The notes under the pieces were generated by a model that had not been told where the DNA came from, made no database searches, and was given only the letters and a program-made list of their open reading frames with translations. From positions 1-64,000 of IMG/VR virus record IMGVR_UViG_2934734009_000001: a stretch of 64,000 bases of DNA, one strand, 5' to 3'. Source of the stretch: a virus (lineage: Duplodnaviria; Caudoviricetes). The stretch's first letter is position 1. Each line of letters begins with the position of its first letter. A program made the translations under genes and the position numbers. Of this stretch, positions 1 to 64,000 are shown piece by piece.

Positions 1-190
1 GTGAGCAATCCCCTGTTTCGCGGGCCGTGGGCCCTGGGGGTTGATGTGACAAGCCTACGGGTGGGCACTGACAACCCGGGCTCGATCAGCCCCGGCGTGG
101 CGCGGGGTGCCCCCGTCGACGGGGGAGGCGACGGGGGCAATGCCAGTGTGGCAGGGCAGGCGCGGGCGGGGTGGGCGATACGCTGACACG

Positions 191-227
191 GCGGCGCCCC
201 GGCCATTAGTGGTGGCCGGGGCGCCGC
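191..227 (-). terminator. GC-rich hairpin after the left minus-strand genes
   Basis: GCGGCGCCCCGGCCA...TGGCCGGGGCGCCGC inverted repeat just past the stop at 238. Confidence 0.6.
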
Positions 228-237
228 GCTGTGCAGG

Positions 238-546
238 CTACTGCTCGGTGGCGGGCGACTGTCGGCGCGTGGGCCAGCCCGATGCTGCGTTCATCCGCTG
301 GCTATCGATGTCGATGAGGCCAAGTTCCAGCAGGTGGAGCAGGGCTTCACGGACCGCGTTGTCGACGATGTCAGCGAGGGGCCGGTTCTGGGCGTAGGCG
401 CCGTCAGGCCCGAGGGCCCATCCAGTGGCAGCACTCCCGGCGATCCGGTCGAGGCGGTAGAAGTCGCTATCCGGGCTCGTGTCGATCGGGATACGAGGCC
501 AGGGGTCGAAGGTACGTGCCGGAAGCGGGGGCTTCGCGTCGCTCAT
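238..546 (-). CDS. Hypothetical protein (MSDAKPPLPARTFDPW...)
   Basis: ATG at 546 with upstream GAGGA; typical codon usage; tandem with neighbours. Confidence 0.65.
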   Translation of the reverse strand: MSDAKPPLPARTFDPWPRIPIDTSPDSDFYRLDRIAGSAATGWALGPDGAYAQNRPLADIVDNAVREALLHLLELGLIDIDSQRMNAASGWPTRRQSPATEQ

Positions 547-557
547 GGTCGTGTTCC

Positions 558-824
558 TCACTGCTCGGTGGCGGCGGTCTCGGCGCCCATCAACCCAACG
601 GCTTCGAGTCCAGCTTCGATGGTGACGGCGCGCTTCAGGAGGTAGGTGGCTTCCGCAATGAGGCGGGTCAGGTCGCCGGAGGCGGTGCGCTGCCCGTTCG
701 GCGGGTTCGCGGCGATGCGTGCGGCTGCCTCGGCCAGTCGCTCGGCTTCCTGGGCGAACCGGCGCTGCTCGTCCTCGATGGAGCGGGCCAGGAAGCTTGC
801 GGCGGTCAGCTGCGGGTTCGGCAT
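558..824 (-). CDS. Hypothetical coiled-coil protein (MPNPQLTAASFL...)
   Basis: AGGAG RBS before ATG at 824. Confidence 0.7.
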   Translation of the reverse strand: MPNPQLTAASFLARSIEDEQRRFAQEAERLAEAAARIAANPPNGQRTASGDLTRLIAEATYLLKRAVTIEAGLEAVGLMGAETAATEQ

Positions 825-826
825 GG

Positions 827-1147
827 TCAGTTCTCCTGCGGGTGGTTGAGGCGCTTGTGCTTCGCGACGCTGGCCTTCGCGCCCCGGTAGCCGGGCTTGG
901 TCTCGCACTCGTCACACTGTTCCCAGCCCGCCTTCTCAACGGCGTCACGCGTGACGGAGTGCTGGGGGCCGTAGCCGTGGGCGTGGAGGAAGTGGGGGAC
1001 GCTGGCCTCGTACTTCAGGGCGATCAGCGCGGACTCTGCGGTCTTGTCGTGGCCCTGCGCGAAGAATTTCCCGAGGCCGACTTCACGGCCGCAGCCGCAC
1101 CAGCAGTTGCCGGTGGGGAGGAGGCGGGGCTTGTCATTGCTTGGCAT
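827..1147 (-). CDS. Small Cys/His-rich (zinc-binding) hypothetical protein
   Basis: CWCGCG...FAQGHD, CDEC...HKRLNH motifs. Confidence 0.75.
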   Translation of the reverse strand: MPSNDKPRLLPTGNCWCGCGREVGLGKFFAQGHDKTAESALIALKYEASVPHFLHAHGYGPQHSVTRDAVEKAGWEQCDECETKPGYRGAKASVAKHKRLNHPQEN

Positions 1148-1246
1148 GCACTCAAAATAGCAAGTCAAGGCTTGCAGTCAAGGGTGAACTCCAAGACTTG
1201 TTCTGCTCGGGGTGCCGGAGCGGTCACCTACGCGCAGGATCGGACC

Positions 1247-2116
1247 GTGGAGTACCCCATCCGCCCCGCCCTCGCTCAAGCCGTACCGACAATCCCCGAC
1301 GGGCCCGGCTGGTGGTACGAGCCGAAATTCGACGGGCACAGGATGGTCCTCAGACGCACCGAGGACACCGTCACCCTCTACGCCAGGTCCGGCAGGGTCG
1401 TCACCAGCCACTGGATGGACCTCGCCGTCGCCGGAATGGGCCTTCCGCCCGGCACCACGCTGGATGGCGAGGCGGTCATCTGGAAGAACGGCCGGATCGA
1501 TTTCGGTGCCGCCCAATCCCGGGCCGCATCCAGCGTCACCCGGGCCCGTGCGCTCGCCGCACAACACCCCGCCTCCTACGCCGCCTGGGACGTCCTGGAG
1601 CACCCCGAGCACGGACAAACCACGGGACTCCCCTATACGGAGAGGCGCGGACTGCTCCTCGACCTGCTCCACGACATCCCGCCACCCATCCAAGCCGTAC
1701 CCGCCACCGACGACCGGAACGTCGCCGTCGCCTGGTACGAAGGACTCCAGGAGCAGGGCATCGAAGGGGTCGTCTGCAAGAAGGGGACGGCAAGCTACCC
1801 CGCTGGCCGCCGAAACTGGATCAAGGTGAGGACGGCTGACACCGAGGACGCACTCGTCATCGGCTACCTCGGGCCCCGTCGCCGGCCCCACCGGCTCGCA
1901 CTCGCCACCGGTGACGAAGGCGGCCCCATCCGGCTGTCCGCACGGCTCGACCCCGTACTCGCCGGCCGGATCGCTGACGCGCTCACCGCGGCCGAGGTCG
2001 TGGGCGAGCGGCGGGCCGAAGGAGAGACGTACACGAGAGTCGACGGCGACCTGACCGTCGAAGTCCTCGCCGGCACGGGCAGGCACGGGACGCTCACCGT
2101 TACCCGAATGCGATAG
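1247..2116 (+). CDS. ATP-dependent DNA ligase (small LigC/LigD-catalytic type)
   Basis: Motif I EPKFDGHR, LDGE, WDVL, EGVVCK, WIKV and a short OB domain; GTG start inferred. Confidence 0.9.
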   Translation: MEYPIRPALAQAVPTIPDGPGWWYEPKFDGHRMVLRRTEDTVTLYARSGRVVTSHWMDLAVAGMGLPPGTTLDGEAVIWKNGRIDFGAAQSRAASSVTRARALAAQHPASYAAWDVLEHPEHGQTTGLPYTERRGLLLDLLHDIPPPIQAVPATDDRNVAVAWYEGLQEQGIEGVVCKKGTASYPAGRRNWIKVRTADTEDALVIGYLGPRRRPHRLALATGDEGGPIRLSARLDPVLAGRIADALTAAEVVGERRAEGETYTRVDGDLTVEVLAGTGRHGTLTVTRMR

Positions 2117-2142
2117 CACCAGGTCGGGAGCACCCTGGATGT

Positions 2143-2352
2143 ATGGCCGCGCCCATCGTCATCCACCGCCCCTCCCCCACCGGCGGCCGGCGAGTCACCA
2201 TCCAAGGACAGATCGCCGGGCTCGCCCACAACGACGGGGACGTCGTCGAATTCCTGAGGCGGGCTGGACTCCCCGACGCCGACGACCTTCTCGACCAGAG
2301 CGACTGGGTGGAGTGGCGCGGTGGCAGGGCGCACCACTACGAAGCGGCGTGA
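2143..2352 (+). CDS. Small hypothetical protein downstream of the ligase
   Basis: 69-aa ORF, good codon usage. Confidence 0.75.
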   Translation: MAAPIVIHRPSPTGGRRVTIQGQIAGLAHNDGDVVEFLRRAGLPDADDLLDQSDWVEWRGGRAHHYEAA

Positions 2353-2362
2353 CCCCGGCCGA

Positions 2363-3079
2363 CTATGGTGCTACCTCAAACTCGACAAGCGTGTCCTCGC
2401 AACCCGCAGCAAGCTCCTCCAAGGCCGTGATCTCCTTCTCGTCGGCCTCCAGCTTCCACCGCAGCTTCGTGCCCACCCAGTCCGCACCGTAAGTACACTG
2501 CGCGGACGCCGACGGCGGCAGCCACTGCGACGGGTCCTTGTCAGCCTTCTGCCGGTTCGTGCGGGCAGTGACAGCAACAAGGCTGCGCTCGGCACCCAGG
2601 TCGTTGGCGTACCGCTCCCGGCGGTCCGCATCCCACCCGGAAGCCCCAGAATCCCAGGCCTCAGCCAGCGGAACCATGTGGTCAATGTCCAGCTTCCCGG
2701 CGGCGGTGACGGTCTCCTCGTCGTAGTACGACACCCATTCCCCTCCGGTCAGGGCACACCGTGCACCCTGCTCCGGGGCGACGGTCGCCTCAGCCAGAAG
2801 GACCTCGTTGCGGGTGGAGCAGCCATCCTTGTCCTCATCAACCCAGTGCCTGAAGCTGTCCCGCTCGTAGCCGTCACGCTTCTCCACGCCGACCGGCAGC
2901 AACTTCACCACGGCAGGCAAGGTCAAGCCCCCGCCGCCCTCCGGGGCACCCGGGGCAGGAGCTGTGGTTGACGCATCGGCCGCGGCCGGCTTCTCGTCGT
3001 CGACGGCTGCGCTCGGATTGCAGGCGGCGAGAGACAAGGCGAGGAGGGCGGCGGCAGCGATCGGCCAGGTGCGGTGCAC
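2363..3079 (-). CDS. Secreted lipoprotein with HNH nuclease domain (DUF1524-like)
   Basis: Lipobox LAAC; GYERDSFRHW, CSTRNEVL, DIDHMVPLAEAWDSGA, NRQKADKDP-W motifs. Confidence 0.85.
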   Translation of the reverse strand: MHRTWPIAAAALLALSLAACNPSAAVDDEKPAAADASTTAPAPGAPEGGGGLTLPAVVKLLPVGVEKRDGYERDSFRHWVDEDKDGCSTRNEVLLAEATVAPEQGARCALTGGEWVSYYDEETVTAAGKLDIDHMVPLAEAWDSGASGWDADRRERYANDLGAERSLVAVTARTNRQKADKDPSQWLPPSASAQCTYGADWVGTKLRWKLEADEKEITALEELAAGCEDTLVEFEVAP

Positions 3080-3229
3080 AGACACAGAGGGCTCCAGCAG
3101 TAGTGGGCTGACGAACCCACATGATTGCGCATCACACCGAGGACGTGACAGGCGGTCAAATGTGCTGGTGGTGACCCTGTTACAGCAATGCCACCCCCCA
3201 GCCAAGTGCCACCTGGCACCCTGGCCGAC

Positions 3230-3559
3230 ATGACCCCGGAACCGCACATCATCACTGGCTTCAGCGCTGCCCCCGACGGGTGGCGTGCAGCGTTCAAATG
3301 GCCCGACGTACAGGAGATCGTCGTCGTGCCCATTGTTGGCTGGGCCACTCGCACCGAGGGAGTACGCCGGACCGAGGCTGGCCACTTCGAGGTCGAGCCG
3401 GTCGTCCTCTTCGACAACGTCGGCGAACCAGTGATCACCACAGTCGCGGACAGCCTGCACGACTGGACCGACGGGGAAGAACTCCACCAGATCATCGCCC
3501 CCGGATTCGACGTCCGCGAAGTGCCCGACGGGTGGAAGGTCCGTGAGTACCCGGACTAA
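3230..3559 (+). CDS. Hypothetical protein
   Basis: ORF with high GC3 (MTPEPHIITG...). Confidence 0.7.
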   Translation: MTPEPHIITGFSAAPDGWRAAFKWPDVQEIVVVPIVGWATRTEGVRRTEAGHFEVEPVVLFDNVGEPVITTVADSLHDWTDGEELHQIIAPGFDVREVPDGWKVREYPD

Positions 3560-3629
3560 GCCCGGCCCCTGACCTGCAACGCGACAAGGCAGGGGGAGTG
3601 TTCAGCCGAACCCGTGCGACGGTGAAGGC

Positions 3630-3839
3630 ATGGACAACCCGAAGCAGCGATACCCGCTATCCGTAGCCAACAGGCTGCGGCCCCACCCCTGCCCCGACTG
3701 CCGCAAGGCCAGCTGGCCCCAGGCCATCGACACGCCAGACCTCACCGCCGCCGACCTTGACCCAGACGTACTCGTCGTCTGGATCTGCCCGGACAACCTC
3801 TGCAACCAGCACGACGGCTTCTTCATCGAGACTCAGTAG
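3630..3839 (+). CDS. Small zinc-finger-like protein
   Basis: CPDC...CPDNLC; GAAGG RBS. Confidence 0.6.
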   Translation: MDNPKQRYPLSVANRLRPHPCPDCRKASWPQAIDTPDLTAADLDPDVLVVWICPDNLCNQHDGFFIETQ

Positions 3840-3918
3840 CCGAGCCGGCGCCGCCGCTCCTGCGGGGATTCAGGAGCGGCAGCCGACCACTGTCAGACCC
3901 GGCAGGGATGATGGCCTC

Positions 3919-4098
3919 ATGCCGATCACCATGCAGAGTTATGCCCTCACCTGGACCGATACCAACGGAACCCGCCGCGCGTCCGGAGTCTCCTACGACA
4001 AGCCCAGCGCCGAGCACCGGAAGACCGAGCTTGAAGCCGGCGGAGCCACCGACGTCACCGTTGCGCCGATCCAGCCCGGGGAACTCCCCCAGCCCTGA
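3919..4098 (+). CDS. Small hypothetical protein (MPITMQSYALTW...)
   Basis: 59-aa ORF, typical codon usage. Confidence 0.65.
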   Translation: MPITMQSYALTWTDTNGTRRASGVSYDKPSAEHRKTELEAGGATDVTVAPIQPGELPQP

Positions 4099-4143
4099 AC
4101 GCGGGCAGCCGCTTGGCCTCCCGTGGGGAGCCGGGAGGAGCGG

Positions 4144-4184
4144 CAGGCCCCGCCTGGAACGGGGGTCCAGACAGGCGGGGCCTG
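4144..4184. terminator. Hairpin between convergent genes
   Basis: CAGGCCCCGCCTG...CAGGCGGGGCCTG 13-bp stem. Confidence 0.6.
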
Positions 4185-4274
4185 AGCAGATCCACACCCT
4201 CAGGATGGGAGCTGCGAGAACAACGATGCACCCGAACCGGCCACAGGGGTAGATGCGTGACCGAAAACGGTTGA

Positions 4275-5573
4275 TCAGATTGTCAGCTCCGCAATGGGGT
4301 TCACATCACGGGAGTCGAAAACCACGGCTACTTCAACGTCAAGGTCCACAACCTCGGGGACCTCGGGCACTCCAACAGCGCCATGTGCTTCATCGACCTC
4401 CGCGACTATGGGGCGGATGGTCAACCCTGGCTGATCCGTGAACCACTCACCTGCCAGGTCCATGACGTCCTGCAGAGCCTCTGCGGGGAAGTACTCGACG
4501 CCACGGATGGACAGCCACCCTTTGCCGTCGAGCCCGTCCAGCACGTACCTCTCCAACACTCGCGCGTTACCAACGGGAAGCCCCAGTATCCGAAGATGCT
4601 GCAAGGTCAGCCCATCCTCGGCGTGCTGCCGAAGCCGGTTATAGCCAACCCCGGAGCTGATGCCCGGCTTCACAGTCCCCTTGCCTGTCGCGGCGTCCAG
4701 CCCGCTCACGACGTAGTACACGTCGTGAGGCGGGATAGCGCCGCCATACATCCCCTGTGGGCACTCGGGGCATCCACGCTTCATCTTGTTCGGAACGAGG
4801 CCGAACTCGTGGCCGGCGAAACAGACTGCCCGGTGAGAGCGAGACTTGGCTATCCACTGCGACTCAAGCACGGTGATACCGAGGTCCTTGGCCGCCTCCG
4901 AGAACTCCTGGAACGTGACCAACTTGGCGCAGGCGCCACAGAAGTTCGGGCGGATGGCCTGCCGCCCATCCGGACTGTCCACGTAGAACGTGTGCCGGTG
5001 GCCGCGGCGACACCTGATCTCTGCGGCGTTTCGGTACCTCTTCGCCACGGTGGACCGAGTTTCGCGAAGGACCGCCTCGACCTTGGCGAACCCTTCGGCG
5101 ATCTTCGCAGCCTGATAGCAGTCGGGGCATAGAACCTCAACCGGTTCTCCGCGCCAGTTCGCGTCACGCCCTGTCGCATCGAACCGGTGCCCCTTCGAGC
5201 ACTTCGCCGCGAACACGACGTGCCCCTCCCCAGTCTCGTCATCCCTCTCCGTCGCCGTGAGGTCTACGCCCTGAGCTCTAGCCACAGACTCCAGAACGGC
5301 TAGGCACTCCGTGACCCACTCGGCGCTCCTGCACTTCTTGCACCACGACTCGTCCGGTTCCAGCCCGAAGGGCCTAGAGGTCGACACAACGTCCAGCCCG
5401 CTGAGGCTGAACTCGTGCCCGTCCTTGCACCTGACATCGGTCCAGCCGGTCAGCCCCCGCTCCGTGCTGAGCACCAACTCCTGACGCCGGCATGCCCGGC
5501 GAAACAGGTCCATCAGCGCAGCAATGTGGACGGCGGCTTCCGTACTGATGTCCCAGGGCTTTGATTGGCTCAT
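4275..5573 (-). CDS. Multi zinc-ribbon protein with C-terminal GIY-YIG-like nuclease domain
   Basis: Four CxxGH...CxxC repeats; YYVV...VKPGIS...RLRQH...LE...GVEYF tail. Confidence 0.7.
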   Translation of the reverse strand: MSQSKPWDISTEAAVHIAALMDLFRRACRRQELVLSTERGLTGWTDVRCKDGHEFSLSGLDVVSTSRPFGLEPDESWCKKCRSAEWVTECLAVLESVARAQGVDLTATERDDETGEGHVVFAAKCSKGHRFDATGRDANWRGEPVEVLCPDCYQAAKIAEGFAKVEAVLRETRSTVAKRYRNAAEIRCRRGHRHTFYVDSPDGRQAIRPNFCGACAKLVTFQEFSEAAKDLGITVLESQWIAKSRSHRAVCFAGHEFGLVPNKMKRGCPECPQGMYGGAIPPHDVYYVVSGLDAATGKGTVKPGISSGVGYNRLRQHAEDGLTLQHLRILGLPVGNARVLERYVLDGLDGKGWLSIRGVEYFPAEALQDVMDLAGEWFTDQPGLTIRPIVAEVDEAHGAVGVPEVPEVVDLDVEVAVVFDSRDVNPIAELTI

Positions 5574-5584
5574 CGCCCCGCCCG

Positions 5585-6193
5585 TCACTTCGCTACCCCC
5601 TTTGCCGCGTCGTGGGCTCGGAGCGCCTGAGAGATGGCGCCGACGCTGGGGTTCTTCCCCTTGTCCTTGCCGTCGGCGATGCGGAGGTGGGGCTGGATCT
5701 GTCGGATCGTGAAGCCGCGGTCTCGCAGTCCCACTGCCTGCGCCACAAGGGCGTCGGTCATGACGGGTTTGCGTCCACCGACGCGCCCCTGCTTCCGGGC
5801 TGCTTCCAAGCCGTTCTTGGTCTTCTTGACGATGTCGCGGCGCCGGTCTTCGGCGAGGGCCAGTGCGAGGTCGAGGATGAAGGACCGTTCGGTGTGATCA
5901 CCGGCCGCGATGCCTTCGAGGACTTTGACGGCGACGCCTCGCTCGAAGAGGTCGTTGAGGACGATCAGCCCTTCGAGGAGGTTGCGGCCGAGGCGGTCGA
6001 CCTCTTGCACGCAGAGCATGTCGTCTTCGCGGATGTATTCGAGGGCGGCCTTGAGGGTGGGGCGATCGTCGACGGCGAGCTTGCCGCTGATCTTCTCTTC
6101 GAAGACCTTGAGGCAGATCGGGTCGAGCGCATCATGCTGCCGCTGGGTGTTCTGCTTGTCGGTGCTGACTCGGACGAGGCCGACTAGGGCCAT
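5585..6193 (-). CDS. Small serine recombinase (resolvase/invertase)
   Basis: LVRVST (catalytic Ser), EEKISG, DRP, DRLGR, GRVGGRK, C-terminal HTH; AAGGAG RBS. Confidence 0.95.
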   Translation of the reverse strand: MALVGLVRVSTDKQNTQRQHDALDPICLKVFEEKISGKLAVDDRPTLKAALEYIREDDMLCVQEVDRLGRNLLEGLIVLNDLFERGVAVKVLEGIAAGDHTERSFILDLALALAEDRRRDIVKKTKNGLEAARKQGRVGGRKPVMTDALVAQAVGLRDRGFTIRQIQPHLRIADGKDKGKNPSVGAISQALRAHDAAKGVAK

Positions 6194-6205
6194 ACGGCTC
6201 TCCTT

Positions 6206-6338
6206 CGTTCATCAAACGTCTCGGTGAGGAATCTGAACAGTACCACCTAGATGAACGGGTTGATGAACAACTTAAAGCGAGAATCGGGTAGTTCGGAGGT
6301 CGTGCGTTCAGGTTCACGTCTCGACCGATTGATGAACG
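6206..6338. promoter_or_regulatory. res-like recombinase binding site array in the divergent promoter region
   Basis: CGTTCATCAA 6206-6215; TAGATGAAC 6248-6256; TTGATGAAC 6260-6268 and 6329-6337; directly upstream of the resolvase. Confidence 0.7.
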
Positions 6339-6445
6339 ACCCTGCCGTCCCTCTTCGGTGTCAGAGGTGGCGGCTAGCATCCCGCTACACCTCACCGTTC
6401 CAACAGGAGGACACCATCAACCAGCGCCCCATCACGCCAGAGACC

Positions 6446-7396
6446 ATGCAGCGCCTCGCCTTCATCAGGCTGCTTGTCCAGCAGGGCGTGGACCAGTCTC
6501 AGCTCCCAGACCCGCTGTCAGCCGGAAGCGTTCTCACCTTCCACGACGCGGTTGAGTTCTTCCTGATCCTCACCAGCGAGCACCTCGGGGTCTCCGTGCC
6601 GGACCGCGGTCAGTTCGTAGCCCGCTACTACGACAACCTGCACCCCGACAAGGCGGGCCCTGTCGGAGTCGACCTGGCTGGGCGTATCGGCATCAAGCGG
6701 CTTACGGACCAACGCAACGCCTTCAAGCACACCGCAGCCATGCCCTCCGCCGAGACGGTCAGACAGGCTCGCGCAGACACCGCCCAGTTCTTCGAGGACA
6801 ACACCCCTCGCGTCTTCGGAACTGCCTTCAGTGACATCGACATGGTCGATCTTGTTCCGCAACCGAATACTCGGGTCAAGCTCCATGAGTCCGTCGCGCA
6901 AGAAGCCGCTGGCAACCGCGTCGAGGCGATGGCGTGGCTCGTGGAGGCCTTCGACGAACTTCTATCAATGGCTAGCTCTCCGGGAAGCTTTCGGGGTACA
7001 CCGTTCAGCTTCGGGACGAACATCAGCTACCCCCTCTCGAAGTATGACGTCGCAAAGATCCTTCGCCAGCCCCGGGATCAAGACCGGCGTATGCCGCTTC
7101 GAGGTGCAAGTGCCCTCGCCGAGGAGTACGTCGCACTACGAGAGTCGGTCGTGGCCCTTCAGCGCGGGGCTCGCCTGACCGCGCTCGGTATCGACTATTC
7201 GGAGTACTGGCGCTTCAACTCGCTCACCCCTGGCGTCTACCGGCTCAATCAGCACAGCACGGCGCAGATCAACGCGGCCCCCGACTACTCCCCAGACGCA
7301 GACGAGTACGCGTACTGTCAGCGCTTTATCATCGCTTCAGCTCTGCGCATCGCGGGAGCCATGGCGCACCGTCGCCCTCCCTCATGGGAAGCGTAA
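6446..7396 (+). CDS. Putative HEPN-domain protein
   Basis: HDAVEFFL plus RNAFKH (Rx4H) motifs; ATG at 6446, though a strong AGGAGG precedes an in-frame ATC at 6416. Confidence 0.6.
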   Translation: MQRLAFIRLLVQQGVDQSQLPDPLSAGSVLTFHDAVEFFLILTSEHLGVSVPDRGQFVARYYDNLHPDKAGPVGVDLAGRIGIKRLTDQRNAFKHTAAMPSAETVRQARADTAQFFEDNTPRVFGTAFSDIDMVDLVPQPNTRVKLHESVAQEAAGNRVEAMAWLVEAFDELLSMASSPGSFRGTPFSFGTNISYPLSKYDVAKILRQPRDQDRRMPLRGASALAEEYVALRESVVALQRGARLTALGIDYSEYWRFNSLTPGVYRLNQHSTAQINAAPDYSPDADEYAYCQRFIIASALRIAGAMAHRRPPSWEA

Positions 7397-7440
7397 AACG
7401 TGGGCGGCCCTGACGGGTCGGGCCGCTAGAGTCCCGGCGC

Positions 7441-8049
7441 ATGAGCATCCCCTGGGGCGACATCGCCACCTACATCACCGCCGGCGCCGGCGTGGCCGCC
7501 GCGTTCGGCGCCTGGCGTGCAGCTGAACGATCCGCGAAGACCGCCGACGCCGTAGCCCGCATCGAGGAGGAGCGGTGGCACTCCGACCTCACCCCCGACT
7601 TCGCCCTAGACCTGGTACCCACGGGAAACGGGCAGGCCCAGCTCCTCATCCACCTCAACGGACCGCCTTCCCTGCGACGCCTTGACCACATCGCGATAGA
7701 GGTGGGCAACGACGACAAGGACCACATCCTCCTCAACCCAGGACCAGAGGTAACCCAAGCAGACGTTGACGCCTTCGTTTGGGGCCCCTTCCGCTTCTCC
7801 CCCAGCATTAACGGAACCGACGAGCATGGTCGTAGCCCTGAGCCCTTCGCTCTGGACGTGGGCCGGGGCACTCAGCGGGCGATGCAACGAACCCGCCCCG
7901 GTTTCTGGATGGAGGGTAAGACCCCGGGCACGTGGCAGGGCGAGTATGTGGGCCAGCCCATCCGGCTCGTGCTGACGTGCTGCCGCGGTGACCGGGAGTG
8001 GGTCGTTGCCCGGCAGTTGCAGAACCCGGTGTTCGAAACCGGCACCTGA
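7441..8049 (+). CDS. Membrane-anchored hypothetical protein
   Basis: N-terminal TM segment followed by a beta-rich domain. Confidence 0.75.
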   Translation: MSIPWGDIATYITAGAGVAAAFGAWRAAERSAKTADAVARIEEERWHSDLTPDFALDLVPTGNGQAQLLIHLNGPPSLRRLDHIAIEVGNDDKDHILLNPGPEVTQADVDAFVWGPFRFSPSINGTDEHGRSPEPFALDVGRGTQRAMQRTRPGFWMEGKTPGTWQGEYVGQPIRLVLTCCRGDREWVVARQLQNPVFETGT

Positions 8050-8173
8050 CAGCGTTCCACCACCTCTCCCCCGCTGTTTGGTTACAACTCCGTCACCACC
8101 GGAACATGTGGCTCCCCGGGGCGTGGTCGGGTGGTTACGGTCAGGCCTCCACGAGCCGCACGTAGGGGGACAC

Positions 8174-8938
8174 ATGACGTACCAGCACCCTGGTTGGGGG
8201 CAGCAGCCGTTCACGCCCGAGCCGCCGAAGACGGGTGGGCCGGGCTGGGCGAAGAAGCGGGTGGTAATCCCCGCCGGGGCTGGCCTGTTCGTCGTCGGCA
8301 TCATGCTCGGTGCCGCTGGCAGCGGTGGCACCGAGACCGCGGCGAGCAGCACGCCTGCCCCGACCGTCACGAAGACGGTGACCGCCAAGCCCGTCGAGCC
8401 GGCGGAGGACAAGGCCGACGACAAGCCGGCGAAGGCTGAGGAGCCGAAGAAGGAAGCCGCCGCCAAGGCGAAGGTCCCGGACTTCGTCGGTATGGGCCTC
8501 CAGTTCGCGCAGGACGCCGCCCAGGAGAAGGGCTTCTACTCGCTCACCTCGCACGACAGCACCGGACGCGACCGCATGCAGGCGTTCGACCGGAACTGGA
8601 AGGTCTGCTCCCAGAACATCAAGGCGGGCAAGGCGGCCTCTACCGACACCACCCTCGACTTCGGCGCGGTGAAGCTGGAGGAGAAGTGCCCGGCCAGCGA
8701 CAAGAAGACACCCGAAGCCGCGGGCGGGAAGATGCCCGACCTGGTCGGGGAGTCCGTGAACGCGGCGAGGGGGGCCCTGGCCTCCGGCACGTCGATCACG
8801 GTGACTGATGCGTCCGAGGACCGGATGGTGCTGATGGAGTCCAACTGGAAGGTGTGCACACAGAAGCCGACTGCTGGTGCCGCGCTGAACGGGCAGCCGA
8901 TCAACTTCACCGCGGTGAAGTTCGAAGAGAGCTGCTGA
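8174..8938 (+). CDS. Membrane-anchored protein with two PASTA-like domains
   Basis: TM helix; VPDFVG...NWKVCSQ and MPDLVG...NWKVCTQ repeats. Confidence 0.85.
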   Translation: MTYQHPGWGQQPFTPEPPKTGGPGWAKKRVVIPAGAGLFVVGIMLGAAGSGGTETAASSTPAPTVTKTVTAKPVEPAEDKADDKPAKAEEPKKEAAAKAKVPDFVGMGLQFAQDAAQEKGFYSLTSHDSTGRDRMQAFDRNWKVCSQNIKAGKAASTDTTLDFGAVKLEEKCPASDKKTPEAAGGKMPDLVGESVNAARGALASGTSITVTDASEDRMVLMESNWKVCTQKPTAGAALNGQPINFTAVKFEESC

Positions 8939-9558
8939 TGCGCACCCGCACCGCTGCCGCGGCAGCCCTTCTCCTGGCCTGCTCTCTTACTGCCTGCGGT
9001 AGCGACGAGCCGGCGGCGCCGAAGTCCACGGTGAAGGCGTCGGCTCCGGAGCATGAGGTGGACTGCTCGGATACGTCGCTGGACCAGGCGGACTGGATGG
9101 AGCATTGCTCTGAGGAGGACGGAGCTGGGACAGGCGGCGATGGCGGCCCTTCCACGGACCTGCCGTTCGGGAAGAGTTACGCCTGGCCGGACGGCCTGGA
9201 AGTCACCGTCCTGGACGCGAAGGTCTTTACCGACTGGGACGAGTACGAGGAAGCAGACCCGAAGAGCACCGAGTTCCGCATCCGGTTGAAGGTCGACAAC
9301 AAGAGCGAGGGCTCGGTCGACCTCAATCAGCTGTCCATCATGGTCGACGGGGCTACGAACGGTGGAACGGCGGCGAGTAGCTCCTTCACCAAGGGCAGTG
9401 CCCCGCTTGAGGGCCGTATCGCCTCCGGGGTGTCGGCGGTGAAGACCGACGACAACGCCCTGGAGAAGCGGTACGGGAAGGACATCGTGGTGACGGTGCA
9501 GCGGGCGACGGACGACGGGTTCGAAGTGTTCCCAGAGTTCACCGGCATGATCAAGTAG
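8938..9558 (+). CDS. Lipoprotein with Ig-like (DUF4352-like) domain
   Basis: Lipobox LTACG; TGATG coupling to the upstream gene. Confidence 0.8.
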   Translation: MRTRTAAAAALLLACSLTACGSDEPAAPKSTVKASAPEHEVDCSDTSLDQADWMEHCSEEDGAGTGGDGGPSTDLPFGKSYAWPDGLEVTVLDAKVFTDWDEYEEADPKSTEFRIRLKVDNKSEGSVDLNQLSIMVDGATNGGTAASSSFTKGSAPLEGRIASGVSAVKTDDNALEKRYGKDIVVTVQRATDDGFEVFPEFTGMIK

Positions 9559-9576
9559 GCCGGGGGCGGGGCCTCA

Positions 9577-11691
9577 TCAGAGCTGGGTGATGACGAGGTT
9601 CCGCCAGAACGGGCGTGCTGCTGTGTCGCTGATGCTGCCGTTGCTGAGCCCGAAGTACCCGCCGCGGTAGGAGACGTCTGCGATGGGTCCGGTGGTCCAG
9701 GCGGCGTTGCCGAGCCGGCGAGCTTCGATCGTCGTCGGGGTGACGTCGATCTGGATGGTCATGGACTGTCCGGCGACGGGCGCGTCGGTGGCAATGTCGG
9801 CGGCGCCGAGCTGGATGCCTCCGGTCTGGGTGGTGATGTGCCGGTACAGGCGGAGCACTCCGTTGTGGCGGAGGATCAAGTGGTAGCCAGCGCTGGGGTT
9901 GACCGTGTTGAACTCGTAGGGGTCGTCCGACATCTTCCCCAGGTAGAGCCCGCCGTGCACGGCAAGGTCCGCGGTGTTGATCTGGTCGTACTTCATCTCG
10001 ACCTGGATGCGGTACCCGCCGGTCCCGGGGACGATGGGGCAGTAGCGGCCAAGCCCGTAGGTGCCGCGGGCTCGGTTGATGGACACCCACCCGTCGGCCT
10101 CGCTGAACTTCAGCGCGGCGTCGACGTTGTAGTCGGCCTGCGGGGTGCCGCCGGATTCCTTGACCTGCTGGTCCCACCTGGATGCGGTGGCCTGCGCGGT
10201 GGCGCCACGCACGTACACGGGATCGGACGACATCAGCCCGACGATGCCGTCAGCCTCCAGGGCGGCCCGCTGAGAGCGGCGGTACACCGGCCAGCTGAAG
10301 ACCGGCTTACCGCGGGCGACGATCTGCTGCCGGCGGGCCGACGACATGGACGTGGATACACCCCAGTAGTCGACCTGAGCGTCTTTGCCGTCGAGGACCG
10401 CGTCTGCCGAGGCGTCATCGACGTAGCACCAGGTCCGGAAGCCCTGCTGCTTGGGCCAAGTGAAGCTGGTGCCTACGTGGGCTTTCCAGATCACCGACTG
10501 GTTCGCGTGCGGATACGACGTGGACAGCAGGTTCTGGAGCGGGACGACGGCGTCGTTGCCCTTGGGTTCCAGGAAGAGGACGACGCGGCCGAGGTATTTG
10601 TCGAGCATGCGCCGGAGCGGCACCATCGGTTGGTCGGTCCACCCCTGACCGTGTAGGACCCGCCCGTTCGTCAGGACCCGGTTCGCGACCCCGGTCGACG
10701 GATAGGTGTTGAGCGCCCCCGTGTTGTACGTCGTCCGGTCGAGCGTCAGGTCATGCAGACACCACAGCTGGCCCTCCGAGTCCACGTTCACGGACAGCTC
10801 CATTGCCTGGATGCCATGCGCGATGGCGTAGTCGTAGGCGGCCTCGGTGTGCTCCGGGCACACCATCCCGGCACCGCGGTGTCCAAAGACCTTGGTGCCG
10901 GCCTGGGCCATGAAGCTGTCGACGGCGAGCAGGGACTTGGGAAGGTAGAGGGCTGCGGCGGCCGACGCCGCGGTCGAGACGGCGCTGCTCTGGGCGGTGC
11001 TCGCCTTCGCCGCAGCGTCGGAACTGGCTGTGGAGATGGCGGCAGCCTGGGCTGATGCAGCCTTGTTCGCCGCGTCGGAGGAGGCTGCTGCTATCGCTGC
11101 CGTCTGCGCCGCGCCCGCTGCGCCGGCCGGGTCGTAGGCGGCATCCGCTCGGGCGACTTCGGCGGCCAGGCCCTCGGTGACAGCTTCGTCGGTGTAGTCG
11201 TTGGCTGCGCCGATGTCCCCGGGCGGCCCGACGAGGCTTGCCAGGAAGTCGTCTTCCGTGCCGTCGTTGCCCGCGCGCCGCCACGCGTCGTAGGCGGACT
11301 CCCCCGGAACGGCGAGGTACTGGGTGAGGTCGGGGGCGAGCTGCTGGACGGCCCCGAGGTCGACCTCTTCGGCATCGGCGTCCAGGGCGAAGTAGAAGTG
11401 GCGGGGCTGGGAGCCGTTCACGGACTCGATGCCGAGCCACGCCCACACGACCGGGTTGGCGCCGTCGACGTTGGTGGGGAGGAGACGGACCTGCTCCCCA
11501 TCACTGTCTACGAGCGCGCCGTCGACGAACTGGTACGACCCGCCGCCGGTGAACACCCCGTCCGTGCCCGGGATTCGGATGGCGGGGACGGTCGGCATCA
11601 GCTGCAGGGTGCCCTCCCCCGGGCCGCCGCCGGCCGGGGACGTGATGGTGTAGCGGACGGCGACGGACGGGACATCCTCGGGGAACGGCAC
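9577..11691 (-). CDS. Tail-associated protein with glycerophosphodiester phosphodiesterase (GDPD) domain, paralog 2
   Basis: HRG..PEHT..ELSVN..LHD-TLDRTT..LEPK..SSDP; Ala-rich linker; ESAYDAW motif; beta-sandwich C-terminus. Confidence 0.85.
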   Translation of the reverse strand: MPFPEDVPSVAVRYTITSPAGGGPGEGTLQLMPTVPAIRIPGTDGVFTGGGSYQFVDGALVDSDGEQVRLLPTNVDGANPVVWAWLGIESVNGSQPRHFYFALDADAEEVDLGAVQQLAPDLTQYLAVPGESAYDAWRRAGNDGTEDDFLASLVGPPGDIGAANDYTDEAVTEGLAAEVARADAAYDPAGAAGAAQTAAIAAASSDAANKAASAQAAAISTASSDAAAKASTAQSSAVSTAASAAAALYLPKSLLAVDSFMAQAGTKVFGHRGAGMVCPEHTEAAYDYAIAHGIQAMELSVNVDSEGQLWCLHDLTLDRTTYNTGALNTYPSTGVANRVLTNGRVLHGQGWTDQPMVPLRRMLDKYLGRVVLFLEPKGNDAVVPLQNLLSTSYPHANQSVIWKAHVGTSFTWPKQQGFRTWCYVDDASADAVLDGKDAQVDYWGVSTSMSSARRQQIVARGKPVFSWPVYRRSQRAALEADGIVGLMSSDPVYVRGATAQATASRWDQQVKESGGTPQADYNVDAALKFSEADGWVSINRARGTYGLGRYCPIVPGTGGYRIQVEMKYDQINTADLAVHGGLYLGKMSDDPYEFNTVNPSAGYHLILRHNGVLRLYRHITTQTGGIQLGAADIATDAPVAGQSMTIQIDVTPTTIEARRLGNAAWTTGPIADVSYRGGYFGLSNGSISDTAARPFWRNLVITQL

Positions 11692-11693
11692 GG

Positions 11694-12062
11694 TCAGGCT
11701 CCTGTTCGCATGTAGTCCCGGACCAGCTCGTCGATGTCGTCCGGCTGAATGGGAATTTCCGCTCGTTCCATGCGGTAGATCAGGCGGTTTACTGTCCGCG
11801 AGAACGCTCCGAGCAGCGAGTCAACGCGGGCTTGCCTTCCACGTAGTTGCCCGTTCTCTTCGTCGACGCGAGCGACTGTGGCTTGCAGTACGGCGAAGTC
11901 TTGGGCCTTGGCCTGGGGAGCAGCGTTCAGGCGGGCGATGGTCTCGTTCGCTGCCGCGGTGACTCTCTGGGCGCGCACTGTCGCCCTAGCCATGAAGAAC
12001 CCGCCGCCGCCGAAGACGGTTAGAGCGGCGCTCGCTAGCGTCACAATCTCCGCGCTGTTCAC
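11694..12062 (-). CDS. Lysis-module membrane protein (TM plus coiled coil)
   Basis: N-terminal TM then coiled coil; GTGA overlap with the upstream gene. Confidence 0.7.
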   Translation of the reverse strand: MNSAEIVTLASAALTVFGGGGFFMARATVRAQRVTAAANETIARLNAAPQAKAQDFAVLQATVARVDEENGQLRGRQARVDSLLGAFSRTVNRLIYRMERAEIPIQPDDIDELVRDYMRTGA

Positions 12063-12502
12063 GGAGCCTGACCTTTCCGGGCTTGCCGCGGGGGTGGGGG
12101 GACGGAGTACTCCGGCACCGTGGCAGCCCACATGATGACCCCGACGTGCGAGGTGAGGTACCACAGGGCGACACTTCCGCCCCGTGTGTATTCGCCGGTG
12201 AGGACGGCGGAGAGGTAGGCCAGAGCCCATACAGATGGGGGAACGATCGCGGCGAAGAAGCCCCACTGGTCGCGGCCAATCCGGAGGAAGGCGGACCCTG
12301 CGGTAATGGCCCCGGCAACGATCCAAAGCCATGCCCATGTCGCGAGGCTGCACCGGTCTGTGAGGAGCCGGAGGCCGGCTGGGTCCTGCACTGGGGTGAC
12401 GATGAATCCGATGCCCCAGCAGACTTTCCCGATGCCGATGAGGAGGAGGAATCGCCCGCGGCGGCCCAGCCGTTTGCGGAGCCGCCGGGCCGCCTGCCGC
12501 AT
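12059..12502 (-). CDS. Lysis-module multi-TM membrane protein
   Basis: About 4 hydrophobic segments; coupled to the holin. Confidence 0.75.
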   Translation of the reverse strand: MRQAARRLRKRLGRRGRFLLLIGIGKVCWGIGFIVTPVQDPAGLRLLTDRCSLATWAWLWIVAGAITAGSAFLRIGRDQWGFFAAIVPPSVWALAYLSAVLTGEYTRGGSVALWYLTSHVGVIMWAATVPEYSVPPPPRQARKGQAP

Positions 12503-12849
12503 CAGCCGGCCGCGGGGGTGGTCGGCTTGGGTGTCGGGGTGACCTGGCCACGGGTCATGAGGCCGAGGACGGCGAGGACGACGGCGTTGAGGGCGCCGAC
12601 GGTTTCGGCGGAGACGCTGAGCCCGTAGGCGGCGAGGAGGGCGACCGCGGCGGCGACGAGCCCGGTGAACGCGGACGGGGCGATCGGGCGGGTGACGGCG
12701 GCGGTGGCTGCGGCGAACACTGCTGAGATGACGGCGACGATCGCCCCGGCCTGTTCGGCGTTGAGCCCGAACTGGAAGGAGACGAGGAGGGAGAGGGCGG
12801 CGGAGACGGTGGCGATGACGAGGGCGGGCTCGCGGCCGAACGGCTTCAT
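12502..12849 (-). CDS. Holin
   Basis: MKPFGREPA start, 4 TM segments, R-QVTP end; directly after the endolysin. Confidence 0.85.
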   Translation of the reverse strand: MKPFGREPALVIATVSAALSLLVSFQFGLNAEQAGAIVAVISAVFAAATAAVTRPIAPSAFTGLVAAAVALLAAYGLSVSAETVGALNAVVLAVLGLMTRGQVTPTPKPTTPAAG

Positions 12850-12873
12850 GGTGGTCTCGTTTCTGGGCTGGGG

Positions 12874-13863
12874 TTAGGTGTTGGGGACCTGGAGCTTGTC
12901 CCAGGTGGTCTTTCCGGGCGGCCACTTGGCGGCGGTGCCGGAGTACCCGCACTTCCGCTGCCAGGCTTCGTAGGAGTCGACGTCGGCCTGGCCGAGTTCG
13001 GGGCCGGGGCCGACTGTGTACCGGCCGCAGCCGACGGCGACGAGGCGCTTACCCATGGCGGTGAAGGTGGGGGACTTCTTGCCGAGGGCGGGCCGGCTGC
13101 CGTTGAGGAAGAAGCTGGCCCCGGGGTAGGGCTCGCGCTTCGCGGCGGGGGGCTTCGTGCCGGGCCCCGGCTTGCTGGTCGCGGGGACCTTGAGCTTCTG
13201 GCCGATGCTGATGGCGTTCGGGTTCTTGAGCCCGTTCAGCTTCGCCAGGGTGTCCACCGTGGTCTTGTGGGCGGACGCGATGCGGGTGAGGGTGTCGCCC
13301 TTCTTCACGGTGTACGTGCCGCTGCTGGCCGGGGGCCTGGTGCCGGACTCGTCGTCGCTGTCGGGTCGCGGTGCCCCCTTCTTCACCCAGGCGTAGAGGG
13401 GGCCGCCGGGGCAGGCGGTGGCGTAGCCGTCGCGGTGCCCCTTGATCTCGTTGCCTGCGCCGTTGCCCCGCATGAGGTCGATGCCGTCGCGGATCGCGGA
13501 GAGCATGGCGTCCGGCGGCTCGGTGAAGCCGCTGCTGCCGACGAGCCCGACGATGGCGTAGTGCGCGATGTTGAGCGCCTGGCTGCCGTTCGCGCCGGTT
13601 CGGCGACGAAGGCCGCGTCCTTCGAGGAGGTAGCCGTGGGGACAGGCCGCGTAGTTGTAGGCGACGTCGCTGTACCCCTCGGCCTTGTTGGCGAGGTGGC
13701 TGCGGCGGATGCCCTTCCAGAGGGCGAGGCATTCGCCGTGGTCGGCGAGGAGCTTCGTGCTGACGGGCGACCCGAGGTAGTGGACCTTGACGCCCTTGGT
13801 GGTGGTCTGGGTGGGGGCGGCGGAGGTGGGCCATCCGAGTTGGGCTCTGGTGACGAGCTTCAT
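12874..13863 (-). CDS. Endolysin: N-acetylmuramoyl-L-alanine amidase + LysM + C-terminal cell-wall-binding domain
   Basis: VHY, YSDVAYN, EGRG, GHRD-TACPG; [21 protein letters not shown] LysM. Confidence 0.92.
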
Positions 13864-13911
13864 GGGTGTCTCCTGCGGGGTGGCGGGGTGCTGACCCGCA
13901 TCGACCGTTGA

Positions 13912-13958
13912 CCTTTGAATCATAGGCTTCCGATTCGCATATGCCTACGATTCCAAGG
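13912..13958. promoter_or_regulatory. Imperfect 16-bp inverted repeat in the divergent endolysin/exoribonuclease promoter region
   Basis: CCTTTGAATCATAGGC-N15-GCCTACGATTCCAAGG (14/16). Confidence 0.6.
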
Positions 13959-14074
13959 TTCAGGGGTTATGGTGCACCTAGGTCGTTGCCGCGAGGCGAC
14001 CTTTGGTGGCTGGCCTGGCCGTGCGGGTTTGGGTCAGCCACCCCAACCCGCACCCACCCGCACCGGAGGCGGAC

Positions 14075-14629
14075 ATGACCGCTATCGATTACGACCTTGA
14101 GTTCCTCGAAGACGGCCGGACCATCGAGCTCATCTCCATCGGGATGGTCTGCGACGACGGCCGCGAGTACTACGCCGCGAACCGCGACATGCCCGTGCGG
14201 CGGATCCGGAAGCACCCGTGGCTCATGGAGAACGTCGTCCCGCACCTGCCCAGAGGGCATGGCGACCTGCGGAACAGCATGTCGAAGCGCTGGTTGTTCC
14301 ACTACGGCGATCCCCGCGTGAGGAGCCGTAAGACCATCGCCGCCGAGGTGGCCGCGTTCATCCAGGCCACCGACGACGTCGAGCTGTGGGCGAACTATGG
14401 GGCCTACGACCACGTCGCCCTTGCCCAGCTCTGGGGGCCGATGGTCGCCCTGCCGGACGGGGTGCCGATGTTCACCCACGACATCCAGCAGGAAGCCCGA
14501 CGCCTCGGCTTCCGCTGGGACGAGCTGCCGCAGCAGGAGTCCGGGGAACACGACGCGCTCGCCGACGCCCGCCACAACCAGACCGTGCGCCGGTGGCTGG
14601 CGCGTGAGGCTTGGATGGATGCGTCGTGA
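14075..14629 (+). CDS. DEDDh 3'-5' exoribonuclease (RNase AS / Rv2179c-like)
   Basis: YDLEFLEDGRTIELISIG, WANYGAYDHV, HDALADA; GGAGG RBS. Confidence 0.88.
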   Translation: MTAIDYDLEFLEDGRTIELISIGMVCDDGREYYAANRDMPVRRIRKHPWLMENVVPHLPRGHGDLRNSMSKRWLFHYGDPRVRSRKTIAAEVAAFIQATDDVELWANYGAYDHVALAQLWGPMVALPDGVPMFTHDIQQEARRLGFRWDELPQQESGEHDALADARHNQTVRRWLAREAWMDAS

Positions 14630-15027
14630 CTCCCGCCGAGCAGGTGGCTGCGAACGTGAAGCTGCTCCGCACCCGACGCGGCTGGTCCCAAGATGAACTG
14701 GCCGAACGGGTGGGCCACAACTCCTCACAAGCTGTCTGGAGCGCAGAAGTTGGGCGGCGGCGCATCGCGGTGAACGACCTCGTCGACTTCGCCGCCGCCT
14801 TCGGTGTCACCCCTGAGCGGCTCATGTCCGACGATCCGGACGCGGACAGCGTCCCGGTGTACGAGGTGACCACCGACGACGGCACCACCCGGACCATCGC
14901 CGCCGACACCGTCGACCCGAGCGAGACGTGGACGTTGTTCTACCTGCGGGAGACCCGGGTGTTCCTCGCACCGACGGCCCGCATCCTCGGCATACGGCTG
15001 ATCACGGAGGAGGACCCCGATGCCTGA
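14626..15027 (+). CDS. XRE-family HTH protein
   Basis: NVKLLRTRRGWSQDELAERVG...E-GRR..V-DL..A-AFGV. Confidence 0.85.
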   Translation: MTPAEQVAANVKLLRTRRGWSQDELAERVGHNSSQAVWSAEVGRRRIAVNDLVDFAAAFGVTPERLMSDDPDADSVPVYEVTTDDGTTRTIAADTVDPSETWTLFYLRETRVFLAPTARILGIRLITEEDPDA

Positions 15028-15886
15028 TGTTCAGGGCCACTGCCCTGCATGTGGTGCCGCCAGCCTGTTCCTCGGCGAGGGCGGGCACGTCACCTGCTCC
15101 CGCTCTGACTGCCCCGCGCCGGACGCGCCGGACATGCTGCTGCACGGCGGCGAGACGGCGCTCGTGCAGGCGCTCGGCGGCGATCGGAAGGCGCGCGTCA
15201 TCGCCCACACGCTGCACTTCCACGGGTGCTCCGTCTTCGACGTGCGCCGCATGACCGACGAGGAGTTCCGGGCCGTGCCCGGCATCGGCGACACGTCCCT
15301 TGCGACCATCAGGCGGGCGTTTCCCGAGTCGAAGCCAACGGAGCCCCAGCAGCCGCCCAGCCGGGCAGGCGACGTCCTCGCCGCTCTCGGCCGCCGGATA
15401 CCCGAGACCCTCGCCAAGGGGATCAGCCGCGACGACTATGCGCTCGCGCCAGCATCCGAGCCACCCGTGGTCGCCGCGGCGCGCATCCAACTGGACGTGT
15501 CCGCCACTCCCGACACTGTCCCCGTCCCGCTGGAGGCGTTCGATCGTCTGGTGCGGGTGGCGATGTGGGTTTCCCGTGGCCAGTCCATGGCCCACACTCC
15601 CGACCCGTCACCCGTGATCGGGGCCCGCTACCCTGACGCTGCCGCACGGCAAGCCCTCGGGGCGCTCGACGACGCCGGGCTTCTTGACACCTACCGGGAG
15701 AAGGCCTCCGGCCGCCCCACTCGCCCGGACGGCACTCCATACCGTTACCACGAGATCGTCGCCGAAGGCTGGGGGTACTGCGACGGCTGCCGCACCTGGG
15801 GGCAAGGGTGGACCGCCGAGAACCCGCACGACTGCGCCAGTACCTACGTGAAGGGGCCGACCACCGAGGAGGCGCCGGATGCCTGA
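15020..15886 (+). CDS. Mosaic hypothetical protein (N-terminal Zn finger, HhH-like VPGIG motif, C-terminal CxxC)
   Basis: CPACG...TCSRSDC; VPGIGDTSLATI; overlap-coupled. Confidence 0.7.
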   Translation: MPDVQGHCPACGAASLFLGEGGHVTCSRSDCPAPDAPDMLLHGGETALVQALGGDRKARVIAHTLHFHGCSVFDVRRMTDEEFRAVPGIGDTSLATIRRAFPESKPTEPQQPPSRAGDVLAALGRRIPETLAKGISRDDYALAPASEPPVVAAARIQLDVSATPDTVPVPLEAFDRLVRVAMWVSRGQSMAHTPDPSPVIGARYPDAAARQALGALDDAGLLDTYREKASGRPTRPDGTPYRYHEIVAEGWGYCDGCRTWGQGWTAENPHDCASTYVKGPTTEEAPDA

Positions 15887-16034
15887 GCCGACCGACCCCA
15901 TGACCGAGCTGGCCGCCGCAGCCGTGCAACTCCACGAAATGCACCAGGCCTACGTCGCCGCCGGGTTCACCGAACATCAGGCCCTGGAACTCGTGAAGGC
16001 CGTCATCGTCGCCAACGTCGGAGGCGGGACATGA
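15879..16034 (+). CDS. Small hypothetical protein (MPEPTDPMTELAAAAVQLHEMHQAYVAAGFTEHQALELV...)
   Basis: 51 aa, absent from the ORF track; GAGGAGG RBS; overlaps both neighbours. Confidence 0.75.
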   Translation: MPEPTDPMTELAAAAVQLHEMHQAYVAAGFTEHQALELVKAVIVANVGGGT

Positions 16035-16564
16035 GGGACCGAAAGCTTCGACTGAACCAAGTCCGGCGGCAAGGTGCACCGCAGGAAGTGGTCACGGTCA
16101 CCGAGTGGGACGTCACACCCGGACTCCACGAATGGATCACCGAAGAGATCGGGCTCCGCGAGCAGACCGTGCGGGCCGCCGACAAAGAGCTCGGGCGGGC
16201 GTGGCATACACGGTGGGACGCCTCCACGGACTCTTTCGAGGTGGTCACCGAGTCCGGGTTGCTGGTAGCCAGCGGCCTCTCTCCGGGCGTCGCGGGCCAC
16301 ATCGCTGGCAACGACCCCGCGACGGCCCTCCGCAGGTACGCCGCCGACCGGAAGATCCTCGCCGCGCACCCGTACACCACCCAAGTCATCAACCCCAGCT
16401 ACGGGCCACACAAGGCCGCGAGCGCCGGGTTTGGGTGCGAGACCTGCCACGACTGGGACGGAGTCCCCGAAGGGCGCGGCAACTGCCCCACCATCCTCGC
16501 CCTCGCCGAAGCCTACGGACTCGACGACGAAGACAACGCCGACGTGGAGGTCATCCGTGGCTGA
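16031..16564 (+). CDS. DUF6221-like hypothetical protein
   Basis: HIAGNDPATALRR-AADRKILA-H...C-TC...CPTILALAEAY pattern; true start may be downstream. Confidence 0.7.
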   Translation: MRDRKLRLNQVRRQGAPQEVVTVTEWDVTPGLHEWITEEIGLREQTVRAADKELGRAWHTRWDASTDSFEVVTESGLLVASGLSPGVAGHIAGNDPATALRRYAADRKILAAHPYTTQVINPSYGPHKAASAGFGCETCHDWDGVPEGRGNCPTILALAEAYGLDDEDNADVEVIRG

Positions 16565-16745
16565 CCTCGCCTGCATCGACCCGGGCACCACCCGCCATGG
16601 TCTCGTCGGCGACCAGTACCCAGCCCACCACCACTCCCCCGCCCGGCACCCCAGCAGTCTCGGTGCCCGGCGCGGCCGTCACGTCGGCCCGCAGCCCCGC
16701 GAACGCCGGAACCATCCCCAACACGTCCCCCGCCACCTGGATCAC
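16551..16745 (-). CDS. Small hypothetical protein following the tail GDPD gene
   Basis: GTG overlaps the upstream TGA. Confidence 0.45.
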   Translation of the reverse strand: MIQVAGDVLGMVPAFAGLRADVTAAPGTETAGVPGGGVVVGWVLVADETMAGGARVDAGEVSHG

Positions 16746-18517
16746 AGCTGGGTCACCACCAGGTTCCGCCAGAACGGGCGGGTCGTCACATCCGTGATCG
16801 ACCCGTTCGACAGCCCGAAGTACAGGCCCCGGTACGTCGTATCCGCCAGGGCACCCGTCGTCCACCCGGCCCCGTCCGTGCGCCGAACCTCCACCGTCGT
16901 CGGCGTCACATCCAACTGGAAACTCATCGCCGCATCAGCCACCGGGGCCGTCGTCGCGATCACCGAACCCATCGTCGTCCCCGACGTCACCCCAGCCGTG
17001 TGCTTGTTCAGCTGCATCTGCCCGTTCGCCCGCATCACCAGGTGATACCCGCCCGTCACGTTCGACTGGCTGAACCGGTACGGGTCGTCCGACTGCTTCC
17101 CGAAGTAGATCCCGCCGTGCAGCGTGGCCGACGGCAGCACCTTGAACTTCATGTCGAAGCTGAGCCGGTAGCCGCCCGCACCAGCAGCGACAGGGCAGTA
17201 TGTACCCAACCCCACCGACTGGAACGGCAGAGCCGGCACGCTCACCCAGCCCACGTCCGGGGTAGGGGCGAACACCATCGCGTAGTCGGGGTCGTAGTCG
17301 ATCGTCGGCGTGCAGCCCGGTTCCTTGATCTGGAGATCCCACCTGGACGCCGTGCGCATCGGGGCCGACGTCGACACGTACCGGGGGTCGGACGACATCA
17401 TGCCGACGACGCCCAAGCCGGTGAGGCGGGCGACCTGGGACCTGCGGTAGACCGCCCACGCGAACACGGGCTTCCCCCGGGCGACCACCTGGCTGATCCG
17501 GGTGTCCGTGAACGTCGTGTTCACACCCCAGTAGTCGACCATGGCGTCCTTGCCATCCATCGTCGCGTCAGAGGTGCCGGAGTCCAGGTACACCCACGTC
17601 CGGTAGCCGCGCGCCTTAGCCCACGGGAGGCTGAGCGTCCCGATGTGCGCCTTCCAGATCACCGACCGTGGAGCGTGCGGGTACGAAGCGTCCAGGAGCT
17701 GCTGGCACGGCACCACCGCATCGTTCGCTTTCGGCTCCAGCAAGATCGGCACCTTGCCCAGGAACTCATCCAGCACCTGCCGCAGCGGGACCAGCCGCTG
17801 CTCCGCCCAGCCGGCACCCAGCAGTGGCCGTGAGTTCGTCTGGACCTGCTGGCCGACCTCTTCGGTGGTGTACCCGTTGAGGTTCCCGGTCCGGTTCGTC
17901 GTCCGGTCCACAGTTGGGTCATGCAGGCACCACAGCTCCCCGCTGGCATCGACGTTGACCGAGACTTCGAGCGGGTACCGCATCGCGGCAGCGGCCCGGT
18001 AGGCGACCAGCGTGTGCTCGGGGCGCACCATGCCGCCGCCACGGTGGGCGAAGTACACGGGGGCCACGGGGGTTGCCGGGTTGATGATGCTGTCGATCGT
18101 GGTGATCGCGTTCGGGAGGTACAGGGCGGCGGCGCTCTCTGCCGCGGCGGTGATAGCAGCAGTCTGTGCCGTAGCGGCTTTCGCCGTGGCGTCATCCGCA
18201 GCTTCGGTAACGACACCGGCGACCCGGGCGGACACGATCGCCGCGATGTCCGAGGCGACCATGGCGTAGCGGCGGCCGAGCCCGAAGTCCAGGTAGACCG
18301 TGGTGGCGTCCTCCGGCCCGTAGAACGCCACGAATCCGTCGGAGGCTGCGACCACGCTCGTGATCGGCACCCCGCTGGTGTCCGTCAGGTCCGTGAGCTG
18401 CGTGCCACCGACAACCGCATTCCACACGGTGCCCGTGGCGCCAGGGCGCAGCAGAAGCTGGTTGCCGACCTGCTGCATGGCGTAGTCCGAGGTGGTGCCC
18501 CCGAAGAGGTGACGCAT
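16742..18517 (-). CDS. Tail fibre/receptor-binding protein with GDPD domain, paralog 1
   Basis: MRHLFGG..DY N-terminal anchor; AHRGG..PEHT..EVSVN..LHD-TVDRTT..LEPK; C-terminus closely similar to 9577-11691. Confidence 0.85.
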   Translation of the reverse strand: MRHLFGGTTSDYAMQQVGNQLLLRPGATGTVWNAVVGGTQLTDLTDTSGVPITSVVAASDGFVAFYGPEDATTVYLDFGLGRRYAMVASDIAAIVSARVAGVVTEAADDATAKAATAQTAAITAAAESAAALYLPNAITTIDSIINPATPVAPVYFAHRGGGMVRPEHTLVAYRAAAAMRYPLEVSVNVDASGELWCLHDPTVDRTTNRTGNLNGYTTEEVGQQVQTNSRPLLGAGWAEQRLVPLRQVLDEFLGKVPILLEPKANDAVVPCQQLLDASYPHAPRSVIWKAHIGTLSLPWAKARGYRTWVYLDSGTSDATMDGKDAMVDYWGVNTTFTDTRISQVVARGKPVFAWAVYRRSQVARLTGLGVVGMMSSDPRYVSTSAPMRTASRWDLQIKEPGCTPTIDYDPDYAMVFAPTPDVGWVSVPALPFQSVGLGTYCPVAAGAGGYRLSFDMKFKVLPSATLHGGIYFGKQSDDPYRFSQSNVTGGYHLVMRANGQMQLNKHTAGVTSGTTMGSVIATTAPVADAAMSFQLDVTPTTVEVRRTDGAGWTTGALADTTYRGLYFGLSNGSITDVTTRPFWRNLVVTQL

Positions 18518-18536
18518 AGTCGTGATCCTTTCGGGG

Positions 18537-19550
18537 TCAGGCGAGCCAGTAGGAGCCGTCGATGGTGAGGACGTCACCAGGACGGATATTGAAGGGCTGC
18601 CGAGTGAGAAGGGCTGCGGCGTTGATCGTGGATGAGGCAGAGTTGCCGTCCGAAGTGCCGTACCGCAGGCGGGTGATTCGCGTAGTGGATTCGTCGGGGT
18701 AGGTGGTTGCCACGCCGACCGCGGCTCCTTCGCCGTTGGAGCTCGTGAATGTCCAGTTGAACGTGGCCCGGCGTTCCGGTGTGCACGGGTATCCCGCCGG
18801 CAGGCTGGCCTGGATCGGCCCCGGGTTCGCCGGGGGGTTTGCCGCTACGACGAGGTAGATGGAAACGCTGGCCCGTTTGCCCTGCACCTGGAATCGGCCG
18901 GTGTTCGTGGCCCCGGTTCCCCAGTTGATGGCAGTTGAGCCCGCTGTCCAGGCCGGCGTGTATGACCCCTCCTGCACACCGGGTGATGCGAGCCAGCGCC
19001 AGTCGGCGCCGTCCCCGACATAGAGGTCGGTGCCCTCGATGAGAAGCTGCCCTCGCACACTGGGCCGGCGGGCGCCGGGGATGCCGGGCATGGCGCCGCG
19101 GTCGGTGAACCAGCGGCGGTCGATCACGTTGACGGCGGTGACGACGCTGGACCCGGCGGCGACGGTGCACTGGGCGAGCGGAATCTCGTAGATGCCGTTC
19201 TCGTCCGAGGTGAGGGTCGGTGCGCTACTGCCCCCGGTTTTGTAGACGGCGACGACGGACTTGGCGCTCATGGAGGCGCGGAGTATCACGGTGTCGACGC
19301 GCGTGGTCGATCCGGCGTTGGCTGTGACCGCGATGTTCTTCACGGCGTCGTTGAGGTAGTAGAACCCGTTGACGAACGCCTCCCCGGGCTGGAGGGTCAC
19401 GTTCCCGGTGCCGTTCCCGGTGACCTTCAGGGCGGTACTGGCGGGGTCGGAAGCGTGAACACCGTCGAGGCCCCATCGCCGTGCCATGCGGGACCACTGC
19501 GACTGGGTGGCGATCGGGGAGCCGTCGAACGGCGCACTGAACTCGGCCAT
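18537..19550 (-). CDS. Minor tail / upper baseplate protein
   Basis: Position after the hub protein; V-PG-AFVNG..Y, R-D-VILR, YEIPLA motifs. Confidence 0.8.
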   Translation of the reverse strand: MAEFSAPFDGSPIATQSQWSRMARRWGLDGVHASDPASTALKVTGNGTGNVTLQPGEAFVNGFYYLNDAVKNIAVTANAGSTTRVDTVILRASMSAKSVVAVYKTGGSSAPTLTSDENGIYEIPLAQCTVAAGSSVVTAVNVIDRRWFTDRGAMPGIPGARRPSVRGQLLIEGTDLYVGDGADWRWLASPGVQEGSYTPAWTAGSTAINWGTGATNTGRFQVQGKRASVSIYLVVAANPPANPGPIQASLPAGYPCTPERRATFNWTFTSSNGEGAAVGVATTYPDESTTRITRLRYGTSDGNSASSTINAAALLTRQPFNIRPGDVLTIDGSYWLA

Positions 19551-20719
19551 CAGGCGGCCTTCCTTGTCTTCAGGCGCCCAACGTCCTTCTTGACCTGGGC
19601 GAGGTACTTGTAGATCCGGGCCACCGTGCCGTCGCCGTCGCTGGACCCGACCGCAGCCTTGACCGTGGTGCCTTCGCTAGCAGTGCAGATGAGGGCCACT
19701 TCGCGGACCACGTCGGTCATCCACGATTCGCGGACTTTCGCGGACACGGTGTCGCCGACTTGGTAGTCCCGCCCGTACTGGAGGAGCGGGATATCGATCG
19801 GGCTGATTGCCAGCGATCCTTGCCCGGCGCCTGCGGCGAGGGCCTCCTCGGCGGCCTGGTCCATCTGCGCCACCAGGTCGACAGAGGCCGTGTCCACGGA
19901 GGTCAGGTCGACGAACTGCTCGATGATCAGCCCGGGGAACAGCGGGTCGGCCCGGTCGTAGGTCTTGCACTGGCGGGGCGAGGACTGGCCGCCGGCGACA
20001 ACGACGGCGCGTGTGCAAGTGGGCGGGGTGGTGGTGTAGTTGGCGTCGGTGAGGTTCCCGAGGTCGAACGCGAACCGTGCGGTGCCGCTGCGGTCGGCGG
20101 GCTCGTACACCTGGAACTGGAGCCCGGACCCCGCCTGGACGATCCGGAACCCGAGCCCGGCCGCGTTCGCGATGTCGGCGAGGAGGCCGAGGAGGCCATC
20201 GAACTGGTTGAGCTGCCGGGTGACCGCCGGCCCACGGCCCCCGTCAGATGCGAGCGTGAGGAGCGTGTTCTTGCGAGCCGCCAGCGCCCCAGGCCCCGCG
20301 TTGAGGTTCACGAGGGACCGCATCGCAGTCTCCGCAGCCACACCGCTGATCTTGTACACCGTGTCTGCCTGAGACCCGATGGCGCTACCGGGCGCCGGCC
20401 AGCAGGTATAACGGGCCAGCAGCTCCGTGTCGGACACCCCGCCGACGGTGAGCTTCCCCGCCCCGGAGTCGTCCTTGGAGCGGGACCAGTCGACGGTGCG
20501 AATCGGCCCGGAGTCAACGAGCGTGCCGTCAGCGGTGCGGATGATCAGCCCGCTGCCCTCGGCCAGCAGGTTCGCTTTGCCTGAGTCGGCGGAGATTTCC
20601 AGGACGTAGGACCCGATGGCGTTGTAGCGGGGGATGACGGTGAGGCTGGTGTAGTCGTCGATCTGCCCGATGCGTTCCAGGGCGGGGTTGCGGACGTAGA
20701 CACGAAGTGCGGTGCTCAT
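19550..20719 (-). CDS. Baseplate hub/minor tail protein (ReqiPepy6 Gp37-like)
   Basis: R-GQIDDY, RYN-IG, YGRDYQVGDTV; follows Dit. Confidence 0.85.
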   Translation of the reverse strand: MSTALRVYVRNPALERIGQIDDYTSLTVIPRYNAIGSYVLEISADSGKANLLAEGSGLIIRTADGTLVDSGPIRTVDWSRSKDDSGAGKLTVGGVSDTELLARYTCWPAPGSAIGSQADTVYKISGVAAETAMRSLVNLNAGPGALAARKNTLLTLASDGGRGPAVTRQLNQFDGLLGLLADIANAAGLGFRIVQAGSGLQFQVYEPADRSGTARFAFDLGNLTDANYTTTPPTCTRAVVVAGGQSSPRQCKTYDRADPLFPGLIIEQFVDLTSVDTASVDLVAQMDQAAEEALAAGAGQGSLAISPIDIPLLQYGRDYQVGDTVSAKVRESWMTDVVREVALICTASEGTTVKAAVGSSDGDGTVARIYKYLAQVKKDVGRLKTRKAA

Positions 20720-20732
20720 GGGGGTCCTCCTC

Positions 20733-21668
20733 TCAGGCGGCCAGGTAGCGGGGCTGGTACGTCATACGGACAGAGGTGGCCGACGTGGAGCCGGCCACGG
20801 TGAGGGTGAGCTGGTTGACGCCGGTCTCCAGGGGCCACAAGGAGGAGGCGTCGGAGAGGTTCGGCCACAGGTTGGTCGTGCCGTTCAGGAGGGCTGTCTG
20901 GCGGCGTTCCCGGGTGTCGATGACGATCGTGTCGGCGCCGGTGATGGTGCGGGTGAGGACGAGGGTCTGCCCAGTGGTCACGTTCGTGAGGGTGGCTGAC
21001 GTGGCCGGGCCTTTGATGGTCCACACGGGGAAGGCGTCGTCGTCCCCGTCGTTGTCTACGGTGACCGACCCCAGCACCTGTGAGTCGCCGACCGTCAGCG
21101 GCAGGAACGGGAAGAAGTCGCCGCCCGTGTCGTTCATCCACTCGGTGGTGACCTCCCCCCCAGTCCAGTACGGGGACGGGGCTGCGAAAGTGACCACGCC
21201 GATGCACCAGCGGCGGCCCGCGGCGTCGAGGGATTCGTCGCCTTCCATGCCGTCCTGGTAGCGGACCCCGATGCTGCGGACGTCACCGTCGGGCTGGGTG
21301 AGAGTCAGGGTCCCCTGCCCGCGCTTCGGGTTGAGCGCCCGGATGAAAGTGCGCCTGCGGGCCAGATAGGCGGCCCGTGAGTCGTTGGCCCAGAAAGCGA
21401 GCGGAATAGAGATCGTTTTGCCCTGGGCGCGGACCTGCCGCACCTCGTACCCGTCGATGCCCGGTGATTCGTCGGTCGCCATGGCATACCCGGGCATGTC
21501 CAGGCCCTTGGCGCCGGGCTGGACAACCCAGCCGCGCTCCCAGTCGGTGAGGAGCGTCGTCACACCACCGGGGTCCGTGAAGCTGACCAGGGGCATCTCG
21601 ACGAGGCGTTGCGGCCACTCCCACGGCGGCTGGACCGGCAGGGTCGTCGAGGCTACGAGGATCGGCAT
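20733..21668 (-). CDS. Distal tail protein (Dit)
   Basis: GLDMP, F-AP-PYW, N-GD..P-W-I-GP, W-L--G-N; follows the TMP. Confidence 0.85.
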   Translation of the reverse strand: MPILVASTTLPVQPPWEWPQRLVEMPLVSFTDPGGVTTLLTDWERGWVVQPGAKGLDMPGYAMATDESPGIDGYEVRQVRAQGKTISIPLAFWANDSRAAYLARRRTFIRALNPKRGQGTLTLTQPDGDVRSIGVRYQDGMEGDESLDAAGRRWCIGVVTFAAPSPYWTGGEVTTEWMNDTGGDFFPFLPLTVGDSQVLGSVTVDNDGDDDAFPVWTIKGPATSATLTNVTTGQTLVLTRTITGADTIVIDTRERRQTALLNGTTNLWPNLSDASSLWPLETGVNQLTLTVAGSTSATSVRMTYQPRYLAA

Positions 21669-24600
21669 CAGTAGGCTCCGCTCATGACCGGGCGGTGAAG
21701 CATGTCTTCCTGCGCCATGGCGTCGAGGATGCTGCGGCGGGAGGCGACCTCGCGGGTGGTTGCGTTGTAGTGCAGGTGCCGGTCACCGGTGGTGTTGTTG
21801 ACCGTGCGCGTTTCGGTACGGGCCAGACCGGCGGCGGCTGTCGACCGGACGGTGCGGGCCATGGATGCGGCTGCTGCTGCGGCCTGCGGGATGGTGTCGC
21901 GGACGCCGCGGACGAAGCCGAGCCCGGTGAACCGGCCGAGGCTGGCGAGTACCTGCGACGGCGATTTGATCTTCAGTTCGACCTTGATGGTCTTCTGGAT
22001 CTTCTTCGCCAGGTCGGCCATTGCCTTCACGATCGCCGACTCCTGCGCCACCAGCCCTGTGAGAAATCCCTTCCCTGCCATGGCTCCGGCGTCGTACATG
22101 ACGTCGGCGGCGGACTGTCCGTAGGCGGTGGCCGCCTTCCCGATCTGCACCTGAGTCGCGTTGATGGACTTGAGTTGGGCGTCGGTCGCATTCACCAGCG
22201 CCGCGGCGTAGGGTGCGCCCTGGTCCGGGCCCGCTTGGATGATCTGCCCGATCAGATCCTTGGACAGGCCGCGCTTGCCCAGGATCTCCAGGTTCTTCGA
22301 GAACGCCTGGAGCTGCCCGAGACGGACCTGAAGCCCGTTGAGGATTCCGTCCGCACCGAAAGGCAGCCCACTGTTCGGCAGGCCGGTCAGAGACGCGAAG
22401 CCGCTCGCGCTGGCAGTCGTCTCGGTGGCGAACGCCTTAGCCTGGGCGATCTTCGCAGCGATGGTGTCGCGCTGCTTCGCCAGGGTCTGGAGCGCCTTGT
22501 TCTGTGTGGTGAGCTGCCGTACCAGCTTGTCATCGAGAGTCGTCTTCACGCCCTTGAACGCGTTCTTCACGGCGGTGGCGACCTGGGTCATGGCCTTGTC
22601 GATCGCGGACGCCGTACCGGCCAGGGCCTTGAGGAAGTTCGCACCGACCGACGCCGCGATGGGTCCAGTGTCGATGCTCTTCCCGCCAACCCGAATGACA
22701 CCGCCCGTGGCGTACCCGCCGCTGCGGCGGAACCCGGTGCTGATCTGCACTCCTCCGCCGACGATGCCGCCTTGGGCGTACCCGCCGATCCGGTTGTACG
22801 CCGACGACAGGGATCCGTACCGGCTGAGGGCGTAGCGCATGGAGGCGTAGATGTTCGCCATCGGGTCGATGCTGACCCCGTACAGCTTGGGCCCGGTCTT
22901 GCGGTACTTCCCGGCGTAGGCATTGAACGTCGGCTCGATGACCTGCATCAACCCGACGCTGGGGGTGCCGTTGATCCAGTTGATGTCGTTGCGGTTGACC
23001 GCCTTCGGATTGCCGCCACTCTCCTGGTTCATCCGGCGGAGCGTCGTGTTCACCAGCGACAGGGACTGGCCGACCTGACCGAGGGCCTGAGTGACGACAC
23101 CCCGGAACCGCTCGACGCCGGCGCCCGCCTCACCCCCGGTGCCCCCTTCGAGATAGCGCATGGGGTCGACGGTCTTGCCGCTGATACGGGCTTCGAGGTG
23201 GAGGTGGGGGCCGGTGGTATTGCCGGTGGCTCCGACCCGGCCGATCTGCTGGCCGCGCTTCACTGTGTCGGAGGCGCGCGCCAACATGGCGGACATGTGG
23301 GCGTACAGCGACGACAAGCCGCTGCCGTGATTGATCTCGATGTGCTTGCCGTAGGGGCCGGAGTCGACGGCCTGGCGGACGATGCCGGAGTCGACTGCCC
23401 GGATCGGTGCTCCCGTCTTCGCCGGGAAGTCCAGACCGGTATGCCGGCCCGAGCTCCACATGAGCCCGGCCTTCCCGAACGGCGTGCCGTAGGGGGCGGA
23501 CACGGGCTTGAGCCACTGGCCGGCGCCTTCGACGATGTCCTTGCCGCGGATGTAGTCGATGGCCTTGTTGATCAGCCCGATCGGGGCCTGCCCGATCATG
23601 CCGGGCCAGGTGCCCTTGTCCTTCCCGAGCGCCTTCGTGATGCCCTTCTTCACCGGGGAGAACGCCGACTCGGCAAGGTCGGCCAGCCCGCCGCGGGCGA
23701 CGTCGGCGCCCTTGGAGAGCACGCTGCCGACGGCATTGGTGATGCCGTCGAAGATGCCGCCCTCAGCGAACCCACGGAACTGACGGAGACTGCGCCCCTG
23801 CATGGCAGCCTGGTTGACGGCGTGGAGCCTGGCCCGCTCATACGGGTCCTGCATAGCCTCGGAGACGTAGACGCCCTCGCCGCGGCGCATGGGGACAAGC
23901 TGATCGTCTCCCTGCCGCCATGACGACTGGCCGGGGAGGATCCCGCCGCGGGCGAAGCCCTTCGGCATGCCCATGGGCTTGAGGTCGGGGACCCCGGGGA
24001 TTTTCGCAGCGGTCTTGTTCCAGACCGCGACGATGCCCTTGTTGTAGACGACGTCGATCCAGAACTTGATCGGCGCCTTCACCAGGTCCTTGAGACCGGC
24101 CCAGATCTTCCCGAGACCCTTCTTCAGGGTCTCGAAGGCCCCGGAGAGCTTCTCGGCGAAGTTGTCGAAGCCGCGGCGGACGCTTCCCCAGGCATCAGTG
24201 GCGGTGGTTTTGATGTCGGTCCACAGCCCGGACCAGGCGTCGGACACCTTGTCGCGGATCCAGTTGAAGATGCGGACCGCACCGTCGCGGAGGTTGGTGA
24301 ACCACCTGATGGCCCCGTTGACGATGTCGGGGATGACGGAGTGGCCGAGGAGAAAGTCGTACAGCCAACTGAAGGCCTTGGCGATGGCGTTGGTCAGCCA
24401 CTTCACCGCGTCGACTCCGGGCTGGATGTCCTTGCGGAGGTCCGTCATCGACTTGATGAACATCTTCATCGCCGGGATGACGACCCGCAGGATGATCGCC
24501 GTGGCCAGCTGGGTCATCAGCATCGAAAACTGAATCAGGGGCGGCAGCAGCGGCATGATCGCAGGCAGCAGCTGAATCAGGAACTCGGTTCCCAGCAGCG

Positions 24601-27529
24601 CCAACTGCGGGAGTAGCGGGGCCAGGGCGAGAAGGATGTCGCCGATGCTCTTCCCAAGCTGCATCAGCGGCGGCACGAGCATCGGGATGATCGGCAGCAG
24701 TTGCTGCAGGACCTGCATGAACGCTGCCGCGTACTGCCCAGCCAGCTCGGAGATGACGGCGGACAGGCCCTTGATGATGGGGCTGAGGACCGGGCCAAGC
24801 ATCCCGGCGATCTGGGCGATGACCGGGGCCAACTGGTTGAAGACGACGATCAGCGTGTCGAAGATCGGTATGACCAGTGGCAGGAGGTCGGCGATCAGCT
24901 GTCCGAGAACGGGGAGGAGCGGTGACACGGCCTTGACCAGGGCGATGATCGCCTGGGCGGCAACCACCAGCACCGGGCCAAGGGCCTCCGCGACCGGGAG
25001 AAGTGCCTCTCCCAGCGTTGCGAACAGGTCGGAGATGGCGGGGCCGAGGAGCTTTGCAACCTGAGTCACCGAGGGCGCCAAGGCGGCGAGGACCGGAAGG
25101 ACTGCCTGGATGGCGTCGCCCAGCGCCCCAGCGAGCAGTCCGGCCACTGCCTGGACCGCGGAGAAGATCGCCTTCAGCGACGCCTGCACCTCGGGCAGGG
25201 CGGTGACCCGGCGGATCTCTGCCAGGGCGGATCCGATGATGGCGAAGAAGTCGCCACCCCCGTCGGCGGCGGCCCCGAAGACGTTCTTGATGATGCCGCC
25301 GAGGTCCGCCAGGACCCCACCAAAGGACACGGCTACGTCGAGGGCCGTATTGATGGCCTCTTCGAGGCGCCCGTTCTCCAGTCCCTTGGCAAGCTTGCCC
25401 ATGACCCGGTCCATGGCCTCGCCGGCGCCGCTGGTGATGCGGTCCCAGGCTGGGCCGGCGGCGATGGTGAGTTGGGACAGGCCGGTGAGGACTTGACCGG
25501 GGATGCGGTTGAGGTTCCCGAGGCCGTTGCGGATGACGTCGAACGTGCCCTTGAGCTGCCCGGTCTTTTCGAGGCTATCGACGGCGGTTAGGGCGTTCTT
25601 CGCCATGTTGCCGAGTTCGCCTGCGGCTCCGACGACCCCGGCCCGGACGGTGGGTAGGATGCGCCCGCCGACGGCCTGGAGACGGGTGCCGAGCCCGGCG
25701 AACAAGGCGTCCTGCACGTCGAGCTTCATAGCCCGCCACGCGGGCGCCATGGCCTGGAGGATGCTGACGAAGCTGCGGGCGTTCGGGCTGAGTTTGGAGA
25801 TGGCGTCGTCGAGCTTCGTGGTTTGGATAGCGGCGGTCTGCTGGGCGTCCGCGACCGCTCGTGCGGCGTCGGCAACGGCACGGTGGGCGTCGGCGAGGCC
25901 ACGCTCTTGTTCGGCAACCTGCTGGTTCGCCGTCCGGATCCGCTCCTGCGCCTGCACGACCGCGTCGGAACCAGCAACCCCAGCCTTGTTCGCTGCGGCG
26001 GTATCGACCTGGAGGCGCTTTTGTTGCCGCTTCTGCTCCTCGGCGGCGGCCCGTGCCCGCTCAAGTGCAAGGTCGGCCTGCTGAATCTGAAGCTGGGTGG
26101 CGGTCGGGTCGGAGCGCGTCTTAGCGAGGTCGAGTTCGGCCTGCTCGATGTCGAGCGCAGCCTGCTTCTGGTCGAGTGCGCCTTGGCGGAGGCGCTGGTT
26201 CATGTCCTCCAGGTCGCGGATGGCCTGCCGGCGGGCGGCGGACAGTTCCTGTTGGGCTTGCCGTGCGGTGCGCTGGGCTTGGGACAGGTTGCGTTCGGCG
26301 TCGGCGACGCCCCGCTGGGCGTTGGCGAGGGAGCGCTGCGCGGATTCGACCTGCCGGGCGGCGGTCACCGCCGCCTTCGCTTCGGCTGGCGCCGGGTTGA
26401 GCGCGGCCTTGATGGCGTCACCAACCCCGGAGGTGCCGAGCTTGATCGCGCCGAACGCGGTGGCCAGGGTCAGCACGCCGGGGGCGGCAACTGCAGCCAG
26501 AGGCCCAAGCTGAGCGACAGCTGAGCCGAGGGAGGCAACCTGAGGCAGGGCAAGAACTGCCGCGGCGGCCAGTGACCCGATGCCACCGGAGAGCCGGCCG
26601 AGGCCACCGCCGCTGCCGCTCGCGGACCCCAGTGACGCAAGAGAGCCAGTGAGCGCGGACAGTCCGACGGTGCGGACGCGGACGTTCGTGACTCGGTCAC
26701 GGGTAAGTGTGGTGAGTGCGGTGGCGGCGCCAGCGGTGTCGGCGCGGGCGGTGATGCGGGCTGTGCGGCGGCGGGTGAGGTTGGCGATGTCGTCGGCGGC
26801 AACCCGGGTATCGACGTCAACGCCAAGGCGAACGCGCTGCCTCTGGGTGAGGCCCCGGAGTTCGTTGGCCGCAACCCTGGTGTCGAGGGTGGCGCGGAGC
26901 TGGACAAAGCGGTCTGCTGTGAGCTTGTCGAGGGCCCGCTCGACTCGCTTGTACGCCGCATCCTGGATCTTCGCAACGATGTCGACGGTGCTTTGCCCGA
27001 ACCCGGCGAGCTTAGATTTGGCTGCGGTGTCGTCGACTTGGGCGACGATCCGGACGGTGCGTTCGTCGTTGAGGCGGGCGAGTGCTGTCTTGGCGGCCCG
27101 GTCCTCAAGCTGGGCGGTGATCTTTACGGTGCGCTGGTCGGTGAGCTTGCCGAGCGCGGTGCGGGCCGCGGTGTCGTCGAGTTCGGCCCGGACCTTCACG
27201 GTGCGGTCGCGGGTGAGTCGAGTCAGGGTGGTGGTTGCGGCCTTGTCGTCCAACTCGGCCGTCACCTTGATCGTGCGGGCCTTGGTGAGCTTGGTGAGCT
27301 TGGCCTCGGCCACCGTCGTCAGTAGGTCGACACCGACCCGCACGGTGGGCGTGGCTGCAGCCAACTTTCGCCGGATCCCGTCCAGGATCTGGTCTCCGGC
27401 GACTTCGCCGGCGAGTTTGGCGGGCTGGCGGATGGCGGAGGGCAGCTCGATGCGGAGCTTGTCGCCGAAGGACGACGTGTCCGGGATGAGTGATACCCGG
27501 GTGGATCCGACGAGTGTCGGCTCGGCCAT
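21668..27529 (-). CDS. Tape measure protein with M23 peptidase and lytic transglycosylase domains
   Basis: About 1950 aa; N-terminal ~24-aa repeats, coiled coils; HTGLDF...YAH...GPHLHLE (M23); QESGGNP..GLMQVI..TF (SLT). Confidence 0.95.
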   Translation of the reverse strand: MAEPTLVGSTRVSLIPDTSSFGDKLRIELPSAIRQPAKLAGEVAGDQILDGIRRKLAAATPTVRVGVDLLTTVAEAKLTKLTKARTIKVTAELDDKAATTTLTRLTRDRTVKVRAELDDTAARTALGKLTDQRTVKITAQLEDRAAKTALARLNDERTVRIVAQVDDTAAKSKLAGFGQSTVDIVAKIQDAAYKRVERALDKLTADRFVQLRATLDTRVAANELRGLTQRQRVRLGVDVDTRVAADDIANLTRRRTARITARADTAGAATALTTLTRDRVTNVRVRTVGLSALTGSLASLGSASGSGGGLGRLSGGIGSLAAAAVLALPQVASLGSAVAQLGPLAAVAAPGVLTLATAFGAIKLGTSGVGDAIKAALNPAPAEAKAAVTAARQVESAQRSLANAQRGVADAERNLSQAQRTARQAQQELSAARRQAIRDLEDMNQRLRQGALDQKQAALDIEQAELDLAKTRSDPTATQLQIQQADLALERARAAAEEQKRQQKRLQVDTAAANKAGVAGSDAVVQAQERIRTANQQVAEQERGLADAHRAVADAARAVADAQQTAAIQTTKLDDAISKLSPNARSFVSILQAMAPAWRAMKLDVQDALFAGLGTRLQAVGGRILPTVRAGVVGAAGELGNMAKNALTAVDSLEKTGQLKGTFDVIRNGLGNLNRIPGQVLTGLSQLTIAAGPAWDRITSGAGEAMDRVMGKLAKGLENGRLEEAINTALDVAVSFGGVLADLGGIIKNVFGAAADGGGDFFAIIGSALAEIRRVTALPEVQASLKAIFSAVQAVAGLLAGALGDAIQAVLPVLAALAPSVTQVAKLLGPAISDLFATLGEALLPVAEALGPVLVVAAQAIIALVKAVSPLLPVLGQLIADLLPLVIPIFDTLIVVFNQLAPVIAQIAGMLGPVLSPIIKGLSAVISELAGQYAAAFMQVLQQLLPIIPMLVPPLMQLGKSIGDILLALAPLLPQLALLGTEFLIQLLPAIMPLLPPLIQFSMLMTQLATAIILRVVIPAMKMFIKSMTDLRKDIQPGVDAVKWLTNAIAKAFSWLYDFLLGHSVIPDIVNGAIRWFTNLRDGAVRIFNWIRDKVSDAWSGLWTDIKTTATDAWGSVRRGFDNFAEKLSGAFETLKKGLGKIWAGLKDLVKAPIKFWIDVVYNKGIVAVWNKTAAKIPGVPDLKPMGMPKGFARGGILPGQSSWRQGDDQLVPMRRGEGVYVSEAMQDPYERARLHAVNQAAMQGRSLRQFRGFAEGGIFDGITNAVGSVLSKGADVARGGLADLAESAFSPVKKGITKALGKDKGTWPGMIGQAPIGLINKAIDYIRGKDIVEGAGQWLKPVSAPYGTPFGKAGLMWSSGRHTGLDFPAKTGAPIRAVDSGIVRQAVDSGPYGKHIEINHGSGLSSLYAHMSAMLARASDTVKRGQQIGRVGATGNTTGPHLHLEARISGKTVDPMRYLEGGTGGEAGAGVERFRGVVTQALGQVGQSLSLVNTTLRRMNQESGGNPKAVNRNDINWINGTPSVGLMQVIEPTFNAYAGKYRKTGPKLYGVSIDPMANIYASMRYALSRYGSLSSAYNRIGGYAQGGIVGGGVQISTGFRRSGGYATGGVIRVGGKSIDTGPIAASVGANFLKALAGTASAIDKAMTQVATAVKNAFKGVKTTLDDKLVRQLTTQNKALQTLAKQRDTIAAKIAQAKAFATETTASASGFASLTGLPNSGLPFGADGILNGLQVRLGQLQAFSKNLEILGKRGLSKDLIGQIIQAGPDQGAPYAAALVNATDAQLKSINATQVQIGKAATAYGQSAADVMYDAGAMAGKGFLTGLVAQESAIVKAMADLAKKIQKTIKVELKIKSPSQVLASLGRFTGLGFVRGVRDTIPQAAAAAASMARTVRSTAAAGLARTETRTVNNTTGDRHLHYNATTREVASRRSILDAMAQEDMLHRPVMSGAY

Positions 27530-27543
27530 GCTGCCCTCCCCTC

Positions 27544-28041
27544 CTACGGTGCTGCTTCGAGTTCGCGGAGCTTGCTGGCCCAGTGGTCGATCTCCGCTTG
27601 GCGGCCCTGGGTGGTGCCGGGCGAGAACTGGTTGAGCACTGCCTCGCTGTAGGCCACCCCGGCGGCGTCTAGTTCGGCTTGCCGCTCGTCGACTTCCGTG
27701 GCCGGAGATTCGACGGGCGGCATGTCCGGCGGGTCGCCCTTGAGGTGGGCGGCCCACAGGACGCGGATCATGAGGAGAAGGGCGTTGTACTGGGCTGCTT
27801 GCAGGTAGGTGTTCTGCGTCCAGCGCCTTCCGTCCACGTCTCCAGCGGTGGCCGCCTTGGTCGCAGAGTCCTCCGGCAAGTGCTCGACTAGGTCCCGGAG
27901 CTCGGCCCAGTTCATGGACCCTTCACCCCAGGACATGGCCCAGAACTCGTCTAGGCGGCGGCCTGGGTAGTAGCGCTGGAGGTCGGCGCGGACGGCTCCT
28001 GGATGCTCTTCGAGGAGCTGGAGGAGCCGGAGCCTTCCCCC
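27544..28041 (-). CDS. Tail assembly chaperone, frameshifted C-terminal part (gpGT-like)
   Basis: The -1 frame from G GGG GAA (28035-28041) reads RLRLLQLLEEHPGAVRADLQRYY...LVEHLPEDSAT to the stop at 27544. Confidence 0.8.
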   Translation of the reverse strand, partial: GGRLRLLQLLEEHPGAVRADLQRYYPGRRLDEFWAMSWGEGSMNWAELRDLVEHLPEDSATKAATAGDVDGRRWTQNTYLQAAQYNALLLMIRVLWAAHLKGDPPDMPPVESPATEVDERQAELDAAGVAYSEAVLNQFSPGTTQGRQAEIDHWASKLRELEAAP

Positions 28042-28379
28042 GTGTCGGTGCCCGCCTCCCCGTTGATCTCCTTGAGGAGTTCGGTGAGTTCACCCACGGT
28101 GAGCTGGGCGACCTCGACGAGCTGGTCGAACGCCTCGGGCGGGGAGGCGATCTTGCGGAGGATGCTGAGGTTGTTGCTGTCGCCGTCCGCTTCGACGGCC
28201 TTGACGACGGCGAGGGGCCAGTAGTCCTGGGTGAGGAACGAGCAGCGGCGCTCCTCGACCTCGTACTCGGTGTCACCGGGCACCTCGAAGACGAGGTCGA
28301 CGTGCTTGACCCCGGCCTTCTGGGCGATCTGGGCGCGCATCTCCTGGAGCTTGATGACCTTGCGGTTCGGCTTGGACAT
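27951..28379 (-). CDS. Tail assembly chaperone (gpG-like)
   Basis: Between major tail protein and TMP; ends GEGSGSSSSS after the slippery site. Confidence 0.85.
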   Translation of the reverse strand: MSKPNRKVIKLQEMRAQIAQKAGVKHVDLVFEVPGDTEYEVEERRCSFLTQDYWPLAVVKAVEADGDSNNLSILRKIASPPEAFDQLVEVAQLTVGELTELLKEINGEAGTDTGEGSGSSSSSKSIQEPSAPTSSATTQAAA

Positions 28380-28481
28380 GGTCCGGGTTCCTTACTCAGG
28401 CGGGGGCAGGCGGGGGCTTTGCAGGTGATCCGTCGTGCCGCCCCCGCCAGGGATTGGGCGCGACGGATCACCAGTCAGGGG

Positions 28482-29072
28482 TTAGTCCTCCGGAAGCGCC
28501 ACGTCGGTGATCATGTGCTGGACGGACTGGGCGCCGCCCGGTGCGCTGAGCGCGGTGAAGGTGAGCTCGTAGTTCGAGCTGTCGTCCGCGCTGTGCTTGC
28601 GGGCGCCGCGGTCGGACACGCCGCAGCGGGCGATCATGATGCGGTGCCGCTTCCCGCCGTAGATGACGTCCAGGCCCAGGCCGATCTCCACCGTGTCCTG
28701 AGTGGAGCCCGACCCGAAGGAGAGGAACTGCTTGGTCGCCGGCGGGCCGACAGCCGCTGCGGTGCTGGTCATGTTCGCCAACTGCACCTGGTAGTACAGG
28801 GACAGCAGCTGGGCGGTGGTCTCGCGGAAAGTGAGCTTGAACGTCTGGGTGCGCTTCTTCGCGAGGTCGACAACGGGTGCGTCTTCACCCCAGGCGTCGA
28901 GCTGGGTGCGCTCCTCTGCCATGGCCTCCTCAAGGCCGTCGGGGGTGATGAACCCCATGTCGGTGAATCCGGCGGGCCAGGCGATCTCCGGGCCGGCGGG
29001 GAAGGTGGTGCCGACGGGGGCGGCGTAGGCCTTGCCCGCTGTGCCGACGATGATGTTTGCCGAGTCGCCCAC
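28482..29072 (-). CDS. Major tail (tube) protein
   Basis: G-AY-APVGT, D-GFI--DG, AWG, YELTF-A; position. Confidence 0.9.
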   Translation of the reverse strand: MGDSANIIVGTAGKAYAAPVGTTFPAGPEIAWPAGFTDMGFITPDGLEEAMAEERTQLDAWGEDAPVVDLAKKRTQTFKLTFRETTAQLLSLYYQVQLANMTSTAAAVGPPATKQFLSFGSGSTQDTVEIGLGLDVIYGGKRHRIMIARCGVSDRGARKHSADDSSNYELTFTALSAPGGAQSVQHMITDVALPED

Positions 29073-29082
29073 GACGGGCCTC

Positions 29083-29511
29083 CTAGCTGTTCGGGAGGGG
29101 TGGGCGGACGCTCATCCCCAGGATCATGCCGACACGGGCTACGCCGGTGTTGGGCTCTTCTGGTCGGTCTTGCGGGCCGGTCTCCTGCGAGATGGCGCTG
29201 ACGATGCCGTCCTCCGTCGACCGGCCGGGGAACAGCTCCCACTCGGCACACACCCGAAGGGCGAGGCGCATGGCTGATCCTTCGTTGGCGGCGTAGCAGT
29301 CGATCGAGAACCGGGGTCGGTCGGTTGTGGCGGGGTCGGACCAGCCGCGCATGGTGCTGGTGCCGCCGACCCTCAGGACCCTGACCGCCGGAAGCTTGGC
29401 GGCGAGCGCCTTGCCCTCGGGGAGCTTCGACGCCACGTAGGCGTCGGGCATGGCGAGGTCGAGAAGGTCGATGGCGACCTTCTTGCCGTCGGGGAGGACC
29501 AGCGCGGCCAT
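29083..29511 (-). CDS. Tail terminator protein
   Basis: P-VRV-RVGG, DRPRFSIDCYA; precedes the major tail gene. Confidence 0.8.
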   Translation of the reverse strand: MAALVLPDGKKVAIDLLDLAMPDAYVASKLPEGKALAAKLPAVRVLRVGGTSTMRGWSDPATTDRPRFSIDCYAANEGSAMRLALRVCAEWELFPGRSTEDGIVSAISQETGPQDRPEEPNTGVARVGMILGMSVRPPLPNS

Positions 29512-29513
29512 GG

Positions 29514-29726
29514 CTACTTGCCTGCGGCCTTCTGCGGCTGGCTGCCGGTCGTCGGGTTCTTCTCCCCGGCGGTCTTGGCGGCTTCGTCGGCCTTCTTGTC
29601 GTCGACGACTTCGGCGAAGCCCTTCCAGCGGTGGACCTCGTCGGCGGGGACGTCAACGGTGTCGCCGGGCTGCTTGTCGCCACGCCAGAACGTCAGGCGC
29701 ATCTTCACAGTGCTGCGGTCAGACAT
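29514..29726 (-). CDS. Small virion-associated hypothetical protein
   Basis: PGDTVDV motif; AGGAGG RBS. Confidence 0.7.
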   Translation of the reverse strand: MSDRSTVKMRLTFWRGDKQPGDTVDVPADEVHRWKGFAEVVDDKKADEAAKTAGEKNPTTGSQPQKAAGK

Positions 29727-30054
29727 GGTGGTCGCCTCCTGCGGCGTCGAGAGCGTTGCCCAGCACATGCTGAGGCAGATGGATGCGGCGGCCGTTCCGG
29801 TCGGTCTGCCGGGTGCCGAGCTCCACGTAGATTGCGTAGTGGACTGGGGCGTCTACGTGGACCGACCCCGACTCCGGGTCCGGGCGTTCGACGCGGTGGA
29901 TGGTGTCCCGGTACAGGCCCGTGTCGACCGGAGCGGCCAGTTTCGCCACCCCGACGACGGCGTCCGCGCGGGCCGCCATGTCGGCCTGCACCGCCGGATC
30001 GTGGACCAGCCCAGCGATGGCGTCCTCATCGAGATCGATACGGAAGTCGTTCAT
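29719..30054 (-). CDS. HK97 gp10-like neck/tail-completion protein
   Basis: APVDTGLYRDTI, YAIYVELGT. Confidence 0.85.
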   Translation of the reverse strand: MNDFRIDLDEDAIAGLVHDPAVQADMAARADAVVGVAKLAAPVDTGLYRDTIHRVERPDPESGSVHVDAPVHYAIYVELGTRQTDRNGRRIHLPQHVLGNALDAAGGDHHV

Positions 30055-30389
30055 CCCGCCACCTCCAAAAGCCGCACCGTCTGCCCCGACAGCGGACCGG
30101 CCTCCTGAACATCGAGCGGAACCCCGTCGACCTCCCAGGTACGCCCGTCCCACTCGACGCGCTGCCACTCCGACACCTTCGGGGCACGGCGAGGCATGAA
30201 CAGCTGGGCGACAGTGGCCGTCTGGTCCTTCGCTTCCTTCGACTCCGAGGAAGACGAGTAGTCGACGGTGCACCCGTACACCGGAGTCCGGGTGGCATGC
30301 GCCCAGTCCCGCACCTGCGTGTTGTAGTCCCCGCCGACCAGCGGCGCGTCGACGAGCACGACGGTTTGGCGTCCGATATGGCCCGGCAT
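30051..30389 (-). CDS. Head closure / head-tail adaptor (stopper)
   Basis: Y....DW, RVEWDGRTWEVDG-P; position. Confidence 0.8.
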   Translation of the reverse strand: MPGHIGRQTVVLVDAPLVGGDYNTQVRDWAHATRTPVYGCTVDYSSSSESKEAKDQTATVAQLFMPRRAPKVSEWQRVEWDGRTWEVDGVPLDVQEAGPLSGQTVRLLEVAG

Positions 30390-30760
30390 CAGCCCACCAC
30401 CAGCGGATCGAACCGGAACAGACCGCAGGTGCGCAGCAGGTCCGCCACGGCTGCGGCGAGCTTCTGCGACTGCTCCCCGTCCCTCAACGGGCGCTTCGAG
30501 AACGACCTGATCCCCGTCGACATCGACTGCAGGTCCGACTGGGCCTCGGTTTCGTCGCCGCGCTCCAGCATCCAGTGCACCTGCTGGACCGTCGCCTGCC
30601 GCAGCACCTCCACGACTTCGGCGTCGTCGCGGTCGTACCACGCCCCAAGCAGGGCGCGGTCAATACGCTGCGACGCCAACGCCAACAGGCGCACAGCGCT
30701 CGGCGGGGCCGGCTCGGGGGCCAGCCACGCCGCGAGGTCGGGGACGGTTGCGTAGGGCAC
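30389..30760 (-). CDS. Head-tail connector protein
   Basis: YATV-DL, LL--AS--ID, AT--Q; position. Confidence 0.8.
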   Translation of the reverse strand: MPYATVPDLAAWLAPEPAPPSAVRLLALASQRIDRALLGAWYDRDDAEVVEVLRQATVQQVHWMLERGDETEAQSDLQSMSTGIRSFSKRPLRDGEQSQKLAAAVADLLRTCGLFRFDPLVVG

Positions 30761-30763
30761 CGG

Positions 30764-31084
30764 CTACTCCTGGCCCTCTTCGGCGTCCTCGATGACCTGG
30801 ACGTACTCCTGGCAGTCCTTCTTCGTGGCCGCCGCCGCGTCATCCTCAGGCATGCCGAGGCTGGCCGCGTAGAACCGCCAGTCGTCGACCTTCGCGGTCG
30901 CCGACGGCTTCGCTACTGCGGCGTCCAGGCCGGAAGGCTCCGGCACCTCGGCAACCTCCGAATCCGAAGCATCGCCGACGCGAGACAGCTGCCCGCTCGA
31001 AAGCTGCTTCGCCATTTCCGAGTTGAGCGGCTCATCGAGCAGCACGACCAGTCCGCCCGGACCTCGGTACTCGCCCGCCGCCAT
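30764..31084 (-). CDS. Hypothetical head-region protein
   Basis: KP--TA-VDDW--YA....TKKD C-terminal motif; coupled. Confidence 0.7.
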   Translation of the reverse strand: MAAGEYRGPGGLVVLLDEPLNSEMAKQLSSGQLSRVGDASDSEVAEVPEPSGLDAAVAKPSATAKVDDWRFYAASLGMPEDDAAAATKKDCQEYVQVIEDAEEGQE

Positions 31085-31461
31085 CAGAGCGCCCGCGGGA
31101 GCTTGAAGACGGTGATCGCACCGGTGTGGCCGGACGCGAAGTCGACGTGCAGCTTGGATCCCTGCTGCTGGAACCGGGCCGATGTGAACGGGCCCAGCCA
31201 CTCCACACCGGAGGTGAGGGCCACAGACTGCACCAGGTCCCCCTGGCCAGCCATCCACGCGGCCGTACCGGAACCGGCCTTGACAGTGACGTTCTTCGCC
31301 GAGCCGGCAGTGTTCGTGACCCGGATCAGCGTGTGCTCCGGGTCGACGTTGTTGATGACGACCCCGTTCGTGACGAGCGTGGAGTCGATCGTGGTCCCCG
31401 CCGGGTCGGTGAGGTGGTTGTTCGGAACGAGGGGCGTGTACGAGACTGCGGTGCGAGGCAT
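31084..31461 (-). CDS. Putative capsid decoration protein
   Basis: Small beta-rich protein directly after the major capsid gene. Confidence 0.65.
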   Translation of the reverse strand: MPRTAVSYTPLVPNNHLTDPAGTTIDSTLVTNGVVINNVDPEHTLIRVTNTAGSAKNVTVKAGSGTAAWMAGQGDLVQSVALTSGVEWLGPFTSARFQQQGSKLHVDFASGHTGAITVFKLPRAL

Positions 31462-31512
31462 GGGTGGGCTCCCGGGTCTGGGTCAGAGTGGCTGCGAAGG
31501 TGCGCGGGCGAG

Positions 31513-32370
31513 TTACGCCGGGTCGATGAAGGCCACAGCGATGCCGGTCGGGCGCACGAGCTTCGCGCCGTACACGTGGAGGCCACGGACCGCGTCCGCG
31601 AACGTGTTCGGGAGCCGGAGCGCCTCGGTCTCCAGGATCTGGTCGGCGTAGGTGATCGCGCCCGGGTAGCCGGCCTGGATGACCTGGACGTCGCCGGTGG
31701 GGTTGGGGGCGTTGTTCGACATGAGGATGTCGAAGCCGGCGGCGCGGCCGATGATGCCGTTGCGGAGACCCTCGCTGGTGCCGGAGGCGTCGACCTTCAC
31801 GAAGCGGTCGTCCTGGAGGAGGCTTCCCTCCAGCTCCGGGGTGATGACGACGTAGCGACCCTCGGTGGGAACGCTGGCCCGATTGAGCCTGACGCGCAGC
31901 GGGATGAGCACCTTGTTGTAGGCGTCCGTCGGCGCGGTGAACGTGTTGACCGGGGCGCCCGTCGAGCCGACCGCGTTGGCGGCGGCGACCCCGGTGTAGA
32001 GGCTGGCCACGTAGGCGTCGGCGGCGTCGCGCATCTTGTACGCCGAGTTCGTCGCCATCTTCGTCATCGGGTTGACGCGGGCCTGCGCCTTGTCGACGTC
32101 GTCGAGCTTGAACGCGAAGAACTTCTTCCGGTCGATGATCAGGTCGACGCCCGCGGTCTCGATCTCTTCGTAGTTGAGGTCGATGTTGGGGTCGTAGTCG
32201 CTGACCGTCGGGTCACCGATGGTCGTGATGTGGACGGACTGGCCGAAGTTCTGGATCTCGCCTTCGTAGTCGCTGTTGACGAGCTGCGGCTGGGCGTAGA
32301 CGAGGCTGTTGCGGAGGGCGTCGAGGAGCAGTGCGCTCCAGATCTCCGGCTTGAAGTTGGCGACGGACAA
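31513..32370 (-). CDS. Major capsid protein
   Basis: FKPEIWS, DYEGEI, G-SVHI, GFDILMSNN, DAVRGLHVYGAK--RP. Confidence 0.93.
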   Translation of the reverse strand: MSVANFKPEIWSALLLDALRNSLVYAQPQLVNSDYEGEIQNFGQSVHITTIGDPTVSDYDPNIDLNYEEIETAGVDLIIDRKKFFAFKLDDVDKAQARVNPMTKMATNSAYKMRDAADAYVASLYTGVAAANAVGSTGAPVNTFTAPTDAYNKVLIPLRVRLNRASVPTEGRYVVITPELEGSLLQDDRFVKVDASGTSEGLRNGIIGRAAGFDILMSNNAPNPTGDVQVIQAGYPGAITYADQILETEALRLPNTFADAVRGLHVYGAKLVRPTGIAVAFIDPA

Positions 32371-32385
32371 GGGAGGCTCCTAGGG

Positions 32386-33180
32386 TCAGCCTCCGCCACC
32401 CAGGTAGGCGGCGAAGCGCCCTTCCTTGACGGCTTTGGCGATCTGTTCGGGTGTCATGCGCTTGCGGTCCTCCGCGCCCAGCTGCCGCTTACCTCCGCCG
32501 GCCCCGTCCATCGGTGCGCCACCTGCGGGGGCGGGCGCCGGCTCCTTCGGCTGCGGCGCCTTGGCCGCGAGCTTGGAGTTGGTGTCGACTGCCGTCTTCA
32601 CCGCCTTGCCGACCTGTTCGTCGAAGTCGGCCGCTGTCGGGTCGAGCTTCGAGATGGCGTTGGCGAAGGAACGTGAGTCGAGCAGTGCGTCGGGGTCGCC
32701 GCCGTACTTCCCAGCCGTCTTGTAGACGGCGAGTTCCACCTGCGTCTGGCGGGCCTGCGCGCGGGACTCCTTGGTCTCTCCGCGGGCCTCGTCCAGCTGC
32801 TGAGCGAGCTCTTCGGGGGTGGGCGGCTTGGCCTCGTCGGTCTCCAGGCCGAACGCTGCGGCGACCTTCTTCATGAAGGCCGTCTGCTCGTCGGCTGCTC
32901 TCTGCTTGTCCTCGGCGCGCTTCTGCTTCTGCTCGTCGACCTCCGTGCGGAGGCTTTCGATCGCTCGCATGGCGCGCTCGGGGTCGAAGTCGCCGTCGAA
33001 CTTGGGCGCCTTGGCCTTGGGTTCGTTGGGCTTCGGTTCAGAGACCGGCTCGGTGGGCGTAGTGGGTGCGGCCGGCTCTGGCGGAGTCGGTGCGGCCGGG
33101 GGCGCGGGCGGGGTGGCCGGCTGGGTGCCGGGGTCCGGTGTCGTTCCCTCGGGTGCTGCGGGCTGGGCGGGGGTGCTCAT
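32386..33180 (-). CDS. Capsid scaffolding protein
   Basis: Pro-rich N-terminus, coiled coil, DPDALLDSRSF, MTPEQI-KA--EGR; precedes the capsid gene. Confidence 0.85.
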   Translation of the reverse strand: MSTPAQPAAPEGTTPDPGTQPATPPAPPAAPTPPEPAAPTTPTEPVSEPKPNEPKAKAPKFDGDFDPERAMRAIESLRTEVDEQKQKRAEDKQRAADEQTAFMKKVAAAFGLETDEAKPPTPEELAQQLDEARGETKESRAQARQTQVELAVYKTAGKYGGDPDALLDSRSFANAISKLDPTAADFDEQVGKAVKTAVDTNSKLAAKAPQPKEPAPAPAGGAPMDGAGGGKRQLGAEDRKRMTPEQIAKAVKEGRFAAYLGGGG

Positions 33181-33249
33181 CTCGGTGCCTCCTTGGGCGG
33201 CCTACACGCTGGTGCGACACCTTGTTCGCTGGCGTGTTAGCCCAGATGT

Positions 33250-33326
33250 TAACCCTGAACCCACCACAATGCTGCACAATCAAAGGTCATAGCGCAAGAT
33301 GTCCTTAGAATCCAAGGATCAAGGGG
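33250..33326. promoter_or_regulatory. Divergent promoter region between the head operon and the packaging module
   Basis: AT-richer gap containing AATCAAAGGTCA, GAATCCAAGGATCAAGGGG and TAACCCTGAACC, related to the 13.9 kb motif. Confidence 0.55.
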
Positions 33327-34205
33327 GTGGGTGGGGTGGTCAGCAGCAACCGCATAGCCGACGCGGCACGGCAACTCCCCGCCGCCCTGCGCCGCATCGA
33401 ACAGCAAGCCGCCCGCGACGCCGCAGCGCCCCTCGCCCAGGCCCTCACCGGCGCTCAGCAGGCAGCCACCCGGCAATGGCTCCACGCCACCGACCGGCAG
33501 ACCCTCCCGTCACCCAGCGCCCTAGACCGGCTCATCGCAGCCATCAAGCAACTCCTCGCCGACGCGTTCCGCGGCAAAGGCAAGCTGGCCGCCGACACCA
33601 TCCGCATCGCCGCGTTCAACTCGGCCCAGCTCAGCGCCCGCCAAGCGTCCGCGCTCGCCACCGCCATGAGCGGAGAACCCACCCCGCCGATGCAGCCCGT
33701 CATCGGCCCGGAGGCCGCCACCGCCGCCGACGCTGTTCCCGCCGCAGTCGAAGACGAACATCAGCGGGCCCTCGCGCTCCTAACCGCGGCCAGCGTCACC
33801 GCCCTCGGATTCGCAGGCGTCACAGGAGTGTTCAACCGGGCCCGGCGCGCCGTTACCCGCATCAGCCGGCACGCCGCCGTCGCCGTCACCAGCGCCGCTG
33901 CACACGCCGCCACCGCCGTTGCCCGCGCCATCGGGCCCACCACCCGGCTCCTCTGGGTCGCCGAACCCGGGGCATGCCCTGCCTGTGGCGCCTACGCCGG
34001 GCGCAGCGTCGTCGCCGGCCGCCGGTTTCCCGCCGCCCTCAGCCTCGACCCGCGGCGCACCGTATTCGCCACCGCCCCCACCGGGCCCCCGCTGCACCCG
34101 CACTGCCAGTGCTGGACGATCCCCTACTCCCCCACCTGGCCCGTCGACGGCACACCACTACCCGCCCTACTGCGCCGGGCCGCACGAACCGAACGGAGGG
34201 TCTGA
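33327..34205 (+). CDS. Minor head morphogenesis protein (MuF/gp7-like)
   Basis: WVAE-GAC-AC...PPLHPHCQC. Confidence 0.8.
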   Translation: MGGVVSSNRIADAARQLPAALRRIEQQAARDAAAPLAQALTGAQQAATRQWLHATDRQTLPSPSALDRLIAAIKQLLADAFRGKGKLAADTIRIAAFNSAQLSARQASALATAMSGEPTPPMQPVIGPEAATAADAVPAAVEDEHQRALALLTAASVTALGFAGVTGVFNRARRAVTRISRHAAVAVTSAAAHAATAVARAIGPTTRLLWVAEPGACPACGAYAGRSVVAGRRFPAALSLDPRRTVFATAPTGPPLHPHCQCWTIPYSPTWPVDGTPLPALLRRAARTERRV

Positions 34206-34753
34206 TGGCTGACGACATTGAGGAGGCCGACGTGCCCCAAGGCGTAATGGCCTCCAGCAAGTGGAAGCGGTTCCGTGAACTGCACACCCAAGGGCTCGGC
34301 CGCAACGCAATCTCCCGCGAGATGGGGATCTGCTTTGCGGTGGTGTCGCGGACTGCAGAACACCTGGAGCTCACCTTCGACCGGTCGCGCATCGAGGCCG
34401 CAACGGCCGCGCGCCTCGCCGACCTTGCTGAGCGGCGCAGCATCCTTGCTGAGCAACTCACCAGCGACGCCGAACGCCTCCGGAAGAAGCTGTGGGAGCC
34501 GACGTTCGTGTACGCCTTCGGCGGGGCGCAGAACATCTACAACAGCGAGCCCGTCGACGAACCGCCGCCTGCCGACAAACGCTCCCTCATGAGCACCGCT
34601 GGCATAGCCATCGATAAGTCAATCAAGCTCGCGCCGGCGGAGACCAGCGGTAGCGGAGCGGATGACGCCAAGTCCATGCTCGGGAAGCTCGCACAGGGCA
34701 TTGCGGAGATCGCCAACCAGCCTGACGAAACACCCCTAGAGGGCGAGCAGTGA
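34205..34753 (+). CDS. Terminase small subunit (HTH)
   Basis: ELH-QG-GRN-I-RE HTH, FDR, GIAIDKS, AKSMLGKL; upstream of TerL. Confidence 0.75.
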   Translation: MADDIEEADVPQGVMASSKWKRFRELHTQGLGRNAISREMGICFAVVSRTAEHLELTFDRSRIEAATAARLADLAERRSILAEQLTSDAERLRKKLWEPTFVYAFGGAQNIYNSEPVDEPPPADKRSLMSTAGIAIDKSIKLAPAETSGSGADDAKSMLGKLAQGIAEIANQPDETPLEGEQ

Positions 34754-34878
34754 TGAGGCTCGCGACGGCCCCAAGTCGCGTCAAAATTGGTAGAATTGGC
34801 AGGTCAAACTACATACAGGACCCCCGCGACGGCTGGAACCGTCCGGGGGCGCGGCCGACACTTCAGAGGAGTGCCGAC

Positions 34879-35724
34879 ATGACCAAGCGTACCTGCGACG
34901 TGCCTGAATGCGAAGAGATCCACTACGGGCGCGGGTGGTGCAGACTGCATTACCACCGCTGGTTTCACCACGGGAGCACAGACAAGCCAGTCCGGAAGCG
35001 CTCCATTGCGCCGCCGTGCAGTGTCGACGGATGCGAGCAGCCGTCCGCAGACAAGGGCCTCTGCTCTACCCACTGGCACGAGATGCGGGCGCGGCAAACC
35101 GCCACTCGGCAGAGCCCCAAGCCCCACGAGACCGCCCGGCATCACTCCGACACCGAGGCGGTCAAGCCAAAGGGCGATCGGATTTGCACCCGTGGCGACT
35201 GCGACAAGAACACCGCCGCTAAGGGGCTTTGCAGTTGGCACTACCAGCTGGCCCGAGACGCCCGCCAGCCTGCCTGTTCGGTCGACGGGTGTGAAAGGCC
35301 GGAGCGAGCCAAGGGGCTGTGCCCTAACCACTACGCCTATAAGAGGAAGTACGGCATTCTCTCCCCGCAGTTCACGTGCGAGGGCTGCCGGAAGGTCTTC
35401 CCAGGGAGGGCGATTACTCGGCATTGCGTTGCTTGCAAGCCGACCCCCAACTTCTACGCCGTGGGGCGCAAAACGCGCCTGTCAATCAACAATGCGGGCA
35501 TGACCGACGCCGACCACGAGGAGTCGGCCGCGTACCGGCAGATCATCAAGGGAGACCCCTGCGTGTACTGCGGGGCCACCAGCGTGGCCATTGACCACGT
35601 CACCCCCGTCATCGAAGGGGGAACTGACCTCTGGGTCAACTTGGCCCCCGTCTGCAAGCCCTGCAACTCCTCGAAGAGGAGCCGGTCTGTCCTGACCGTC
35701 CTTCTCGACAGGCTCACGCCATGA
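34879..35724 (+). CDS. HNH endonuclease with repeated Zn-finger units
   Basis: Four C-x-[VR]-xx-C...G[LW]C--H units; CVYCG..IDHV-P...GG...NL--VCKPCN-SK. Confidence 0.9.
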   Translation: MTKRTCDVPECEEIHYGRGWCRLHYHRWFHHGSTDKPVRKRSIAPPCSVDGCEQPSADKGLCSTHWHEMRARQTATRQSPKPHETARHHSDTEAVKPKGDRICTRGDCDKNTAAKGLCSWHYQLARDARQPACSVDGCERPERAKGLCPNHYAYKRKYGILSPQFTCEGCRKVFPGRAITRHCVACKPTPNFYAVGRKTRLSINNAGMTDADHEESAAYRQIIKGDPCVYCGATSVAIDHVTPVIEGGTDLWVNLAPVCKPCNSSKRSRSVLTVLLDRLTP

Positions 35725-36974
35725 GCCGGGCCGCAATCGACTTGCCGCTTTCGCGTAAGCAGCTCGACTTCATTGGTCGGTCGACTGCGCGCATCAACCT
35801 GGCCCATGGTTCGGTGCGTAGTGGCAAGTCGATCGCGGTCACGCTGGCATTTTTCATCGCGGTATCGCAGGCTCCGGCTTCAGGCCTCATTTTGATCGTC
35901 GGGCGCTCGCTGCAGACGATCGAGCGGAACGTGCTGGAACCAATGCAGGACCCCGAGCTATTCGGCTCGCTCGCTCAAGAGGTAGTCCACACTCGCGGCG
36001 CCACGACTGCCGTGATCCTGGGGCGAACCGTGCACTTGGTTGGCGCCTCCGACGCGCGAGCGGAGGGTCGCCTCCGAGGGCTTACTGCCTGCCTGGCCAT
36101 GGCCGACGAGCTGACCCTTCTGCCTGAGGGGTTCGTGAAGCAGCTGCTAGGGCGCCTCAGTGTCCCAAATGCCCAACTTTACGCGAGTACGAACCCGGAT
36201 AGCCCCAGTCACTGGGTGCGCCGTGACTTCCTCGCCCGCGAAAGTGAGCTGGACTTGCGTTCGTGGCACTTCACTCTCAAGGACAACCCAAGCCTCACCC
36301 AGGAATACATCGACAACCTCAGCACCGAGTACACCGGCCTGTGGCGGAAGCGGTTCCTCGAAGGGCTCTGGGTGGCCGCCGAAGGCGCCATCTACGACAT
36401 GTGGGACGAAGGCCAGCACGTCGTCGACGCCCTCCCTCGAATGCATCGCTGGCTCGCCGTGGGGGTCGACTACGGCACGACAAACGCCTTCGCAGCAGTA
36501 CTGCTCGGCCTCGGTATCGATCGCCGACTGTACGTGGCCTCCGAGTGGCGGTACGACGCGCGTCACCAGCGGAGGCAACTGACCGACTTTGAGTACTCGG
36601 AGCGCCTTCGGGGTTGGCTGCGAGACGTCCCCGGTATCGGCCCGGTCCGCCCGCAGTTCGTGACTGTCGACCCGTCCGCGGCGTCTTTCATTCAGCAGCT
36701 CAGGCGGGACAAGCTCACGCCAACACCAGCCAAGAACTCCGTGCTGGACGGCATCCGCACCGTCTCCTCGCTGTTCGCAACCGACCGACTCAAGGTGCAT
36801 GCCTCGTGCCAAGAGCTGATCGCCGAAATCAGCGGCTACGCCTGGGACGACACCGCCGCTGGGAAGGGCGAGGACAAGCCGATCAAGGCAGCAGACCACA
36901 GCTGCGACGCGCTCAGGTACGGAATTTTTACCACCCGCGCTCTGTGGCAGCGCCAGCTCGCCCAAGCCGCTTAG
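35721..36974 (+). CDS. terL: Terminase large subunit (PBSX-like)
   Basis: GSVRSGKS Walker A, ADE Walker B, STNPD, VDYGTTN, DPSA, DHSCDALRY. Confidence 0.95.
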   Translation: MSRAAIDLPLSRKQLDFIGRSTARINLAHGSVRSGKSIAVTLAFFIAVSQAPASGLILIVGRSLQTIERNVLEPMQDPELFGSLAQEVVHTRGATTAVILGRTVHLVGASDARAEGRLRGLTACLAMADELTLLPEGFVKQLLGRLSVPNAQLYASTNPDSPSHWVRRDFLARESELDLRSWHFTLKDNPSLTQEYIDNLSTEYTGLWRKRFLEGLWVAAEGAIYDMWDEGQHVVDALPRMHRWLAVGVDYGTTNAFAAVLLGLGIDRRLYVASEWRYDARHQRRQLTDFEYSERLRGWLRDVPGIGPVRPQFVTVDPSAASFIQQLRRDKLTPTPAKNSVLDGIRTVSSLFATDRLKVHASCQELIAEISGYAWDDTAAGKGEDKPIKAADHSCDALRYGIFTTRALWQRQLAQAA

Positions 36975-36987
36975 GAAGGACTCTGTC

Positions 36988-38682
36988 ATGCCGCTGCCTC
37001 CGTCTGGGAACACCCCGTGGCCCCCGCCTCGCCTGGATATCCCGCACGCCGACATGGACATGTGGCGGGCCTGGTACGCCGGCGACACCGGGCATCTGGC
37101 GCAGGTGTACGGCGGGACGGCCGCCTACACGCGGAATGGTGTGGCCCGCGCGTTCTTCGACGTCGACAAGCGGCGGGCGGTGGGTGGTGACGAGCTCAGG
37201 ATGTTCTGGGGGCAGGAGCCGTCACCCGGCCAGCAGGCGGCGAAGCTGCATGTGCCGATCGGCGGGGACATTGCGGAGATGTCCGCGAACCTGCTGTGGG
37301 CGGAGGTGCCGCAGGTCACCGTCGACGTTGACTCGACGGACAAGGCTACGGCCGCGTCGACGCAGGCGCAGATCGGCCGGTACTTGGATGACCGGGGGCA
37401 CGCGAAGATGCGTGAGGCGGCCGAGCTGGCGGCCGGCTTGTCGAACGTGTACCTGCGGGCTGTGTGGGACACGTCGCTGCGCCCGCGGCCGTGGTCGGAT
37501 GTGATCCAGGCGAACGCCGTGGTGCCGGAGTGGCGGTGGGGGATGCTCGCCGCGGCGACGGTGTGGCGGGAGCTGGAGCCACTAGACGAGGACAGTGGCG
37601 TGTGGCGGCTGTTGGAGTACCACACCCCGGGGGCGATCGAGTACGGGGTGTATAAGGGCGACGGCCGCACCCTCGGCATGACCATGGCGTTCGCCGACCA
37701 TCACGAGACCGAGTTCCTGGTGAAGCGCACCGACAGCCAGGGGCGGCAGGCGACGGGGATTGACCGGCTGCTGATTACACACCTGCCGAACGTGCTGCCC
37801 AACCGGATCTGGGACGGGGTCGCGGACACCGCCCCGCTCGGCCGCTCCGACTACGCGGGCATCGAGCCGATGATGGACGCGCTCGATGAGAGCTGGACGT
37901 CATGGATGCGCGATCTGCGGCTCGGCAAGGCCAAGATCGTTGTCCCTCAGTCGATGCTGGATACGGACGGCGCTGGCTCGGGGGCGACGTTCGACCTGGA
38001 CAGGGAGGTCGTCGTCGCTCTGGGTGGCCTGATCGGCGCAGAGACGATGAAGGACTCGCTCACCGAGATCCAGTTCAAGATCCGGGTCGAGGAGCATGAG
38101 GCGACGACCAAGGCGCTGCGCCGCCAGATCCTGGCTTCGGCCGGCTACTCCGCCCAGTCCTACGGCGAGGAGGGGTCGGTGGCAGTGACCGCAACGGAGG
38201 TCGCAGCCCGCAAGGAAGAGAGCCTGACGACCCGCGGCCTGAAGATCCTGTATCAGCGGCCAGCACTGCTGGAGCATCTAACGACCCTGATGACGGTTGA
38301 CGTGACGCACTGCGGGGCGAAGGGTGTGGACCCGACAGCAGAGCTGACCGCGTCGTGGCCTCAGGCGGTGCAGCCGGACCCGGAGGCGACGGCGCGCACG
38401 CTGTCGTTGCTGGAGTCGGCGGGTGCGATCAGCACGTACATGAAGGTGAAGATGCGGAGCCCTGAGCTGGACGAGCCGGAGGTGTTGGCGGAGGTCCGGC
38501 GGATCCGGGACGACAAGGCGCAGGCAACGCCAGCCGGGGACCCCTTCAATACGGACGGCGAGGCTCCGAACGAGGAGCAGCCGGACGACGAGGTCGAGCC
38601 CGGCTTCGATGAGGGCCAGGGCGAGGAGCCGGACGAGGAGGAGCCGGTGGGCGGGGGCTCGCGTCCGGAGCTGGCGGCTTAG
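36988..38682 (+). CDS. Portal protein
   Basis: AWY-GD, KLHVP, PN-LP, GRSDY, LDE-WTSWMRD-RLGK, TATEV; follows TerL. Confidence 0.92.
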   Translation: MPLPPSGNTPWPPPRLDIPHADMDMWRAWYAGDTGHLAQVYGGTAAYTRNGVARAFFDVDKRRAVGGDELRMFWGQEPSPGQQAAKLHVPIGGDIAEMSANLLWAEVPQVTVDVDSTDKATAASTQAQIGRYLDDRGHAKMREAAELAAGLSNVYLRAVWDTSLRPRPWSDVIQANAVVPEWRWGMLAAATVWRELEPLDEDSGVWRLLEYHTPGAIEYGVYKGDGRTLGMTMAFADHHETEFLVKRTDSQGRQATGIDRLLITHLPNVLPNRIWDGVADTAPLGRSDYAGIEPMMDALDESWTSWMRDLRLGKAKIVVPQSMLDTDGAGSGATFDLDREVVVALGGLIGAETMKDSLTEIQFKIRVEEHEATTKALRRQILASAGYSAQSYGEEGSVAVTATEVAARKEESLTTRGLKILYQRPALLEHLTTLMTVDVTHCGAKGVDPTAELTASWPQAVQPDPEATARTLSLLESAGAISTYMKVKMRSPELDEPEVLAEVRRIRDDKAQATPAGDPFNTDGEAPNEEQPDDEVEPGFDEGQGEEPDEEEPVGGGSRPELAA

Positions 38683-38843
38683 CGGCGGCGCGCACCCCTG
38701 CGGGCGGGGAGTGTGCGGTAGCCGGTGGTCTTGCCGTAGCTGCGCTTCCGGGCTCGGGCCCAGCGGTGCGCGAAGCGTTGACGGGTGGCGAAGGCCCAGC
38801 GCCACTGCGCCTGGGAGCGGACCTTGCCGCGCTGTCTGGCCAT
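38679..38843 (-). CDS. Small Arg-rich basic protein
   Basis: MARQRGKVRSQAQWRWAFATRQRFAHRWAR...; GGAG RBS. Confidence 0.7.
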   Translation of the reverse strand: MARQRGKVRSQAQWRWAFATRQRFAHRWARARKRSYGKTTGYRTLPARRGARRR

Positions 38844-38905
38844 GACGTTCTCCATTCGTTGACCTCCCTGGAGTGTTCCCGCCGACCACCTGCGCACAAC
38901 GCCTC

Positions 38906-38934
38906 GGGCCCGCCTGATGGTTCAGGGCGGGCCC
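38906..38934 (-). terminator. Hairpin at the end of the early minus-strand operon
   Basis: GGGCCCGCC...GGCGGGCCC. Confidence 0.5.
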
Positions 38935-38947
38935 AGGGTGGGGGTGG

Positions 38948-39169
38948 TCACATCTGCTGGAGGTCTTCGTTGTGCATGGCGAGGGCTTCGTCGGTGCTTG
39001 CCGCTTGGTCCACCGTGCCGTCGGGGAGAACGTGAGTGGCGGTGACGATGATCCATCCGCCGTCGGGGCGGAGGTGGATTCGGTGGTCGGCGTCGGGGTC
39101 TCGGTGCTCGGCGAGTAGGGCGACGATCTGGTCTCGGGGCAGGCTGATGCGCGGGTAGCTGGCCGTCAC
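38948..39169 (-). CDS. Hypothetical protein
   Basis: AGGAGG RBS, GTGA overlap. Confidence 0.7.
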   Translation of the reverse strand: MTASYPRISLPRDQIVALLAEHRDPDADHRIHLRPDGGWIIVTATHVLPDGTVDQAASTDEALAMHNEDLQQM

Positions 39170-39426
39170 ATGTCCTCCTGTACGTATCCGGTGCGGCGGG
39201 GTGTGCCGTCGCGGGTGGTGGCTGTGGTGTGGAGCTGGGTGACCTCGACGGCGCGGCGGCGGATCTCCCGACCGTTGTCGGTGATGGTGACGATGTCGAC
39301 CTTGTTGAGCCCGTAGACGCCTGGCTTGCCGATGAGCTCGTCGACGACCTTGATCCGGGTGTGCCGCTGTTGGGGGTCGGACTTGATCGGAGACGCGGAC
39401 CGGTAGGTCTGTCCGGGCTGGATCAT
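39166..39426 (-). CDS. Small SH3-like hypothetical protein (MIQPGQTYRS...RRTGY)
   Basis: ATGA overlap; beta-rich. Confidence 0.75.
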   Translation of the reverse strand: MIQPGQTYRSASPIKSDPQQRHTRIKVVDELIGKPGVYGLNKVDIVTITDNGREIRRRAVEVTQLHTTATTRDGTPRRTGYVQEDM

Positions 39427-39674
39427 CGCGGGGGCTCCTGGGTGGTGGTGTCGTTCTTGTTCCAGGCGTTCTCGTAGCGCTGCCACCGCTGCCCGTCGAC
39501 GTCCCACTGTTCGACGGTGATGCGGGTGACGCGGCTGCTGCCGTTGGCGACGCGCTGCTTCTCTTCGTCGATCGCTCGGTAGGTGGCGGGCTTGGATCGG
39601 TGGGTGGTGTAGACGGGTCCACCGGCGGTGATGAGGACGAGCCGCCAGGGCTTGGAGGGCTTGCGAGCGTTCAC
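39423..39674 (-). CDS. Hypothetical protein, paralog of 39730-39942
   Basis: RKPSKPWR...VEQW...W; GAGGAG RBS. Confidence 0.75.
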   Translation of the reverse strand: MNARKPSKPWRLVLITAGGPVYTTHRSKPATYRAIDEEKQRVANGSSRVTRITVEQWDVDGQRWQRYENAWNKNDTTTQEPPR

Positions 39675-39729
39675 GGGCGTTCTCCTCGGGTTGTGGGCTG
39701 CCGTGCCGTACACAGCAGCCCAGGGGCGG

Positions 39730-39942
39730 TCAGGGGATGTCGTCGGCGTTGACGGTCTCGAACCACCGCCACTGGCCGCTCTCCCAGTACTCGACGCGGG
39801 CCTGTTCGGCTGGGCTGTCACCGCCGAGCGTCGCACGCACCAGGGCGTAGGCCTTGGCCTCGCTGCCGTGGTCGGAGGTGGCACGGACGTCAGGCCCGGT
39901 GACGATGACTCGCCACGGCTTCCGGGGCTTCCTGGTGGCCAT
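39730..39942 (-). CDS. Hypothetical protein, paralog of 39423-39674
   Basis: RKPRKPWR...VEYW..GQW; AGGAG RBS. Confidence 0.75.
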   Translation of the reverse strand: MATRKPRKPWRVIVTGPDVRATSDHGSEAKAYALVRATLGGDSPAEQARVEYWESGQWRWFETVNADDIP

Positions 39943-39946
39943 CGGT

Positions 39947-40246
39947 CTACTCCTGGGCGAGGTTGGCGAGGCGCGAGAGCATGCTGGCCTGGTCGCCGCT
40001 GCTGGTGACCCATGCCCCGCCCGGCGCGTAAGCGGTCGTCCGGGTCGGAAGGAACGCCTCCTGGTGACCCTCCGGCGTGATCAGGAGCGAGCCCCGCAAC
40101 TGGTCGTCGGCCGGGGCTTCTCCGGCGTACAGGCAGAGTCGGAGAAGCCCGGCGTTGTCGGTGCCGAGGGCGAGGACGTGCCCGTCGGGGGTGGTGTCGT
40201 CGGTACCGGTCCACCGAATGTCCAGGTCGGCAAGGCGGATGCTCAT
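39947..40246 (-). CDS. Hypothetical protein
   Basis: GAGGAG RBS; typical codons. Confidence 0.75.
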   Translation of the reverse strand: MSIRLADLDIRWTGTDDTTPDGHVLALGTDNAGLLRLCLYAGEAPADDQLRGSLLITPEGHQEAFLPTRTTAYAPGGAWVTSSGDQASMLSRLANLAQE

Positions 40247-40250
40247 CGGT

Positions 40251-40352
40251 CTACTCCTCGTTGTCTTCCTGCTCGCTGCGCCAGGTGTCGCAGTTCTGGC
40301 AGTGCTCGTCGTCCTGCTGGTTCTCGGTGCCGCAGTTCTCGCAGGTCCACAT
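40251..40352 (-). CDS. 33-aa stand-alone RanBP2/NZF-type zinc-finger microprotein
   Basis: MWTCENCGTENQQDDEHCQNCDTWRSEQEDNEE matches W-x-C-x2-C-x3-N-x6-C-x2-C; GAGGA RBS; absent from the ORF track. Confidence 0.75.
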   Translation of the reverse strand: MWTCENCGTENQQDDEHCQNCDTWRSEQEDNEE

Positions 40353-40354
40353 GG

Positions 40355-40468
40355 TCAGTCCTCGTTGTTGTCGTATCGAGCGTCCCAGTACCGGTCGTCA
40401 GACTGGGCGACTTCGCGTGCGGTGTCCTCCCACGGCGGCAACGGGGCCGGGGCAGGCGGCGGGGTCAC
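40355..40468 (-). CDS. 37-aa microprotein (VTPPPAPAPLPPWEDTAREVAQSDDRYWDARYDNNED)
   Basis: GTGA overlap upstream; fills the operon gap exactly. Confidence 0.55.
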   Translation of the reverse strand: MTPPPAPAPLPPWEDTAREVAQSDDRYWDARYDNNED

Positions 40469-40920
40469 GGGGTGCCGCCGTGTTCACGGGCGGTGTGGCG
40501 GTACAGCTCTTCCTCGGCGGACCCGTCGTCGACGTGCCACACCGTGGTGCGCCACCCGCACGTGCTGCACTTGCGGGACACTTCGGCGCTGGTCGCGGTG
40601 ACGGACCGGAGGTACAGGCCCCCGCCGCCACCACCGAACGGGCTGCTCTCGGAGGTGTAGCCGTGGCAGTCGTCGGCCTCGCACGCATACGGGTCGAAGA
40701 CCGGGGCGAATGGCTTCGGGTAGTCGTCCTGCGGGCAGCGGCACACGGCCTTTCGGGCTGCGCGCCGGGCTTTCATGCGGGCGAGGCGTTGGGCGTTGGT
40801 GGGCTGCTCCCACTGGTGGCCGCCCTTCCCGCGCAGGTACTGCCAGCCGTGCGGCTTGTCGTAGCCGCACCACCGGCAACCATCCGGGTTCGGGGCGGTC
40901 TGATGGCGGATGGCATTCAA
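40465..40920 (-). CDS. Cys-rich hypothetical protein
   Basis: PDGCRWCG..H....H-W--PT-AQRLARMKARR; CSTCG. Confidence 0.7.
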   Translation of the reverse strand: MNAIRHQTAPNPDGCRWCGYDKPHGWQYLRGKGGHQWEQPTNAQRLARMKARRAARKAVCRCPQDDYPKPFAPVFDPYACEADDCHGYTSESSPFGGGGGGLYLRSVTATSAEVSRKCSTCGWRTTVWHVDDGSAEEELYRHTAREHGGTP

Positions 40921-41366
40921 GGGCGAGCGTCCTTCGGGGCGTTGCGGCGGGCGGTCTCAATTGCGACGCGGGCGTCGTGCCGCGCCCTGCCGGTGAGGCC
41001 GGGAGGGAGGCCCGTCGGGCGGGCGCCGGACGGGGCATCGGCGTTCAACTTGAGTGCGTCGAGGAGCAGGTCGGTGTCGACGGTGGAGTTGCACTTGTCG
41101 TCGGCTTCCTCGGCCAGGCGCTCCACGGCGGCAAGGCGGGACTCGGCGGTGTCGCGGTGCCGGCGGAGGACGTTCATGGCACGGGCGTTCTCCGCCAGCT
41201 CGGCGGTCACGTCGGACAGCTCCCCACGGAGTCGGTCGACCTCGGCCAGCAGGTCACCAAGGGCTTCGCGTCGCGCCACGGCGGTGCGATCCGTCAGACG
41301 GTGCAGCTCCTTGTGGCAAATCCGGATCATGCGCTCGCGCTCAGGGGTCATGGGGGTGTCGGTCAT
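40917..41366 (-). CDS. Coiled-coil hypothetical protein
   Basis: LLAEVDRLR motif; GAAGGA RBS. Confidence 0.75.
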   Translation of the reverse strand: MTDTPMTPERERMIRICHKELHRLTDRTAVARREALGDLLAEVDRLRGELSDVTAELAENARAMNVLRRHRDTAESRLAAVERLAEEADDKCNSTVDTDLLLDALKLNADAPSGARPTGLPPGLTGRARHDARVAIETARRNAPKDARP

Positions 41367-41581
41367 CGGGGTCCTTCCGGAGACAGGGCGGGGATCAGCT
41401 CGTTGGCGGTGTAGCTGGCGGGCAGTTGATCCGGGTCGCCGTCGAGGAGCACCCCGTACTGGTCCCCGTAGATCCCGGTGACCGTTCCCTGGGTTCCGGC
41501 GGGCGCGGACCATGCGCCTTCCCATGCGGCGGGGGCGTCAACGGTCGTCTGTACCCGTTGGCCGATCTCGTAGTTCGTCAT
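41363..41581 (-). CDS. Small SH3-like hypothetical protein
   Basis: IGQRV...GT-GTV..YGV-LD...EL. Confidence 0.75.
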   Translation of the reverse strand: MTNYEIGQRVQTTVDAPAAWEGAWSAPAGTQGTVTGIYGDQYGVLLDGDPDQLPASYTANELIPALSPEGPR

Positions 41582-41590
41582 TGGGGTCTC

Positions 41591-41929
41591 CTAGGCGGCA
41601 AGGGCGAGCTTGGCGGCAACAAGGCGGTAAGCGGGCTTGCGTGCCTTGTAGTTGGCGGCGATGAGGGCGACCTGGGTACAGGTGTAGCGGAGGCAGTTCC
41701 GCATGTGACGCCCGGCGTGGGCACGACCGGCGGTGCCGAGGATGCCGAGCTTCGCGGCGACCTTACGGAGGGTTCCGGCGACGGAGGTGGCGTCGCGGTG
41801 GGACAGCCCCTGGGCCATGGCGTGCGCGGCGAGGGTGCCGGTGCCGCGCCGGCGGATGCGTGCGGCGGCCCGGTTGGCGAGCTGGCGGGCCTTGAGTGTG
41901 GCGCGGCGGGTGCGGTTGCTGGCGATCAC
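41591..41929 (-). CDS. Basic hypothetical protein, first gene of the operon
   Basis: GAGGGG RBS; downstream of a TTGACG promoter. Confidence 0.7.
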   Translation of the reverse strand: MIASNRTRRATLKARQLANRAAARIRRRGTGTLAAHAMAQGLSHRDATSVAGTLRKVAAKLGILGTAGRAHAGRHMRNCLRYTCTQVALIAANYKARKPAYRLVAAKLALAA

Positions 41930-41974
41930 GGGTCCCCCTCGGGTGGTGCTGTGCGGCTTGGCGATGACTCCATA

Positions 41975-42080
41975 GTTGCATCACGAGGATGCAACGTCAA
42001 GCGGTATTCTGGAGTGACAACATAGGGATGCATCGCTAGGGTGCCTATCGGGGATGCGACAAGACGTGGCATCATCAGAT
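41975..42080. promoter_or_regulatory. Operator array / divergent promoter
   Basis: Perfect GTTGCATC-N5-GATGCAAC (41975-41995) next to minus-strand TTGACG; further GATGC/GCATC half sites up to 42082. Confidence 0.7.
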
Positions 42081-42082
42081 GC

Positions 42083-42370
42083 ATGACCGCGACCGAGAAG
42101 AAGCAGCAGGCAGCACGCGACAAGCTCACCGAGCTCGGAGCCGCCTACAACGCGGCCGAGGAACAACTCGACGCCGCCCGCACCGCCCTCAACGAGGGCA
42201 TCGTCGAAGTCCTCAAGGCCCGCACCCTAGGCCCCTCCGAGGTCACCCGACTCGTCCCCTACGAGCGGCAGCACGTCGGCCGCATCTCCAAGGCAGCCGG
42301 CATCCCGCCGCTGCGAGAACGAACCGTCGTCAGCGCCAAGAAGGCAGTTGGAGGAGATACCTCCGGCTGA
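42083..42370 (+). CDS. Small HTH-type regulator
   Basis: Coiled coil then GPSEVTRLVPYERQHVGRI helix-turn-helix. Confidence 0.75.
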   Translation: MTATEKKQQAARDKLTELGAAYNAAEEQLDAARTALNEGIVEVLKARTLGPSEVTRLVPYERQHVGRISKAAGIPPLRERTVVSAKKAVGGDTSG

Positions 42371-42380
42371 GGAGGAATCC

Positions 42381-42914
42381 ATGGCAAAGAACCCCGGGCG
42401 GACCGCCCTGTACCGCCTCTACGACTCCGGAGACGTGTTGCTGTACGTCGGAATCGCGGCAGATCCCAGAGAGCGCTGGACCCAGCACGCGATTGACAAG
42501 CCCTGGTGGTCGGAAGTTACTAGGCGCGATGTCGAGTGGGTGCCGAGTCGATTCGACGCCGAGACCGCCGAGCGCGAGGCCATCGCAAGCGAGAAGCCGC
42601 GCTACAACACTCAGCACGCAATCGCCGAGCTATCCAGCGAGGAGGCTGCTGTGCTTTTCGCTGAGTACAAGGCGGCCTACGAAGCGGAGCGACGGCTGAA
42701 GGAGCCCATGCGGAAGGCGGCGTTGCGAGAGCTTGAGCAGGGCACAACCCTCAAGGCGCTAGCTCATGCCACGGGCCTCACGCAGGAGACCTTCCGCCGC
42801 ATCCGCGACGCCAACGACATCCCCGTCGACCCCCGCTACCAGAGCCGCGCCGAACTCGCACGAGCCCGCAAGGAAGCCCTCAAGTCCACCAACCAGCCCG
42901 GGAGTCCCTCATGA
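42381..42914 (+). CDS. GIY-YIG domain protein with C-terminal HTH
   Basis: ALYRLYD..LLYVGIA.DP..RW.QH...WW, AE..AI..E.P.YN; LAHATGLT-ETFR. Confidence 0.85.
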   Translation: MAKNPGRTALYRLYDSGDVLLYVGIAADPRERWTQHAIDKPWWSEVTRRDVEWVPSRFDAETAEREAIASEKPRYNTQHAIAELSSEEAAVLFAEYKAAYEAERRLKEPMRKAALRELEQGTTLKALAHATGLTQETFRRIRDANDIPVDPRYQSRAELARARKEALKSTNQPGSPS

Positions 42915-43204
42915 CCGACGCCTTGGTGACCTTCCTCCGGGCCCGGTTCACCGAGGAGCTGGAGAAGGCCCGCTTCGCGAGCGGCACGGTGACCCAGGAC
43001 CCCGAACGGTTCGGTGTCGCCCCCAAGGACGCCGCGAAGCACGCCCGGTTCACCATCGCCAACGCCGAGGTGCGCATCGCGCTCCTGGAGGACACCATCG
43101 TTCCGCACCTGGGCGCGGAGGGAGCGGCCGGCCGGACTGCCGAGTACCAGCTGCGACTCCTCGCCGCACCGTATGTCGAGCACAACGACTACCCGCACGA
43201 CTAG
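42911..43204 (+). CDS. Hypothetical protein (DUF6221-like ends)
   Basis: LV-FLRAR--E...LRLLA-PY--H-DY. Confidence 0.7.
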   Translation: MTDALVTFLRARFTEELEKARFASGTVTQDPERFGVAPKDAAKHARFTIANAEVRIALLEDTIVPHLGAEGAAGRTAEYQLRLLAAPYVEHNDYPHD

Positions 43205-43245
43205 CCGCCGGCCCGCACAGAGGCGCCCTTACCGCCCACGACAAA

Positions 43246-43272
43246 GCCCCCGCACCGCGCTGGTGCGGGGGC
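43246..43272. terminator. Terminator between convergent genes
   Basis: GCCCCCGCACC...GGTGCGGGGGC preceded by AAA. Confidence 0.65.
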
Positions 43273-43284
43273 GCTGCTCACTGC

Positions 43285-43488
43285 TCAGTGGCGCCGACGG
43301 CCACTCTCGAAGCCTGTCGGCATGGCGCGTACTGATTCTGACGGCTCGTCCGGCGGGATCTCGTTGACGCGACCGTAGACCCTGTACTGGCGCTGCCGTT
43401 CGGCTTCCTGCTCATTGGCGAGCTGAGCTTTCGCGATGCGCTCGCGCACCCACCAGCCCTTTGGCTTCTTCGGCTTCTTCTTCGCCAC
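43285..43488 (-). CDS. Small basic hypothetical protein
   Basis: GGAGG RBS; ends V-AMPTGFESGRRRH. Confidence 0.65.
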   Translation of the reverse strand: MAKKKPKKPKGWWVRERIAKAQLANEQEAERQRQYRVYGRVNEIPPDEPSESVRAMPTGFESGRRRH

Positions 43489-43604
43489 GTCGCCCCCTCC
43501 CCCGAGTTGGACGTTGAGCGTAATCCTGGCTTCGGGCTGACGGCCAGGGTTCGTTGTGCCTGTTCGCACACCACCACCCCTGCTTCCCCGGCAGAATGCA
43601 CGTC

Positions 43605-43787
43605 ATGGCGAGGTTCACGGTCCACGGCCGCACCCAGGACGAGTGCCAGCAGGCGCTGGACGACCTGCGCCGGCTGCTGGACGTCGAGGTGACCCTGCCG
43701 CCCACAGACCGGCTCGGTGGGTCGTGGATCGCCCGCGCAACGCGCAAGGCCCCGGACCAGACGGTCCGGGGCTTTGCTGTGCGGTGA
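43605..43787 (+). CDS. Small hypothetical protein
   Basis: MARFTVHGRTQDECQQALD...WIARA. Confidence 0.65.
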   Translation: MARFTVHGRTQDECQQALDDLRRLLDVEVTLPPTDRLGGSWIARATRKAPDQTVRGFAVR

Positions 43788-43801
43788 GCTAGCTCCACTG
43801 G

Positions 43802-44089
43802 TCAGGCACCATCGCTCTCGGCTTCGGAGCGAGGCCGGCGAAGCATGACCATCAGGAACGCTGCGGCCAGCAGCGCTGCCCCCGCCCCGGCACCCAGTGC
43901 GCCAGCTAGCTCCACGGTGGTCCACAGGTCGCTCTCCGCGCGTCGGCAAGTCGGTTCGCACTCCCATGACATGGCCCCGTCGCTCTGCGAACTGGCAATG
44001 CCAGCCAGGCCGGCCGCGAGGAGCAGAATGCCGGACCAGGCCATCGTGCGTGCGGCGAGCAGGTACCGGCGCGAGTGAGTGTCGACCAT
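43802..44089 (-). CDS. Small 2-TM membrane protein
   Basis: Two hydrophobic segments. Confidence 0.55.
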   Translation of the reverse strand: MVDTHSRRYLLAARTMAWSGILLLAAGLAGIASSQSDGAMSWECEPTCRRAESDLWTTVELAGALGAGAGAALLAAAFLMVMLRRPRSEAESDGA

Positions 44090-44160
44090 GCGACCACGGT
44101 CCCAGCCGCCCATCAGGCAGGCAACAGGGCGGGGATGGGTGCACCGGAGATTAGCGTCTG

Positions 44161-44649
44161 TCAGTCGCGCGGGTGCTGGTTCCGGTTGTTGGCAATGACG
44201 CCGCGGGTGGTGCTGATGACGGTGCGCTCGTCGTGGTGGACGGTGCCGTGGAAGTGGTTGGTGACCGGCTGCGCGGCCTGGTTGGCATCCTTGACCTTCG
44301 CGACCAGCCGGGCCACGGCCAGGGCGACCGCGGCAGGCGAGCCGAGGACGATGCCGAGGGTCAGCGGGTCGACCTGCCCGACGATCCACACTGCGACCCC
44401 GATCGGTAGCGACACAACACTGACGGCCTTGAGGACCCCGCTGACGTCGATCGCCCACTGCGACATCGGCGGCGGCCCCGGCTGCGCCACAGGCAGTGCC
44501 GAACCGACCGCGGGGAGCGGGGTGTCGTCGCGGTACGAGGTGGACTGGCCGGCGAGCAGGGCCTCGTCGACGGCGGCGAGGAAGCGGGCGGCGTTCTGCT
44601 GGATGGTGGGGTCGGGCTGCCCGGCGACGGGCTGCTCGGGCAGCTGCAT
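44161..44649 (-). CDS. 2-TM membrane protein, SpdD-like position in the transfer module
   Basis: YRDD-P-P-VG..PV-QPG-PPMSQ-A, two TMs, HFHG-V-H motif; GAGGAG RBS. Confidence 0.7.
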   Translation of the reverse strand: MQLPEQPVAGQPDPTIQQNAARFLAAVDEALLAGQSTSYRDDTPLPAVGSALPVAQPGPPPMSQWAIDVSGVLKAVSVVSLPIGVAVWIVGQVDPLTLGIVLGSPAAVALAVARLVAKVKDANQAAQPVTNHFHGTVHHDERTVISTTRGVIANNRNQHPRD

Positions 44650-44659
44650 GACGGTCTCC

Positions 44660-44860
44660 TCAGTGGTTGCGGTTGCGGCGGCGGGTGGTGCGGAACCCGA
44701 ACGGGCCGGGGAGGTCCATGGACGTGGTGCGCTGGCCGGTCGAGCTGATGGTGTGCCGGGGGCCGCGGCCGGCTCCGAGGGTGATGGACCAGGACAGCCG
44801 GTTGATGTTGAGCCGGACCCCGGGGAAGATCCAAAAGCTCTTGCGGAACGTGATCGGCAT
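44660..44860 (-). CDS. DUF4236-like small basic protein
   Basis: FRKSF-IFPGVRLNIN..SWS.T.G...S-DLPG; AGGAG RBS. Confidence 0.8.
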   Translation of the reverse strand: MPITFRKSFWIFPGVRLNINRLSWSITLGAGRGPRHTISSTGQRTTSMDLPGPFGFRTTRRRNRNH

Positions 44861-44890
44861 GCGGGCTCCTAGCTGGTTGAGGTGGCGCCG

Positions 44891-45076
44891 GACCCTGCCT
44901 GGACCGTGTCCGGCAGTTGCGTTTCCGCAGGTGGCGACCCTGCCCGGACCCTGTCTGGGCGGATTGGATGCCGTTCCAGGCCGGGGCGACCCTGCCCGTG
45001 CGGGGCAGGGTCCGGGCAGGGTGTCCGGTGAGCTGACCTGCGGTGATGCGGGGCCGGGCAGGGTCGGGGCAGGGTG
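44891..45076. repeat. clt-like array of 8-bp (G/C)ACCCTG(C/T) repeats
   Basis: Forward copies at 44891, 44936, 44947, 44988; reverse copies at 45005, 45016, 45058, 45069; immediately downstream of the TraB-like gene. Confidence 0.75.
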
Positions 45077-45086
45077 CAAAAGTGAT

Positions 45087-47300
45087 CTATAGGGCGGCGT
45101 GGAGGGCGGCGAGCTTGAATCCACGCCCCTCCCCGCCGTCCGCCGTCGACACCTTCACGGCCTTCAACTCGACCTCGTCGGCCTCCAGGTCGGCAGACAG
45201 AAGCTTCCCGGCCCGCGACCCGTACTGGGCGTCGCTCTCCGCGTCGCCCCGCTCGTATCGCTCGTCGACCGTGGCCATGTACGCGAAGACCTCTCCGCGG
45301 GTCGCTTCGCCGCGGCCGGTGGCGGTGACGGCCTTGACGATGTGGTCGAGGATCGTCGGCTCCGCCTCGGCCTGGACCGCGGTGCCCTTTCCGGTGGGCC
45401 CGCCGGCGACCATGCTGATGCCGGTGTCGGCCCTGAGCTGGTCCTCGATCGGGTCCGGGCAGTGCTGGGGCAGGCGGCCTATGGCCTGGCGGAGCGCCAT
45501 GCCCGCCTTGGCGGCCTTGCGGAGGTCCCCGTTCTCGACGTCGACAAACAGGGAGCGGGCTTCGATGAATCCGGTGTCGGGAGTGGTGAGCCAGCCGCGA
45601 CCCCGGGTCGACTTGCTGTTCTTGATGTCGCTGGCGTCGTACCCGTCGCCCGCAACACCGTCACCGAGGATGGTGTTGGACGCTGTTGCGGACTCGACGC
45701 GCATCGACCACCGGCCAGCACAGTTGCCGCGGAGCCGGGACGGAATGACGTCGACCTTGGGGTGCTGGGTGGCGAGGACGAGGATGATCCCGACCGCGGC
45801 GCCGACAGCCGCGATCTGGGCGAGGAGCTCGACGCTTTCTTCGGCGTACTGGCCGTTGAGACCGCCCTTGACGGTGTACGTGGCGAGCTCGTCGACGATG
45901 ACGAGTTCGATGCCGCCGAGCTCCTCCAGGAGCTCCTCGGTGGCCTTGGAGACACCGAGGTCGACGAGGATCTCGGTGCGTCGTTCCAGTTCGGCGACGA
46001 GGACCTTGAGGAAGTCGCGGAGCCGTTCGGGGTTGCGGCGGACGAACGTGTCGAGGGCGGGGGCGATGCCGACGTACTCGCCGGTGCCCTTGCCGTCGAA
46101 GAGGCGGACACGGATGCGGGGGTCGAGCATGGCGCCGACGAGGAGGTTCGCGACGGCCATGCCCTTCCCGGAGCGGGTGGTGCCACCGACGAGCAGCGAG
46201 TAGTCGGAGATGGTGGCGAGGATGATGCTGCCGCGCTTGTCGAAACCGAGCGGGAGGCCATCACGCCAGGCGTTGACCTTGTCTGTGGTGCCGATGAGGG
46301 GGTTGGGGACGGCCCTGCCGAACGGGTCGGTCATGGACACCCACAGGCTCAGGTGGTCTTCGCGGCCTTCGTGGCGGATGTCCATCTGGTGCTTCGGGAT
46401 ACCGAGCGCGGAGGCCAGGGATCCGGTCTTCTTCTGTACGTCGGCGACTTCGACGCCGCCGGTGACCTCCAGGTGAGCAAGCCAGGCTCGCCCGTCCTGG
46501 ATAACTGGGGAACGGAACACAACGGCCTGGTCGGCCTTGATGATCCCGGCGTCACGGAACGCCCGGTCGATCATGTCGTCGGTCATCCGGTCGCCGTTGC
46601 CGATCTTCGCGTCCCGGTCGGTGTACACCTCTCCGCCCATGGTGCGCCGGCCGATCAGGGCGAGCGCGAGGAGAGCGGATCCGGTGGCGATGACACCGCC
46701 GGTGCCGCCAATGAGGTAGATGCCAGCCCCTTCCGGTACAGCGATGGCTGCGGCGGCGAGCGCACTGCGGGCTCCGCGCCGGACCCGGGCGTCCTTGCGG
46801 GCGGACTTGTACTTGGTCATGGCGGTAACGGAGCCGGCGAACGCTTTCTCCATGACGACGCGCCGCTTGTTCTTTTCAGGTCCGGGGATGAGCCGCTTGT
46901 CGTGCCCCCACTTCGCGGTTTTGTAGTCGGCCTGGGCCTGCTGGACTTCGCGGCGGGCGGTGGCGACCTGGACGCCTTCGGTGCCCTGGATCCAGAGGAA
47001 CGTGCGCCGCATGCCCCGGAACAGCTGGGCGCCGTGTCCGTGTTCGCCACCCTGTCGGCGGACCCACCGGCGGAACGCCCGGGTGGAGTTGACCTTGCCG
47101 ACCGCAGCACGGGTGCGCCACCCGGCGGAGGTGCGTACCCACTCCGGGGTGAGGGGGGTGTCGCCGAGAAGGTCGGGCCGGTTGACGGGGGTGTCGGCGG
47201 TCTTCTGGAGGAGCGGGCTGTCGGCCTTGTCGGCGAAGCCGGCGATGAGCTTGTCCCACTCCGGGTCTGGGGTGCTGGCGGGGGTGGTCTCGATGCTCAC
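45087..47300 (-). CDS. traB: FtsK/SpoIIIE-family conjugative DNA translocase (TraB-like)
   Basis: Two TMs; GGTTRSGKG Walker A; FDGKG; LVIVDELA Walker B; LATQ-P; C-terminal wHTH-sized domain; GAGGAG RBS before GTG. Confidence 0.88.
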   Translation of the reverse strand: MSIETTPASTPDPEWDKLIAGFADKADSPLLQKTADTPVNRPDLLGDTPLTPEWVRTSAGWRTRAAVGKVNSTRAFRRWVRRQGGEHGHGAQLFRGMRRTFLWIQGTEGVQVATARREVQQAQADYKTAKWGHDKRLIPGPEKNKRRVVMEKAFAGSVTAMTKYKSARKDARVRRGARSALAAAAIAVPEGAGIYLIGGTGGVIATGSALLALALIGRRTMGGEVYTDRDAKIGNGDRMTDDMIDRAFRDAGIIKADQAVVFRSPVIQDGRAWLAHLEVTGGVEVADVQKKTGSLASALGIPKHQMDIRHEGREDHLSLWVSMTDPFGRAVPNPLIGTTDKVNAWRDGLPLGFDKRGSIILATISDYSLLVGGTTRSGKGMAVANLLVGAMLDPRIRVRLFDGKGTGEYVGIAPALDTFVRRNPERLRDFLKVLVAELERRTEILVDLGVSKATEELLEELGGIELVIVDELATYTVKGGLNGQYAEESVELLAQIAAVGAAVGIILVLATQHPKVDVIPSRLRGNCAGRWSMRVESATASNTILGDGVAGDGYDASDIKNSKSTRGRGWLTTPDTGFIEARSLFVDVENGDLRKAAKAGMALRQAIGRLPQHCPDPIEDQLRADTGISMVAGGPTGKGTAVQAEAEPTILDHIVKAVTATGRGEATRGEVFAYMATVDERYERGDAESDAQYGSRAGKLLSADLEADEVELKAVKVSTADGGEGRGFKLAALHAAL

Positions 47301-48646
47301 TTCTGCTCCTCGGTGGCGTCGGGCTGTACGGCGTCGCGGACTCGGCGGGCGTAGACCTTGCTGCGGCCGAGGAGCTTGGCGACGGCGGGGGTGGAGAACT
47401 GCTCGGCGGGTACGGCGTCGCGAAGCTTCTTCGCTGCTTCGATGTCCTCGCTCCGGAGGGGCTCTACGGCGTCGGTTCGGGGAGCGCGGCCAGAGGGTTG
47501 GTTGCCAATCCCCCCAAGGGCTCCAGACTTCTTCGGGTCGACCGGGCGACGGGCCCGTGACCCTCCCCCTGCACCACCCTTCGGCCCGCCTTCTGCGGGC
47601 TTCTGAGACGGTCCGCTGTCGCCGCCGTCGGGGCGGAAGATCTCGGCGAGGAGCCGGTCGACCGCTTCGCTCTCGGGGGTGCGGTCGACGTTCGACAGGA
47701 CCGCGTTGATCGCGGCGCGCGCTTCCTCGCGGCCGGCGAGCGTGTCCGCTGTCGTGGCGAGCGGAAGTAGGTGCTCGTTGTCCCACGCCTGCTGCCACGC
47801 AGCCTCGCGGCTGATCGCCCCGGTGGGGTGCGCGACGATGATCCGCTCGTACTCCGTGAACTCTCGCGGGAAGAGCTTCTTCCGCCGCTTGTCCTCAGTC
47901 GCGTGGACCTTCGCGAGCGCCCGCTGCTCCCGTGCCTGCTTCTTCGCCGCGGCTTTCGCGGCGGCGCGCTGCTCCAGGCTTCGGGTGTCGGCGGCGGCCC
48001 GACCTTCGAGGAAGTCCCGGACCTCTGCGAGGACCGGTCCGATCACCGAGGTGGCGGCCAGGGCGACACCGGCAACGATCCCGTACTCGTCCATGCCGTG
48101 CGCCAGGTTGATGTACCCGGCGACCGAGGCCAGCGAGGCGGTCAGGACCCAGAACGGCCACCGGGGCAGCCCCTTGCGGTGCGCCCACCGGGTGCCGAGG
48201 ACACCGACCCAGGCGAGGAGCTCCAGGAAGAACGGAATGGGTCCGAGAAGCCACGCGGTGCTGGGGTTCTTCTCACCCTCCTTGTGAAGGGTGAGGAAGT
48301 ACGACAACTGAGCGGGGAGTGCGGCGAGGAGGCCAAGGACGACGGCGACGTTGACGATGAGCTTGAACGCGGTGCCGTTGTCGGCACTGGCCTCGCGGCG
48401 ACGGGCCTTGAGCTCCGCCTTCTCGTCCTTGGCGGCTTCGGTGACGGCGTCGAGCTTCTTCTTGAGCCCGGCCTGCTTGACCTGCTCGGCGAGGAGGTCG
48501 GTGGCGGTCTTGGCAGCCCCGGCCTCGGCGGCCTGGGAGCCGGCAGTACGGGCGGCTTCGGCTTCGGCGGAGATGCGTGCCGCCTCAGCGCGGGTCTTCT
48601 CGGCGGCGGCCTCACGCTCCTCCCAGGAACGGTAGTCGGCACTCAT
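47297..48646 (-). CDS. Spd-like (DUF2637-type) multi-TM protein with coiled coils and C-terminal HTH
   Basis: Four TMs, coiled coils, FSTPAVAKLLG-S--YARRVRD; coupled to traB. Confidence 0.75.
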   Translation of the reverse strand: MSADYRSWEEREAAAEKTRAEAARISAEAEAARTAGSQAAEAGAAKTATDLLAEQVKQAGLKKKLDAVTEAAKDEKAELKARRREASADNGTAFKLIVNVAVVLGLLAALPAQLSYFLTLHKEGEKNPSTAWLLGPIPFFLELLAWVGVLGTRWAHRKGLPRWPFWVLTASLASVAGYINLAHGMDEYGIVAGVALAATSVIGPVLAEVRDFLEGRAAADTRSLEQRAAAKAAAKKQAREQRALAKVHATEDKRRKKLFPREFTEYERIIVAHPTGAISREAAWQQAWDNEHLLPLATTADTLAGREEARAAINAVLSNVDRTPESEAVDRLLAEIFRPDGGDSGPSQKPAEGGPKGGAGGGSRARRPVDPKKSGALGGIGNQPSGRAPRTDAVEPLRSEDIEAAKKLRDAVPAEQFSTPAVAKLLGRSKVYARRVRDAVQPDATEEQK

Positions 48647-48691
48647 GACGGTGTGTCCTTCCGGGACGGGTGGGGGTGACGGGCAGGCGGG

Positions 48692-49018
48692 TCAGGCGGG
48701 CTTGGGGATGGCGCGGCAGGTCTCGGCGTGGGACTGCGCCCACTTCTTGGCGCCAGGGAGGAAGCTCTCGTCGGTGGAGTCGAAGTTGAGTTGCGGGCCC
48801 TTCCCGAACTCGTCGTGATAGGCGTCGAACCCCCAGTCCTCGGTGCGGGTGTCACCGCATCCGTGACAGGCGATGAAGTGCTCGGTCGGAAAAGCGATGC
48901 CGTAGTAGCCGGGGCGCTCGGCGATGTCGACGGCGATGTCGTCGCGGCCGAGGGGCGATCCGGCGACGGTGAGGTAGCGGGCGATGACGTTCTCGGGCCA
49001 GACGGTCTGCGCAGTCAT
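48692..49018 (-). CDS. Zn-binding hypothetical protein
   Basis: WPE-VIARYLTV-G, CHGC, WAQ-HAE-CRA-P-P. Confidence 0.8.
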   Translation of the reverse strand: MTAQTVWPENVIARYLTVAGSPLGRDDIAVDIAERPGYYGIAFPTEHFIACHGCGDTRTEDWGFDAYHDEFGKGPQLNFDSTDESFLPGAKKWAQSHAETCRAIPKPA

Positions 49019-49036
49019 GGCGGGTGTCCTTTCGGG

Positions 49037-49231
49037 TCAGATGCGGGCGGTGGCGGGGTTCTTGCCGCGCAGGTGGGTGAGGGTGGCGACACCGAGCCCG
49101 AAGCCCAGCAACACGGGCTGGGCGGCTACGAACTGCACGGTCGCGGCCAGCACATTGGCAACGGCCTGGGCGAGGCTGGGGAACAGGATCAGCAGCACCA
49201 GGGCTGCGGCGATCAACATCAGCTTCTTCAC
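49037..49231 (-). CDS. Small membrane protein
   Basis: Two hydrophobic segments; GGAGG RBS. Confidence 0.7.
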   Translation of the reverse strand: MKKLMLIAAALVLLILFPSLAQAVANVLAATVQFVAAQPVLLGFGLGVATLTHLRGKNPATARI

Positions 49232-49273
49232 GGGGTGCGCCCCTCCGGGCTCGGGTTTGGGTGGTACGGGATA

Positions 49274-49321
49274 GCCCCGGGCGGGAGTTGATCCCGCGCC
49301 CTCGCGGCTGAAAGCCGGGGC
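49274..49321 (-). ncRNA. Mini tRNA-like structured element, copy 1
   Basis: GCCCCGG-CTTTCA-GCC(GCGAG)GGC-GCGGG(ATCAACT)CCCGC-CCGGGGC. Confidence 0.6.
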
Positions 49322-49329
49322 TGTGATCA

Positions 49330-49515
49330 CTACTTGTGCGGGCAGCGACCCTTGCAGGTGCACGGGACGTCGATCTGGTTGCGGATCGGGGCGAGAACGG
49401 CGTTGGCGACGGCGTCTCCGGCGCGCCCCCCTGCCTTCCCAGCAGCCTTGGTGCCCGCCCGGTGCAGAGCACCAGCGGCGGAGTCGAGCTTCTCGGCAGC
49501 CTTGCGTCCGAACAT
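49330..49515 (-). CDS. Small protein (MFGRKAAEKL...C-C-G-CPH)
   Basis: AAGGAG RBS; flanked by the two structured elements. Confidence 0.75.
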   Translation of the reverse strand: MFGRKAAEKLDSAAGALHRAGTKAAGKAGGRAGDAVANAVLAPIRNQIDVPCTCKGRCPHK

Positions 49516-49554
49516 TGGGTTCTCCTTCGGTATGACCGACCTGGTGGTCGGAGC

Positions 49555-49601
49555 GCCCCGGGCCGGAGTCGATCCGGCAGCCTCACGCCGTAATCCGGGG
49601 C
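49555..49601 (-). ncRNA. Mini tRNA-like structured element, copy 2
   Basis: GCCCCGG-ATTAC-GGC(GTGAG)GCT-GCCGG(ATCGACT)CCGGC-CCGGGGC. Confidence 0.6.
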
Positions 49602-49607
49602 GGCGGG

Positions 49608-49856
49608 TCAGCGGTTCAGCCAGCCGGCGCGCCGGCCGTCGCCGTCCGCAGCGACGACCTTCTCGACGTAGGCCACGACCTCTTCGCCGCGGGCATTGCA
49701 GCCCTTTGCCGTCAGCGCAGCCGCCAGGGTGCCGGTCCGGAACGTGGCCGCAGCCTCCTGGTCACCGCCCTTGACGGCCTTGCGAATGTCCTTGGTGAGT
49801 CCGGCGTGGCCGCTGACCTCAGTCGCGGTGTCGGTGATCCGGCTAAACAGGCCCAT
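49608..49856 (-). CDS. Small protein (MGLFSRITD...)
   Basis: GAAAGGA RBS. Confidence 0.75.
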   Translation of the reverse strand: MGLFSRITDTATEVSGHAGLTKDIRKAVKGGDQEAAATFRTGTLAAALTAKGCNARGEEVVAYVEKVVAADGDGRRAGWLNR

Positions 49857-49949
49857 GACGGTCCTTTCGGGTCAGTGCCCGGCGGATGCGGCCGGGCTTC
49901 GCGGTGATCAGATACGAGTGCACGACAGCCCCTTCTCGGAGCCGATGGG

Positions 49950-50333
49950 TCAGCGGCAGCGTCGGCAGCCAGCGCCGTGGGCGATGCGGCACAGCTCGGC
50001 CGGGGTGAAGCCGCCCAGGGTGCCGGTGTGGGTGACCTCGGTTTCCATCACGCGCCCGCGTCCGCTGCCGTCGGGGACGTCGATCTCCCACCCGGTGGTG
50101 GCGTACTTGCCACGACCGACCTTCTTGATCTGTCCGACGGTCCTGACCCGGGCGCGCTTTGCTGCCTTGGCCTCCCGGCGTTCCTGCGCACGGGCCATCG
50201 CGGTCTGCTTGGCCTCCTGGTAGACGGCCTCCGGGATGGCTGCCGCAGGGGTGGCTGCCGCAGCCTGCTGGGCGGCGCGATAGCGCTCCTCCGGGGTGCT
50301 GACACGGTCGATCTTTCGGCTGAACAGGCCCAT
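49950..50333 (-). CDS. Small protein (MGLFSRKID...)
   Basis: GAGAGGA RBS; Cys-rich C-terminus. Confidence 0.75.
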   Translation of the reverse strand: MGLFSRKIDRVSTPEERYRAAQQAAAATPAAAIPEAVYQEAKQTAMARAQERREAKAAKRARVRTVGQIKKVGRGKYATTGWEIDVPDGSGRGRVMETEVTHTGTLGGFTPAELCRIAHGAGCRRCR

Positions 50334-50362
50334 GGCGGTCCTCTCGGGTCGGGGGGCTTCGG

Positions 50363-50593
50363 CTACCGGCTGGTCTCTGCGGCGACCGCGGCTTCCCGCA
50401 CCTCGGCGATCGCCGCGGCAATCCGACCGGTGTCCCCGCCTGCCGCCTCGTTGAGCTGCCGGGCGGCGGCGGTCTGCCGGTTGATGTCGTCGTCCGACAT
50501 GCGACCCGGGTTCGTGAGGGCACCGCTGTGGGCGACCTCGGACAGCAGGTTGGCGGCGGCCTGACGCTCGGCGGGGGTGCTACGTCCGAACAC
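50363..50593 (-). CDS. Small protein (MFGRSTPAE...)
   Basis: AAGGAG RBS. Confidence 0.75.
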   Translation of the reverse strand: MFGRSTPAERQAAANLLSEVAHSGALTNPGRMSDDDINRQTAAARQLNEAAGGDTGRIAAAIAEVREAAVAAETSR

Positions 50594-50608
50594 GGAGTTC
50601 TCCTTGGG

Positions 50609-51091
50609 TTAGTTGGCGATCAGGTTGAGTGCGGCGGTGACGGTGCCGGGGAGGGTGGTGCAGACAGGCACGTTGTGGCGGCGGGCCACGTAGGCCAAGT
50701 ACCGGTTCCGCTCCGGGTTGGGGCAGTCGTCCGGAATCCCGAGGACCGCCCGGCCGCTGGTGACGTCCAACCCGAACTCGACGTTGGTCGTCATGCCCGG
50801 CATCGTCTTCAGGTCCCGGGGGATCCAGAAGAGAATCGCGGTGGCAGCGGCGCGGGCGTCGGTCTCCCAGTCGACCTGCGTCTCGTACCGGTCGGCCCGC
50901 ACGCCGTTCCGGGACTCGGGGCTCAGCACAGTCAGGGTTTCCGGGCCGGCCCACTGGTCGGCCAGGATCTTGAGGGCGGTGGGCCGCCACGACGGAACCG
51001 GGTTGCTCTTGTCCGGAGTCGGCCCCGCCAAGAACACAGACGGGCCGACGGGGAGGGGCTCGCGGGCCATGACCAGCTTGACGATGCTCAT
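50609..51091 (-). CDS. Nucleoside 2-deoxyribosyltransferase-like protein
   Basis: SVFLAGP, SWR, PE, QV-WE, ILFWIPR, TTNVEFG. Confidence 0.85.
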   Translation of the reverse strand: MSIVKLVMAREPLPVGPSVFLAGPTPDKSNPVPSWRPTALKILADQWAGPETLTVLSPESRNGVRADRYETQVDWETDARAAATAILFWIPRDLKTMPGMTTNVEFGLDVTSGRAVLGIPDDCPNPERNRYLAYVARRHNVPVCTTLPGTVTAALNLIAN

Positions 51092-51462
51092 GCCCCCGCC
51101 TCCTTCGCCGCGGCACGGGCCTCGTGCTGCGGAGTCCACGGCAAGGGCAGGTCGTCGCCGTCCCGCCGGGGGACGATGTGGACGTGGAGGTGGAAGACGC
51201 TCTGCGTCGCCTCGGTGCCCTTGCTGGTGATGAGGTTCGCGGCGGGCAGCTCGGCCATCAGCTCGGCTGCCCGCCCCATCACCGCCTTGGTGACCTCGAT
51301 GTCGGTTCCCGCGTCCTCGACGTGAACCCGCGGCAGGACGAAGACGTGGCCGTCGGTGCAGCCACCGCTACGGGGACGGATCGCAATCGCGTCGTCCCAC
51401 TCACGCACGATGGTGGCGGGCACCTGGCCGGCGACGATGCGGCAGAAAACGCAGTCCGACAT
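51088..51462 (-). CDS. HIT-family nucleotide hydrolase
   Basis: DCVFCRIV, GH--V-PR-H, QSVFHLHVHIVPR. Confidence 0.92.
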   Translation of the reverse strand: MSDCVFCRIVAGQVPATIVREWDDAIAIRPRSGGCTDGHVFVLPRVHVEDAGTDIEVTKAVMGRAAELMAELPAANLITSKGTEATQSVFHLHVHIVPRRDGDDLPLPWTPQHEARAAAKEAGA

Positions 51463-51502
51463 GAGCTACTCCTTGAATCAGATCGGATGAACTGAGGCGG
51501 GG

Positions 51503-51715
51503 TCAGGCGTGGTTGGGCTTCCAGGTGCCGTTGTTCAGCCGGTTCAGCTCGTCGAGGTTCTCGTCGGCGGCCTGCCGCATCGACTCGGCGAGGCGGTGCT
51601 GGCCGTTCGCGGCGGCGTCACGCTGCGCCTGCCGGCTGTTCTGGATGTCGGCGGTAATGTCGGCGCGGGTCTGCTCGGCGGACTGGCTCTTGAAAAAGTG
51701 ACGGGCGCTGGCCAT
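51503..51715 (-). CDS. Small helical hypothetical protein
   Basis: AAGGAG RBS. Confidence 0.7.
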   Translation of the reverse strand: MASARHFFKSQSAEQTRADITADIQNSRQAQRDAAANGQHRLAESMRQAADENLDELNRLNNGTWKPNHA

Positions 51716-51810
51716 GGGTTTCTCCTTGGGTTGGCGTCGGGTCCGGGTGACTCCCGGGCCACTCCGCCGCCACCAGCTGCGGGCCTGGGGGCGACAGGGC
51801 AAGCCGGGGG

Positions 51811-52113
51811 TCAGGCGGCAGCCGGGGTGTTCAGCCCGTCCAGCTCGTCGAGTTCGTCCAGCAGCCGGGGCCCGAACGGCTGCCCGGCGTCGTGCTCGAC
51901 GGCCAGGCCCCGCAGCCAGTGCCGGGTGCTGTGGTCACCCCGGGCCGCGACGTACCGGGTGACGATCTCCCCCGGCGACAGGCCCTCCGCCTCCTCCCAC
52001 GTCACCTGCACGTCGGAGGTCAGGAGCGCCGCCCGCAGGTTGTGGATCTCGGCGGACACGGTGGCGAGGTCGCCGGAAAACAGGTCAGTGACGGTCGAGA
52101 CGTAAGGAGACAT
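51811..52113 (-). CDS. Hypothetical protein
   Basis: GAAGGG RBS; typical codons. Confidence 0.7.
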   Translation of the reverse strand: MSPYVSTVTDLFSGDLATVSAEIHNLRAALLTSDVQVTWEEAEGLSPGEIVTRYVAARGDHSTRHWLRGLAVEHDAGQPFGPRLLDELDELDGLNTPAAA

Positions 52114-52220
52114 GGGGGTGCCCTTCGGTTGAGTGATGGGTGAAGAGAGAGGTGGGGGTGGAGAGCCGCGCCCGGCCGGCCGGGGGATGTCGCCAGCGGG
52201 GCGCGGCGGACTGTGGGGTG

Positions 52221-52355
52221 CTACCGGCGGCGGGCTTCCTGCCGGGCCATCGCGGCCCGAACATCAGCACCAGCCTCGTAGTCGCGCTTGCACGCGTCCG
52301 GGGTGGCGGGCTCAGAGACGATCGTGTTCTCGCGCGGCCGCTCGGCCGTCGCCAT
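52221..52355 (-). CDS. 44-aa hypothetical protein (MATAERPREN...)
   Basis: TGATG coupling with the upstream ORF. Confidence 0.55.
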   Translation of the reverse strand: MATAERPRENTIVSEPATPDACKRDYEAGADVRAAMARQEARRR

Positions 52356-52528
52356 CAGAGACGCCGCTGGGCGATCAGCCGGCGACGAGCAGCCGGATCG
52401 GCGGGGAGAGTGACCGACTCGCGGCACGGGGTCACCGGGCGGCGGACGTAGGAGCCAGCCTCGTGGGCGGCGATGTCGGCCGGGGTCATGGTCGCCGGGG
52501 TGGCGAGGGTAGAGTTCTTGGCAGCCAT
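52355..52528 (-). CDS. 57-aa hypothetical protein, first gene of the transfer operon
   Basis: GAGAGGA RBS. Confidence 0.6.
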   Translation of the reverse strand: MAAKNSTLATPATMTPADIAAHEAGSYVRRPVTPCRESVTLPADPAARRRLIAQRRL

Positions 52529-52570
52529 CAGGGGTCCTCTCAAAGATCCTGGTGGTAGGCCCTGGCCAGC

Positions 52571-52646
52571 GGTGGAGTCGCTGAGCTGGGGCCGTTTGCT
52601 TTTGGTGCCGGTGGAGTCGGCGGTGGAGCCTTCTGGGGTGGAGTCC
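52571..52646. repeat. Four GGTGGAG(T/C)C direct repeats in the operon leader
   Basis: Copies at 52571, 52610, 52622, 52637. Confidence 0.6.
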
Positions 52647-52664
52647 CGTTCGGCTTCAAGGGAT

Positions 52665-52705
52665 ATCTTGTAGCTAGTCGACCCCTCCCGTCAAGAGGTC
52701 TATTG
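52665..52705 (-). promoter_or_regulatory. Putative transfer-operon promoter with overlapping operator
   Basis: Minus-strand TTGACG-N18-CAAGAT; GACCCCT...AGAGGTC dyad spanning the -35. Confidence 0.55.
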
Positions 52706-52737
52706 AAGTCGTGTCGCATCGGCCTTACGATTCGGAC

Positions 52738-52983
52738 ATGACAGACGCCCTCAACACCGCCATCGACGAAGCCGTAAACTCCCTGGCCACCATCGACGAC
52801 CCCGTTGAGCGCTACCACGCCAGCCGCCGCATCCGCGTCCAGCTCGACACCGGAAGCAGCGCCCTCAAGGAAGCCCAAGCCCGTATCGCCGCCGAGCTCA
52901 AGGCCGGCAGATCGTGGCGCGAAGTCGGCATCCTGATGGGTGTCAGCGGGTCCCGCGCCGAGCAAATCTCCAACGGGAAGTGA
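52738..52983 (+). CDS. Small HTH regulator divergent from the transfer operon
   Basis: RSWREVG-LMGVSGSRAEQI helix-turn-helix. Confidence 0.8.
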   Translation: MTDALNTAIDEAVNSLATIDDPVERYHASRRIRVQLDTGSSALKEAQARIAAELKAGRSWREVGILMGVSGSRAEQISNGK

Positions 52984-53135
52984 CCGGGTGTCTGTCATGC
53001 CCCCAAGTCAACTCGCGGCCGACTTACCGAGCGATGAGCTTCCAGTGCGGTGGCAGTGCACCGGATCGGCCCCTAGTGCAGTAGCAGTGCAGCAGTGATG
53101 CAGAACCGCAGCGCCACGACCCGGGGAGCCGGATA

Positions 53136-53774
53136 GTGAACGTCACCACGTGGACCGGCCGCACCGCCTGCGCCTTGCAGGCCGCGCTCCGCATGACGAA
53201 CGAGGGCTTCGCCGCGAAGCTCGGTGTCGCGGTTCGCACGGTTGCCGGCTGGCACCGGAACCCGGAGATTGTGCCGCGCACCGAAATACAGCAGGCCCTC
53301 GACACCACCTACGAGAGGGCCAACGAGCACGTGCGACGACGCTTCACTCTTCTGTCCCGCCCGCCCGAGGAGCCCGCCCAGGCTGAGGCGCAGGCGCTGC
53401 GCGTGGCTATCGCCGTGGTTCTGCGCGGCGCCGAGGTGCTGCTGGTGTGCCGCCGCGGCGACGACACGCTCACCTGGCAGTTCCCGGCCGGGATGTGCAA
53501 GCCGGGCGCCGCCGTGGCGTCGGTGGCGGTGCAGGAAACCCACGCGGAGACCGGCGTGCACGTCGCGGTCCGCGAGGAGCTCGGCACCCGCGTCCACCCG
53601 AAAACCGGGGTGCTGGCCAGCTACGTCCTCTGCGACTATCTCGCCGGCGAGGCGAGGAACTTGGATACCGTCGAGAACATGGACGTCGCCTGGGTGCCCC
53701 TCGCCAGCCTGACCCGTTTCATTCCGGCCGAGAACATCTACCCGCCGATCCTGAGTGCCTTGGAGGCAGCGTGA
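53136..53774 (+). CDS. XRE-HTH fused to a degenerate Nudix domain
   Basis: [21 protein letters not shown]; Nudix box degenerate (GMCKPGA...QETHAETG). Confidence 0.85.
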
Positions 53775-54178
53775 CCGAGCAGAGTGTTCAGCCCCCCGTC
53801 TCCACGGCGATCATCGTGGACGGTGGAAAGGTGCTGATGATCCGACGCCAGGTGCGGGAGGGGAAGCTGCTGTGGGCGTTCCCCGGCGGCGGCATCGAAG
53901 CCGGGGAGACCCCGGAGCGGGCTGCGGTGCGGGAGACCGCGGAGGAGGTCGGCCTGGAGGTGAAGGCCGCCCGTGTCCTCGGCGACCGGGTGCATCCGCA
54001 GACCGGGGTTCCGATGACATATGTGGCCTGTGAGCTGATCTCCGGTGACGCGATCGTCGGGGACGCCGAGGAGATCGCAGCTGTCGCGTGGATCCGGCAC
54101 GAGGAGATCGCAGAGTACGTGCCGTGGGGGCTGTTTGGACCCGTACAGGACTACCTGGATGACGCGCTCCCCCGCTGA
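53771..54178 (+). CDS. Nudix hydrolase
   Basis: Canonical [24 protein letters not shown]; GTGA coupling. Confidence 0.92.
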
Positions 54179-54193
54179 CCGCGAACACGAGAG

Positions 54194-54221
54194 AGGCCCC
54201 CGCCGTTGACGGTGGGGGCCT
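54194..54221. terminator. Terminator between convergent genes
   Basis: AGGCCCCCGCCGT/ACGGTGGGGGCCT. Confidence 0.65.
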
Positions 54222-54237
54222 TGTGCGTGCGAGGCGA

Positions 54238-54648
54238 CTAGACGTGACCGCGGCGCCTCAACTCTTCAACTGCCTTGCGTGCGACCTCACGGATCTCGGC
54301 GGCGGTCATGTTGTCGACGGTCGCGACCATGGCGTTCGTGATGGCCTGGTCGAGCTCGCCATCGGGGATCTTGGCAAGTCCGCCCGCTGACCGTGCGCCC
54401 TTCATCTCGATGGGGCCGGCGGCGCCATCGAGGACGCCCAAGCAGGACCCCGAAGCCCATTCCAGAGCTGCATCGATCTTGGCGTAGGAAGTCTCTCGCA
54501 CCTGCGCCCCCTCTTCCACGCGGCGCCAGGTGTCTTTCGACATGCCCGCGCCGGCGGCGGCAGCAGCAACGCCGACTCGAAGTTCCAGGCGACGCTCGCG
54601 CACCTTGGCGGCAAGCCGCTGATGATTATGCAGCTCGTGGGTGGTCAT
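54238..54648 (-). CDS. XRE-family HTH regulator (repressor-like)
   Basis: RLA-KVRERR-EL...AGMS-DTW-RVE-G..V...Y-KID-AL-W; divergent from the replication gene. Confidence 0.85.
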   Translation of the reverse strand: MTTHELHNHQRLAAKVRERRLELRVGVAAAAAGAGMSKDTWRRVEEGAQVRETSYAKIDAALEWASGSCLGVLDGAAGPIEMKGARSAGGLAKIPDGELDQAITNAMVATVDNMTAAEIREVARKAVEELRRRGHV

Positions 54649-54866
54649 AGGCCCACTATGCCAACAGCGGCGATAAGGCGCTACCTCCACCCCAGAAGTT
54701 AGCCGAATTGCTAGCTAGTTAGCCGGACATCGACTACCGTTGGAGTTGCCGGCCGCAGCACGCCGAGCGGCCTAATTCACACCAGCGGGCAGAGCTCGCG
54801 CATCCACGGGAGTGCCGTGTTCGTGCCGTTCATCTCCACGCCAACCCGACCAAAGGAGGGCGCACC

Positions 54867-56036
54867 ATGGGTGTCCGTCTGATTGTCGAGGTGCTGGATC
54901 ACTGGCAGGGTGCCGGGTTGACCGCGGGCGAACGGAGCGACCTTCTACTGCTCGCGGAGAACGCGAACGACCAGAGCCGACTGACGTGGGGCCCGGTGCA
55001 CGAGGAGTACATGCTGCACCGGGCGAACAAGTCGGCGGCGGGGTGGAAGAACTCGATCGGCAAGCTGCTGAAGAAGGGTGTGCTGGTTCAGCACGCGCAG
55101 GGGCATGTCGGCCAGGTCGCGGTGTACCGGCTTGCACAGTTGTGCTCGGAGGCTCCGCACGACGGTTGGAGAGGGCACTGCACCCGGCCAGAAAGGGTCA
55201 CCCCAGAGGTGACCCTTTCTGGGGGCGGCCCAGGGAAGGGTCACCTCTCAGATGACCCTGAGGGTCACTCCTCAGGTGACCCTCTTGAGCGAAAGGGTCA
55301 CCTGACAGGTGGGGAAAGGGTCATCTCTCAGGTGACCCCTACTCCTCCTGTCTCCTCTTTTAAGACCCCCTCTAACACCTCCTCCTCCCCCGCGGCGGAG
55401 TCGTCGCCTGCGGCCCGTCAGTCGGACACCGAGGGAGGAGGCGGTGGCGATTCCTTCTTCGAAGGGCCAACAGCGGTTGGGGCTTCCGCGGGGCAAGGGG
55501 TAGTGGTGGCTCCCCCTTCGGTCGAGCTTCACCCGCAGGCCGAGCCCCTGGTCGCCGCCCTGGACTTCCGGGGCCGTCCGCCGGGGTCGAAGCAGCACCG
55601 ACAACTGGTCGCCTTTGCTGCCGCCGCCCTTAACGCCGGCTGGGTCGAGCAGGACCTGAAGACGTACCTCGACCTCGGGGGTGCGGCGGTAAACAGCGCT
55701 GCGGCCGTGTACGCGCACCGTCTGGCCGCGGATGAGCTCCCGGACCCGGTGACGTTCCGGGAGGCTGCGAGACGCCCCCTGGAGGGCACGGACGCCATCG
55801 TGGACGGGTGGATGCAGCTCGCCGGGCGTTCGGGCCCGCACAGGCCGTATCAGGACTCGTGGCGGCGCCTGGAGGAGGAGGGCCGGAACGGGGCACGGCC
55901 GCAGGGGTGGGAGAAGGTGCCGCACTGCGGGGACCCGGACTGCGATGAGGTCACCCGCCGACGGGACGAGACCAGTTGGGACGGATTGCCGACAGCCTCA
56001 CCGTGTCAGCGCTGCCACCCGGCCATGAGGTTCTGA
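54867..56036 (+). CDS. Putative phage replication initiator (N-terminal wHTH, iteron-containing linker)
   Basis: LT-GER--LL-LAE-AND wHTH; internal DNA repeats; C-terminal CG..C...C--CHP; AAAGGAGG RBS. Confidence 0.7.
   Translation: MGVRLIVEVLDHWQGAGLTAGERSDLLLLAENANDQSRLTWGPVHEEYMLHRANKSAAGWKNSIGKLLKKGVLVQHAQGHVGQVAVYRLAQLCSEAPHDGWRGHCTRPERVTPEVTLSGGGPGKGHLSDDPEGHSSGDPLERKGHLTGGERVISQVTPTPPVSSFKTPSNTSSSPAAESSPAARQSDTEGGGGGDSFFEGPTAVGASAGQGVVVAPPSVELHPQAEPLVAALDFRGRPPGSKQHRQLVAFAAAALNAGWVEQDLKTYLDLGGAAVNSAAAVYAHRLAADELPDPVTFREAARRPLEGTDAIVDGWMQLAGRSGPHRPYQDSWRRLEEEGRNGARPQGWEKVPHCGDPDCDEVTRRRDETSWDGLPTASPCQRCHPAMRF
55194..55339. repeat. Five 23-bp palindromic iterons (AGGGTCA-N9-TGACCCT), putative origin
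   Basis: Copies at 55194, 55237, 55261, 55294 (right arm degenerate), 55317; followed by a pyrimidine-rich tract. Confidence 0.8.
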
Positions 56037-56118
56037 GGACGAAGGAGCCCGAAGTCGAGACGGGCAAGCCAGCCTCAGGACAACATCGACATCAGAGCTG
56101 CCCTACGGAGAGGACCGC

Positions 56119-56967
56119 ATGACCAGACAACTCACCACCCAGAACGCGACGATCACCACCGCCGCGGTCGAGGTGAAGACCCTCACCATCAGCGGCAAGC
56201 AGGTCACTCTCGCCGTCTTCCGGCAACTTCAAGAGGAACCCTTGATCGCATGGGACGGCACCCTCAAGGGCGAACCGTGGGGCACCGTCAACTACCACCC
56301 TGACAAGTGCTCGGACAGTCCGTTCGCGCACAGCCACGTGGTGTGGCAGCGAGGCGTCGAACTCCATCGCGCTCGCGTCGACAAGATCCCTAGCTTCGAA
56401 ACCGGGGGGCGATATCTGCTCAGAGTAGGGGGATACGAGAGGCGAGACTCAACTGCCTCGTTCAAGGCTGCGGAGACCGATCGCTTTCTGACCGGAAGCG
56501 TCCTGGAATGGCTCGCCGGCCGGGCAGACAAGTGCCCACTCGAAGCTCGTGCCGGATGGACAGCTCAGTACGACGACCGGGCCATCCTTGACTCCGGTCA
56601 CGGGTTCTCCGCATTCGCGAAAGCCTCCAAAGCTGCGGTAGAAGCCGCCAACGCGCGCACCAAGGCGGATGAAGCCCTAGCGGCTGTGGCCAAGAAGGAG
56701 GAAGAGGAGCGAGCCAACCCCCAACAATCCGCCCGGTGGGAGTGGCAGAGCCTTGACCAGCTCCAAGCCGAGGCGGGCGCCGCCAACGCAGAAGCATCGG
56801 CCGCGCTGAACGTTCTCGTCGCCGAAGTAGCCGCATGGGGCCTCGACCTCTCAGATGTTCGGGCAGCGCACGATCAACTCATCGAGGCCGAAGCGGCCCG
56901 CCGAGAGCGACACCGGGCTGCTCGCAGGTCCCTGGCAGAGCTCCCTCAACTGTTCATCGCCGTCTGA
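56119..56967 (+). CDS. Hypothetical protein
   Basis: TLTISGKQVTLAVFRQL..PWG-VNYH...LPQLFIAV; GAGGA RBS. Confidence 0.8.
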   Translation: MTRQLTTQNATITTAAVEVKTLTISGKQVTLAVFRQLQEEPLIAWDGTLKGEPWGTVNYHPDKCSDSPFAHSHVVWQRGVELHRARVDKIPSFETGGRYLLRVGGYERRDSTASFKAAETDRFLTGSVLEWLAGRADKCPLEARAGWTAQYDDRAILDSGHGFSAFAKASKAAVEAANARTKADEALAAVAKKEEEERANPQQSARWEWQSLDQLQAEAGAANAEASAALNVLVAEVAAWGLDLSDVRAAHDQLIEAEAARRERHRAARRSLAELPQLFIAV

Positions 56968-56977
56968 CCCGCGCCAT

Positions 56978-57006
56978 GGCCGCCCCCGCGGGATTCGGGG
57001 GCGGCC
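56978..57006 (+). terminator. Intrinsic terminator
   Basis: GGCCGCCCCCG...CGGGGGCGGCC followed by TTCTT. Confidence 0.7.
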
Positions 57007-57045
57007 TTCTTCAGCTAACCACGGGGTCCAGCACCAGCCAGGTGC

Positions 57046-57933
57046 TCACAGAGTTTGTTGCCCGGGTACGGAGGCGACGACAACAGACTGTGGCGGGGGC
57101 GGTGGTTGGGGTCCGGCGACCATGGCCTGCACAAGGGCGGAGAGGATTTCCCCGCGCTGCTCCTGGGTGAGGTCTCCGTCGGCGACGAGGCGTTCCGCGG
57201 CGAGGTAGCGGGAGAGTTCGAGGGGCTGGTCGAAGTAGGACCGGAGGTGTGTGGCGGCGGCTTCCTGGGAGCGGATGAACGTCTTGGCGACGTATCCGGC
57301 GAGAGCCGCTGACACGGCGCCAAGTCCGCCGGCAACGATCGCGACGGCGGTGGTGCTGGCCCAGAGGGCGATCCCGGCGAAGAGCACCAGGAGGAGGAAT
57401 CCGGTGCCCATGGCCACCTGGGCGTTCCGGAACGAGGTCTTGGCCTGGCCGGTGGCGATCTGGTGATAGAGGTCGAGGCGGGCATGAGTGGCCTCCCAGA
57501 GTTCGGGGAGCCCGAGGGTGCCTCGCCGTCCAGTATCAGCAGCTGGGGGGTGATCTTCGTCCACGGCCAGGTCGGGAAATAGCGTGGCATCACGGCTGTG
57601 CATGAGGCTGCCGCCGATGATGATGTCTGCCGCGGTGTACTCGCGGCGAATCGCATCCGCGAGCGCGCTTTCCGCGCGTGTCAGGCGTTGTCGGCTCTCA
57701 CCGACGGCAGCGGCCTGCCTGGCGGCGAACGACCTGACCTGTGCGAAGACGACTACGGAGGCAGCCACGAAGGGAACTACCAGAAAGGCGGGCTCGATGG
57801 CATCGCGCCAGACGTACAGGGTGAGGAAGTACGTCGCTGCGAGCGCCAAGGCGGACGCGACGTATAGGACTGTGCGCGTGAGGCGGATTCGCGGCGCGCG
57901 CTCGGCGTCGTCGGGGAGATCACTGGGCGGCAT
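57046..57933 (-). CDS. 4-TM membrane protein with TRADD-N-associated membrane-domain-like C-terminus
   Basis: LYH--AT-QA--SFR-AQ-AM--GF...G-V---L-GY--KTF. Confidence 0.7.
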   Translation of the reverse strand: MPPSDLPDDAERAPRIRLTRTVLYVASALALAATYFLTLYVWRDAIEPAFLVVPFVAASVVVFAQVRSFAARQAAAVGESRQRLTRAESALADAIRREYTAADIIIGGSLMHSRDATLFPDLAVDEDHPPAADTGRRGTLGLPELWEATHARLDLYHQIATGQAKTSFRNAQVAMGTGFLLLVLFAGIALWASTTAVAIVAGGLGAVSAALAGYVAKTFIRSQEAAATHLRSYFDQPLELSRYLAAERLVADGDLTQEQRGEILSALVQAMVAGPQPPPPPQSVVVASVPGQQTL

Positions 57934-58137
57934 GGATCAAGAGGATGCCGGGCCCGCGCCGGGGCGTCCACCGGTTCCGGTGAACCCGGCTGGAGGCGAC
58001 GACCTTGTACCAGCGCTGCCATGCGGCGATGCGGTTCTGAGGGCCAAAGGAGCCTAGGACCCGTCCGGTGTCACAAGGTTCCTCAAGCCTGCGGTGGGGC
58101 CGGTGACGTGGCACGCCTGATCCGCCACACTGATGTG

Positions 58138-58422
58138 ATGGGGACACAGGGACAGCGAGTACCGATGACTACTACCGATTCGCCGTTGACGGGGCGTGCG
58201 ATTGCGCAGAGTTGGATGATTTGGGGGGCGGAGGCCCCGAATTTGGGTGAGGCGCACTCCAGTCTGGAGTCGACGGCCGCGAGTCATGGGGCTGACGCGG
58301 TCATTGGGGTGCGTTTCGTCACTGTGTCGGATACGCGCACGAGGGTGGGCTTCGTGTCTGGCGAGAGGATCGAGACCCAGACGGTTTGCCAGGGCTATGG
58401 CACAGCCATCCGCTATTCGTGA
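58138..58422 (+). CDS. YbjQ / heavy-metal-binding-like protein
   Basis: MTTTD...A---GADAVIGVRF...YGTAIR. Confidence 0.7.
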   Translation: MGTQGQRVPMTTTDSPLTGRAIAQSWMIWGAEAPNLGEAHSSLESTAASHGADAVIGVRFVTVSDTRTRVGFVSGERIETQTVCQGYGTAIRYS

Positions 58423-58540
58423 GGTGCGGAGCATGACCCATGCGTCAGCGGTGGCGATGCGGTTCTGAGCCCGAGATGCGGGGACGACGGCCCGGGGTGA
58501 GCCTGGAGGGAGTCCCTCTTCCTTCACTGCTTGGAGCGTC

Positions 58541-58786
58541 ATGATCGTCAAGATGTTGCATGACAAGGGCCTCAAGGCTGAGCACGCCTACACGGCGGCG
58601 TTCGTGTCGATCGGGTTGTCGATTGCATCGTGGTGCGGGTCGATGAAGGTCGAGCCGGCGGGCACTGCGCGGGCTGACCGGTGGGGGATTTTCGTCGGGG
58701 AGTGGGCGCCTACGTTCTTCGGGCTGGGTCTGGCGCTGGCGCATTACGAGCATGACGAGGACACGCTGCACTCGGTGACGCGCTGA
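58541..58786 (+). CDS. Small 2-TM membrane protein
   Basis: AY-AAF-SIGLS..W, ADRWGIFVGEWAPTFFGLG. Confidence 0.8.
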   Translation: MIVKMLHDKGLKAEHAYTAAFVSIGLSIASWCGSMKVEPAGTARADRWGIFVGEWAPTFFGLGLALAHYEHDEDTLHSVTR

Positions 58787-58842
58787 CGGCGCTCCTGGCC
58801 ACGCAACGTGTCCTGACCCCACCTCGCCCCGTTGGGCCGGTC

Positions 58843-59013
58843 ATGGACTCCCCCACCGGCTCGTACCCCACGGCACCCCGTCTCCCGCTGGTCACCCTGG
58901 AGGAGGCGCGGGAGGCGGTCCGGCTGTTGCAGCACTTCGCCGACGACAGCCCGGAGGGCCAGCAGGCTGGTGTCTGGGCTGCTGACGTGGCACTCCGGTT
59001 GCCGTCAGAGTGA
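58843..59013 (+). CDS. 56-aa hypothetical protein (MDSPTGSY...LEEAREAVRLL...RLPSE)
   Basis: Absent from the ORF track; amphipathic helices. Confidence 0.55.
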   Translation: MDSPTGSYPTAPRLPLVTLEEAREAVRLLQHFADDSPEGQQAGVWAADVALRLPSE

Positions 59014-59045
59014 ACGTGAAGCCCTGCCAAGGCATGCCAGCCGTG

Positions 59046-59570
59046 TCACCTGCGGAACGGGGGCGCCCCGGAGTAGCCGCGGACTCTCTTGTGGCCGTCC
59101 TCAAACGGTGCGGCTGCCTTCGGGCCAGCAGCTCGGATCGCTTCCTTCCGGATCGGGTCGATCGGGGTCTCGCTCTTTGCGTACTCGGTGAGGCGTTCGA
59201 TGCGGAGAATTTCCAGGCGTTGCTTCTGCTGCGGTGTCAGTCGCTTGACGCGCTGGACTGGAACAGCTTCACGACGGTCCGCTAGAAGAGCGCTGGAGCT
59301 TAGGTCTTTCCTTGGTCGACCCTTGAGACGCCTGTTGGCGTGGACGGCCCAGGGCCGGTTCTCGCGATACCCGACCGCACGGAGAGGCTTCCACCCTTTG
59401 GAGTTGGACACCCATTGATCGACGACGATCTTCTGGCCCTCGTGGGCCAGTTCGTTGGCGCGCTGGTTCGCACCGGCCAGCGCGGAGAATTGTTCGAACC
59501 TGAGCTTGCCTTTGGGCTGTTTGATGCTGACGGTCCTGTACTGGCGTCGTCCTGATGAGTCCTGAGTCAT
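59046..59570 (-). CDS. Basic hypothetical protein
   Basis: 174-aa ORF, lower GC; ends VRGYSGAPPFRR. Confidence 0.6.
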   Translation of the reverse strand: MTQDSSGRRQYRTVSIKQPKGKLRFEQFSALAGANQRANELAHEGQKIVVDQWVSNSKGWKPLRAVGYRENRPWAVHANRRLKGRPRKDLSSSALLADRREAVPVQRVKRLTPQQKQRLEILRIERLTEYAKSETPIDPIRKEAIRAAGPKAAAPFEDGHKRVRGYSGAPPFRR

Positions 59571-59612
59571 CTGCCCCCCAGCAGCCTTCTGTGTAGCCCT
59601 ACGAACTTGTCT

Positions 59613-59792
59613 TCAGTCGCTGTCTGGCAGGTGTCCGTGTCCGTCGCAGGTGGTGCACTGGATGACGTCGGAGTCCTGGCACAGCGGGCTGTCGCAGTCG
59701 TGGGCGTAGGGGTTTTCGATTCGCCCGGTGCTGTGGCAGTCCCGGCATGCGACGCGCCCGGCGGGGACGGCGATGTCGGCGGTGTGCGGCAT
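59613..59792 (-). CDS. 59-aa DnaJ-type zinc-finger protein
   Basis: CRDCHSTG...CTTCDGHG; absent from the ORF track. Confidence 0.65.
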   Translation of the reverse strand: MPHTADIAVPAGRVACRDCHSTGRIENPYAHDCDSPLCQDSDVIQCTTCDGHGHLPDSD

Positions 59793-59884
59793 GGGCCAAT
59801 CCTGCCCTGCAGCCGCAGCCTGTTGGGCCCGAACACACGGAAGCGGCCCCTACCCGTCTGGGGGGGGCCGCGGCGCGTCCGGGG

Positions 59885-60250
59885 TCAGCTCTGGTGGCAG
59901 TCGCATTCGCAGCCGGCCCCGCACCATTTACACGACGCCGGCTTCTTCGCCCCCACCTTCCCGGTCTTCCCCTGGCAGTACCCGTGCTCACCGTGCAGGC
60001 AGCCCGTCGACAGATACACGTGCACGGTTGCGTCGGGGTGATCGGCCTGCCGGATGAACTCTGTACTGACGTCCGGTTGGGCGCCGTCGAGGAGGTAGTC
60101 GATGCTCTCGACGGTGGCCCAGATGTCGTGATGCTCGGGGTACAGCTGGAACGCGGCGGCGCGTTCGCGGAGGACGGTTTCGGTGAGCCCGGTCGACGCG
60201 ATCAGCCGGGCGCGCTGTTCCTGTAGCTCGGCGGGGGTTTTCTCGGTCAT
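59885..60250 (-). CDS. Hypothetical protein with Cys-rich C-terminus
   Basis: HVYLSTGCLHG-H-YC...CKWC---C-C-CH; AAGGA RBS. Confidence 0.75.
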   Translation of the reverse strand: MTEKTPAELQEQRARLIASTGLTETVLRERAAAFQLYPEHHDIWATVESIDYLLDGAQPDVSTEFIRQADHPDATVHVYLSTGCLHGEHGYCQGKTGKVGAKKPASCKWCGAGCECDCHQS

Positions 60251-60407
60251 CGGTTCTTCCTTCGTGCTGCTCGCCGTGTGGCCCGGTTGGCCCGTGGCTG
60301 TGGTTGGCCGTCGGGAACAACGCGTTCGCCGCCGGGTTGGAGGACGGTTTCCCACCGGGCCCCGGGGCGACCGGCACGCTCGCCCCGGGGGCTGCTGGAC
60401 GGCCGGC

Positions 60408-60572
60408 TCATGGCCGTTGCTGCTTGACGTTGCCCGCCGCGTCGAGGTGCCCGTCGGCGGTCGCGAGGAGCCGCATCGCCCGGCCGAGGACACTGGCTGG
60501 CGACTCGCCGCGGTACAGGCGCAGCAGCCGGGACGTGTCCGGGTCGAGGCGGACGGTGAGTGGGCGGATCAT
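60408..60572 (-). CDS. Small ribbon-helix-helix-like protein
   Basis: LTVRLD..T..LL......S.A.VL.RAM; AAGGAG RBS. Confidence 0.6.
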   Translation of the reverse strand: MIRPLTVRLDPDTSRLLRLYRGESPASVLGRAMRLLATADGHLDAAGNVKQQRP

Positions 60573-60820
60573 GTGGGCTCCTTCGTGGCGGGCCTGCACA
60601 CGCAGGCGCAGTGGAGGCTGGGACTGCCGGTCGGACAGGGCTGGCAGGGCCCGGGGTCGGGCCGCCCGCACCCGCACAGGTCGGCGACCGGGGGCGGGTT
60701 GAGTGCGGCTCGGATGAGGCGGGCGCAGCAAGATCCGACTGGCCCGGCGTCTACCGCCTGGCGGACGCGGGCGACGACGGTCCGGAGGTGCTGGAGCTCG
60801 GTGTCGCGGGTGTCGGTCAT
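60569..60820 (-). CDS. Cys-rich hypothetical protein
   Basis: GAGGAG RBS; ATGA overlap. Confidence 0.6.
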   Translation of the reverse strand: MTDTRDTELQHLRTVVARVRQAVDAGPVGSCCARLIRAALNPPPVADLCGCGRPDPGPCQPCPTGSPSLHCACVCRPATKEPT

Positions 60821-60828
60821 GGGTCTCC

Positions 60829-61059
60829 TCAGGCGGTGGCTGCGCGTTGGTCGCGGTCACGTGCGGCCCGGCATCGGGGGTACGGGCAGCCGGCCACCGG
60901 GGGCAGGTGGTGGGTGTTGCAGACGGCGAGTTGGTCGGTGCACTGGGCAGCGACGAGGTGCCCGACGAGGGTGCGGAGCCGGGCGCTCTCCTCGGGGAGG
61001 AGGACGTTGCGGTCGGCCCGGTCGAGGAGGTGGTCGAGCTCGGTGGGCTGGGTGGTCAC
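60829..61059 (-). CDS. Hypothetical protein
   Basis: L--LLDRA-R-VLL-EE---LR motif. Confidence 0.65.
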   Translation of the reverse strand: MTTQPTELDHLLDRADRNVLLPEESARLRTLVGHLVAAQCTDQLAVCNTHHLPPVAGCPYPRCRAARDRDQRAATA

Positions 61060-61250
61060 CGGGCCCCCTCGGTGGTCTCGGCGTCGAGCAGGGCCAGGGC
61101 GTGGACGAGGAGCGCCCGGCAGATGGCCCGCTCGCGGGCGTCGGAGACGGGCATGTGGTCGACGAGGGTGATGGCGTCTCCGGTGCTGGAGGCGTAGACG
61201 ATGCAGGGGCCTCGGTCAGCGGTAAAGGTGAAGGCGGCGGTGTCGGCCAT
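61056..61250 (-). CDS. Hypothetical protein
   Basis: GAAGGA RBS; RERAICRALL. Confidence 0.65.
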   Translation of the reverse strand: MADTAAFTFTADRGPCIVYASSTGDAITLVDHMPVSDARERAICRALLVHALALLDAETTEGAR

Positions 61251-61315
61251 GGCGGGTGGTCCTTCCGGGTCAGGGTGGCCGCCTGTGGTGGGGCGGCCAC
61301 ACAGCAGACAGGCGG

Positions 61316-61789
61316 TCAGGCGGCGGGCTTCCGCCAGGCGTCGACGTTGTGCTTGTGGTCGGGGTCGGGCATGACGATCGCGTCGCGGCGCAGCCCGTAC
61401 CCGATGACCGTGCCGGAGCGGAGGTGCGGGTTCCCGGCGGACGTTCCGTTGCAGTCGTCGTCAGGCCCGCAGGCGTCGCCCTGGTGGCGGCCGTGCTGGC
61501 ACCGGTCGAGGTCGGCGAGGAGGGTTCGCCAGAGGCAGTGCGCTTCGGAGTGCTGCTGGGACAGCTCGTTGAGGGGTACGGCGGGCTTGGTGCGGTTGAG
61601 GGCGTGGTCGATGCTCTGGAGTGCGGCGGTGACCTTGGCGTGGAGCGGGGAGTACATGACGCGCTCGGCGCAGTGCAGGGCGGCGTTCATCTCGGCGTGG
61701 GCGGTGAGGTGCCGCTGGGTGGCGTCAAGGGCGAGCCAGGCTTTCTCCAGCTCGCGGCGAAGGTCGGCGACGGTGGCGGACTCGGTCAT
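61316..61789 (-). CDS. Hypothetical protein
   Basis: DLDRC-HGRH-GD-C...SAGNP; GAGGAG RBS. Confidence 0.75.
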   Translation of the reverse strand: MTESATVADLRRELEKAWLALDATQRHLTAHAEMNAALHCAERVMYSPLHAKVTAALQSIDHALNRTKPAVPLNELSQQHSEAHCLWRTLLADLDRCQHGRHQGDACGPDDDCNGTSAGNPHLRSGTVIGYGLRRDAIVMPDPDHKHNVDAWRKPAA

Positions 61790-61814
61790 GTGGTGTCTCC
61801 TCGGTGGGCCGGGA

Positions 61815-62081
61815 TCACCCGGCAGCAGGGGCGGGGGTGTTGGCGGTTCGGCTCACGAGAGCGAGCGAAAGGGCGACCAGCTCGTTGTCGGGTCGAGGGT
61901 CGTTTCGCCACCGCAGGACGGAACATCCGGCGATGGATCCCTCGTCGATCTCGTGCAGGGTCGGCTCCTGCCAGGCGTGGTTCTGCCAGTCCTCGGGGGG
62001 AGGTGTGGCCCCGCGCTGGGCGCTGTCCGGCCACCGGACCACGACGGTCCGCTCAACCAGAGCGGCGGTGAACTCGGTCAT
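61815..62081 (-). CDS. Hypothetical protein
   Basis: GAGGAG RBS, ATGA overlap. Confidence 0.6.
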   Translation of the reverse strand: MTEFTAALVERTVVVRWPDSAQRGATPPPEDWQNHAWQEPTLHEIDEGSIAGCSVLRWRNDPRPDNELVALSLALVSRTANTPAPAAG

Positions 62082-62281
62082 CGTGTGGGCTCCTCGGGCG
62101 CTCGGGTGCGGTCCTTGCGGCAGCCGGGGCAAAGGTCGCGGCGGCCGCGCTTGCGGGACCAGCCGTAGCTCTTGGCCTCTCGCAGGGCCTCGCTGATGTT
62201 TCGGGCGGACGGCACGGTGCTGTTGTCCATGGGTTCGTCGCAGCCGTCGCAGTAGACGAAGGCGCGCAGGAAGGCGGTCAT
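62078..62281 (-). CDS. Small zinc-finger protein
   Basis: CDGC...GW....DLCPGC. Confidence 0.75.
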   Translation of the reverse strand: MTAFLRAFVYCDGCDEPMDNSTVPSARNISEALREAKSYGWSRKRGRRDLCPGCRKDRTRAPEEPTR

Positions 62282-62973
62282 CGTGTGGGCTCCTCGGGCG
62301 CGGCAGGGACAGCGGGGGTCGGGGTGTGCGGGTCGTCCGGCTGCCCGGCTTGGTGGTCGGCGTTCTTCTCGCACCGGCCGCCGCCGGGGATCATCACGGG
62401 GCAGCGTCCGGGGCGGTGCGCCTGCTCGGTCTGGTGTGCCCCGGCGGCAGCCTCACCGGCCAGACGGCGCAGCTCCGACGTGGCCCACGTGATTCCGGCG
62501 GCGAGACGGGGCCGGGTGGCTTCGTCCGCAGCGTCGAGGCGGTCGGCCTCGGCCCGGAGCACGGCGGCCCGGTCGGCAGGCGCGGGCGGGACGGCAACGG
62601 GGCGCGCGTCCAGGCAGCGGGTATCCGAGCCGGGGCTGTGGATCCACCCGGGCCCGTCAGGGTGCGTCATCCACTCGACGGGGTCTCCGCAAACGCAGCG
62701 GCGGTCGTCCTCGCTCGTGGTGCCGAGGAGCTGCCGGGCCACCGCCAGGGCAGGGCGCTCGGCCTCGAACGTCATCGCCGCGTCGAGCAGCTCGCGAATG
62801 AACGGCGTCTCCTCGTCAGCCGTCAGCTCAGCAGCGTGAAGACGCAGCGAGTACGCGGCAGGGTCCGGCGCGTAGGCGTCCCAACGAGAGGCGAGGACGT
62901 CGGCGTGATGGGCAAGCAGCGCGGCGAGGCGGTCGCGCAGCTGGTCGGCGGGGCGGTCAGAGGTGGTGGGCAT
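62278..62973 (-). CDS. Mosaic hypothetical protein
   Basis: ALAVARQLLG, ADRAAVLR-AD, ELRRLA-E modules. Confidence 0.7.
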   Translation of the reverse strand: MPTTSDRPADQLRDRLAALLAHHADVLASRWDAYAPDPAAYSLRLHAAELTADEETPFIRELLDAAMTFEAERPALAVARQLLGTTSEDDRRCVCGDPVEWMTHPDGPGWIHSPGSDTRCLDARPVAVPPAPADRAAVLRAEADRLDAADEATRPRLAAGITWATSELRRLAGEAAAGAHQTEQAHRPGRCPVMIPGGGRCEKNADHQAGQPDDPHTPTPAVPAAPEEPTR

Positions 62974-63010
62974 CAAGGGCTCCAAGGTGGTCGGCGGTAC
63001 GGTGGGTGGG

Positions 63011-63043
63011 CCGGCTGCCCCCGGGTCGAACGGGGGCAGCCGG
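63011..63043 (-). other. 13-bp hairpin capped by a TTCGACC T-loop (tRNA minihelix-like)
   Basis: Minus strand CCGGCTGCCCCCG-TTCGACC-CGGGGGCAGCCGG, intergenic. Confidence 0.5.
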
Positions 63044-63063
63044 TACTGCGTTCAGGTCGGCGA

Positions 63064-63315
63064 TCACAGCGACCACAAGGTCGGCTGCATGTGCCTAAGT
63101 TCCAGGGCGGTTTGGCCGCGAATCTGTTCGTCTGGGGGCGGATCGGCCCGCTGTGCGCCTCGCTGACGTTTTTCGCCCCGCTGGGACTCGGGGACACCAG
63201 AAGCCTGTTCGTCGGCGAGAGGGCCCGTTCTGGCCCGCGACGGGGGTGCCACGGCCTCGCGCCCGCGCCCCGCCCGACGACCGGTCCCCCTCACGTCGGG
63301 GTTCAACGTGCACAT
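63064..63315 (-). CDS. Hypothetical protein
   Basis: TGATG coupling; QI-GQTAL tail; composition weak. Confidence 0.4.
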   Translation of the reverse strand: MCTLNPDVRGTGRRAGRGREAVAPPSRARTGPLADEQASGVPESQRGEKRQRGAQRADPPPDEQIRGQTALELRHMQPTLWSL

Positions 63316-63584
63316 CAGGCGGCCTCCGCCAGCGCCGCCAGCAACGCCTTTCGGTTCGCCGCGGCCTGTGCGGGTGAGGTCTGGACCCGGGTCGGCCTGT
63401 CGCCCAACACCCGCCCGGTGGGGAGCGCTTCGGCGTACAGGCGGCCGAGCCGGTCGGCGGGCGGGAGGCGGAGTGCGTGCCTGGCCCGGCCGACGGTGGC
63501 GGGGTCGCAGCCGAGGCGGTGGGCGATGGAGGCGTTGGTGTGGCCTTCGCGGATGAGCTCGGCGATGTCGGCGCGGATCTTCAT
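63315..63584 (-). CDS. HTH-domain protein
   Basis: IAELIREG-TN-SIA-RLG-D-ATV-R-R; AAGGAGG RBS. Confidence 0.8.
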   Translation of the reverse strand: MKIRADIAELIREGHTNASIAHRLGCDPATVGRARHALRLPPADRLGRLYAEALPTGRVLGDRPTRVQTSPAQAAANRKALLAALAEAA

Positions 63585-63994
63585 GTGCTGGCCTCCTTGG
63601 CGATGGCGTTCTCGTAGCAAGCGCGGGCGGCAATGAACTGGGCGTCGGTGCCGCCCCGGTCGGGATGGGCTGCGGCCATCTCGGCTTTGAGCCGGGGCAG
63701 GTCGAGATCCCACTGAGGCGGGAAGGTCTGCGGCGGCTGGGCGTGAAGCCGGAGGTCCGGCTCCCACCACTGGCCTCGCCGGGTGATCTCACCGTCGGTC
63801 TCAAGGCGGTACCGGTCGACGAACCGGATGCGCGGGCCTCGGCCATAGAGCTCGGCGTCGTAGTAGATCCGCTTCGCGGTCTTCTTCGTGATCCGGAAGG
63901 CGACGACGCTCTCGGGCTGCCAGTCGTCGTTGGCATCGAAGCGGCCGGGCTTGATGCCGTACAGGAACTCAACCTGCACCGGGGCGGCGCTCAT
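63581..63994 (-). CDS. Hypothetical protein with C-terminal partial J-domain
   Basis: ITKKT-KRIYY N-domain; AHPDRGGT-A-F--A---YE. Confidence 0.75.
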   Translation of the reverse strand: MSAAPVQVEFLYGIKPGRFDANDDWQPESVVAFRITKKTAKRIYYDAELYGRGPRIRFVDRYRLETDGEITRRGQWWEPDLRLHAQPPQTFPPQWDLDLPRLKAEMAAAHPDRGGTDAQFIAARACYENAIAKEAST

Positions 63995-64000
63995 GCGGCA

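What the first reader, a model, noticed from the sequence alone, without database searches (positions are those of the whole stretch)
49274..49601. Two covarying mini-tRNA-like elements punctuate the transfer operon
Seen on the coding strand: 49274-49321 and 49555-49601 both fold as a 7-bp GCCCCGG/CCGGGGC stem, a 5-6 nt linker, a 3-bp hairpin with a GYGAG loop, and a 5-bp stem with a 7-nt ATCRACT loop stacked directly on the 7-bp stem. That is the 7+5 bp acceptor/T-arm geometry of tRNA with no D or anticodon arm. The inner stems differ by compensatory changes (GCGGG/CCCGC vs GCCGG/CCGGC; GCC/GGC vs GGC/GCT), so structure rather than sequence is conserved. They bracket one 61-aa gene. Known: RNase P and RNase Z recognise the acceptor/T-arm stack, and P1 C4 and P4 CI RNAs are RNase P-matured. 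Inference: an undescribed tRNA-mimic processing signal that cuts the polycistron or releases ~48-nt RNAs (stoichiometry control, or decoys for tRNA-targeting defences).
Basis: partly seen in the sequence, partly recalled or inferred. Interest (0 to 1): 0.85.

Follow-up and report, generated by a model that had tools for sequence, protein, structure and literature searches.

The report
tRNA-like RNA punctuating Streptomyces transfer operons
Two 47-48-base folds between small genes of a Streptomyces gene-transfer operon belong to a conserved, undescribed family of RNA structures shaped like the top half of a tRNA, which probably mark where the long messenger RNA is cut or stabilised.

Summary
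Both elements lie on the coding (minus) strand, 6 and 8 nt after stop codons and 39 and 42 nt before the next start. They belong to a real family. A covariance model built from 13 copies found 175 distinct sequences. It hit 24 of 151 Streptomyces species genomes, at 1-5 matches each, and in a class-wide sample only Streptomyces plus one true tRNA.

The stems covary, G·U pairs mark the coding strand, and the 7-bp + 5-bp stack is almost invariant. Elements share TraB's strand in 29 of 29 cases and lie upstream of it in 28 of 29. Rfam 15 holds no such family, and my literature searches found no description.

The tRNA likeness is real but partial. The model scores true tRNAs at 31-38 bits. Larger relatives in the same operons carry a canonical UUCGAAU loop, and ARAGORN calls them D-armless tRNAs. 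But position 54 is A, no CCA is encoded, and tRNA detectors reject both window copies.

Type II hammerhead ribozymes occupy the same after-stop positions in three of these operons, which favours an RNA-cutting role. Cleavage itself is untested, because no RNA run was listed. First readers of this scan noted look-alikes on another genome, unchecked.

The parts
49555..49601 (-). Element A, 47 nt, read 5'->3' from 49601. P1 is 49601-49595 with 49561-49555. Linker 49594-49590. P2 is 49589-49587 with 49581-49579, loop GTGAG 49586-49582. P3 is 49578-49574 with 49566-49562, loop ATCGACT 49573-49567.
   Evidence: model R1 71.6 bits, E 1.2e-12
49274..49321 (-). Element B, 48 nt, read 5'->3' from 49321. 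P1 is 49321-49315 with 49280-49274. Linker 49314-49309. P2 is 49308-49306 with 49300-49298, loop GCGAG 49305-49301. P3 is 49297-49293 with 49285-49281, loop ATCAACT 49292-49286.
   Evidence: model R1 67.5 bits, E 9e-12
49608..49856 (-). 82-aa gene (MGLFSR...). Its TGA stop lies 6 nt before element A.
49330..49515 (-). 61-aa gene (MFGRK...) between the two elements. Its ATG lies 39 nt after element A, with a GAAGGAG ribosome-binding site. Its TAG stop lies 8 nt before element B.
   Evidence: 28 homologous clusters
49037..49231 (-). 64-aa hydrophobic small gene. Its GTG start lies 42 nt after element B.
45087..47798 (-). TraB-type FtsK/SpoIIIE translocase ORF, downstream on the same strand. The true start is probably later, because this ORF overlaps ORF 47297-48646.
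   Evidence: Pfam PF01580, E 8.6e-10

Best explanation
**What it is.** The two elements are members of a conserved family of about 47-nt structured RNAs. They sit in the intercistronic gaps of TraB-type transfer/spread operons of Streptomyces plasmids, integrative elements and prophage-like elements.

**Fold.** Each copy folds on the mRNA into a three-way junction:
- a 7-bp closing stem;
- a 3-bp hairpin with a GYGAN loop;
- a 5-bp stem with a 7-nt AUCRRMU loop, stacked without a gap on the 3' strand of the closing stem.

This copies the 12-bp acceptor/T-arm stack of tRNA, followed by a purine 'discriminator' and a C.

**Proposed mechanism (inferred, not shown).** Transcription reads through the element. 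The fold is then recognised by the host's tRNA-end-processing endonucleases: RNase P at the 5' edge and an RNase Z-type cut after the discriminator. The long TraR/GntR-controlled transcript is thereby split between cistrons. Each segment then has its own stability and translation level, including the toxic TraB, and a ~48-nt tRNA-like by-product is released.

**Status of each step.**
- Shown: family, structure, strand, position, distribution, partial tRNA likeness, and co-occurrence with self-cleaving ribozymes at equivalent sites.
- Inferred: which enzyme acts, that cleavage happens at all, and what follows from it.
For: **Family and structure**
- A pattern scan of viral contigs gave 13 loci.
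79 of the 80 listed rows came from five sources: Streptomyces, Actinacidiphila, Amycolatopsis, an uncultured Streptomyces MAG and an Actinomycetota MAG.
- Model R1 found 98 matches in 80 loci and 81 matches in 67 loci.
- In all there are 175 distinct sequences. In the 162 of standard length, P1 is fully paired in 149, P3 in 157 and P2 in 141.

**Covariation**
- 99.0% of cells pair, against 92-93% in shuffles. 55-57 cells change on both sides, against 10-11 in shuffles. No shuffle out of 500 reaches any of the five measures, and sliding the partner columns collapses pairing.
- At one P3 position where the scan pattern allowed C or G independently on both sides, the counts are CG 80, GC 15 and no mismatch. 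My arithmetic from the marginals expects about 25 mismatches.
- Rare double compensations also occur in P1: GCTCTGG/CCAGAGC, GCCTCGG/CCGAGGC and GCTCCGG/CCGGAGC.

**Strand**
- 71 G·U pairs against 18 A·C mismatches.
- The reverse strand scores about 15 bits, against 54-73 bits forward.

**Position**
- 49 of 100 copies lie behind a same-strand ORF that passes a strict filter, against 9 in the opposite-strand control. 45 of those 49 gaps are 4-20 nt.
- 93 of 100 copies have a downstream ORF. The commonest spacing is 36-42 nt, mostly with a ribosome-binding site.
- Elements share TraB's strand in 29 of 29 cases and lie upstream of it in 28 of 29.
- There is no room for a promoter, and no promoter-like or terminator-like site in 48600-50600. 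Downstream genes must therefore be read through the element.
- For pSVH1, passages read in PMC4447253 conclude that one large TraR-controlled transcript runs to traB.

**tRNA likeness**
- There is never an insertion between P3 and the 3' strand of P1.
- One 32-nt copy lacks P2 but keeps the 7+5 stack.
- In the 42-nt variants with a canonical TTCGACT loop, two are 6+6 bp.
- The +1 position is a purine in 185 of 191 copies, and +2 is C in 189 of 191.
- R1 scores a true tRNA-Phe at 31 bits and a true tRNA-Leu at 37.8 bits.
- ARAGORN calls D-armless tRNAs on the same strand in L042 and L090. Their model R2 cross-hits the mini elements at 28-31 bits.

**Functional analogy**
- Type II hammerheads at 50.1 and 46.0 bits (gathering score 37), and a third at 32.1 bits, sit just after stop codons in the same operons and on the same strand.

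**Precedent (passages read)**
- Plant mitochondrial t-elements direct RNase P/Z cuts at mRNA ends (PMC1920247).
- Clustered hammerheads flank single genes in prophages and are proposed to cut long transcripts into gene-length mRNAs (PMC3088659).
Against: - No RNA data: nothing shows a cut, a processed end or a small RNA.
- The loop departs from the T-loop rule. It has A, not U, at position 54 in 153 of 162 copies, and G at position 58 in 31 of 162.
- RNAfold prefers an A54-U60 pair, giving a 6-bp stem and a 5-nt loop. The 54/60 positions show no double compensation: A-T 153, G-T 2, A-C 2.
- CCA is not encoded above background: 7 of 191 against a 4.3% background rate.
- Pairing between -1 and +73 is not avoided beyond what composition predicts: 21 observed against 24.8 expected.
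- ARAGORN finds no tRNA in the window, and the Rfam tRNA model gives only 17.9 bits against a gathering score of 29, with a different alignment.
- In 3 of 3 loci that carry homologues of the 61-aa gene, the element is absent and plain GC hairpins occupy the same after-stop gaps. A generic stem-loop can therefore fill the niche.
- P1 is far more conserved in sequence than pairing alone requires, with GCCCCGG/CCGGGGC in 133 of 162 copies. This hints at sequence-specific recognition that RNase P does not need.
- The samples lean on a sequence pattern and on a model fitted to the structure, so conservation is overstated.
Confidence: 0.42

Rival explanations
1. A generic intercistronic 3'-end and stability element. 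The stable GC-rich fold acts as a partial, U-less ('I-shaped' or Rho-related) terminator, or as a barrier to 3'-5' exonucleases. It sets a step-down in transcript abundance between cistrons and has nothing to do with tRNA enzymes.
For: - Loci with homologues of the 61-aa gene carry plain GC hairpins right after the stops where the window has the elements (3 of 3).
- Passages read in the S. clavuligerus Term-seq paper (PMC8269248) describe a class of 3' ends at GC stem-loops without U tracts. They also describe non-terminal 3' ends inside transcription units that may tune abundance between genes.
- The fold is very stable.
- TraB is toxic when over-expressed (PMC4447253, passages), so attenuation upstream of it would be useful.
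Against: - A barrier or terminator needs only a stable stem. Here the loop sequences, the exact 7/5/7 geometry, the zero-nt junction and the flanking CA...AC are conserved over 175 distinct copies.
- There is no U tract.
- The same operons use a different, U-tailed hairpin where a terminator-like signal occurs.
- Essential downstream genes lie 36-42 nt behind the element with no promoter, so termination cannot be strong.
Confidence: 0.27
2. A specific protein-binding RNA. A host or element-encoded protein recognises the conserved closing stem and loops, and controls translation or coupling of the neighbouring small genes.
For: - The P1 sequence is nearly invariant, with GCCCCGG/CCGGGGC in 133 of 162 copies.
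- The loops GYGAN and AUCRRMU, and the flanks -2 C, +1 R and +2 C, are conserved.
- A second motif of these operons, the U-tailed leader hairpin, uses the same 7-bp arms. There are 31 such hairpins, against a mean of 6.8 for 35 permuted arms.
Against: - No RNA-binding protein or nuclease gene recurs with the element. The recurrent same-strand neighbours are TraB, DUF6284, DUF6251, a PycTM-like membrane protein and unnamed small proteins.
- Compensatory P1 variants exist, so pairing matters and not only sequence.
Confidence: 0.15
3. A DNA-level or single-stranded-DNA signal: a recombination junction of a 'small ORF + element' cassette (attC-like), a single-strand origin, or a relic or decoy of a tRNA attachment site.
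For: - In other plasmids the element is often the only alignable stretch. 7 of 17 plasmid hits cover just 49-86 nt over an element.
- 'ORF + element' units recur (unchecked first-reader notes).
- Integrative elements of this kind target tRNA 3' ends. This is recalled; I only glimpsed it in G002, where tRNA-end repeats lie about 22 kb apart around two copies.
Against: - TraB-type transfer moves double-stranded DNA (abstract of PMC4447253).
- Copies occur in 90-130-kb plasmids and in chromosomes as well as in small plasmids.
- Orientation is always that of the operon, and placement is always between stop and start.
- The sequence differs from host tRNA 3' ends by at least 3 of 24 positions.
- The copies are internal to the operon rather than at the ends of the mobile element.
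Confidence: 0.08

Closest known systems
t-elements of plant mitochondria (tRNA-like processing signals; Forner et al. 2007, PMC1920247, passages read)
   Same: - Non-canonical tRNA-like folds with a conserved pseudouridine-arm-type stem-loop.
- Embedded next to protein genes in long transcripts.
- Their edges coincide with mRNA ends made by RNase P and RNase Z.
- The excised element can persist as a small RNA.
   Different: - Those are organellar, mostly full cloverleaf relics with a GGTTCRANYCC arm, and have mapped ends.
- These are bacterial mobile-element motifs of 47 nt with no D or anticodon arm and A at position 54.
- They form a tight sequence family, and no ends have been mapped.
Clustered hammerhead ribozymes flanking single genes in prophage operons (Perreault et al. 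2011, PMC3088659, passages read)
   Same: - Small structured RNAs placed between cistrons of mobile-element operons, proposed to cut long transcripts into gene-length mRNAs.
- Here type II hammerheads occur in the very same operons, on the same strand and at the same after-stop position.
   Different: Hammerheads cut themselves. The tRNA-like element has no known catalytic core and would need a host enzyme.
tRNA proper, and the tRNA-like domain of tmRNA (the tmRNA comparison is recalled, not tested)
   Same: - A 7-bp acceptor-type stem stacked on a 5-bp stem with a 7-nt xUCRxxx loop, a G-C closing pair and a purine after the stem.
- R1 scores real tRNAs at 31-38 bits.
   Different: - No D arm and no anticodon arm.
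- A54 instead of U54.
- No CCA.
- Rejected by ARAGORN and below the Rfam tRNA threshold. No tmRNA hit in Rfam.
RNase P-matured phage RNAs (P1 C4, P4 CI) and MALAT1 mascRNA
   Same: Non-tRNA transcripts whose ends are set by tRNA-processing enzymes acting on a tRNA-like fold.
   Different: - Those are single regulatory or 3'-end-forming RNAs.
- Here there are one to several copies per operon, placed between coding cistrons.

Membership tests
tRNA gene (Rfam RF00005 / ARAGORN) | Detected by tRNA-specific models above threshold | tested here: not met
   ARAGORN finds 0 genes in the window. The Rfam tRNA model gives 17.9 bits against a gathering score of 29, E 1.4, for element B only and with a different alignment.
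tRNA gene (Rfam RF00005 / ARAGORN) | 7-bp acceptor stem stacked without a gap on a 5-bp T stem | tested here: met
   P1 has 7 of 7 pairs in 149 of 162 copies. P3 has 5 of 5 pairs in 157 of 162. There is no insertion between P3 and the 3' strand of P1.
tRNA gene (Rfam RF00005 / ARAGORN) | T-loop U54-U55-C56-R57-A58 (consensus recalled) | tested here: not met
   U55, C56 and R57 are kept. Position 54 is A in 153 of 162 copies, and position 58 is G in 31 of 162.
tRNA gene (Rfam RF00005 / ARAGORN) | D arm and anticodon arm | tested here: not met
   A 4-7-nt linker plus a 3-bp hairpin replace both arms. 11 distinct copies carry one extra hairpin.
tRNA gene (Rfam RF00005 / ARAGORN) | Discriminator followed by encoded CCA (optional in many bacteria) | tested here: not met
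   A purine lies at +1 in 185 of 191 copies and C at +2 in 189 of 191. NCCA occurs in only 7 of 191, against a 4.3% background rate.
tRNA-like mRNA processing signal (t-element type) | tRNA-like fold embedded in a longer transcript next to coding sequence | tested here: met
tRNA-like mRNA processing signal (t-element type) | Transcript ends that coincide with the edges of the element | not testable with these tools
   No run on record as RNA was listed for this stretch.
tRNA-like mRNA processing signal (t-element type) | Cleavage by RNase P and/or RNase Z | not testable with these tools
   This needs a bench assay.
Intrinsic (Rho-independent) terminator | GC-rich hairpin followed by a U tract | tested here: not met
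   0 terminator-like sites in 48600-50600. The 3' flank is C-rich, and at positions +4 to +14 T is at most 25 of 191 per position.
U-less 'I-shaped' terminator / 3'-end hairpin of GC-rich bacteria | A stable GC stem-loop at a mapped 3' end without a U tract | tested here: inconclusive
   The stable fold is present. No 3'-end data are available. This class is described for Streptomyces in PMC8269248.
Dispersed extragenic repeat (REP/MITE type) | Many copies per genome, scattered, in either orientation | tested here: not met
   1-5 matches per genome in 24 of 151 genomes. Same strand as TraB in 29 of 29 cases.
clt / TraB recognition repeats | Clustered direct 8-bp repeats next to the end of traB (recalled) | not tested
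   The elements lie upstream of traB. An unchecked first-reader note places a clt-like array at 44891-45076.
Any Rfam 15 family | A match at the family's gathering score | tested here: not met
   0 matches in the whole window. Nothing better than E 0.29 in 48800-50100.

The most novel reading that the evidence does not exclude
Streptomyces conjugative elements use 'tRNA punctuation'. A dedicated family of armless tRNA mimics, interchangeable with hammerhead ribozymes at the same after-stop sites, lets host RNase P/Z dice the transfer-operon transcript into single-gene mRNAs. It also releases ~48-nt tRNA-like RNAs that may receive CCA and act on their own. This would be a bacterial counterpart of mitochondrial tRNA punctuation and plant t-elements.
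Probability: 0.35. Interest if true: 0.9.

Novelty: new variant of a known kind. Interest (0 to 1): 0.74.

Why it matters
If the elements are cut by tRNA-processing enzymes, bacterial mobile elements would share a gene-expression device so far documented for organelles and a few eukaryotic and phage RNAs.

It would explain how operons packed with very short genes and a toxic translocase set different protein doses from one repressor-controlled transcript.

It would also add a compact, portable RNA part for Streptomyces engineering.

Even if the mechanism differs, this is a well-supported structured-RNA family that Rfam lacks. It has a narrow host range, a fixed genomic niche and an unexplained partnership with hammerhead ribozymes.

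Tried and rejected
- **Third copy in the window (63653-63698).** Rejected. It scores 26.6 bits, has no P3 and lies inside an ORF.
- **Derivation from the host tRNA-Phe.** Rejected. The tRNA-Phe with the identical GCCCCGG acceptor stem (L111) sits in an AT-rich, unrelated genome. It matches five Streptomyces-type genomes at only 73-76% identity over comparable lengths, plus 90% over a 30-nt stretch.
- **The conserved CUCC tail masks the next ribosome-binding site.** Rejected. The ribosome-binding site pairs to the tail in 5 of 74 copies.
- **Avoidance of a -1/+73 pair.** Not significant: 21 observed against 24.8 expected.
- **Gene-anchored test.** Homologues of the 61-aa gene were found in 3 of 401 genomes. 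None of those 3 loci has the element.
- **RNA evidence.** No RNA holder was listed.
- **Literature.** Searches found no description of the motif. Supplements are closed, so the motif lists of PMC5737381 could not be checked beyond its main text. I recall, but did not check, that the motifs of that paper are in Rfam. Rfam 15 itself gave no match.
- **Not run.** Structure prediction, protein-complex prediction and the protein-atlas search, because the feature is RNA.

Full report
**The observation**

The genes between about 43 and 52 kb of the window run on the minus strand and end in a TraB-type FtsK/SpoIIIE translocase.
- a 7-bp GCCCCGG/CCGGGGC stem;
- a 5- or 6-nt linker;
- a 3-bp hairpin with a GYGAG loop;
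- a 5-bp stem with an ATCRACT loop that abuts the 3' strand of the outer stem.

RNAfold returns this Y shape as both the minimum-energy and the centroid structure. It adds an A-U pair that would shrink the 7-nt loop to 5 nt.

Element A starts 6 nt after the TGA of an 82-aa gene and ends 39 nt before the ATG of the 61-aa gene. Element B starts 8 nt after the TAG of the 61-aa gene and ends 42 nt before the GTG of a 64-aa gene. The 61-aa gene is real: it has 28 homologous clusters, the named ones all Streptomyces.

The window is a 'provirus' record of 80.8 kb, and the host genome is not held.

**A real family**

- A strict pattern for the 3' half found 13 viral-contig loci.
- A covariance model (R1, 15 pairs) built from 13 copies then found diverged extra copies in those loci. 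One has a doubly compensated outer stem, GCTCTGG/CCAGAGC.
79 of the 80 listed rows came from five sources: Streptomyces, Actinacidiphila, Amycolatopsis, an uncultured Streptomyces MAG and an Actinomycetota MAG.
- R1 found 98 matches in 80 of those loci, and 81 matches in the other 67 loci searched.
- Without any pattern, R1 hit 24 of 151 Streptomyces species genomes, 34 matches in all, 1-5 per genome.
- In 151 genomes spread over the class, R1 hit two Streptomyces and one true tRNA.
- In annotated plasmids the element falls in unannotated gaps. One 32-kb plasmid has three copies, each 8-12 nt after the stop of a 50-62-aa gene. These lie downstream of a GntR regulator and a DUF2637 gene and upstream of traA-traB.

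**Structure and strand**

- Of 175 distinct sequences, 162 have standard length. P1 is fully paired in 149, P3 in 157 and P2 in 141.
- On both model-made alignments, 99.0% of cells pair against 92-93% in shuffles. 55-57 cells change on both sides against 10-11 in shuffles. No shuffle of 500 reaches any measure, and sliding the 3' partners collapses pairing.
- These alignments are fitted to the model and the sequences are related, so the figures flatter the structure.
- A cleaner point comes from a P3 position where the scan pattern allowed C or G independently on each side. The pairs are CG 80, GC 15 and none mismatched. By my arithmetic about 25 mismatches would be expected.
- G·U pairs outnumber A·C mismatches 71 to 18, and the reverse strand scores about 15 bits against 54-73 forward. 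The selected fold is therefore on the coding strand.
- P1 is nearly fixed in sequence (133 of 162), which pairing alone does not explain.

**Position**

- 49 of 100 copies pass a strict same-strand upstream-ORF filter, against 9 in the opposite-strand control. 45 of those 49 lie 4-20 nt after the stop.
- 93 of 100 have a downstream ORF. The commonest spacing is 36-42 nt, mostly with a Shine-Dalgarno sequence.
- Where a TraB homologue is in the fetched locus, the element is on its strand in 29 of 29 cases and upstream in 28 of 29.
- Recurrent same-strand neighbours are TraB, DUF6284, DUF6251, a PycTM-like protein and unnamed small proteins, with a divergent GntR/UTRA regulator.
- There is no promoter-like or terminator-like site in 48600-50600.
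- The 3' flank is C-rich, not U-rich.

**How tRNA-like is it?**

For:
- The 7+5 stack with a zero-nt junction is almost invariant.
- A 32-nt copy keeps the stack without P2. Two 42-nt variants with a canonical TTCGACT loop split the 12 bp as 6+6.
- Eleven distinct copies insert a further hairpin, giving a cloverleaf-like four-way junction.
- +1 is a purine in 185 of 191 copies and +2 is C in 189 of 191.
- R1 scores a true tRNA-Phe at 31 bits and a true tRNA-Leu at 37.8 bits.
- In the same operons and on the same strand, ARAGORN-68-nt D-armless 'tRNAs'. These have a GCCCCGC/GCGGGGC acceptor stem, an AUAGGCAA linker, a variable arm, a CGCGG-UUCGAAU-CCGCG arm and the same AC tail. Their model R2 cross-hits the mini elements at 28-31 bits.

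Against:
- A at position 54 in 153 of 162 copies and G at position 58 in 31 of 162.
- No encoded CCA above background.
- No special avoidance of a -1/+73 pair.
- Both window copies are rejected by ARAGORN and score below the Rfam tRNA threshold.

The element is a partial mimic, not a tRNA.

**Hammerheads in the same niche**

- Rfam scans of related loci found type II hammerhead ribozymes on the element's strand, starting at or just after stop codons. They score 50.1 bits in L040, 46.0 bits in L056 and 32.1 bits in L090, against a gathering score of 37.
- Operon maps show the order ORF, mini tRNA-like, ORF, hammerhead, and so on.
- In the genus sample, hammerheads occur in 8 of 151 genomes. These include same-strand arrays of 17 within 10 kb and 9 within 9 kb.
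- The type II tRNA-like element lies about 170-290 nt downstream of a hammerhead in 5 of the 6 loci that have it.
- Perreault et al. proposed that clustered prophage hammerheads cut long transcripts into gene-length mRNAs (PMC3088659, passages).
- Plant mitochondrial t-elements are tRNA-like signals for RNase P/Z at mRNA ends (PMC1920247, passages).
- A self-cleaving RNA and a tRNA-like fold share one niche in one operon. This is my main indirect argument for a cutting role.

**Weighing the mechanisms**

The best reading (0.42) is a tRNA-mimic processing signal for host RNase P/Z that splits the long transcript.

The chief rival (0.27) is a generic stability or partial-termination structure.
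- For it: in 3 of 3 loci with homologues of the 61-aa gene, plain GC hairpins fill the same gaps and the element is absent. U-less 3'-end hairpins are also documented in Streptomyces (PMC8269248).
- Against it: the conserved loops, exact geometry and flanks, and the need for read-through to traB.

A specific RNA-binding protein (0.15) would explain the fixed P1 sequence and its reuse in a second, U-tailed leader hairpin of these operons. No candidate gene recurs, however.

DNA-level roles (0.08) fit the cassette-like 'ORF + element' units but not the strand-specific G·U pattern or the fixed orientation.

**Novelty**

- Rfam 15 gives no match.
- Full-text searches found no description. Supplements were closed.
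- First readers of this scan noted look-alike elements on another genome, unchecked.

I rate this a new variant of a known kind: a tRNA-like processing or structural signal in a bacterial conjugative operon, forming a new RNA family.

**Limits**

- There are no RNA data.
- The samples are biased by a sequence pattern and by model-fitted alignments.
- E-values from R1 and R2 are rough, because calibration was shortened.

Noticed in passing
L040:1504-1566(-), L056:7450-7519(+), L090:722-785(-); G045:C21:51062-61360; G131:C34:59734-68524: [quoted passage not shown] In other Streptomyces genomes they form same-strand arrays of 17 and 9 copies, about 0.2-3 kb apart, mostly 0.3-0.7 kb.
   Followed up: partly
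L042:2002-2069(+), L090:490-555(-), L040:1221-1285(-), L183:1788-1864(+), L184:1795-1863(+), L186:1746-1821(+): There is a larger D-armless tRNA-like element with a canonical UUCGAAU loop, an AUAGGCAA linker and a variable middle arm. It occurs in 3 of 151 genomes. In 5 of the 6 loci that have it, it lies about 170-290 nt downstream of a hammerhead, sometimes with no ORF predicted between them.
   Followed up: partly
e.g. L127:7627, L104:2955, L067:6969, L016:2550, L017:1291; window 43749-43772: A second recurrent motif is a 12-bp GC hairpin with the same GCCCCGG/CCGGGGC core arms, a UGUUU(C)GGG tail and closing AACGGC/GCCGTT, lying 10-15 nt before a ribosome-binding site. There are 31 such hairpins in 1.02 Mb, against a mean of 6.8 for permuted arms. 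13 lie 22-66 nt after a tRNA-like element, and two lie in the GntR/first-gene leader of plasmids.
   Followed up: partly
L206:1501-1692, L207:1501-1683, L208:1501-1668 (strand as): Homologues of the 61-aa gene in three other genomes are flanked by plain GC hairpins right after the stops, not by the tRNA-like element. The after-stop gap is a general site for structure in these operons.
   Followed up: partly
window 49330-49515(-) and 49608-49856(-): The small proteins that precede the two elements begin MFGRK and MGLFSR. First-reader notes report the same pairing of an MGLF-type small ORF with a tRNA-like element on another genome, as a duplicated unit.
   Followed up: no
G002:C1:6305938-6305961(-) and 6327926-6327949(-), around copies at 6313277 and 6316626: Two identical tRNA 3'-end-like stretches about 22 kb apart, on the same strand, bracket the two element copies. 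This is as expected for the attachment-site repeats of an integrated element.
   Followed up: no
L111:1253-1326(-): One hit of the genome-wide pattern is a genuine tRNA-Phe(GAA) in an AT-rich, unrelated genome. Its acceptor stem is identical to P1. This shows that the pattern derived from the element is compatible with real tRNA 3' halves.
   Followed up: yes
window 63653-63698(-): This stretch has the same outer arms and a similar small hairpin but no third stem, and it lies inside an ORF. It is a chance match or a decayed look-alike.
   Followed up: yes
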